A program made the translations under genes and the position numbers. A stretch of DNA of 64,000 nucleotides from Salpingoeca rosetta (taxonomy: Eukaryota > Protista > Choanoflagellata). The stretch is taken from NCBI GenBank assembly GCA_033442325.1, contig JAWQFM010000031.1, positions 593,497 through 657,496 of the forward strand, written 5' to 3'. Below, piece after piece: positions 1 through 64,000 of the stretch. Below the pieces are notes generated by a model, which was not told the origin of the DNA, did not search any database, and saw only the letters and a program-made list of their open reading frames with translations. Every line of letters starts with the position of its first letter. Positions within the stretch are counted from its first letter, which is position 1.

Positions 1-767
1 GCATACGCAAATGAGTGCCAGACTTGGGTGCGTCAGTGTGTGCTTCTTGGTTGTTGTTCTTCTTGGCGGTTGTCATGTCACCTGCCTGCGGAGTGTGCTG
101 ATGCTGGGTTCATTGGCACGTGTTGAGGTCCTGCCCCCCTCCCCTTTCGTTGCTCGATGTCAGCGGTGAGCGTATCACTCACTGGCTCTATCCATTTCCA
201 AATGTGTTGTGTCGTTGTGCTGCGTTGACATGTGGGTTGGTGTAACTTGTAAGGTCTCTATGTGACTTGTCTCTATGTGACTTGTCTTAATGTAAACTTT
301 TTCCGTATTTAATGTGTGGCTACTTTCCTTCGTATCTCACTCAAGCAATCAATCAAAGCAATAGACAGCAACAGCACTTTGAGCAAGATCATAACAAGTG
401 ACAACAACCCAATGGCCACACACGTGTTGCGAGTCGCCATGGACTGAAAGGCGTTACACACCCTCCACTAGAGGTGCAAGCAATGTCGCACACCACCCAC
501 AACAACACCAGCACACGCTTGCACGCGTGCTTGCTCATACGTTTACATGCACAATGGGTGTTACGGGGACAGAGGAAATGAACAAGACGGGGGGGGGGCA
601 AAGCAAGGTCAACGAAGGAAGAAAGGCAAGACAAAAGCAAAGGAAACGAATGGGGAGAACAGGGAGGAGATGGAGAAGGAAGTGCAGGGATGGAATGGAC
701 AAGGATGGAAGGGGAACGCTCGTTTCAGGCATGCGTGATTGTGTGGCTACTGCACAAGTTGGCGCGC

Positions 768-1001
768 TTACGCGTTGATGCCCCTGACAATGTGGAAGCG
801 AAGGTCCTCGCTCATGGGGACGTACATGTAATCACGGTCGTGCGGGTCCCAGAACTCAAACTTCTCTGGTCGTGGCGTCTGGCCGGGGAACACGTGCACC
901 TGCAAGAAAAGCAGGGGGGCGTGGGAGGAGGGGGGAGGGCGAGAGGGGTGAGAGGAAGGAAGCGTGGAGATGTGTGTGATTGTGAATGCGTGAATGTGTG
1001 A

Positions 1002-1060
<59 letters not shown>

Positions 1061-2090
1061 GCGTTATGCATGACAAAATAGATGAGACAGCAGCGCACTT
1101 GAGCAATAGTAACCAATCGTCCCGCCACCACCATCACCATCATCACCACCACCACCACCACCACCACCACCACCACCACCACCACGATCGTTGCTGCCTC
1201 GCACCCGCTCAAAGACGAGTTCCCCTGCGCGAATGTCATCCGGCGCCGCGGCGATGAATTCGCGACGCACCGGATCGCGCTTGTACGCCTGGCAGTGGTG
1301 GTGGTGGTGTGGTTGATGTTGTTGTGAGAGGCGTGATGAGGGCAGTTGGGTGGCAGCAAGCAGGAACAGACGCAGTGAAACTGGAACTCAGGGTGTGGTA
1401 TGTAGTGTGGTGTGCCATGTCAATGTGCTGGGGCCTCACCAGGACATTGTCATACTCGTCGAGGTGATAGAGTGGATTTGAGCGACGAATGTCATCCAGC
1501 GCAAACGCTTCATCAAACTTGTCGCTGACCGCTGTCATATTGATGGTGGCGGTGGTGGTATGAGAGGAAAGCGTGGATCATGCTGACACATGCGTGCACT
1601 TGCAGTCAACTCTCACTTACTAAACCCTACATTGCACACAAACACAACACAACACACCACAACACAACACACACGGACGCAACACAACACAACACAACAC
1701 AACACAACAACACAGCACAACACAACACAACACAACACAACACAACACAACAACACAACACAACACAACACAACACAGACATACAACACACAACACACAA
1801 CACAACATCACTGCCATGACTCACCGCGCACGCCGTGCAGTTCCTCCGTGTCCTCCGCGCGGTCGTACGCGTGGTAGTCGGCGCCGTGGTGGCTGTGGTG
1901 CGGCTTGGTGTTGCGTGGAAGGTTGGGCGAGTCCTGGTGGTGCACGGCCGAGTGGGAATGGCGTTTGGGTGTCGGCTTCATCGTGTCCTCAACGTCGGAG
2001 ATGGAGCGAAGGCGATGCGGTGATTCGCTCTGTGGAACACAACGACCAAAATACGCGGCAGTGTACGTGTGTGTATGTGTGTGTGTGTGC

Positions 2091-2138
<48 letters not shown>

Positions 2139-2806
2139 AGTGCGGCGGTACGTAAGCGACAACGCGAACAACCTCACAGATGGCACTAAAAAGAAGGATA
2201 CACAAGCAGTTGCATGCATGCACAACGCATGCACAACAACAATAATACACACGCATGCACATGCACACCGCACCGTGTTTCTGAGGTTCTTGATGCTCTT
2301 TGCGAGCCCGCGCCCAAGTGTGTAATTCCCCACGTGCGAGCGAAGTGCCGCCATTCTGTTGCTGTCGGCAGCCTCGTCTGGTGTCGGCGAGTACGAAATC
2401 TGTGAACATGTGTGTTTGCGTGTGTGTGTGTGTGGTTGTGTGAGGTTGTGTTTGCGTGTGTGTGTTGGCGTTATCATTGTCGTTAGTGAGCGAGTGGGCT
2501 GATATGCAAGCACAGGTGTGTGTGTGTGTGTGTGTGTGGTGCTTGTGTGATTATGTGCAAACATTGTTCAAAGTTGTGAGCGTGCCTGCAAGCACTGCAT
2601 GCCGCCAACATGGTTGCGTCTTCCTCACCTTCGTCAGGCGGTCTGATGGCGGGTTGCGCGCACCGCCGGTTGGCGAGTGGAAGCTGACGATGACACGTCG
2701 ATGTGACAGCGGAGGGTTGAGATGAGCCATGTGAGTGAGTGGGTGGTTGTGTGTAGTTGTGTGTAGTTGTGTGTAGTTGTGTGTAGTTGTGTGTGTGAGT
2801 GAGTGA

Positions 2807-2849
<43 letters not shown>

Positions 2850-3339
2850 TGTGTGTGTGTGTGTGTGTGGGAGTGAGCCAGTGTGTGTGAGGGAGTGAGT
2901 GAGGGAGTGATAGTGAGTGTGTGTGTATGTGTAGTTGTGTGAGAGAGTGAGTGAGTGTGAGTGAGTGAGTGAAACCATGTGAGTGTGTGGAGATGTGTGC
3001 TTCTTGTTCACTGTCCAATCCATGACCACATCATCACATTGTTATCATCTTCCATGCCAGCGCACGTGCTGTCCTCACCTCTGCTCGATGGCGCGGCGGG
3101 ACTGGTGGAACGACTCGTGCGATCCGTCGCCGTTGTCGTCATCGCCACCAGAAAGATTCATGATGATGCCTGCAGGCACGCGTTGCAGGGGCAGGGGAGG
3201 GGAGGAGGGAAGGGGAAATTGGGAGTCGTGAGAGGGGAGGCGGGGTGTCGCGGGATGTAGGGAGGGATGGGGTGAAAATGATGGGAATGGATGCAACAGC
3301 CAGAGGGCACACACACTTCAAATGGCGCACACAAACATC

Positions 3340-3419
<80 letters not shown>

Positions 3420-4418
3420 GAACAAACTGGTTGCAGGCACACGCGGTGCAACGAACTTTTTCGCGGGTTGAAGACGCCTGCGCGTGTTTCAGATCGGCTG
3501 TACGCGCGATGGAGCTCTGATGCGATGGAGGGAAAAGGGGGCGGAGGGGAGGGGAGAATGATGTTGGGAGGAGGAAAACCGCGCCGGGGGGGGGGGTGTG
3601 AGGTGCGTGCAGCGAGGAGTATGAGCACAAGTGGAAGGCGTGCCGGTCAAGACGTGCGAATGGGAGAAAGGAAGCAAGGAAGAAAGGGGGACAGGAAGAA
3701 AGGGAGACAGGAAGAAAGGAAGAAAGGGAGACAGAAGGCAGAGAGACAGACACACAGACACACACAGACACACAGACACAGACACACACAGACACACACA
3801 GACACACACAGACACACAGACACACACAGACACAGACACACACAGACACACAGACACACAAACACACAGACACACACACACAGACACACACACACACAGA
3901 CACAGACACACACACACACACACACACACAGACACACACACACACACACAGACACACACACACACACAGACACACACACACACACACACACAAAACACAC
4001 CGACGAGGGACGCGAGGAGGTCCTCAAAGTCTGGGCGGGAGTTTGGACCCATGTGCCAGCACTGGCGCATGATGACATACAGGCTGTCCGGGCAACCGTT
4101 GGGCTTGTCCATGCGCGTGCCAAGCATGATCTGAAGAGCGTTGGAGAGGGTGTAGAGAGTGGTGATGAGATGGAGGTGTGAGCGCGTGGGCGTCTTGAGG
4201 AGAGGGGCAGGGAGGGCAATGTATCGGCGTGTCGCATGTAGAGACACATACACACACANNNNNNNNNNNNNNNNNNNNNNNNNNNNNNNNNNNNNNNNNN
4301 NNNNNNNNNNNNNNNNNNNNNNNNNNNNNNNNNNNNNNNNNNNNNNNNNNNNNNNNNNNNNNNNNNNNNNNNNNNNNNNNNNNNNNNNNNNNNNNNNNNN
4401 NNNNNNNNNNNNNNNNNG

Positions 4419-4452
<34 letters not shown>

Positions 4453-7123
4453 GTGTGTGTGTGTGTGGTGTGTGCGTGTGTGTATGTGTGTGTGTGTGTG
4501 TGTAGGGTGTGTGTGTAGGTGTGGGTGTATGTGTGTGTGTGTGTGTGGGTGTATGTGTAAGGAATCATGTGAACCTGCAACACGAACACACTATAGAACA
4601 CCACAGCACGACGTACCTTCGGCCTTGCCGACGACCCAGTGCGCCGAATCAAACCCGGCCACCTTTGCATTCAGGTCGCCATCCACGAGGCAGTTCCTGT
4701 CGCGAGGAGGGGGGAAGGGGCGAAGGGACAGGAGGGTGGTGGTGGTGGTGGTGGTGGTGGTGGTGGTGGTGGTGGTGGAGATGAAGGAGGTGAGGGTTGG
4801 AGGGGGGGGGGGCGGAGGAGGAGGAGGACTTGGAGTGATCAAGGGACTATCTTTATCTTCAAACCATGACATACATACATACACGTGGACACATACACAA
4901 TCATACACACGCATACATGCATACACACACAAGAGTTGACCCACACACCCAACGCACACGCATACATGCATACACACGCGTGCATACACATACATACAAA
5001 TACATACACATACATACACATACACACAAAAGAGTTGACCCACACACCCAACGCACACCTCACGGTGGTGCAATGCGTACTTTGCGGCGAGGTATCTGTG
5101 CACGAAACCCTGGTTTGAGAGGAAGGCCATTCCACGGGCAATGTCGGCCAGCAGTTTGATGCGCTCAGAGAGAAGCAGCGTCTGTGCACTGGGGCGCGCT
5201 GTGGTGGTGCGGTGTGTTGATTGTGTGTGTGTGTGTGTGTGTGTGTTCGTGTGTGTACATGTGTGTATGTGTGGTGTGTGTGTTGTGGTTTTGCGTGTGA
5301 GTAACTGGTCGTGTTGCGGTTGTAAAAAACAGAGAAACACGTGCTTTCATCCTATCCACTCTTCAACACAAGCACGACACATCACGCCACACCACACAAC
5401 ACCGCACGTACAGTCTGCGGCCTTTGCTTTGAGCAACACTTCCTGGAAGGATCCACACTCGCACAGTTCCGTGATGATCATAAACGGATGCGTGTTGGTC
5501 ACGACGCCAAACAGCTTCAGCACCTGTGCAGTGTGTTGTGTGCGTTGCGTGAGCGTGTTCGTGTTATGGGTGTGTGTTGTGTGCGTTTTGTGTGTGTTGT
5601 AAATGTGTTTGTGTTGTTGTTGAGAACCATTGTTCATGTCACCTGCACAGCACGCGTCAGCTGCACACGGCTCTTCATTCACGCATTGTCGCATTCATGT
5701 GCACACACTCTCATAAGCAGCACGCATCTCTTCCTCTGCTTACGTTGATGTGTTCTGGGAATGCAAACGTGTGCATGGTGTATGCGGCCTCGAAGAAGTC
5801 GGCGTGCTCGGTCGTGTTCTCGGTTGCATTCAGCACCTTGATGGCAACCTGCGCGCAGGGAATGGGAAGCGGGAGGGGGTAATTGGTGAGGGGTGGAGGC
5901 GTGTGGAGGTGTTTGTAATCAAAAGCCTTGCAGATAATGCAATGGCACGTACAAATCTGAACATAAAACGAGTAGAAAGGGAGTACAAGATGCACACACA
6001 CACACAGACGCACAGACGAGCACACACACAAGCACACACACACACACACGCACACACACACACACAGACGCACACACACACACACACACACGCGCGCGCG
6101 CACAAAAGGGCACACACAAGCGCGCGCACACACACAGACGCACACGGAATGCCACAACTCACGTCAACGGTGCCCCTGTCCTTGAGGTGGCGTGCTGTTC
6201 CGGCGTACACGCGGCCGTAACGCCCCCGTCCAATCTCCTGTCGCACAACGAGCGCCGATGGCGGCAGCTCCCACTCGAACAGCGGATGGTTCGGAGTGGT
6301 GTTGGGGCCCGAGCTGAAGATGGACATGCGTGATGCACGATGCTTCTTGGAATTGAACGTCATCTTCGCCTCTGGTGGTGGTGGTCGTGGTGAGAGAGAA
6401 GCGGGGGTGGGTTGTTGGTGATGGGTGTTGGTGAAGGATGGTGTGTGTGGTTGTGATGAAGGTTGTTGTTGTTGTTCGTGTTGTTGGTATGGTTGAGTGT
6501 GGAAGGATGTTGTTGGTGGTGTTGTTGGTGTTGTTGGTGTTGTTGAGTGTGATTAAGGTGGTGATGAAGGTGGTGATGAAGGTAAGGAGCAACTGAAAGA
6601 TACGAGAAACAAGCTCCGTATCCAAGGACGCATTCAAGCACGCGTGCGTGCAAGCACTTGTGTTTGTCGTACTCTCTTGGCGTCTGCGGCGGGTGGCGTG
6701 CGAGAAGCCGGCAACAGCGAGCGTGGCGCCAGCAAAGATGACTGTGTCACGTGGAACGGGCAGTGAGGCGACGGTGAATGCAGAGAGGGAGGCACGTGCA
6801 TCACAACATGGGTTGGGCCAAGGTCGATGTAGGAAGAAGCATTTCACGCGTCACGCACATACACGCACTTGGGTGTAGCTCACAACTGCACAAACACGCA
6901 CACACACAGCAGGTGCGACTCACAGAAGAGTACGATGAGAGCAATGCCATCGGTGGTGCTGGTGAAGCGGACAAACACGTGCATGTTGCCTGAGCCAGGG
7001 ATGTCGTTTTGCACTGCCGGGGTTTGGAAGGGGGTAAGAGAGGGGTGAGCATGTTGAAGGTGTTGGAAATACGGTCGTGTCATTCAAGCACACAACCCAC
7101 ACACACAACCGACACACACAACC

Positions 7124-7164
<41 letters not shown>

Positions 7165-8090
7165 CAACACAAACACAAACACAAAACACAAAACACAAAA
7201 CACACCAAAAAGGCCCCTCTTGTGCTCTTACGCTTGATGTATTCGAGGCGCAGGTGCGGCCTTCGCCCGACGTCGTTGACAAATGTGTGCGGGAGCGGTG
7301 TTGGTCTTGGCGGTGGCGGCAATTGGATCACAAACACAATTGGATCCTCCTTCTCCCACGATGGCGTGTCCACCATTGTTTGCACCAGCCTACGGGTTGG
7401 CCCGGGGGGGGGGGGGGGGAGAAGAGTCATGGGTGAGGGTGGTGGTATCACGGTTGTTGTTGTTGTTGTTGTTGTTGGGTGGGGTGGGGCGCTGTGCACG
7501 CAGACGCAACGTAACGCTGCGCACAAACCAAATCATGAACTCAGAAGCGTGCACACAGGCACACAGACATGCAACAAAGATATAGACAACACACACACAC
7601 ACACACAACACCAACACGCTCTCACACGCTCATGCACACGTTGGAGCCAACCAACAAACGCATAACGCACTGGAAGAGCTGGGATGTGCGTTCGGTCTGC
7701 CAGTCCTCCCACTCGCCAATGGACCATTCTGACACTTGAGGCAGCAGCGCTGAGCACGTCAGTTGTGTTGCAAGTGACGGGAGTGCAGTCAGTATTGAAT
7801 GGACGTGAGCGAGAATGCAACAATGCACGGCACTCACAGGCGCAGCATTCAGTTACAATGGAAGCATCAGTTGCAGTAGCAGCAAGAAGCGTTCGCATGT
7901 AACAAGGCCGCACCTCTGCCTGTGATGTCGTTGTCTGCAGTTGTGAGGAGTGTTGCGTTTGTCGGCGTGGTGGTCTGGATCCACACCGTCGTCTCGTTTG
8001 TCGCGTTGCCAGACATCTCCGCTGTTGATGTGTGTGTGTGTACGTGTGTGTGTGTGTGTGTGAGTGTGTGTGTATGGGTGTGTGTGTGTG

Positions 8091-8134
<44 letters not shown>

Positions 8135-8702
8135 AGCGTGAAGACGTCGTGTATGGCGCCAGGAATGCGACAGCTTCAGTCACATCCATGCACTGACTTG
8201 GAAAGAGGAGGCGACAGTTGGTGACATGTGCGTTGGGCGGCAGTGGGATGCGGGGGAACCTGGCACCAAAGCAGCAAGCAAGTGAGCAAGCGCGTGTGAG
8301 AGCGAAGCAGGTGAGGTGGTGACAGCTGTGTTGAGCAAAGGCGAGCAAACGATTGGCATACATGCACGACTGATCACAGCAAACCATCTCCTCTGGGCCC
8401 TCACAAACAACCACACCTGAGAGCAACGGTGACTTCTTGATTTGCGTTGTTAATGGGAAATGACACGTTACCGACGGCCCCGTGCACCTTGCCCGTCTCC
8501 AGTTCATATGATACCGCTGGCTGGTACACGTTGAACGAGTTGTACCCTGCGTGTTGTGCGTTGCGCGACATTGGTGAGCACAAAACGCGGTGCAGGTGTT
8601 GAGAGGGCGCTGAAATTCTCGCACAGTGCGCTGTAGCGGCTCACCTGCGTGTGCGACGCTGCATAGCGCGCAGAGCGCAAGCAGCCGAAAGACAATCCTC
8701 AT
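768..8702 (-). CDS. Single-pass receptor tyrosine kinase-like protein, probable pseudokinase, multi-exon, with long Tyr-motif C-terminal tail
   Basis: Signal peptide [19 protein letters not shown] starts at 8702. TM is assembled across an intron: GIALIVLF|[21 protein letters not shown] (~6950-6680). Kinase exons: [13 protein letters not shown] (~6240-6200), VAIKVL (~5845), KLFGVVT...[33 protein letters not shown]|[48 protein letters not shown] (~4130-4000). Downstream exons (3170-3078, 2663-2629, 2400-2274, 2030-1825, 1531-1440, 1288-1205, 899-768) join in compatible phase to the stop at 768. Subdomains VIII-IX probably lie in the 4259-4417 gap. Ectodomain exon boundaries are approximate. Confidence 0.85.
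4259..4417. other. Assembly gap
   Basis: N run flanked by CA/GT repeats; probably hides kinase exons. Confidence 0.99.
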
Positions 8703-9833
8703 CGTGTACGATCCTTTCTGTGTGCGTATGCGTGAGCGGAATCACTAAATGTGCTGCACTCTGGACAGCGTGGATGTGTGAATGTGGATGTGTGTGTGTG
8801 TGTGCGAGTGAGTGAGTGTATGAGACAAGCGCTGCTTGGCTTGGTTTGGCTGGTTGGCTGGCTGGCAGGCAATTGACTTGTGTCATCAGCATACACGCAC
8901 ACACACACACATGGGCTCGATTAGCTGTGCTGCCTCACCGGTAGATACAAGCAAGCAGCAAAGGGCAGTGTCGAAAACTCGCTTTCTTGCTCTCCGACTC
9001 TCCTCCTGTTCTCCGACTCTTCTCTTCTTGTCTCTCACGCACAACACGCACCAGGCGTTGAAGGCATGCGAAAACTTCTTCCACAAGCTCGCTTGCTTGC
9101 TTTGGTTGTGTTGTGTTGGTTTTGAGGCGGTCGCATTCCAACCTCCCAGGGTTGATGGGAGGCATTGTCAGGCAACCCGCGCCCTCGCATCGCAACACCG
9201 CCGCACGCCATCACCGTCGCCACACGCACGCAAACCAGCCGCTTCGCTGCCCCGTACGGTGCCGTATGCGTTTGGTGTGTCAGCACCATAGAAAACAGCA
9301 CAAGCAGTAGTAAAACATCCAACAAATTGTGTGTGGGCAAACCCGATTTTGCCGCTTACATTGTTGTTGGCAAACAAATTCAAAAACGCTTCGCTTTCTT
9401 CGCTTCTCGCTGTTTTTGTTTTGGTTGGTTGGTTGGCGAAGAAGGAACAAGGGTGGCGATGATGATGGTGATGATGGCACGCACCCGTGTGCTAGCGTGT
9501 GTGTGGGTTTGGTTGCGTGTTGGTGACATGACATGAGGCATGGGGAGGCCGCGTTGCGCTTTGAGAATAGAAACAGATTGTGTATGAACAGAGCGTGCGC
9601 TGACGCATCCTCCTCTGCAGTTTGTCTTTCAATTCATATCACCCACTCACACATGCTCTTTCCTTTGCTTGTTTGCTTGTTTGCTTGTTTGCTTGTTTGC
9701 TTGTTTGATGTGAACAATCCCATTCAGATTCCACCAAGCAAAGCAACTGCCGTGTCGTTGTGCAGTTTGTTTGTTTGTTTGTTTGTTTTGTCTGGTGTGA
9801 CATACAAGCACATCGACTTGGTGCAGCTACACA

Positions 9834-10487
9834 ATGGAGGTGAGCTGCCAGGGTGGTGTTGTGGTGGTGTTGCGTTTGAAGCTTGGGGTGGTGATAACAC
9901 CGGCAGTCAAGGTTTGGTACTTGTGCTCATCTTACCGACCCGCTCACGAACATTGACGCAACCGTGCACAACACATGTGCAGCGTTCGTCGGCAACACCA
10001 GATGCAAAGCAGCCGCTGCGCGCATCCTTCTTGGAAAACTGTGAGTGTGTTTGGTGGTGTGTCGGGTGTGAAGCGTGCGTCTCGCGCACCGATACTGTTT
10101 CATCCATCGTCATCGTGATCTGTGCGGATTCTGTCGCTTCTCACCGCGTGCATGTGTGTGCGCTGCAGCTCCAAGACGGAAGCGCCAGCTGCCAGAGCCT
10201 GCAGCAGGATGCGGCATGCGGCGTGCGCAGTCGCTCTCCTTCCTTCCAGGATCAGGCGCGCAGGTGCGTGTGGGGGTGTGGGGGTGGGGAAGGGGGAAGT
10301 GCGAATGTAGAGGGCGAGAATGGGGACTGTGGTGTGCACTTGTGAAAGTTGGAAGAGTTGGAAGAGGTACGTGAGTGGCAGTCGATGGGCGCGTGTGTAA
10401 CAACGGCCTTTAACTTGCTGCGTGTCTCTCTCGTGCAACAGGGGTCACGGAGAAGATTGCCAGATCCAGGCCAGGGCCGTCTCATTC

Positions 10488-10563
<76 letters not shown>

Positions 10564-11294
10564 TTGTGTACCGTTGAACCAGTGTGCGTGTCAGCAGCGT
10601 CATGACGTTACCAACCACATGCGTATGTGTGCAGCACATTGCGGCAAAGCTGAAGGAGGAGTCGCTCGTCAGATTAAAGGTGAGGTGCAGCTCTAGGTTG
10701 TGTGTGTGTGTTGAAAGGGGAGGAGGGATGGGTGAAAGGAGAGGTAGTAGTAGCTCGGGAGGCTGGGGAGGGTTGACAACGCAGTGAAGTGTGTTCCTCA
10801 CACAGAGCACACGCGCGCACGCACACTGTCACGTCTCTGCTAACCTCCATACGCCCGCCCCCTCGCGTGCCACTTCCCTCCTGCTGGACAGGTTGCGAAA
10901 GAGCTGAAGGAGGAGAAACGGCTGCGGTGGCGGACGGAGGACGAGCTGGTGGCGACGCAGAAGGAAGTTGCCCGGCTCACACACCTCCTCAACGCAAAGA
11001 CAGAGGAGGTGCGCTTGAAGCGTTTGGGGACGTAGGGGAGCGGAGAGGAGAGGGAGGGGTGAAGATGGAGGGGAAGGGCGTTGGGTTAGCGTTGTCGTGT
11101 TGGTTGCTGTTGTTGCTGTTGGTTGATTGACTTGACAAAGCAAGGGCCCTCATGCCATCTTCCACCACGTGCCCCAAATGGCCAGGCGTCGGCGTTGTCG
11201 CGTGACCTGGCCGAGGCGCGGCGGCTGCACGACACGACTGCCGACCGTCTTGCCGAGATGGAGAAGCAGCAGCACGCCATCAACGCACAGCGCC

Positions 11295-11333
<39 letters not shown>

Positions 11334-11952
11334 GGAGGGGGGGAGGGTGGCTTGTTTCAGAGGCGTGGTGGTCGGGATGTGATGGTGCTGCTCACCTTTG
11401 TACACGCATGTACGTGTGCAGCGGCTGGCAGCGGACCAGCGGCACCATCAGGAGCAGGAGGCTGCGCTCGAGCAGGTGAGGTGACGCAGAGGGGTGGTGG
11501 TGGTGGTGGTGGTACTTTGTGGCGGTGGTGGCCACGTGTCTGTAACTCAAACCGAAAGAGGCACTTGTTCTTCACACACACATACACACATACACACACG
11601 CACATACACACACATACACACATACACGCAACACACACACACATACACACACACAACACAACACAACACATCAACCCCCTTCCTCCCCTTCCCCTTGCCT
11701 GTGGTGCTATCTCTGTGCAGGCGTATGAGGAGCTTGATGCGGAGCGGCGGGAGACGGCGCGGCTGCGCTGCAAATACGACGCCCTCATATCCGCCATCGA
11801 CGACTTCCAGCCAGGCGCAAGCAAGGTGCGGTGCGGTGTGTTGGGATGGGCGGTGCGAGGAAATGGGGTTTGTCGAGGGGTGTATGCTTTGTGTTTGTGT
11901 CTGTGTTTTTGGGGGTGTTTCAGCGTGCGCGTGCTCACACGTCCATTCATGT

Positions 11953-11989
<37 letters not shown>

Positions 11990-12127
11990 CACAAACACAC
12001 ACACAAACACACAAACACACATGCACTCCCGTTTCTTCGTTCTTTGCCACAGGTGCTGCTTGAGAAAGTTGCGGAACAGGAGGTGTCACAGGCGAAAGCG
12101 CGAACGTTCAGTGCCGTCGACATTTGA
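9834..12127 (+). CDS. Small coiled-coil protein of unknown function (~10 exons)
   Basis: Phase-consistent exon chain: ME| RSSATPDAKQPLRASFLEN| SPRRKRQLPE...GAQ| GSRRRLPDPGQGRLIQ| HIAAKLKEESLVRLK| VAKELKEEKRLRWRTEDELVATQKEVARLTHLLNAKTEE| ASALSRDLAEARR...| RLAADQRHHQEQEAALEQ| AYEELDAERRETARLRCKYDAL...| VLLEKVAEQEVSQAKARTFSAVDI*. Heptad-like E/K/R/L composition. The start codon (6-nt first coding exon) is tentative. Confidence 0.7.
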
Positions 12128-12612
12128 TGCAAGTGTGATGGTGGTCACTGGCATACCTACGCAACAAAGTGTTCATTCTTGTCGTTGGTCTGCACTCGGC
12201 AGGTCACGCGCCACCATTGTCACATGCACTTCACTCTTCTCTTAATCAAATCCACATTACCTGGTTTTCATTGTCCGTTTCTCCCCCTTTATCCATTCCC
12301 GCCTGCTGTTGTCGATGTGGTCAACAGCACTTTCGACACACACACACACACACACGTTGTTCCGCTGTGCATACGCATGTACACTCTCTCAAGCCCTGCT
12401 TCTCTTGTGTTCACTTGGCCACGTGTATGCATCTGCGTTTTGTTGCCGGTGTTGATGATGGACGGACTGTGCATGGATTCAATTCGCGAGTTGTTGAGGT
12501 TTTGTTTACCTTTTGTCAATAAACGCACTTGTGTTTGAAGACAGCCAGCCAGAGACGCGAGGGTGTGTGTGTGTGTGTGTGTGTGTGTGAGTGTGTGTGT
12601 GTATGTGCGTGC

Positions 12613-12664
<52 letters not shown>

Positions 12665-12837
12665 CAGCAGTAAAAGAGGAAGGGACAGCAGAGCAGGGGA
12701 GGAGTACGAAGCAGGAGCAGGGTACGTGCGAGAAGACGCGTCTAGCAAGGGCGCGTGTATGTACAGCGGCGATGGTGTTGAGGTTGTTATGGACAGATGG
12801 AAAGGGATGTGGTTGAAGGGATGTGTGGAGCGGCGTT

Positions 12838-13140
12838 TCATCTCTCCTCCAGCGCTACAGAGTCGCGCTTCAACACCTGCAGCAGCGATTGGCTGCTGTC
12901 AAGGATCTGTTGAGGGAGGTGGATGGGAAGAGGGAGGCGGAAGGAGTGAGAAGGGGGGAGAAAGGGGAGGGAGGGCGAGGAGGGAGGTGCACGTGTGACT
13001 GCAAACACACACAGCCACACACACACACACACACACACGTACACACACAGCCACGCACACACACGTACGCACGCACACACACACAGCCACACACACACAC
13101 ACACGAACACACACACGCGCGCGCGCACACACACACACAC

Positions 13141-13172
<32 letters not shown>

Positions 13173-13618
13173 CAACGCACCTTCATGTATGCGCTCTCTG
13201 TCTCTGAGATGGTGCGGTCATATTCGTTGCGGATGGAAATCTTCTTGTTGAGGGACTCGGTCACCCGCGCCAGGCGCTCCGTCAGGATATGCAGGTCATT
13301 CTGGATCTTCAGCTTCTCCTCCTCCTCAGCAAGAATCTGCGTGTGCACCTCCTCCCGCTTCTTCTTCAAGTCTTCCAAGCCTGAGATGGGGTGGAGGGGG
13401 TGGGGGGATGTAAGTGAGGGTGAGTGGGGGAATGCAAGTGAGGGTGAGTGAGTTCACAGCGGATTTCACCCGCAGACGCACACACACAGACACGAACAAA
13501 GACACAGAATAGAACAGACACACACATATCAAGCTCATACACACATCACCACTGCACTCAGCGCACATTTGACAAGCTCGTTGTTGTAGCTCTGCAGCGT
13601 CGCGCCTTGCTGCGCCAT
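12838..13618 (-). CDS. SSNA1: SSNA1/NA14/DIP13 microtubule and basal-body coiled-coil protein
   Basis: Three exons give [106 protein letters not shown], closely matching the SSNA1 family ([22 protein letters not shown]...[24 protein letters not shown]). Confidence 0.95.
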
Positions 13619-13746
13619 CCTTCGTTGTTGTTGTTGTTGTTTGGGCGGTTTGGGCGCTGGAAACGTGAAGTGCAACTCGTGGTGTCGGGTGCGGGGTTGT
13701 GATGAGTCAGAGCAGAGTGGCTTCTTTTGTTTGGGTTTGTTTGGTT

Positions 13747-13757
13747 GTTGCCAGCAC
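13747..13757. promoter_or_regulatory. Putative RFX X-box half-site (GTTGCCA) ~130 bp upstream of SSNA1
   Basis: GTTGCCAGCAC lies upstream of a ciliary/basal-body gene, and RFX controls ciliary genes in holozoans. The motif is short and could occur by chance. Confidence 0.35.
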
Positions 13758-14071
13758 CGCAACTGTCTGTGAGATGTTTTGTGTGACACAGCATTTGTGA
13801 CAACCCTCCCAGCCAGAGACAGAGAGCCAGACAGCCCTAGCCAGTGTCTGTCTGCCGTTGCATTTTCCCCCGTTCATCATTCCCGAAGTTCCTGAGGTGC
13901 AGCCAGTGTTAGTGTTCTCCCATCCTCCCTCCCCCCCTCATCTCTACCTGCAGGCGAGCAAGCACAAGCAGACTCAGCTCTGCTTTACACCTTTTCATCT
14001 GTTTATCTCTCCGCCCTCCCTCCTCAACACCCCCACCAGTCGCAGTTGACCACTTGAAAGCTTGCTTGAGG

Positions 14072-17009
14072 ATGGACCGAAACCGCGGATTTGATGTGTT
14101 CATTTCAGCACATCGAGAGGCCATGGGTGAGGCTTTGGCGCTCAGGGACAGACTTCGGAACGTCCAGCTTCTCGGCGAACAACGGGGTGCTCCAACCGTG
14201 TTCTTGCGCGACGAACGCATGGGCGAAGAAATAATGGAAGGCGCACTCCGCAACTGTTCGCTCGTGGTGGTGCTCGCGTCCTCCAGCTATGGCACAGGAC
14301 AAGAGCAAGGTGACCTGCGATATGTGCTGAGCGAAGGCAAGCCGTTTCTCGCGGTCAAGCGGGACGACCAGCTCCAAGTGGAGTGGGTGCAGAACGCTCT
14401 CAACGGTACCAACTGGCTGTCGTGGTTTGAGGAACGCGAACAACAGCCGCAGCCGCAGCCGCAGCACCAGCGGTTTGCTCGCATCGAGGTTCGCTGGCAG
14501 ATATTGCGCCGCATTCGAGACACGCTTGAGGTTCGTGTGATTGTCATGGTGGTGTGTTGTGGTTTGTTGTTGCACAGTGCCTTTCTGTGTGCCTCAGTTC
14601 GCGCTGTCTTGGTCTTGCTGTTCTTGTTGTCCTAATCGTCGTCTGGTTGCAGGCAGTTTTGCACTGCGTGCTTGTGCCAGCCGAACGCACTCAACACACA
14701 ACTCTGTGACTTCCTGCGTGCTCTACTTGCTCGTGTTTCCCTTTGGATTTACGTGGACAGGCGCTGCAACAGCGAGCACCCGATGAAGAACACCCGCGTC
14801 AGCCCTGGCTCGCGAGGACAGTTCTTTTGGCGCTGGCTATCGTGATTCTTGGCCAAGCCATCTTCGGCGTGACCCAGCAATCGCTCCTGGGGCAAGTTGG
14901 TGAATCAGGTCACGGTTGGACCAACCTTCAGGTGTTTCAGCGCTTGGACGCGATTGAAAGGCGGCTGGAACACCTGGAATACGTTGACGAACGCCTCTCG
15001 GATGTTGAGGTCGCACTCATAGACATGGAAGAAGTCATGGACCGAGTGCGAAAATTGGAGAAAGGCGCGCACGCGTGGATGGCTGTGGAAGACATGGAGC
15101 AGCGGATGCGTTCCCTTGAAGAGGGATTCCAAGATCAAACGCACCTGCGAGACATGGTGCACCGTGTGAATGCACTTGAAGGACAGATGCGCGCTTGCAC
15201 GGCTGTTCAAGACGTCGAGAAGCGAGTGCGCAAATTAGAGAAACAAATGAAGTCGCGTTCAACCGTCGACTGTGACACGCAGGATACAGACGAGGATGTT
15301 GTCGGACAACTCGTCACCCTCGAAGTGCAAATGGCGACACTCGAAGACCGCACCAGCACGCTGGAAGAACACGATGAAGCTCTTGCCTCACTTCGAGAAC
15401 AGCTTCATGGATGCGAACAGCTGGGCGACGTGGTTGCAGATCAGGCCGGAACTTGCTACTTTGACAGTGGCTCATGCCCGCCGCTGAATGTTGAGCCAGA
15501 CGTGATTGTCGAATATCCACACGGCGAACAAGTGTCAACAGCCCTCTGGGGGTGGGAAGTGATGGTTTGGCACCCTTCTGGAGGTGCTGTTGCTGCGGCT
15601 CTACAATCTCCCGGCATTGTGCTTCGTTTCCATTGTTCCAGGGACCACTACGTGTCAGGCCATATCTCAACTACATGTACGTGATTTAGAGTGGTGGGGT
15701 GAAACCTGTCGTGTTGGCTCTACATGCTGGGTGGCAGGGTTGAGTGCGTACATCGCGTGTCTCTGATTGTCACTCACGCTGCGCTGTTTTTCATGTAGGT
15801 CTGCGCTCTCTGCAGTGGAGTCACCAACCACCAAAATGTATTCCGCTGACAAACTGCCGTCCCTCTGAATACGTGGAGGCGCCAGCTTCAGAATCAACTG
15901 ATCGCATTTGCGCCACGTGCCCGCCGGGTACATTCAGTGACTCAGAAAACGCCGCCAAATGCTCAGTGGTCCGCAGATGTAGCCCTGGTGAATACATGTT
16001 ACGCGAGGCAACCCCCACGTCAAATCGTGAATGCAAGCAGTGCACAACCCGAGCAGAAACAATTACACGCCCACTGGGCACTAAGCCTGAAACTGACGTG
16101 GATGACTGGGCTGACCTTGTTCTTGCTGCCAACGGAGTGTTTTACGGTATTCCGGCGCACGCAACATCCGTACTCGCCTACAACCCAAACGGCACAGTTC
16201 ATGCCGAAATTGACGTGAGTTTCTATGGCGATAGTTGGAAGTGGAGTGCAGGCGTTCTTGCTGATGGCCTCATCTTTGGCATTCCGTACGACGCTGCGGC
16301 GGTTCTGGTCATCCACCCAAGCAGTGATAGCATTAGTGACATCAGCGTTGAATGCGGAAGGACGGCGTGTTGGAAAGGTGGCGCACTCGCCGGCAATGGC
16401 AAAATTTATGCTACGCCTCACCATGCGGATGAAGTCCTGATCATTGATCCGGTTGCCCTGACTGTGGATACCACAACTATCATCGGTCTTGGTCTTGGGT
16501 GGAAATGGGCTGGTGCTACGCTGGCACAGGATGGCCGAATTTACTGCGCACCCTTTGATCGTGGCAGTTTGCTCGTGATTGACCCGACGACTAACACAGC
16601 CGAAGAATGGGGTGTCATGGTCCTCGACACAAACGCAGCAGCATTCAGTGACATAATCACTGCGGCAAACGGATTGTTGTTCGCGATTCCTTTCAACGCG
16701 CGGTTTGTTGCTGTCGCTGATCCAAAGACAAGGGATTTCGCGGGCATATCTGGACTGTCATGGGACGGATCGAAATGGGGTGCGGCGAGGCTTGATCGGT
16801 TTGGGCGCATCGTTGCAATGCCATACCGAGCCAACAGCGTGCTCCTCATCGATCCTGACACCGGGACAATTGCATACAATTCCACAACAACGAATGGCTG
16901 CCTAGGTGCTGCCACGACTCGCGATGGTATTGTTCACTGCATCCCAAATCACACGCAGGATGCAATGCTGTTGGTTGACTACCCATGCGACTCAAGGAAG
17001 AAGCCATAA
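14072..17009 (+). CDS. Type II membrane protein: TIR-like domain, TM, coiled coil, Sushi/CCP, TNFR-like Cys repeats, beta-propeller repeats
   Basis: Exons 14072-14530, 14761-15676 and 15799-17009 join in frame. TIR motifs: FDVFISAH...ALRNCSLVVVLASSSYG...DLRYVLSEGKPFLAVK. Hydrophobic segment TVLLALAIVILGQAIFGV. Heptad stalk (RLDAIERRLEHLE, RVRKLEK, RVNALEG). Sushi: CPPL...LRFHCSRDHYVSGHISTTCLRSLQWSHQPPKC, completed across intron 2. TNFR-like: C..SEYVEAPASESTDRICATCPPGTFSDSENAAKC...TPTSNRECKQC. Six to seven blades of W.GG.LA.NGKIY.IP.....VL.IDP. Confidence 0.85.
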
Positions 17010-17269
17010 ACAAAGGAAGATATAAGAAGTGCGCCTGGGCACTAAGTGCTCTTTCAGAATTGTTTGTGTCAGCGTTCCACTCATTTGCCCAAATCACCCA
17101 CGCATCCTTTGCTTGCGTCCGTTTGACAGTTATTCCTTTGTTTTACTTGCTCCATACCAACACAACGTAGCTGCCGTTCGCACCAGCACCCCATCAATAA
17201 ACCGTTCCCTTCCTTTCTCTAAGGTCAAATCAAACATGCACCCCATCAACCACCACCAATATGCAACAA

Positions 17270-18439
17270 TCACGGCATTGCGGAGTTTGTTCTGCGGACG
17301 GGCATGGCTGCGCCCTCCATCATCTCCACGCGTCGCTGCTCCTCCCGTGTCGACGGCATCCGTGTCGCCCCTGTCGAAGTCGCTGTTGCTGCTGATGACG
17401 ACGATGACGCGAGCAGGGCGGAGAGCACATATGGGCGGACGGAGGATGTGCGTCCCTGCAAGCTCTCCTCGCGCTCAGACTGCCGACAGCTGTCGAAGCG
17501 GCACAGGTGCTCAATCTCCTTGTCCACCACGTGCGGCGTGTAGTTGAGGTGATGGCGGTGGTCGTGACGGTCGTGGCGAGATGTGCTGCGGTGGCGGCTG
17601 CGGTGGCGGCTGCGGCTGCGACCACGCACTTCAGCACCAGCACCAGATGGTGCAGTGGTGGTCTGCGCATCATCATCGTTCCCCACGCTGTTCGCCTTGT
17701 TCATGGTATGGCTGTCATCATCACCCTCCTGCCCGTCCTCCTCTTCCCCCTTCTCCTCCCTCTGCATCAATGCCCTCTCCTTCTCGCGTTCCTCCAGCCG
17801 GTGCAGGTTGAAGTATTCCCGCACGTGCGCCAGCGCAGCGTCGGGCGCGTCCTTCTTGCGGATAAACGTCATCAGGTACCCTTGCAGCTGTTGTGTGTGT
17901 GTGTGAGTGAGTGAGTGAGGTGTGTGTGTGTGTGTGATGTGAGTGTGTGTGATGTGGGTGTGTGTGTGAGTATGTGATGTGAGTGTGCGTGTATTCGGGG
18001 AAGGGTTGCATTGTGATGTTGTTGCGCGAGTGTGGACACACAAACTACACCACTGACACCACGGACACACCTCATCATCACACGATCACAATCACCACAC
18101 CACCACGACTGACCTGGGCCACGCTGAAGGTGTCGTTGTCTGGGAAGTTGTCTGCGAATGCGGTGGCGTCCTTCAGCAGCAAATCACGATCAACGTCATC
18201 ACCACCAGCACCACTACTGCTGCCACCACGCGCGTATTTGGGGTCGTCCTCGAAGAAGCGGGCAAACAGGCCGATAATCTGTTGCCTGCAGGCATGGAAG
18301 AAGCCAAACTCGCGGTCAATGCGGCCGGGCCGGATCAACGCCGGGTCGAGGCGCTCCCTGCGGACATGTGGTGGTGGGGGAGGGGAGTGAGTGATGTGAC
18401 GGTTGTGTGGTTGAAAGGGTGGGCAGCAAGCACCCAAAT

Positions 18440-18516
<77 letters not shown>

Positions 18517-18711
18517 GCACACCTGTGGTTTGTGGTCATGAAGACGATCCTGCCCTCCTGCGCCGCCACGCCGTCAAGAGCATTCAGCAGCCCGTTGAAC
18601 GTCACCTGGAACGGCGTGCGTGGTTGGTGGTTAGTGGGAATGGTTGAAGCGGATGCGGGTAAGTACAAGGCATACAGGACGACAGCACGGTGAGAGAGGC
18701 ATTGAAGCTGT

Positions 18712-18749
<38 letters not shown>

Positions 18750-19799
18750 CCACACAACATACACCCACACAACACACACACACACACACACACAACATAC
18801 ACCCACACAACACACACACACACACACACACACACACCTTCTGCAGAGGCTTGCGGTAGACGGGCTTGTTCTCATCATCATCTCCGCCACTGCTAGTGCT
18901 GGTCCCACCCTTTGTCACCTGCTCCTCCTCATCGTCATCATCGTCACTGCTCTCATCATCACCCTGACTCTTCTTGTCATCCCCCTTCTTGTCCTTCTTC
19001 TTCTTCTTCGTCATATCCACACCATCCTCCTCCTCCTCCTCCTCATCATCGCCATCATCGCCATCATCATCATCACCACCCTTCTTCCCATCACCATCAT
19101 CACCAGTCTGCTGCTGCTGCTGTTTGCGCTTTGACTGCTTGAGTGGCCCGAATGCGGTGTCGATTTCCTCAAACAGGAGGATGGAGGGCGATGGCGCGGA
19201 GTTGAGCATGTAGATGAGGTGCGAATCGTCCATGTCCTCGTCCTGCAGGTTCACCGTGCACACGGGCAGGTCTGTGGCCGTGGTGGTGGTGGTGGTGGTG
19301 AGGAGGTTGGACAGGGGGGGGGGAGATGCGTATGAATGAGAAGTAAGAACGAATGCGAAAACGAAAAGCAGTGACGTGTGGTGAGTAAGCTGGCAACGAA
19401 ACACACACACACAGACACACACACACACACAGACACAGACAGACACAGACACAGACACAGACATATACACACAGACACACACACACACAGACACAAATAA
19501 TTGACGCACTGAATTTGCCAGCGAGGGCGAAGATGAGGCTGCTCTTGCCTGATCCCGGTTTACCGTACAGCAGGTACCCGCGGCGATGGGGCAGCCCTGC
19601 ACCAGGCGAGGTGGACATGTGTGTGGGGGTGTGTGGGGGTGTCGTGAGGGGTTGGTTTGTGCAACGAGGAGGGGGATTACCGTGTGGCATATCTATCCAG
19701 AGTACAAGGAGAATAAATTGAGTGATGTGATGAGACTTGATCGCATGTCACACACACTGACAGAGAGACAGACACAGACGGAGAGACAGACAGACACAG

Positions 19800-19868
<69 letters not shown>

Positions 19869-20785
19869 TAGATGCACACGCACACAACCGTGATCAACGC
19901 ACCCTTTGACTGGTACCACTGTGCGGCGTTGAGCCACCAGTCCATGTCGCCAACAATGTCCTCCACCACCTCATGCGGGTGGTGCACGCTCTCCAGGGGC
20001 CGCTTCTGCAGAAGGGGAGGTCACGTGGTCAGCATGGGGCACCCACTTGCTGTTTGTTGCTCGACACACACACACACACACACAGACACAGACACAGACA
20101 CACACACACAGACGCACGCACCATGCGGTCTGAGAATTTCTCCCAAGAATAGGTGTTGTAGTAGATGGACGTGCACTTCTGCTGGTTCTGGCAAAACTCA
20201 TCCCTACAGTGGCATTGTTGCACGTGCAGACATGATGGCATTGTGAGGGATTGTATACATGAGCGTGCACACACACACACAGACACAGATACACACACAC
20301 ACACAACCCCCCCCCACACACACACACACATACACAACACACGTCGCACCTTGCCCTGTAGAGCAGCTCTGCGATGATTGCCTTTGCGTGCTTGTCGTCC
20401 ATCACCGCCTGCTGCTCGCGCGCGTGTGATCCGGGCGACCACAGCCGCCACGAGGGATTCAGCACCGTGATCTGCAGAGGACATGATGTTGGTGGCGTAC
20501 GGTGGGGTGGCGTGGGTGACGTGGGTAAGTGCACGCATGTATGGCGTGGGTGTGCCGTGCACAAAGCTGACTCATGGTGTGAACACCAATAACACGCCAT
20601 GTTCGGACGCATGCACGTGTGCAAGACACTGTTTGATGGTCCGCTATGGCCCGCGCACACGTACCTCATACTTCTCCTTGTCGCGGGAGTTTCGGTTGGA
20701 ATTGCGCTCCTCCACAACCCTGACACATGGCAAGCGCGTGGATGGGCGCTGTGAGCAGGTGCACGTGTGCATTTCCAGCAACCAA

Positions 20786-20833
<48 letters not shown>

Positions 20834-21871
20834 AGCGCACCGCTTGACGAAGAGGACGTGGGTTGTGCCGCTGGCGTCGACATATGGGACCTTCCTGGTG
20901 GCGCCAGCACTGGGACGGAACGTCACTGTCTTGAACCGGTCGTTGTCTCGCCCGCCATCCTGAACAATCCCACATGAGCGATCAAACATGAGTGTACATG
21001 TGAGTTGAGGGAAGAGCGTGGGACGCCCAAGTGTGAGGCATCATCCGATTCCCATCCACAGCACAGTGCAGTGTAACGTACCGCCTTTTCGATCACCTCC
21101 ACGTCCTTGTCGTTCTCCAGGATCTGCAGCAACGCACGCAATGCACGATGGAAGCAAGGTCGCAGCACAAGTCATGAGCGTACACATCAGTCCTCATTCA
21201 CAAAAACATGGCGCACCAGCAGCACACACCACAGCACCAGCACACAGCGCAATCCCTCCACCACCACCACCTCCACCACCACCACCACCACCTCCTCCAC
21301 TTACGATGGGCTGGCGCTCGAGCCAGTAGGCGAACCACTCCATGGACCGGGTGCCTTCCGGGATGGTGACGTGGGTGAACATGGACTCGTCAACGCGCCG
21401 GTACACGTGTCGCGTGACAAAGCCGATAATGGCCAGGGGCACCGAGGTGAGCAGCGCCACAATCGGGTAGAAGAGCGACGTGTGCAGCAGATCCTTGCCC
21501 ATCTTCTCCAGCGATCTGAGCGGCGACGACGACGAAGAGGAGGAGGAGGAGGAGGAGGAGGAGGAGGAGGAGGATTTCGCCGTTGAGTCTGCCGTTGAGT
21601 CGCTGTCGGCGGTGGTTGCGGTGTTTGCAGCGTTTGCGGGGTTACCGATCCCAGCGCTCTTCTCATCCTTGGCGTTGCTGCCGACACCATGCTCTGCAGT
21701 CTTGTCCTTTGTTGCAGACGGCGGTGCCTCAGCAACGTGGCACGCGTCCAGGCTGCAGCTGCCGCTTGGGCGCTGGCCGCTGCCGGTCGCAGGGCTGGCC
21801 ACGCTGGTTGTCGCCACAACCAGCAGCAGCAGAAGCACACCAGCGACTGCCAACCTACTGAACACCTTCAT
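17270..21871 (-). CDS. BCS1-like AAA+ ATPase with N-terminal signal peptide and TM anchor, multi-exon
   Basis: GLPHRRGYLLYGKPGSGKSSLIFALA (Walker A), SILLFEEIDTAF (Walker B), [45 protein letters not shown] and FSVAQ|LQGYLM are hallmark BCS1 motifs. The N-terminus is MKVFSRLAVAGVLLLLLVVATTSVAS, followed by TM LFYPIVALLTSVPLAIIGFV. Confidence 0.88.
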
Positions 21872-22466
21872 GGTTGCTGGGGATGGTGATCGGGCTGTGG
21901 CGACGATGAATGAATGAACAAGGGAGTGAGAACTTGTGTGACAACCACACACTGCTGCCTTGTGCACTGTCACACAAACAGGTTACAGGCTGCGATTTCT
22001 GCTGACTCAGCGAATGCCGATTTTTCAGTGAAAATTTCAACAACTTTTCTACAATTCGGGCAAACTGCCTGCTGCCTCCCTCCCTCCAGCCAGTCACAGA
22101 AGCCACAAACCCACACCTTTCCTCCCTGCCTCCAGCAGCAGCCAGCGACTGTCCTTCATTGTTGTTGTGGTTTGTGTTGTGTGGGTTGTGACGACGCTTT
22201 TGCTTCCACTGTACCCCTCCCCTGCCCCTGCACACCAACAGAAATGAGCGTGAGTAAGCAGAACCAAACGTGCGGCCTGTTTGGATTTGCTGTTGTTTTG
22301 GTCGCCATCACTCGCACGCATGGTCACGCCTGCGTTAATCAATGGCATTATTACTCATCATCTCATCATCACCAACGCTGCTTCGCCATCCATCCCTCCT
22401 CATCGCCGCACACTCGGCTGACCACAGCAAAAAGGAAAAGGCAGCGCAGCCAAGCCGGGCGCTGCC

Positions 22467-27715
<5,249 letters not shown>

Positions 27716-27845
27716 GTGACCAACACGATCAAGGAAGGTGGTGGTGGTGGGGTGGAGGAGTAGGTTGTGGTGGTGGTGGTGATGGAATGGGGGTGGTGGA
27801 GGGGTTTTTGTTTGATGATTGCGTTTGTGGGGATAGCGACAAGAG

Positions 27846-27934
<89 letters not shown>

Positions 27935-28034
27935 NNNNNNNNNNNNNNNNNNNNNNNNNNNNNNNNNNNNNNNNNNNNNNNNNNNNNNNNNNNNNNNNNN
28001 NNNNNNNNNNNNNNNNNNNNNNNNNNNNNNNNNN
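27935..28034. other. Assembly gap
   Basis: 100 N; probably hides the VPS35 3' exon(s). Confidence 0.99.
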
Positions 28035-28054
28035 TACCGACCTCCGTTCGGTTC

Positions 28055-28089
<35 letters not shown>

Positions 28090-28422
28090 TCCCTCTCTGC
28101 CTTGGGTGCTTGTGTTGTCATTAATTGGTTGTGTTACATGTGGAGCAACACCCGGCGTTTGTTCTTCGGGATGCACCTGTCATTGTGTTGCGTTGAGTAG
28201 CGTCTCTCGTCGTCGTCGTCGTTGGTTTTTGTTGATGTTGGTTTTGTAGGTGTTGTCCTTTCCCCTTTGATTGGAGGATGTTTAGCAGCTTGTGTGAGAG
28301 GTTGTCGCTGTGGTCGTTGTCCTTTTCGCTCGCACATGTGTTGATCTTGGAATGCACAACGGTCAAAACAGACAGAGATAACACGCGGCTACATGATGGG
28401 GGAGGGGGTGTGGGGCAGACAA

Positions 28423-28457
<35 letters not shown>

Positions 28458-28743
28458 TTCTTCAGTTGCACGACCTCACAAAGCCAGTTGAGTGGGATGT
28501 GTAATGGTGTTGGGCAATATGGGCGTCAGAAGGAGAGCGTGAAAAGGGGAAGGAAGGGCTTTGGTGGCAGAAAACAAGTGCACAAGTGCACGGGTCTGAA
28601 GGAAGCGGGGGAGGGGGGTGAACGCAGGCATGGACAAACTTTGCCCACAAAGACAGACATAGACAGATAGACAGACAGACACACACACACACACAGACAG
28701 ACAGACAGACACACACACACACACATCAGACAAAACAAGTTGA

Positions 28744-29613
28744 TTATTCTGGGGCAGGAGCCGCCGTATGGGCGTGCGCATGGTCTTCAAATCCAAACTC
28801 GAGCATGTGCGAATCGAACGTTGCCTGCAAGCACCCACAGTCGGGTGTGAAGCCCAGCACACGAAGGACACGTGAACAACAGGGAGAAAAGCCCCAACTC
28901 TCTCGCCCCCCTCCCCCCCCCCACACACACATGCAACACATACCAACCTGGTCAATGACGATGGTGGCGTTGCTGGTGGTGGCGCGGAGCGTGTGCACAA
29001 CTTGCAGAAGCGAGCGAACGGGCATGCGTGCTGCTGCTGCAAAACGCACATGTGACAGATCGCAGTCAAGCGCGAGTGCGGTGGATCGAATGTCCGATGG
29101 TGTCAACGCTGGCACGCGCACCCTGGAGTGGAATGGAGTGATGGTTTGTGTGTGCGTGTGTGTGTGTATGTGTGCGCGTGGGTGTGTACGTGTGTGGGTG
29201 TGCGAGCAAGCAGAGGGAGAAAGCAGGTCAATGGAGCGGTGACAGTGTCGACATGCTGAGCTGCCATCGATTTCCACATTATTCAATCCATCCATCCAAC
29301 ATTCAATCAATCAAACCATCAATCAATCACATCCGTCAATCCATTGCCACATACGTGGTGTCAAAGGTCTGCTGGAACTGCAGTGCATTGGATGCGAATG
29401 AGGTTTCCCGTGGATCGTGGCGTGTCGTTGCCAGCACGATCATCGAACTGAGCACGTGTGCATGTGGTGCGAGGGGCAATGGGCGCAGGGTGAAGGTGGA
29501 AGAAGAGGGTTGCGGTTGTATGAAGGGACGGAGGATACAGGTAGAGAAGTGTACATGCACATACGTCGTCTGTTCCGGTGACTCAGACAGACAGGGACAC
29601 AGACAGACAGAGG

Positions 29614-29685
<72 letters not shown>

Positions 29686-31701
29686 CACACGCAGACCTTG
29701 CTGGGCTGATGCTGGTGAGTGAGGTGAGCAGCGTGTGGACAACGGCGTGGGAGAAGCTGCCCTGCAAGTGATTCGTGGACACAATTTCGGCCAGTCGCTC
29801 AAGGTCATCGAGCACAACCACGGCGTGCTGGTGGCGACGGTGGCAGCATCGCGGGTGTTGGATGCAACGTCATGGAAATGAGGAGGCGTGTCAAGGCATC
29901 GAGTACACTCTGAATGAACGAGTGCACACAGACACACGCATAGACAGACAGACAGACCAGACAACAGACAGACAGACACACACACAGACACACACACACA
30001 CACGCATACACATACAGAGACACACCACCACCACTGTCAACAGCACAGCAAATCTCGGTGCACACCTTGGCCTTCTCGGCGTCGCGAAATGCGGCCGCAA
30101 TGCGCTGGCTCTTGTGCGCGTCTGTCAACTCAACCAAGTCGGATGCTCGAATCACCTGCAGGGCACGAGGACACGAGCGCAGGCGTTGATGTGGTCGTGT
30201 GTAGTTGTGTGTCGGTGTGATGTTGGCATCCCATGATAAGCTTCCAATGAAATTTCAAAAGCACAGGCAGAGGAACACTCGCTCTCATTCACACACTCAT
30301 TCACACACTCATTCACACACACACACACACACACACGCACTCATTCACACACACACGCACGCACGCACTCATTCACACACACACACACACACACGCGCGC
30401 GCGCACTCATTCACACACACACACACTCAAAACACACCTTGAGGTAGTCTGGGGAGCTGGCGAGGGCGGCGTGGACTGCGAGCGTCGTCTTTCCGGTCCC
30501 CGGTGGCCCAAACAGCAAAATGCGTCGCGCTGTGGCGCCTGGCAAACGCGCTTGGGTGATGGCTGAAACGCACAATTCGTGGGCATTCTCGTGCTGCAAG
30601 GACAGCGGGAGAAACCCATGCGGGAAGTAAAACGTGTTTACATTATCGAAATGATCTGTGTATGCCGGTTTCAGCTCACGAAGCGCCGTCATGAAGTCCT
30701 CCATGTTGATCTGTCAGGTGAGTGTGAGAGAGGGGGCGGGGCGGGTTTGTGCAGGTGTGGGAGTGAGTAGATGAGTGTGTGTGTGTGTATGTGAGTGAGT
30801 GCGTGGATGAGTGAGTGCACGTGCGTGAAAGCGTGCGTGTGTGTGCTTGCGAATATGCATGCAAACATACGCATGCAAGCAATGGAAGATAGGAATTGGA
30901 AAGCACGCGATCATCAACGTGTCACCACCTTCATGTTTGCCATGTCCTCTGTTGAGAAGGACGATGCGTCCAGTGTTCTGTCCATGACACGCGACACGGC
31001 TAGCGAGGCCGCGTTCCTGTCGTGGTGTGATGGTGATGGGATGGATGGGATGGGATGGGATGGACGAGTGGATGGATGGATGTGAGAGATGTGTGTGTGT
31101 GCGTATGCGTGCGTATGCGTTCCAGAGCAGCCATTAATCAACGATACAGCACGAAAAACGGATTTATGCGCAACGACATGCAAACACACGATGACACCCT
31201 CACACACAATCGAATCTTTGCTCGCACGCATGCACGCAACTTGACCCTTCGAACCATGTCCACATCACGTGCTCACCTGACGATGCCTGCAAGCTCGGCG
31301 CCGCTGTAACGCGATGTGCGCCGCGCAATCTCTGGTGCATTGTTAGCGATGATGACGATGAGGGTAAGATGATGATGATGATATGGGATGAGATGATGTT
31401 GGCCGTAGTGGCAAAGGAGCAGGCGTTGGTGTGCTGCTTGTCGAGATTACATTACTCACACACCAAACGCCCACACGACCACACGACCACATCCACTCAC
31501 ACACACACACACACTCACACACTCACTCACTCCCCCCCCATACACACACTCACTTACCGTCCAAATCAACACCATCGTCCAGCAGCGAATTTTCTTTCAT
31601 CTCCTCTGTGTGAATGCGAAGAATTGCGCTCCGCCCGTCAAAATCAGGCAACCCAATCTCAACCTGAACCTCAAACCTGTGGATGCGATGTGTGTATGCG
31701 C

Positions 31702-31747
<46 letters not shown>

Positions 31748-31762
31748 ATGTGTGTGCGTGTG

Positions 31763-31829
<67 letters not shown>

Positions 31830-57927: not shown

Positions 57928-58592
57928 NNNNNNNNNNNNNNNNNNNNNNNNNNNNNNNNNNNNNNNNNNNNNNNNNNNNNNNNNNNNNNNNNNNNNNNNN
58001 NNNNNNNNNNNNNNNNNNNNNNNNNNNNNNNNNNNNNNNNNNNNNNNNNNNNNNNNNNNNNNNNNNNNNNNNNNNNNNNNNNNNNNNNNNNNNNNNNNNN
58101 NNNNNNNNNNNNNNNNNNNNNNNNNNNNNNNNNNNNNNNNNNNNNNNNNNNNNNNNNNNNNNNNNNNNNNNNNNNNNNNNNNNNNNNNNNNNNNNNNNNN
58201 NNNNNNNNNNNNNNNNNNNNNNNNNNNNNNNNNNNNNNNNNNNNNNNNNNNNNNNNNNNNNNNNNNNNNNNNNNNNNNNNNNNNNNNNNNNNNNNNNNNN
58301 NNNNNNNNNNNNNNNNNNNNNNNNNNNNNNNNNNNNNNNNNNNNNNNNNNNNNNNNNNNNNNNNNNNNNNNNNNNNNNNNNNNNNNNNNNNNNNNNNNNN
58401 NNNNNNNNNNNNNNNNNNNNNNNNNNNNNNNNNNNNNNNNNNNNNNNNNNNNNNNNNNNNNNNNNNNNNNNNNNNNNNNNNNNNNNNNNNNNNNNNNNNN
58501 NNNNNNNNNNNNNNNNNNNNNNNNNNNNNNNNNNNNNNNNNNNNNNNNNNNNNNNNNNNNNNNNNNNNNNNNNNNNNNNNNNNNNNNNNNNN
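57928..58592. other. Assembly gap
   Basis: N run downstream of the SEC14-like exons. Confidence 0.99.
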
Positions 58593-61485
<2,893 letters not shown>

Positions 61486-62224
61486 CTCGGCGGAGGCGGC
61501 TGAAGCGGGCCCTAATGCAACAAGCCTGCTTGCTTGCTTGCCTGCTACCGATTTGCTTGTCTTCACGCGGTTCCTCTTTCTTTTGTTTCCGATGAAGCTA
61601 CTGTTCTTCGCGAGTCTGCGCTGCTCTGTGTGTGTGTGCGCGTGTGCGTGTGTGCGTGTGTGTGTGTGCGTGTGTGCGCGTGTGCGTGTGTGCGTGTGCG
61701 TGTACGTGTGCGTGCGTGCGTGCGTGTGCGTGCGCGTGTGCGTGTGCGTGTGCGTGTGCGTGTGCGTGGTGTGGAAGATAAATTCGTGGTGCATGTGTTG
61801 CAAGCAAAGTACAACAAATACACAAGCAATGAGCGAGCGATGTCTTCATGCAGCCTCAAAGGACATCACCACAAGTCAAGCAAGGACAAGCAGCCAGCAC
61901 CTCTTCTCCCCACCAACCAACAACCGACAAAGTCCTCCACCATCCGTTCATGCAACTTGTCACATCCACACGCATGCATGCCAACGAACAGAGCCTTCAC
62001 ACCCTCACTCTCACGCTTTGCTTTTTCCTCTGATCGTGGCGGTTGTAGAAAAGTGTATGGTATCTTTCCCCGATGCTCTACCAACACAAACACAAACAAA
62101 CGCACCACGCACGATCCGCGCTTCGTGTTCACGGACGTCTCAGCACATGCAGCACATCACACCTCATCCTTCCACGCACACGCACGCACGTTTCCCCTCA
62201 CCCTAACTCCCTCTCATACTGTTG

Positions 62225-64000
62225 ATGTTGCGAGCGGTCGTTTCGTCATGGTTGGTTGTGCTGTTGTGTGCGGTTGCAGCATCAGGAACAGCAGCGACGT
62301 TCCCAAGGCAACTGCACTACGAACAACAGCAACCACCACAACAGCAACCACAACAGCAGCAACAGCAGCAACAACAGCAGCACTCAGTTCACATCATCAG
62401 CCACGAGAGTGATGATGTGGCGGCGGTACGTGCTGCCGTCTTGCGTCACATTCTACCGCAGTCACGCGGCGTGGTACCGGAGCGATGGGATGACAAGGTG
62501 CAGTATATTTTGGAGCACCTGCGCACGTCCAACGGCACGTTTGACGACGTCGACTACAACGACTACGATGGCCGGAGCTGGTGGAAGACATCCATCCACC
62601 TGCAGCGGTGCCTGATCTTGGGCATCTCCTACCACACACCATACAGTGCGCACCAGGGCAACGCGACTGTCTACGGCGCCTTGGTCAAGGCGTTTACGGC
62701 ATGGCTCAAGGCTGACTTCAAGAACAGCAACTGGTGGTGGATGGACATTGGCGTTCCACGCATCGTGGGCAAGGTGCTCTTGCTCCTGTCGCCGGCCGAT
62801 GCCACCGCGCTCTACCCGCTCGCCACGCCACTGCTTGACCGCGGGCCCCTGTCGCGCGCGTACGGCATGACCGGTTGCAACCGCGTGTGGATTGCGTCTG
62901 TCAACGTCCTTCGCGCGCTCACGGAAGGCAACGCGACGCGGCTGGCAGCGGCATATGAGGCGGCGTCATCTGCCATCGTCGTGGCGCCGTCGCAGCAGAG
63001 CGATGGCATCCAGCGCGACAACAGCTTCCACCAGCACGGCCCGCAGTTGTATCTGGGGTGGGGCTATGGCTCCATCCTCAGCGCCAACGCCCTGTTGCTC
63101 ACCAGCTACGCGGAGGGCACGCGGTTTGCGGTGGCCAACAGCACGTGGGGTGTGCTGGCATCGCTGGTGCTGGATGGGCAGCGGCTGGTGGTGCGCGGCC
63201 CCAACGTCGACTACACGACGAGCGGGCGGCTCATGACGTACTTTGCGCTCAACGACACGTTTGGCGTGAACGAGGGTCACTACCACTACTTTGCCGCGTT
63301 CACAGACTTTCGCTTGAGTTTCCCCACATTTTCGTCACCGCTTCGCACGCCGCTCTCTGTCGTGTTTGCGCCGCTGCTCTCAGAGGTCAACGACACGCGT
63401 CCGCGTGCAGCCGAGTTTCACGCCTTTGCACACGACATCTACACCAGCGATGATAAGTTTGATGGTGCTGGTGGTGGTGGTGGTGATTGTTGTTGTGGTG
63501 GTGATGGTGTGGGCGCCAAGTCGACAGCAGCAGCAACATCACCAACGTCACAGCTGAGCCTGAGCTGGCATTTTTACGACAGCGACTACGTGGTCCATCA
63601 CCGGCCGACGTTCTTTGCATCCGTGCGCATGTTTTCAAACCGAACCATCAACACGGAATGCGTCAACTCCGAGAACCTCCGTGGCCGTGATCTCGCAGAC
63701 GCCGTTTTAAATGTGTACGTGACGGGGCGGGAGTATGAAAACGTGTTTCCCGTGTGGCAGTGGCACCGCATTCCCGGCACAACCGAGCACCAGACAGGCA
63801 CACCCTACTCCTGCAGCGATGCGCGCAGCGTCCAACACACCTCCTTTGTTGGGGGTGTTACCGATCGCACGTTTAGTGTGGCCGCCATCAACTTCACGCG
63901 TGGGCACGCCGTGACGATGCATGTTTCCAAAATGCATGTTTTCGTTGACGGCGCTGTGATTGTGCTGCTGGGAGGACTGACGTCGGATGCGCCCTACCCC
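62225..64000 (+). CDS. Secreted polysaccharide lyase family 8 (chondroitin AC/hyaluronate lyase-like), no intron in the window, 3'-truncated
   Basis: Open frame from ATG 62225 to the window end. Signal MLRAVVSSWLVVLLCAVAASG, then polyQ, then PL8 motifs NSNWWWMDIGVP, TGCNRVW, DGIQRDNSFHQHGPQLYLGWGYG, TSGR, SDYVVHHRPTFFASVRMFSNRTINTECVNSENLRG and EYENVFPVWQWHRIPGTT. Confidence 0.92.
   Translation, partial: MLRAVVSSWLVVLLCAVAASGTAATFPRQLHYEQQQPPQQQPQQQQQQQQQQHSVHIISHESDDVAAVRAAVLRHILPQSRGVVPERWDDKVQYILEHLRTSNGTFDDVDYNDYDGRSWWKTSIHLQRCLILGISYHTPYSAHQGNATVYGALVKAFTAWLKADFKNSNWWWMDIGVPRIVGKVLLLLSPADATALYPLATPLLDRGPLSRAYGMTGCNRVWIASVNVLRALTEGNATRLAAAYEAASSAIVVAPSQQSDGIQRDNSFHQHGPQLYLGWGYGSILSANALLLTSYAEGTRFAVANSTWGVLASLVLDGQRLVVRGPNVDYTTSGRLMTYFALNDTFGVNEGHYHYFAAFTDFRLSFPTFSSPLRTPLSVVFAPLLSEVNDTRPRAAEFHAFAHDIYTSDDKFDGAGGGGGDCCCGGDGVGAKSTAAATSPTSQLSLSWHFYDSDYVVHHRPTFFASVRMFSNRTINTECVNSENLRGRDLADAVLNVYVTGREYENVFPVWQWHRIPGTTEHQTGTPYSCSDARSVQHTSFVGGVTDRTFSVAAINFTRGHAVTMHVSKMHVFVDGAVIVLLGGLTSDAPYP

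What the first reader, a model, noticed from the sequence alone, without database searches (positions are those of the whole stretch)
14072..17009. Inverted-topology TIR receptor: cytosolic TIR, TM, coiled-coil stalk, Sushi, TNFR repeats, beta-propeller
Seen: three ORFs in the track join via two in-phase GT-AG introns into one ~860-aa protein with no signal peptide, an N-terminal TIR-like domain, one TM and a scavenger-receptor-like stalk. The Sushi domain only appears after splicing (C...C..HYVSG..TTC...WSHQPPKC), followed by TNFR-type Cys repeats and a propeller head. Known: Toll-like and IL-1 receptors are type I with a C-terminal TIR; TIR, CCP and TNFR are all animal immune modules; coiled-coil stalks oligomerise. 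Inference: a type II pattern-recognition receptor whose head binds a ligand such as a bacterial glycan and whose stalk clusters TIR domains. I know of no described receptor with this architecture.
Basis: partly seen in the sequence, partly recalled or inferred. Interest (0 to 1): 0.85.

Follow-up and report, generated by a model that had tools for sequence, protein, structure and literature searches.

The report
Choanoflagellate membrane protein with inward-facing TIR
This is a real three-exon gene of the choanoflagellate Salpingoeca rosetta (PTSG_09788) encoding a single-pass membrane protein with a TIR-fold domain on the cytosolic N-terminus and a stalk, CCP-like, TNFR and seven-bladed propeller outside, the mirror image of a Toll-like receptor; its function is untested.

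Summary
Joining 14072-14530, 14761-15676 and 15799-17009 (+) through two GT-AG introns gives an 861-aa protein identical to the public Salpingoeca rosetta model PTSG_09788 (XP_004989147.1, UniProt F2UP23). It is listed there only as a hypothetical or TNFR-Cys protein. The window is choanoflagellate DNA, not human.

- **TIR:** residues 6-127 fall below Pfam's TIR_2 cut-off. They match a 28-member N-terminal TIR_2 family (hhalign 98%; HMM 36 bits). The AlphaFold model (pLDDT 80.6) matches almost only TIR structures. The family's invariant catalytic-type Glu is Asp here.
- **Membrane and stalk:** one TM (173-191) has basic residues only on its N side. A 170-residue proline-free, heptad-periodic stalk follows.
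- **CCP/Sushi:** only the C-terminal half is recognisable.
- **TNFR and head:** about 1.5 TNFR repeats and a seven-bladed propeller are strongly supported.

The protein is not unique. PTSG_02868 (TIR-TM-propeller) and PTSG_02597 (TIR-SH2-TM-ectodomain) share the inverted layout. The head belongs to a 151-gene S. rosetta-specific family, and TIR-module genes often lie beside its members.

A receptor role is plausible but untested, and I found no ortholog or published description. I rate it a new variant of a known kind, of moderate to high interest.

The parts
14072..17009 (+). Whole coding region of PTSG_09788 (3 exons, 861 codons plus TAA stop)
   Evidence: The spliced translation is identical to P0001. 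It lies at GL832985.1:607568-610505 of GCA_000188695.1.
14072..14530 (+). Exon 1, aa 1-153: start codon, TIR-fold domain and the start of the juxtamembrane helix
   Evidence: The TIR module also fills its own first exon in the paralogs PTSG_02868 (aa 1-159) and PTSG_02597 (aa 1-148).
14087..14452 (+). TIR-fold domain, aa 6-127. Box 1 is FDVFIS (7-12), the box 2-like motif is RDxxxG (46-51) and the box 3 Trp is W118. Asp81 sits at the position of the family's invariant Glu.
   Evidence: Pfam TIR_2 scores 21 bits, E 4.9e-4, below the cut-off of 28. hhalign against the 28-member family A1 gives 98%, E 1.4e-13. An HMM built from A1 alone scores 36.2 bits, E 5.6e-10. The AF2 model has pLDDT 80.6 with alternating strand/helix order. 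Foldseek's top hits are TIR domains: 8fz9, SARM1, MAL, MyD88, RUN1, TLR1.
14531..14760 (+). Intron 1, 230 nt, GT-AG, phase 0
   Evidence: Reading through it reaches a stop at 14633-14635.
14761..15676 (+). Exon 2, aa 154-458 plus the first base of codon 459
   Evidence: There is no in-frame ATG before the TM segment; the first Met of this exon is residue 241.
14818..14874 (+). Transmembrane segment, aa 173-191
   Evidence: It has the highest Kyte-Doolittle 19-mer score in the protein (2.3). There are 3 K/R in the 15 residues on the N side and none on the C side, which predicts N-in.
14914..15417 (+). Alpha-helical stalk, aa 205-372, with four exact 20-residue repeats starting at aa 244, 264, 284 and 304, and Cys299, Cys324 and Cys371
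   Evidence: The heptad a/d hydrophobicity score is 0.50 against 0.26 +/- 0.04 for shuffles (0 of 300 reach it). There is no Pro in 173 residues. Only weak coiled-coil-type Pfam hits are found.
15475..15839 (+). CCP/Sushi-like module, aa 392-472, spanning intron 2. Its Cys are 392, 445, 459 and 472, and its Trp is 465.
   Evidence: Pfam Sushi scores 22.1 bits against a cut-off of 20.7, covering profile positions 21-56 only, and only on the spliced protein. The PDB sequence search returns almost only CCP modules (CR1, CR2, factor H, MCP, DAF), best E 1.3e-4, over aa 438-476. The AF2 model is not confident here, with pLDDT below 50 for aa 376-470.
15677..15798 (+). Intron 2, 122 nt, GT-AG, phase 1 (splits the Cys459 codon T|GT)
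   Evidence: The other nearby AG (15814-15815) is out of frame.
15799..17009 (+). Exon 3: last two bases of codon 459, aa 460-861 and the stop
15855..16043 (+). TNFR-type cysteine-rich repeats, aa 478-540 (7 Cys, about one and a half repeats)
   Evidence: Pfam TNFR_c6 scores 52.2 bits, E 8e-14. PDB sequence hits include ELR1, HVEM and TNFR2. AF2 pLDDT is above 90.
16056..16988 (+). Seven-bladed beta-propeller head, aa 545-855 (seven repeats of the type xNGxIYxIP......VLxIDP)
   Evidence: The AF2 model has 28 strands, with pLDDT mostly above 90. Best Foldseek hits are streptogramin B lyase 2qc5/2z2p (TM 0.86 on the target), the YVTN propeller 1l0q and the sensor domains BT4673/BT4663. Pfam DUF6923 scores 27.5 bits against a cut-off of 27. 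There are 4731 relatives in the representative library.

Best explanation
PTSG_09788 is a single-pass type II membrane protein of Salpingoeca rosetta.

Shown here:
- It has a cytosolic N-terminal TIR-fold domain, one TM segment and a long proline-free helical stalk.
- Outside the membrane it carries a CCP-like module, TNFR-type cysteine repeats and a seven-bladed propeller.
- The propeller belongs to a 151-gene S. rosetta-specific family whose other inspected members are secreted.

Inferred:
- The stalk makes parallel oligomers that hold the head away from the cell surface.
- Binding of a multivalent extracellular ligand to the propeller/TNFR head brings several molecules together.
- The cytosolic TIR domains then pack against each other and against soluble paralogs that carry the same TIR module (TIR-ARM, TIR-SH2, TIR-PDZ), which pass the signal on.
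- This TIR has Asp where all 28 relatives have the catalytic-type Glu, so I expect it to act as a recruiting scaffold rather than as an NAD-cleaving enzyme.
- The biological setting (sensing bacteria, prey or other cells) is a guess.
For: - **Gene model:** the spliced product is identical to the public RNA-seq-informed model. Exon 2 has no ATG before the TM, so the ectodomain needs exon 1 to be translated. The CCP consensus is created across the exon 2/3 junction.
- **TIR:** searches support it. A profile of the family plus this domain also hits plant TIRs (Roq1, RUN1) and SARM1 by sequence.
- **Topology:** one TM, basic residues on the N side only, and all Cys-rich modules on the C side.
- **Stalk:** heptad periodicity is far above shuffles.
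- **Head:** it is a ligand-binding-type propeller, with fold matches to bacterial periplasmic sensor domains.
- **Same layout in paralogs:** PTSG_02868 is TIR-TM-propeller and PTSG_02597 is TIR-SH2-TM-ectodomain.
- **Link between the two families:** propeller-family genes lie within 10 kb of TIR-module genes at 4 of the 5 unfused loci checked with 10-kb flanks. Two further genes are fusions of the two families.
Against: - No transcript, localisation, ligand or signalling data were available.
- No ortholog of the N-terminal 160 residues or of the TM-stalk-CCP part was found in any other organism. The search was word-seeded and limited to proteins of 473-1507 aa. The gene may therefore be young and lineage-specific.
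- The TIR match of this protein alone is below Pfam's cut-off.
- The catalytic-type Glu is Asp and the loop before it is 5 residues shorter than in all relatives, which could also mean a decaying domain.
- The N-terminal half of the CCP module did not fold confidently.
- The four 20-residue stalk repeats, most with a Gly near position 11-12, could form a helical zigzag rather than a straight coiled coil.
- Three of the four adjacency loci (TIR-ARM plus propeller) look like copies of one duplicated pair, so they are not independent.
Confidence: 0.5

Rival explanations
1. The protein is a membrane-anchored lectin or adhesion protein whose TIR domain is a self-contained NAD-consuming effector, as in SARM1 and the bacterial and plant TIR enzymes. 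Clustering would switch on NAD cleavage or cyclic ADPR-type signal production directly, without adaptor paralogs.
For: The best fold matches include enzymatic TIRs (B. cereus TIR, SARM1, RUN1). The related family keeps an invariant Glu in an EEL motif that lines up with the WCLEEL/DEL catalytic motif of the plant TIRs Roq1 and RUN1. Another S. rosetta TIR (F2UB80) is reported to make cADPR (bioRxiv 10.64898/2026.04.20.719644).
Against: In this protein the aligned residue is Asp81, in both the MAFFT and the hhalign alignment, next to a 5-residue deletion. The cited preprint reports that activity depended on the catalytic glutamate. The tested S. rosetta TIR belongs to a different TIR family and protein.
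Confidence: 0.2
2. It is a structural surface protein (cell coat, theca, cell-cell or cell-substrate adhesion, or prey capture) with no signalling role. The TIR-like domain is a cytoskeletal or trafficking anchor, or a relic.
For: Most members inspected from the 151-gene propeller family are simple secreted proteins. The gene is absent from the two uncut differential-expression tables of PMC4054682 (files 10 and 12). The TIR is the most divergent member of its family, at 25-37% identity against about 50% among the others.
Against: The TIR core motifs and a confident TIR fold are retained. The same module is joined to SH2, ARM and PDZ signalling domains in paralogs. TIR domains are not known as cytoskeletal or trafficking anchors (own knowledge).
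Confidence: 0.18
3. The gene model is a false fusion. Exon 1 would be a separate small TIR-only gene (possibly ending in the hydrophobic read-through of intron 1), and the TM-ectodomain part would be a different gene.
For: I saw no transcript evidence directly. The TIR fills its own exon. Read-through of intron 1 gives an open frame ending 34 codons later (ORF 14054-14635).
Against: Exon 2 has no in-frame start codon upstream of the TM segment and no signal peptide. Both splice sites are canonical and keep the frame. The public model was built with PASA and RNA-seq from eight conditions. Two paralogs have the same TIR-then-TM order. The hydrophobic read-through is what a T/G-rich intron translates to by chance.
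Confidence: 0.07

Closest known systems
Toll-like and IL-1 receptors (animals; TLRs also in 14 of 21 choanoflagellates, PMC6040629)
   Same: A single-pass membrane protein with an extracellular repeat domain and a cytosolic TIR-fold domain. Signalling by induced TIR proximity is the likely logic.
   Different: TLR and IL-1R are type I, with a signal peptide, an LRR or Ig ectodomain and a C-terminal TIR. This protein is type II, with an N-terminal TIR and a stalk/CCP/TNFR/propeller ectodomain. Its TIR belongs to another TIR subfamily (TIR_2/DUF4062-like). MyD88 and IRAK are absent from choanoflagellates.
PTSG_02868 (F2U3K2) and PTSG_02597 of S. rosetta
   Same: Same genome, same N-terminal TIR module encoded by its own first exon, one TM and a C-terminal ectodomain. 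PTSG_02868 also has the same propeller family as its head.
   Different: PTSG_02868 has a Gly/Pro-rich linker instead of the stalk, CCP and TNFR modules, and it keeps the family's Glu. PTSG_02597 has an SH2 domain before the TM and a different ectodomain. TIR identity to PTSG_09788 is only 28-29%.
Class A scavenger receptors and the membrane collectin CL-P1/COLEC12 (own knowledge)
   Same: Type II topology with a short cytosolic N-terminus, a TM, a long helical oligomerising stalk and a C-terminal ligand-binding head. This is the best analogue for how the ectodomain is built.
   Different: Those receptors have collagenous segments and SRCR or C-type lectin heads and no TIR domain. There is no sequence relationship.
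SARM1 and other ARM-TIR proteins
   Same: TIR fold (Foldseek hits). The S. rosetta paralogs PTSG_10764, PTSG_10776 and PTSG_09915 combine ARM repeats with this TIR module.
   Different: SARM1 is soluble or mitochondrion-associated, with ARM-SAM-TIR order and a catalytic Glu. PTSG_09788 is membrane-spanning and has Asp at that position.
TNF receptor superfamily
   Same: TNFR_c6 cysteine-rich repeats above Pfam's threshold.
   Different: TNFRs are type I with 1-6 repeats as the whole ligand-binding part, plus death or TRAF-binding tails. Here about 1.5 repeats sit between a CCP-like module and a propeller in a type II protein.
Vgb (streptogramin B lyase) / YVTN-type seven-bladed propellers and Bacteroides hybrid two-component sensor domains
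   Same: Best structural matches of the head (TM 0.83-0.87 on the target for Vgb). The repeat family is shared with many bacterial surface proteins.
   Different: Sequence identity is only 11-16%. Lyase active-site residues were not assessed. Here the propeller is the head of a eukaryotic membrane protein.

Membership tests
TIR domain superfamily | Match to a curated TIR profile above its gathering score | tested here: not met
   TIR_2 scores 21 bits against a cut-off of 28 for exon 1 alone, and is not listed at E <= 0.01 on the full protein. The paralog PTSG_02868 domain reaches 29.7 bits, and 27 of 28 family members hit TIR_2 at E <= 0.01.
TIR domain superfamily | Homology to bona fide TIR-family sequences by profile methods | tested here: met
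   hhalign against family A1 gives 98% probability, E 1.4e-13. An A1-only HMM scores 36.2 bits, E 5.6e-10. A profile of the family plus this domain hits Roq1, RPV1, RUN1 and SARM1 TIR chains.
TIR domain superfamily | Flavodoxin-like alternating strand/helix fold that superposes on solved TIR domains | tested here: met
   The AF2 model has pLDDT 80.6 and pTM 0.78, with strands 7-13, 43-45, 62-69, 92-96 and 115-117 alternating with helices. In Foldseek, 8 of the 9 hits with E <= 0.001 and most of the top 50 are TIR domains, with TM 0.5-0.7.
Enzymatic (NAD-cleaving) TIR domains | Catalytic glutamate at the start of helix alpha-C | tested here: not met
   All 28 relatives have Glu in the motif FSTFEEL. 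PTSG_09788 has Asp81 at the aligned position, after a 5-residue deletion, in both alignments. Glu78 lies one helical turn earlier and cannot be excluded without a structure-based superposition.
Toll-like receptor | Signal peptide, LRR ectodomain, TM, then C-terminal TIR (type I) | tested here: not met
   There is no signal peptide and no LRR. The TIR is N-terminal and the TM follows it.
Type II single-pass membrane protein | One TM and no cleavable signal peptide, with the N-terminus cytosolic | tested here: inconclusive
   One hydrophobic 19-mer lies at 173-191, the N-terminus is hydrophilic, and K/R counts are 3 on the N side and 0 on the C side. All disulfide-type modules are C-terminal. 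No dedicated topology predictor or experiment was available.
CCP / Sushi module | About 60 residues with four Cys (I-III, II-IV) and a conserved Trp before Cys IV | tested here: inconclusive
   The C-terminal half fits: Pfam scores 22.1 against 20.7, covering profile positions 21-56, and hits in the PDB are almost all CCP modules. The spacing from Cys I to Cys II is 53 residues, about twice the usual, and AF2 does not fold aa 376-470 (pLDDT below 50).
TNFR cysteine-rich domain | TNFR_c6 profile above the gathering score | tested here: met
   It scores 52.2 bits against 29.4. PDB hits are to TNFR-family ectodomains, and pLDDT is above 90.
Seven-bladed beta-propeller (Vgb/YVTN-like; Pfam DUF6923/DUF5074 repeats) | Seven four-stranded blades | tested here: met
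   The model has 28 strands. The TM-score is 0.86 to streptogramin B lyase. DUF6923 scores 27.5 bits against a cut-off of 27.
Coiled-coil stalk | Heptad periodicity over a long proline-free helix, and oligomer formation | tested here: inconclusive
   Heptad periodicity is far above shuffles and there is no Pro.

The most novel reading that the evidence does not exclude
S. rosetta has its own expanded surface-recognition system, built independently of TLRs. It would consist of a 151-gene family of neck-plus-propeller proteins, mostly secreted, with a few anchored in the membrane and fused to a cytosolic N-terminal TIR module (PTSG_09788, PTSG_02868). These would work together with soluble TIR-ARM, TIR-SH2 and TIR-PDZ paralogs that are often encoded next to propeller genes. 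[quoted passage not shown]
Probability: 0.25. Interest if true: 0.85.

Novelty: new variant of a known kind. Interest (0 to 1): 0.6.

Why it matters
TIR domains are the common currency of innate immunity in bacteria, plants and animals, and choanoflagellates are the reference point for what existed before animals. Published work on choanoflagellate TIR proteins covers canonical TLRs, 'Kinase TLRs', 'Kinase TIRs', SARM1 and soluble TIR proteins with Ank, Arm or SH2 domains (PMC6040629). I found no description of a membrane protein with the TIR on a cytosolic N-terminus and the sensor part at the C-terminus.

If this protein signals, coupling an extracellular sensor to a TIR domain would have arisen more than once, in both orientations. 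S. rosetta also responds to specific bacterial cues whose receptors are unknown (own knowledge) and can be transfected and edited, so the idea is directly testable. The 151-gene, species-specific propeller family and its genomic association with TIR-module genes resemble the lineage-specific receptor expansions seen in invertebrate immune systems.

Tried and rejected
- **Orthologs of the TIR part:** a search with residues 1-160 of the full protein among 473-1507-aa proteins found only the protein itself.
- **Orthologs of the TM-stalk-CCP part:** a search with residues 150-480 also found only the protein itself. Both searches are word-seeded and length-limited, so distant or fragmentary relatives could be missed.
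- **PDB sequence search with exon 1 alone:** only a chance RecF match at E 0.11.
- **Rfam scan of the window:** nothing found.
- **Stalk versus paralog neck:** I tested whether the stalk is homologous to the short helical neck of the secreted propeller paralogs, and found no significant match.
- **Expression data:** PTSG_09788 appears only in the OrthoMCL table of PMC4054682. The FPKM table is truncated in the held copy. The gene is absent from the two complete differential-expression tables.
- **Literature:** searches for gene and protein identifiers and for type II or N-terminal TIR membrane receptors found no description. The gene is not in the TIR set of the 2026 preprint on catalytic TIRs.
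- **Alternative acceptor for intron 2 (AG at 15814-15815):** rejected because it is out of frame.
- **Human origin:** rejected. The contig is S. rosetta GL832985.1.
- **Bacterial origin of the head by horizontal transfer:** considered but not pursued. Many top propeller hits are bacterial or metagenomic, but multi-propeller proteins inflate those scores and no tree was built.
Full report
**What the window is.** The window has about 55% G+C and very many (CA)n/(TG)n microsatellites, and its genes have short GT-AG introns. The protein encoded by the finding is identical to a protein of Salpingoeca rosetta ATCC 50818. Its identifiers are PTSG_09788, EGD79378.1 / XP_004989147.1 and UniProt F2UP23, and it is named only 'hypothetical protein' or 'TNFR-Cys domain-containing protein'. 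The locus is GL832985.1:607568-610505 of assembly GCA_000188695.1. Its neighbours include protein kinases, SSNA1 and a Vps35-like gene. This is choanoflagellate DNA, not human, so the operators' restriction on human contigs does not apply.

**Checking the observation.** Three open frames (14054-14635, 14743-15684, 15744-17009) are present.
- Splicing 14530|14761 (GAG|GTTCGT ... GGACAG|GCG, 230 nt, phase 0) and 15676|15799 (ACAT|GTACGT ... CATGTAG|GT, 122 nt, phase 1) gives a 2586-nt coding sequence of 861 codons.
- The translation equals the database protein letter for letter.
- The published annotation combined ab initio predictors, EVM, PASA and RNA-seq from eight conditions (PMC4054682). 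I could not see read-level support for this particular gene.
- Two internal arguments support the joins. Exon 2 has no in-frame ATG upstream of the membrane segment (its first Met is residue 241), so the ectodomain cannot be translated without exon 1. The CCP consensus (...C..x..G....TC.....WS..PP.C) is completed only across the exon 2/3 junction, where Cys459 is encoded by T|GT.
- Pfam finds Sushi on the spliced protein (22.1 bits, cut-off 20.7) but not on the separate exons.

**The N-terminal domain.**
- Alone it scores 21 bits on Pfam TIR_2 (cut-off 28) and 14 bits on DUF4062. A PDB sequence search finds nothing meaningful. On that evidence the TIR call would be only a lead.
- Among the 150 best relatives of the propeller, one protein, P0047, also matched the N-terminal part. 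P0047 is PTSG_02868 of S. rosetta, a 'TIR domain-containing protein'. Identity is 29% over 128 residues.
- Searching with its first 250 residues found 27 further proteins that carry the same module.
- In S. rosetta these are PTSG_02597, PTSG_05359, PTSG_10764, PTSG_09915, PTSG_10776 and PTSG_06434.
- In metagenomes and protist transcriptomes the module is joined to WD40, MORN, Sel1 or Ank repeats.
- Of the 28 modules, 27 hit TIR_2, 16 hit DUF4062 and 13 hit TIR.
- A profile of these 28 (A1, without the query) matches PTSG_09788 residues 4-121 with 98% probability, E 1.4e-13. An HMM built from A1 scores the exon 1 frame at 36.2 bits, E 5.6e-10.
- An AlphaFold model of residues 1-160, using this alignment, has mean pLDDT 80.6 and pTM 0.78, with five strands alternating with helices.
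- Foldseek against the PDB returns TIR domains almost exclusively: B. cereus TIR 8fz9, SARM1, MAL, MyD88, RUN1, TLR1, TRIF, Hydra TRR-2, RPP1.
The domain is a TIR.
- The three classical boxes are visible: FDVFIS (7-12), RDxxxG (46-51) and Trp118.
- One feature departs from the family. All 28 relatives have the invariant motif FSTFEEL, whose second Glu lines up with the catalytic Glu of the plant TIRs Roq1 and RUN1 (WCLEEL/DEL; and own knowledge). PTSG_09788 lacks five residues there and has Asp81 at that position, in both the MAFFT and the hhalign alignments.

**Membrane segment and topology.** The only strongly hydrophobic 19-mer is 173-191. The N-terminus is hydrophilic. There are three Arg or Lys in the 15 residues before the segment and none in the 15 after it. 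All cysteine-rich modules and three of the five N-x-S/T sites lie C-terminal. This predicts a type II protein with the N-terminus inside. It remains a prediction, because no dedicated topology tool or experiment was available.

**The stalk.** Residues 200-372 contain no proline, are rich in Glu, Asp, Arg, Leu and Val, and show heptad a/d hydrophobic periodicity of 0.50. Composition-matched shuffles give 0.26 +/- 0.04, and none of 300 reaches the observed value. Four exact 20-residue repeats ([DE][VM]xxR[VM][RN]xLE...) start at residues 244, 264, 284 and 304. Three cysteines (299, 324, 371) could link chains. A parallel coiled coil is the simplest reading. The 20-residue period and the glycines near position 11-12 of most repeats leave room for a segmented helical bundle.

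**CCP, TNFR and propeller.**
- Residues 438-476 hit almost only CCP modules in the PDB: complement receptors 1 and 2, factor H, MCP, DAF and beta2-glycoprotein I, with best E 1.3e-4.
- The first half of the module is atypical, with 53 residues between Cys392 and Cys445. AlphaFold did not fold residues 376-470 (pLDDT below 50). I therefore call it CCP-like, with only the C-terminal half established.
- The TNFR repeats (478-540, seven Cys) are solid. Pfam gives 52 bits, PDB hits are to ELR1, HVEM and TNFR2, and pLDDT is above 90.
- The head (545-855) folds into 28 strands, which is seven blades. It superposes best on streptogramin B lyase (TM 0.86). Next come an archaeal YVTN propeller and the periplasmic sensor domains of Bacteroides hybrid two-component systems.

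**Relatives and context.**
- The representative library holds 4731 relatives of the TNFR-plus-propeller part (exon 3). Many are bacterial or metagenomic multi-domain surface proteins.
- No protein other than PTSG_09788 itself shares the TM-stalk-CCP part or the exact architecture.
- In the OrthoMCL table of the genome paper, PTSG_09788 and PTSG_02868 sit in cluster OMG10072. I counted 151 S. rosetta genes, 3 from Emiliania huxleyi and 1 from Thalassiosira pseudonana, and none from Monosiga brevicollis or animals. The main text of that paper does not mention propellers or TIR.
- The three cleanly translated members I inspected are about 425-445-aa secreted proteins, each with a signal peptide, a short helical neck and a propeller.
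- PTSG_02868 has a TIR (21-140), a TM (about 220-243), a Gly/Pro-rich linker and then the propeller.
- PTSG_02597 has a TIR, an SH2 domain, a TM (about 415) and an ectodomain. PTSG_05359 has a TIR, an SH2 domain and a four-TM LHFPL/claudin-like domain. PTSG_10764, PTSG_10776 and PTSG_09915 are TIR-ARM, and PTSG_06434 is TIR-PDZ.
- In the three single-pass membrane proteins (PTSG_09788, PTSG_02868, PTSG_02597) the TIR module fills the first exon, with an intron right after it. This fits assembly by exon shuffling.
- Propeller-family genes lie within 10 kb of the TIR-module gene at four of the five unfused loci I fetched with 10-kb flanks. They flank PTSG_10764 on both sides, two lie downstream of PTSG_09915, one lies 4.5 kb from PTSG_05359, and a fragment plus one gene lie upstream of PTSG_10776. 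None lies near PTSG_06434. PTSG_02597 is three gene numbers from PTSG_02600, another cluster member.
- With 151 genes in 55 Mb, a random 20-kb window would hold one about 5% of the time. However, the three TIR-ARM loci look like copies of one duplicated pair and the family is itself clustered, so the number of independent events is small.

**How it most likely works.** Shown: the parts, their order and the predicted orientation. Inferred: the stalk oligomerises and displays the head, a multivalent ligand clusters the molecules, and the cytosolic TIR domains then assemble. All well-studied TIR signalling depends on such assembly (own knowledge). Because the catalytic-type Glu is replaced, I favour a scaffold that recruits the Glu-bearing soluble paralogs over a self-sufficient NADase. 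I give the receptor-scaffold model 0.5, the direct-enzyme variant 0.2, a non-signalling structural role 0.18 and a false gene fusion 0.07. MyD88 and IRAK are absent from choanoflagellates (PMC6040629), so the downstream route would not be the animal TLR pathway.

**Comparison with what is known.** By function it resembles a TLR turned around. By ectodomain construction it resembles type II scavenger receptors and the membrane collectin CL-P1. It is not a TLR, an IL-1R or a TNFR-superfamily member, because the defining topology and ectodomain features were tested and not met. It is a member of the TIR superfamily on profile and fold evidence, but not, on present evidence, of the catalytic TIRs. 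A 2026 preprint reports cADPR production by another S. rosetta TIR (F2UB80). That is a different protein and TIR family, and PTSG_09788 and PTSG_02868 are not in its tables.

**Verdict.** The finding is real and correctly described. The gene is already in public databases as an uncharacterised protein whose TIR domain is not annotated. I found no publication describing the inverted TIR-receptor layout, and at least three S. rosetta genes share it. I rate it a new variant of a known kind, with interest 0.6.

Noticed in passing
window 38285-53473 (-): A single uninterrupted 5062-codon open frame sits in a 63% G+C block that stands out from the 53-55% surroundings. Its C-terminal half carries Big_9 (140 bits) and bacterial cadherin-like domains, and its N-terminal half has no Pfam match. 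It is probably a giant intronless surface or adhesion protein gene.
   Followed up: partly
Fairclough et al. 2013 (PMC4054682), Additional file 3, cluster OMG10072; loci L004, L005, L006, L007: The propeller head belongs to a 151-gene S. rosetta-specific family (plus 3 E. huxleyi and 1 T. pseudonana genes). The members inspected are secreted neck-plus-propeller proteins. Genes for the N-terminal TIR module (TIR-ARM, TIR-SH2-4TM) lie within 10 kb of such genes at four of five loci checked.
   Followed up: partly
L004:10001-11572, L005:10001-11233, L007:10001-11638: Three intronless TIR-ARM genes (PTSG_10764, PTSG_09915, PTSG_10776) have nearly identical N-termini, and each has propeller genes beside it. 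This looks like segmental duplication of a TIR-ARM plus propeller gene pair.
   Followed up: partly
window 14531-14635 (+): Reading exon 1 through intron 1 adds 34 mostly hydrophobic residues before a stop, which would mimic a tail-anchored TIR-only isoform. This is probably a by-product of the T/G-rich intron.
   Followed up: no
window 18078-18908 (-) and 17270-18070 (-): Open frames downstream of the gene on the opposite strand include an AAA-ATPase-like stretch (...LDPALIRPGRIDRE...) interrupted by CA/TG microsatellite introns. They belong to the annotated 851-aa neighbour, and Pfam found nothing on the raw frame.
   Followed up: partly
whole window: The window has an extreme density of (CA)n/(TG)n microsatellites (about 100 runs of 8 or more units in 64 kb), mostly in introns and between genes. 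It also has 1329 N (assembly gaps) and a 37% G+C dip at 58001-60000.
   Followed up: no
window 36158-37198 (+): An open frame with leucine-rich repeats (LRR_4, 36 bits) lies next to the giant ORF.
   Followed up: no

What the first reader, a model, noticed from the sequence alone, without database searches (positions are those of the whole stretch)
62225..64000. Endogenous secreted PL8 chondroitinase-like lyase, a possible self-encoded counterpart of the bacterial mating inducer EroS
Seen: an ORF missing from the track, with a signal peptide, no introns over 1.78 kb and the PL8 catalytic set apparently intact (Asn in TGCN, His in HQHG, Tyr in GYG, Arg in SGR, Glu in NSEN). Known: PL8 is mostly bacterial, and in S. 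rosetta a Vibrio fischeri PL8 chondroitinase (EroS) triggers swarming and mating by cleaving host chondroitin. Inference, dependent on the species call: a horizontally acquired lyase could remodel the cell's own glycosaminoglycan coat or act as an endogenous mating signal; it could instead digest prey polysaccharide.
Basis: partly seen in the sequence, partly recalled or inferred. Interest (0 to 1): 0.8.

Follow-up and report, generated by a model that had tools for sequence, protein, structure and literature searches.

The report
Known choanoflagellate PL8 lyase gene, mis-modelled
The ORF is a real, expressed, apparently secreted polysaccharide lyase of Salpingoeca rosetta, but the gene (PTSG_09797), its bacterial origin and the idea that it mirrors the bacterial mating inducer EroS are already published; what is new here is that the public gene model appears to be wrong at both ends.

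Summary
Window 62225-64000 (+) is an open frame of 592 codons. It carries Pfam Lyase_8_N and Lyase_8, and its closest solved relative is Flavobacterium/Pedobacter heparinum chondroitinase AC. The catalytic residues are conserved: N219, H271, Y281, R335 and E478.

The gene is not unannotated. It is S. rosetta PTSG_09797 / EGD79387 / F2UP32 on GL832985.1. Richter et al. (preprint 2017) reported GAG lyases in 18 of 21 choanoflagellates. Matriano et al. 2021 named this gene as a bacterial HGT candidate dating to the Urchoanoflagellate, published a chondroitin sulfate lyase tree (their Fig. 3D), and repeated the suggestion of an endogenous mating role.

New here: the 819-aa public model appears wrong at both ends.
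- Its exon 1 replaces the signal peptide, yet RNA reads cover its "intron 1" and barely touch exon 1.
- Its "intron 2" removes the C-terminal beta-sandwich.
- The frame from ATG 62225 stays open for 1148 codons and fits the family end to end.
- The Monosiga ortholog has 18 exons.

Expression is low (about 1-2.5 RPKM). A 2026 preprint shows that starvation-induced and EroS-induced clumping differ mechanistically, which weakens the simplest "self-EroS" model.

The parts
62225..64000 (+). First 592 codons of a single-exon, 1148-codon PL8 lyase ORF (S. rosetta PTSG_09797). It continues past the window to a stop at window-equivalent 65669-65671 (L001:6386-9832).
62225..62284 (+). Signal-peptide-like N-terminus (residues 1-20, MLRAVVSSWLVVLLCAVAAS). 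The public model omits it.
   Evidence: Hydrophobicity: maximum 10-residue Kyte-Doolittle mean 3.19, against -0.49 for the public N-terminus. All 10 homologs start the same way. RNA coverage over 62144-62277.
61840..61945 (+). Exon 1 of the public model ([12 protein letters not shown]...), probably spurious.
   Evidence: Plus-strand RNA depth is 0.28/0.26/0 in bin 61742-61875 and 1.22/0/0 in bin 61876-62009. No joint 61945>62280 was reported. The donor GTTCAT is weak.
61946..62279 (+). Intron 1 of the public model. It more likely holds the promoter or 5' UTR and the true start codon.
62321..62380 (+). Gln/Pro-rich low-complexity tract after the signal peptide (residues 33-52, including Q10 at 43-52), predicted disordered.
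62528..63229 (+). Lyase_8_N alpha/alpha toroid domain. It holds the substrate-binding Trp pair W170/W171 (62732-62737), N219 (62879-62881), H271 (63035-63037), Y281 (63065-63067) and R335 (63227-63229).
63569..64000 (+). Start of the Lyase_8 central beta super-sandwich domain (residues 449-771, running past the window). It holds E478 (63656-63658), equivalent to ChonAC Glu371, and the invariant N481 and E483.

Best explanation
This is the 5' 1.78 kb of Salpingoeca rosetta gene PTSG_09797 (EGD79387, UniProt F2UP32), one of the organism's two published PL8 'GAG lyase' genes. The true product is most likely a 1148-residue secreted glycoprotein encoded by one uninterrupted exon. Its predicted parts, in order, are: a signal peptide; a Gln/Pro-rich linker; an alpha/alpha-toroid domain; a beta super-sandwich domain; and a C-terminal beta-sandwich split by a 47-Ser run and an Asn/Thr-rich tract. 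It should cleave a uronic-acid polysaccharide by beta-elimination. By analogy with solved PL8 enzymes (mechanism from established knowledge), Asn219 neutralises the carboxylate, Tyr281 and His271 carry out proton abstraction and donation, and Arg335 and Glu478 support them. The family entered the choanoflagellate stem, or earlier, from bacteria and has been kept in most choanoflagellates. S. rosetta makes chondroitin sulfate and has no GAG hydrolase. The most likely job is therefore low-level, regulated turnover or remodelling of the cell's own chondroitin-bearing matrix. Digestion of prey polysaccharide is a close second, and a dedicated mating-signal role is a minority possibility. Shown here: identity, fold, residues, transcription, the gene-model errors and the phylogenetic position. 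Inferred: substrate, secretion and biological role.
For: Identity: P0001 is 100% identical to the ORF and lies on GL832985.1 of GCA_000188695.1. The rebuilt public CDS is 2460 nt with GC 0.586 and 2 introns. This matches the EGD79387/PTSG_09797 row in Matriano Table S1.
Family and fold: Pfam; PDB by sequence, 1cb8 E 1e-45; AF2 model plus Foldseek, 1cb8 E 5e-34 with TM 0.81 on the target, and alignments to xanthan lyase spanning about 1147 columns.
Catalytic and substrate-binding residues: N219, Y281, R335, E483 and W170-172 are invariant, and H271 and E478 are at least 90% conserved, across 11 sequences.
Gene model: the frame is open for 1148 codons. An HMM built only from 10 other-species homologs matches the ORF to position 771 of 773, but the public model only to position 655. 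Colinear BLASTP blocks match the C-termini of S. urceolata and M. brevicollis. AF2 places strands at 888-926 and 1083-1147. RNA reads cover 'intron 1' and not exon 1, and strandedness is validated by the minus-strand CRAL_TRIO neighbour.
Phylogeny: the eukaryotic clade has SH-aLRT 98-99. It sits inside a 96-supported group with Hydrogenedentota, Acidobacteriota and Tepidisphaerae.
Context: S. rosetta makes chondroitin sulfate and encodes only GAG lyases, no hydrolase.
Against: Substrate cannot be read from sequence. PL8 also holds hyaluronate, xanthan and mannuronate lyases, and 7r2x is the second-best PDB hit by sequence. Identity to ChonAC is only about 19% over the structural alignment. The NCBIfam chondroitinase-AC equivalog scores 179 bits against a cutoff of 1000. 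The active-site loops of the AF2 model (270-278, 332-335, 475-489) have pLDDT below 50. Pfam Lyase_8_C is not detected in the ORF. RNA depth is low (1-8x), the three raw-read runs come from one study, and nothing beyond 64000 could be laid, so 'intron 2' is refuted only by homology and not by reads. No SignalP-type predictor was available.
Confidence: 0.85

Rival explanations
1. Self-made EroS: the enzyme is released under mating conditions such as starvation. It trims the cell's own chondroitin sulfate exactly as V. fischeri EroS does and thereby triggers swarming and gamete fusion. On this view bacteria hijack an endogenous signal.
For: The protein belongs to the same CAZy family and has the same Pfam N-terminal and central domains as EroS. 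Its nearest solved relative, F. heparinum chondroitinase AC, is by itself sufficient to induce swarming. It has a signal-peptide-like start. The idea has been voiced in the literature.
Against: Starved-cell clumps adhere via the collar and need F-actin. EroS-type clumps adhere via cell bodies and do not, so the two are distinct pathways. The gene is transcribed at about 1-2.5 RPKM in the three RNA runs laid, whose culture conditions are not known to me. The family is kept in 18 of 21 choanoflagellates, which suggests a more general role. No expression, secretion or activity data exist for this locus.
Confidence: 0.12
2. Digestive enzyme: the lyase is delivered to food vacuoles or the feeding collar. 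There it depolymerises uronic-acid capsules and exopolysaccharides of prey bacteria or detrital algal polymers for nutrition.
For: The organism is a bacterivore. Matriano et al. argue that many carbohydrate-active HGTs serve nutrient acquisition. The nearest bacterial relatives come from polysaccharide-degrading Planctomycetota, Acidobacteriota and Bacteroidota. PL8 specificities include xanthan and alginate. This reading explains why cells do not swarm constitutively even though the gene is expressed.
Against: Expression is low for a bulk digestive enzyme in feeding cultures. S. rosetta has an endogenous PL8-type substrate, chondroitin sulfate, and no other recognisable GAG-degrading enzyme class.
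Confidence: 0.3
3. The public 819-aa, three-exon model is right, or is one genuine isoform. On that model the product would be a non-secreted protein lacking the C-terminal domain.
For: Both annotated introns have GT-AG ends. The model is carried by NCBI, UniProt and EukProt. Reads beyond 64000 could not be examined.
Against: RNA covers intron 1 at or above exon depth, exon 1 is nearly uncovered, and no joint was reported. The model's N-terminus is hydrophilic, unlike all ten homologs. Its last 24 residues are read in a different frame from the conserved C-terminal block, and its match to the family HMM ends at position 655 of 773. Both donors are weak.
Confidence: 0.08

Closest known systems
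S. rosetta PTSG_09797 / EGD79387 / UniProt F2UP32, as published by Matriano, Alegado & Conaco 2021 (PMC7971027) and counted among the 'GAG lyases' of Richter et al. (10.1101/211789)
   Same: It is the same gene. The protein is 100% identical over the shared part. The rebuilt CDS has the same length (2460 nt), GC content (0.586) and intron count (2) as their table row. The HGT inference and the functional speculation are also the same.
   Different: The reading here starts at ATG 62225 with a signal peptide and runs unspliced for 1148 codons, which restores the C-terminal domain. The published model has 819 aa, no signal peptide and no C-terminal domain.
Flavobacterium (Pedobacter) heparinum chondroitinase AC, PDB 1cb8/1hm2 (assigned to PL8 subfamily 2 from memory, not tested here)
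   Same: It is the best sequence and structure match. The Asn/His/Tyr/Arg/Glu set and the Trp-Trp patch are conserved. The domain order is the same. This enzyme induces S. rosetta swarming.
   Different: Identity is only about 19-25%. The NCBIfam equivalog cutoff is missed by a wide margin. The ORF has long low-complexity insertions (Gln/Pro-rich, Gly/Cys-rich, Q/K-rich, S47 and N/T tracts). Its substrate is unknown.
Vibrio fischeri EroS (VF_A0994)
   Same: It has PL8 architecture (PF08124, PF02278, PF02884) and is a secreted enzyme. The catalytic His and Tyr are required for its activity.
   Different: EroS is a bacterial enzyme with demonstrated chondroitin and hyaluronan lyase activity and demonstrated mating induction. 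No EroS sequence was available here for direct comparison. No Vibrionaceae locus was among the 80 loci kept from the family-motif scan, which is weak evidence because only 80 of 208 confirmed loci were kept. No activity is known for the S. rosetta protein.
Monosiga brevicollis XP_001745997 (MONBRDRAFT_25569) and the choanoflagellate transcriptome orthologs (S. urceolata, Savillea parva, Didymoeca costata)
   Same: Identity is 36-48%. They form one well-supported clade with this gene. All start with a signal-peptide-like segment and share the conserved C-terminal Cys.
   Different: The Monosiga gene is split into 18 exons, whereas the S. rosetta gene has none. The S. rosetta protein is about 350 residues longer because of its low-complexity tracts.

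Membership tests
CAZy PL8 polysaccharide lyase | N-terminal alpha/alpha toroid domain (Pfam Lyase_8_N) | tested here: met
   79.9 bits against a cutoff of 24, residues 102-335. The AF2 model shows helices over residues 60-407.
CAZy PL8 polysaccharide lyase | Central beta super-sandwich domain (Pfam Lyase_8) | tested here: met
   193.5 bits against a cutoff of 27, residues 449-771 of the full ORF, profile positions 3-253 of 254.
CAZy PL8 polysaccharide lyase | C-terminal beta-sandwich domain (Pfam Lyase_8_C) | tested here: inconclusive
   The Pfam model does not hit the ORF. It hits only 2 of the 5 homologs scanned, and one of those (P. vitrea, 17.2 bits) is below the 22-bit cutoff. In favour: the family HMM aligns the ORF to position 771 of 773. 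There are colinear BLASTP blocks and AF2 strands at 888-926 and 1083-1147. Foldseek alignments span the full length of xanthan lyase. The domain is probably present but split by low-complexity inserts.
CAZy PL8 polysaccharide lyase | Catalytic Asn, His, Tyr, Arg, Glu (ChonAC N175/H225/Y234/R288/E371) | tested here: met
   N219, H271, Y281, R335 and E478 by the phmmer alignment to 1cb8. They are invariant or at least 90% conserved in the 11-sequence family alignment. Coordinates were checked.
CAZy PL8 polysaccharide lyase | Overall fold matches solved PL8 structures | tested here: met
   Foldseek top 33 hits are all PL8 enzymes. 1cb8 gives E 4.9e-34 and TM 0.81 on the target. The model has pTM 0.68.
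CAZy PL8 polysaccharide lyase | Beta-eliminative cleavage of a uronic-acid polysaccharide | not testable with these tools
   This needs recombinant enzyme and an A232 or disaccharide assay.
Chondroitinase AC (NCBIfam NF043001 equivalog) | Score at or above the curated equivalog cutoff | tested here: not met
   179 bits against a cutoff of 1000. It is a relative and not an equivalog, so chondroitin AC specificity is not established.
EroS-type mating inducer (functional class) | Secreted outside the cell | tested here: inconclusive
   The N-terminus is hydrophobic with an AVA/AAS-type cleavage context, this feature is shared by all homologs, and the start is supported by RNA. No signal-peptide predictor or localisation data were available.
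EroS-type mating inducer (functional class) | Degrades S. rosetta chondroitin sulfate and induces swarming or mating | not testable with these tools
   No functional data exist for this locus in the searchable literature.
Bacterium-to-eukaryote HGT | Eukaryotic sequences form one clade nested within bacterial diversity, and the gene sits in a bona fide eukaryotic contig | tested here: met
   The clade has SH-aLRT 98-99 inside a 96-supported bacterial group, although the tree is unrooted. The gene lies on a 796-kb scaffold between CRAL_TRIO, thioredoxin and SIR2 genes. The Monosiga ortholog has 17 introns. This agrees with Matriano et al..

The most novel reading that the evidence does not exclude
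The corrected, secreted three-domain PTSG_09797, alone or together with PTSG_10136, is the choanoflagellate's own chondroitin-trimming signal for cell-cell adhesion or mating, and EroS-producing bacteria mimic it. The idea itself is already in print. Only the corrected construct, which makes it properly testable, is new. A more modest reading: the gene has stayed intronless since a stem-choanoflagellate transfer, or was re-inserted as a retrocopy, while its Monosiga ortholog acquired 17 introns.
Probability: 0.12. Interest if true: 0.75.

Novelty: already known. Interest (0 to 1): 0.3.

Why it matters
The question is whether a choanoflagellate carries its own version of the bacterial enzyme that triggers its sex.

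The practical value here concerns experiments. Anyone who tests the idea with the public 819-aa model would express a protein that lacks its signal peptide and its C-terminal domain and carries a frame-shifted tail. That protein could well be misfolded or mislocalised. The corrected single-exon 1148-codon ORF (L001:6386-9829) is the construct to clone, tag or knock out. The contrast between no introns in S. rosetta and 17 in Monosiga is a small but clean case for studying intron gain or loss after an ancient HGT.

Tried and rejected
1. The first in-frame attempt on the C-terminal part failed on a frame error. It was redone in frame and gave only low-complexity noise against the PDB, so the C-terminal domain had to be shown by family comparison instead.
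2. Pfam Lyase_8_C was not detected in the ORF.
3. I considered contamination by a bacterial contig and rejected it. The gene lies on a 796-kb scaffold with eukaryotic neighbours, and DNA and RNA runs labelled with one and the same (coded) organism hold the stretch.
4. I considered a recent S. rosetta-specific HGT and rejected it on the clade structure and on orthologs in both craspedids and acanthoecids.
5. I could not obtain the Cell 2017 paper by DOI or by PMC id. The attribution of the 'endogenous regulator' idea to Woznica et al. therefore rests on Matriano's citation. The bioRxiv version does not contain the word 'endogenous'.
6. No EroS sequence was available by reference, so no direct EroS comparison or joint tree was made.
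7. The big representative-protein search was not run because the family was not in doubt.
8. The scan's earlier notes hold nothing on this gene or its paralog.
Full report
**What is in the sequence**

From ATG 62225 the plus strand is open for 592 codons to the end of the window. An in-frame TAA sits at 62204-62206, so 62225 is the first in-frame start. It is the second-longest open frame in the window.

Pfam finds Lyase_8_N (residues 102-335, 79.9 bits) and Lyase_8 (from residue 449, 142 bits). Against the PDB by sequence the best match is Flavobacterium heparinum chondroitinase AC (1cb8/1hm2, E 1e-45). It is well ahead of a fungal mannuronate lyase (2e-20), the S. coelicolor and Arthrobacter AC lyases, xanthan lyases and hyaluronate lyases. 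The NCBIfam chondroitinase-AC equivalog scores 179 bits against a cutoff of 1000, so this is a relative and not an equivalog.

**Catalytic residues**

I counted through the 1cb8 alignment, where chain index plus 22 gives the residue number. This offset places all four N-domain residues on conserved positions.

| ChonAC residue | ORF residue | Motif |
|---|---|---|
| Asn175 | N219 | TGCN |
| His225 | H271 | HQHG |
| Tyr234 | Y281 | GYG |
| Arg288 | R335 | SGR |
| Glu371 | E478 | NTEC |
| Trp126/Trp127 | W170/W171 | NWWW |

It is invariant in the family but aligns with ChonAC E376. In an 11-sequence family alignment N219, Y281, R335, E483 and W170-172 are invariant, and H271 and E478 are at least 90% conserved.

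**Whose gene it is**

A word search of the large protein collection returned an 819-aa protein (P0001) that is 100% identical over 97% of the ORF. It is carried by NCBI, UniRef and EukProt. It is encoded on GL832985.1 of GCA_000188695.1, which I know to be the S. rosetta ATCC 50818 assembly. The overlap with the window is base-for-base identical.

I rebuilt the public CDS from the locus. It is 2460 nt with GC 0.586 and two introns, and it translates exactly to P0001. These numbers equal the row for EGD79387 / PTSG_09797 / F2UP32 in Table S1 of Matriano et al. 2021. The paralog is EGD79853 / PTSG_10136 (850 aa, one intron).

**What is already published**

- Richter et al. reported that at least 18 of 21 choanoflagellates encode a Lyase_8 'GAG lyase'. 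They also reported that S. rosetta has only lyases and no GAG hydrolase, and they built a Lyase_8 tree.
- Woznica et al. showed that S. rosetta makes chondroitin sulfate. They showed that EroS needs its catalytic His and Tyr. They also showed that F. heparinum chondroitinase AC and P. vulgaris chondroitinase ABC are each sufficient to induce swarming.
- Matriano et al. list both S. rosetta lyases as bacterial HGT candidates. EGD79387 passed all their filters: Alien Index 110, best hit a Planctomycetes bacterium at 27%, no metazoan hit, last common ancestor 'Urchoanoflagellate'.
- They show a chondroitin sulfate lyase tree (their Fig. 3D) among selected candidates. [quoted passage not shown] They call for expression studies.
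- No other paper in the searchable library names the locus.

**What is new: the public gene model looks wrong at both ends**

The 5' end:
- The public model begins with an exon at 61840-61945 ([12 protein letters not shown]...). It splices GT 61946 ... AG 62279 into the ORF at 62280, which deletes ATG 62225 and the hydrophobic leader.
- Three stranded RNA-seq runs were laid over 60000-64000. Reads from the plus-strand transcript give depth 0.72/8.09/1.31 in bin 62144-62277, inside that 'intron'. They give 0.76/2.87/1.83 in bin 62010-62143.
- The same reads give only 0.28/0.26/0 and 1.22/0/0 over the two bins that hold exon 1. No splice joint was reported.
- The strand assignment is checked internally. 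The minus-strand CRAL_TRIO neighbour is covered only by the opposite read orientation.
- All ten homologs examined start with a hydrophobic, signal-peptide-like segment, as does the ATG 62225 start (maximum 10-residue Kyte-Doolittle mean 3.19). The public N-terminus scores -0.49.

The 3' end, beyond the window:
- The frame stays open for 1148 codons to a stop at window-equivalent 65669.
- The public model removes 64558-65636 as an intron and finishes in another frame.
- An HMM built only from the ten other-species homologs (773 positions) aligns to the continuous ORF up to position 771, including the conserved last Cys. It aligns to the public model only up to position 655.
- BLASTP gives colinear, in-frame blocks against the C-terminal domains of the S. 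urceolata and M. brevicollis proteins.
- Both annotated donors are weak: GTTCAT and GTCCGC.

The structure model:
- An AlphaFold2 model of the 1148-aa ORF (pTM 0.68) shows the helical toroid, the super-sandwich and C-terminal strands at 888-926 and 1083-1147. These strands flank disordered S47 and Asn/Thr-rich tracts.
- Foldseek's top 33 hits are all PL8 enzymes. 1cb8 is first (E 4.9e-34, TM 0.81 on the target), and xanthan-lyase alignments span the whole length.

Caveats:
- RNA depth is low.
- The three raw-read runs belong to one study.
- Pfam's Lyase_8_C model does not fire on the ORF.
- The active-site loops in the model have low confidence.

**Origin**

A motif scan of 185,579 prokaryotic species genomes gave 208 confirmed relatives, of which 80 were kept. 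These are mostly Planctomycetota, Acidobacteriota, Bacteroidota, Latescibacterota and Hydrogenedentota, at 23-40% identity over the best-matching segment and mostly 27-32%.

In a maximum-likelihood tree of 80 sequences, several sequences form one clade (SH-aLRT 98, or 99 with one more metagenomic sequence). They are the S. rosetta, M. brevicollis, S. urceolata, Savillea and Didymoeca proteins, several metagenomic proteins and one Ploeotia vitrea transcriptome protein. This clade lies inside a 96-supported group with Hydrogenedentota and an Acidobacteriota/Tepidisphaerae clade.

The tree is unrooted, so direction is inferred and not proven. Even so, the picture fits one old transfer before craspedids and acanthoecids split, as Matriano et al. 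concluded.

The S. rosetta gene needs no intron. Its Monosiga sister (support 87) maps to 18 exons. A related 885-aa gene on a 1.2-Mb ENA contig is also a single ORF. Only 8.8% of S. rosetta genes lack introns.

**Function**

Shown: the protein is a PL8 lyase with the catalytic set, the gene is transcribed at about 1.3-2.4 RPKM in the three runs, and it has a leader typical of secreted proteins.

Inferred: it cleaves a uronic-acid polysaccharide by beta-elimination outside the cytosol. S. rosetta synthesises chondroitin sulfate and has no GAG hydrolase. I therefore rank regulated turnover of its own chondroitin-bearing matrix first, and digestion of prey or detrital polyuronates second.

In its favour, the nearest solved relative itself induces swarming.

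Against its simplest form, a 2026 preprint shows two mechanistically different aggregation modes:
- Starvation clumps are collar-mediated and latrunculin-sensitive.
- EroS-type clumps are cell-body-mediated and latrunculin-insensitive.

In addition, the gene is transcribed at a low level in the RNA runs laid, whose conditions I do not know. I put the mating-signal reading at roughly 0.1-0.15.

**Verdict**

This is a correct observation of a known gene with a known, still untested hypothesis. The useful new output is a corrected gene model: a single exon of 1148 codons encoding a signal peptide and all three PL8 domains. Any functional test should use this model.

Noticed in passing
L082:1001-5062 (M. 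brevicollis CH991551.1) versus window 62225 to the window's end, plus L001:6386-9829: The Monosiga ortholog of this lyase maps to 18 exons, whereas the S. rosetta gene is one 3.4-kb exon. This means either complete intron loss (a retrocopy?) in the S. rosetta lineage or heavy intron gain in Monosiga after an ancient HGT.
   Followed up: partly
P0007 (EukProt Ploeotia vitrea transcriptome): A euglenid transcriptome protein, 40% identical, sits inside the choanoflagellate PL8 clade. It could be culture contamination, prey-derived RNA or a eukaryote-to-eukaryote transfer.
   Followed up: no
window 60000-62143, minus strand: Minus-strand RNA reads run in blocks (60000-60535, 60938-61205, 61340-61607) and thinly up to about 62143. 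That is beyond the annotated end of the CRAL_TRIO gene (window about 57620-61485). This gene and the lyase appear to share a divergent promoter region in an AT-rich, GT-repeat-rich stretch.
   Followed up: no
window 62057, 62073, 62147: Three ATGs lie upstream of ATG 62225 in the region covered by plus-strand RNA. Those in frame are closed by the TAA at 62204. They could be upstream ORFs if the transcript starts near 62000.
   Followed up: no
L001:8882-9022 and about 9209-9487 (window-equivalent 64721-64861 and about 65048-65326): A run of 47 serines and an Asn/Thr-rich tract of about 90 residues (N29, N8, T7 and others) sit between beta-strands of the C-terminal domain.
   Followed up: partly
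window about 38285-55019, minus strand: A 5074-codon uninterrupted ORF, the adhesin-like gene noted by another first-stage finding, lies in the GC-rich (about 63%) block of the window. It is another very long intronless gene close to this one.
   Followed up: no
L083:3001-5658 (ENA ERZ27257279, 1.2-Mb contig): An 885-aa single-ORF PL8 homolog groups with Didymoeca in the tree. It lies on a large polished contig of unidentified origin, possibly an unsequenced choanoflagellate or another protist.
   Followed up: no
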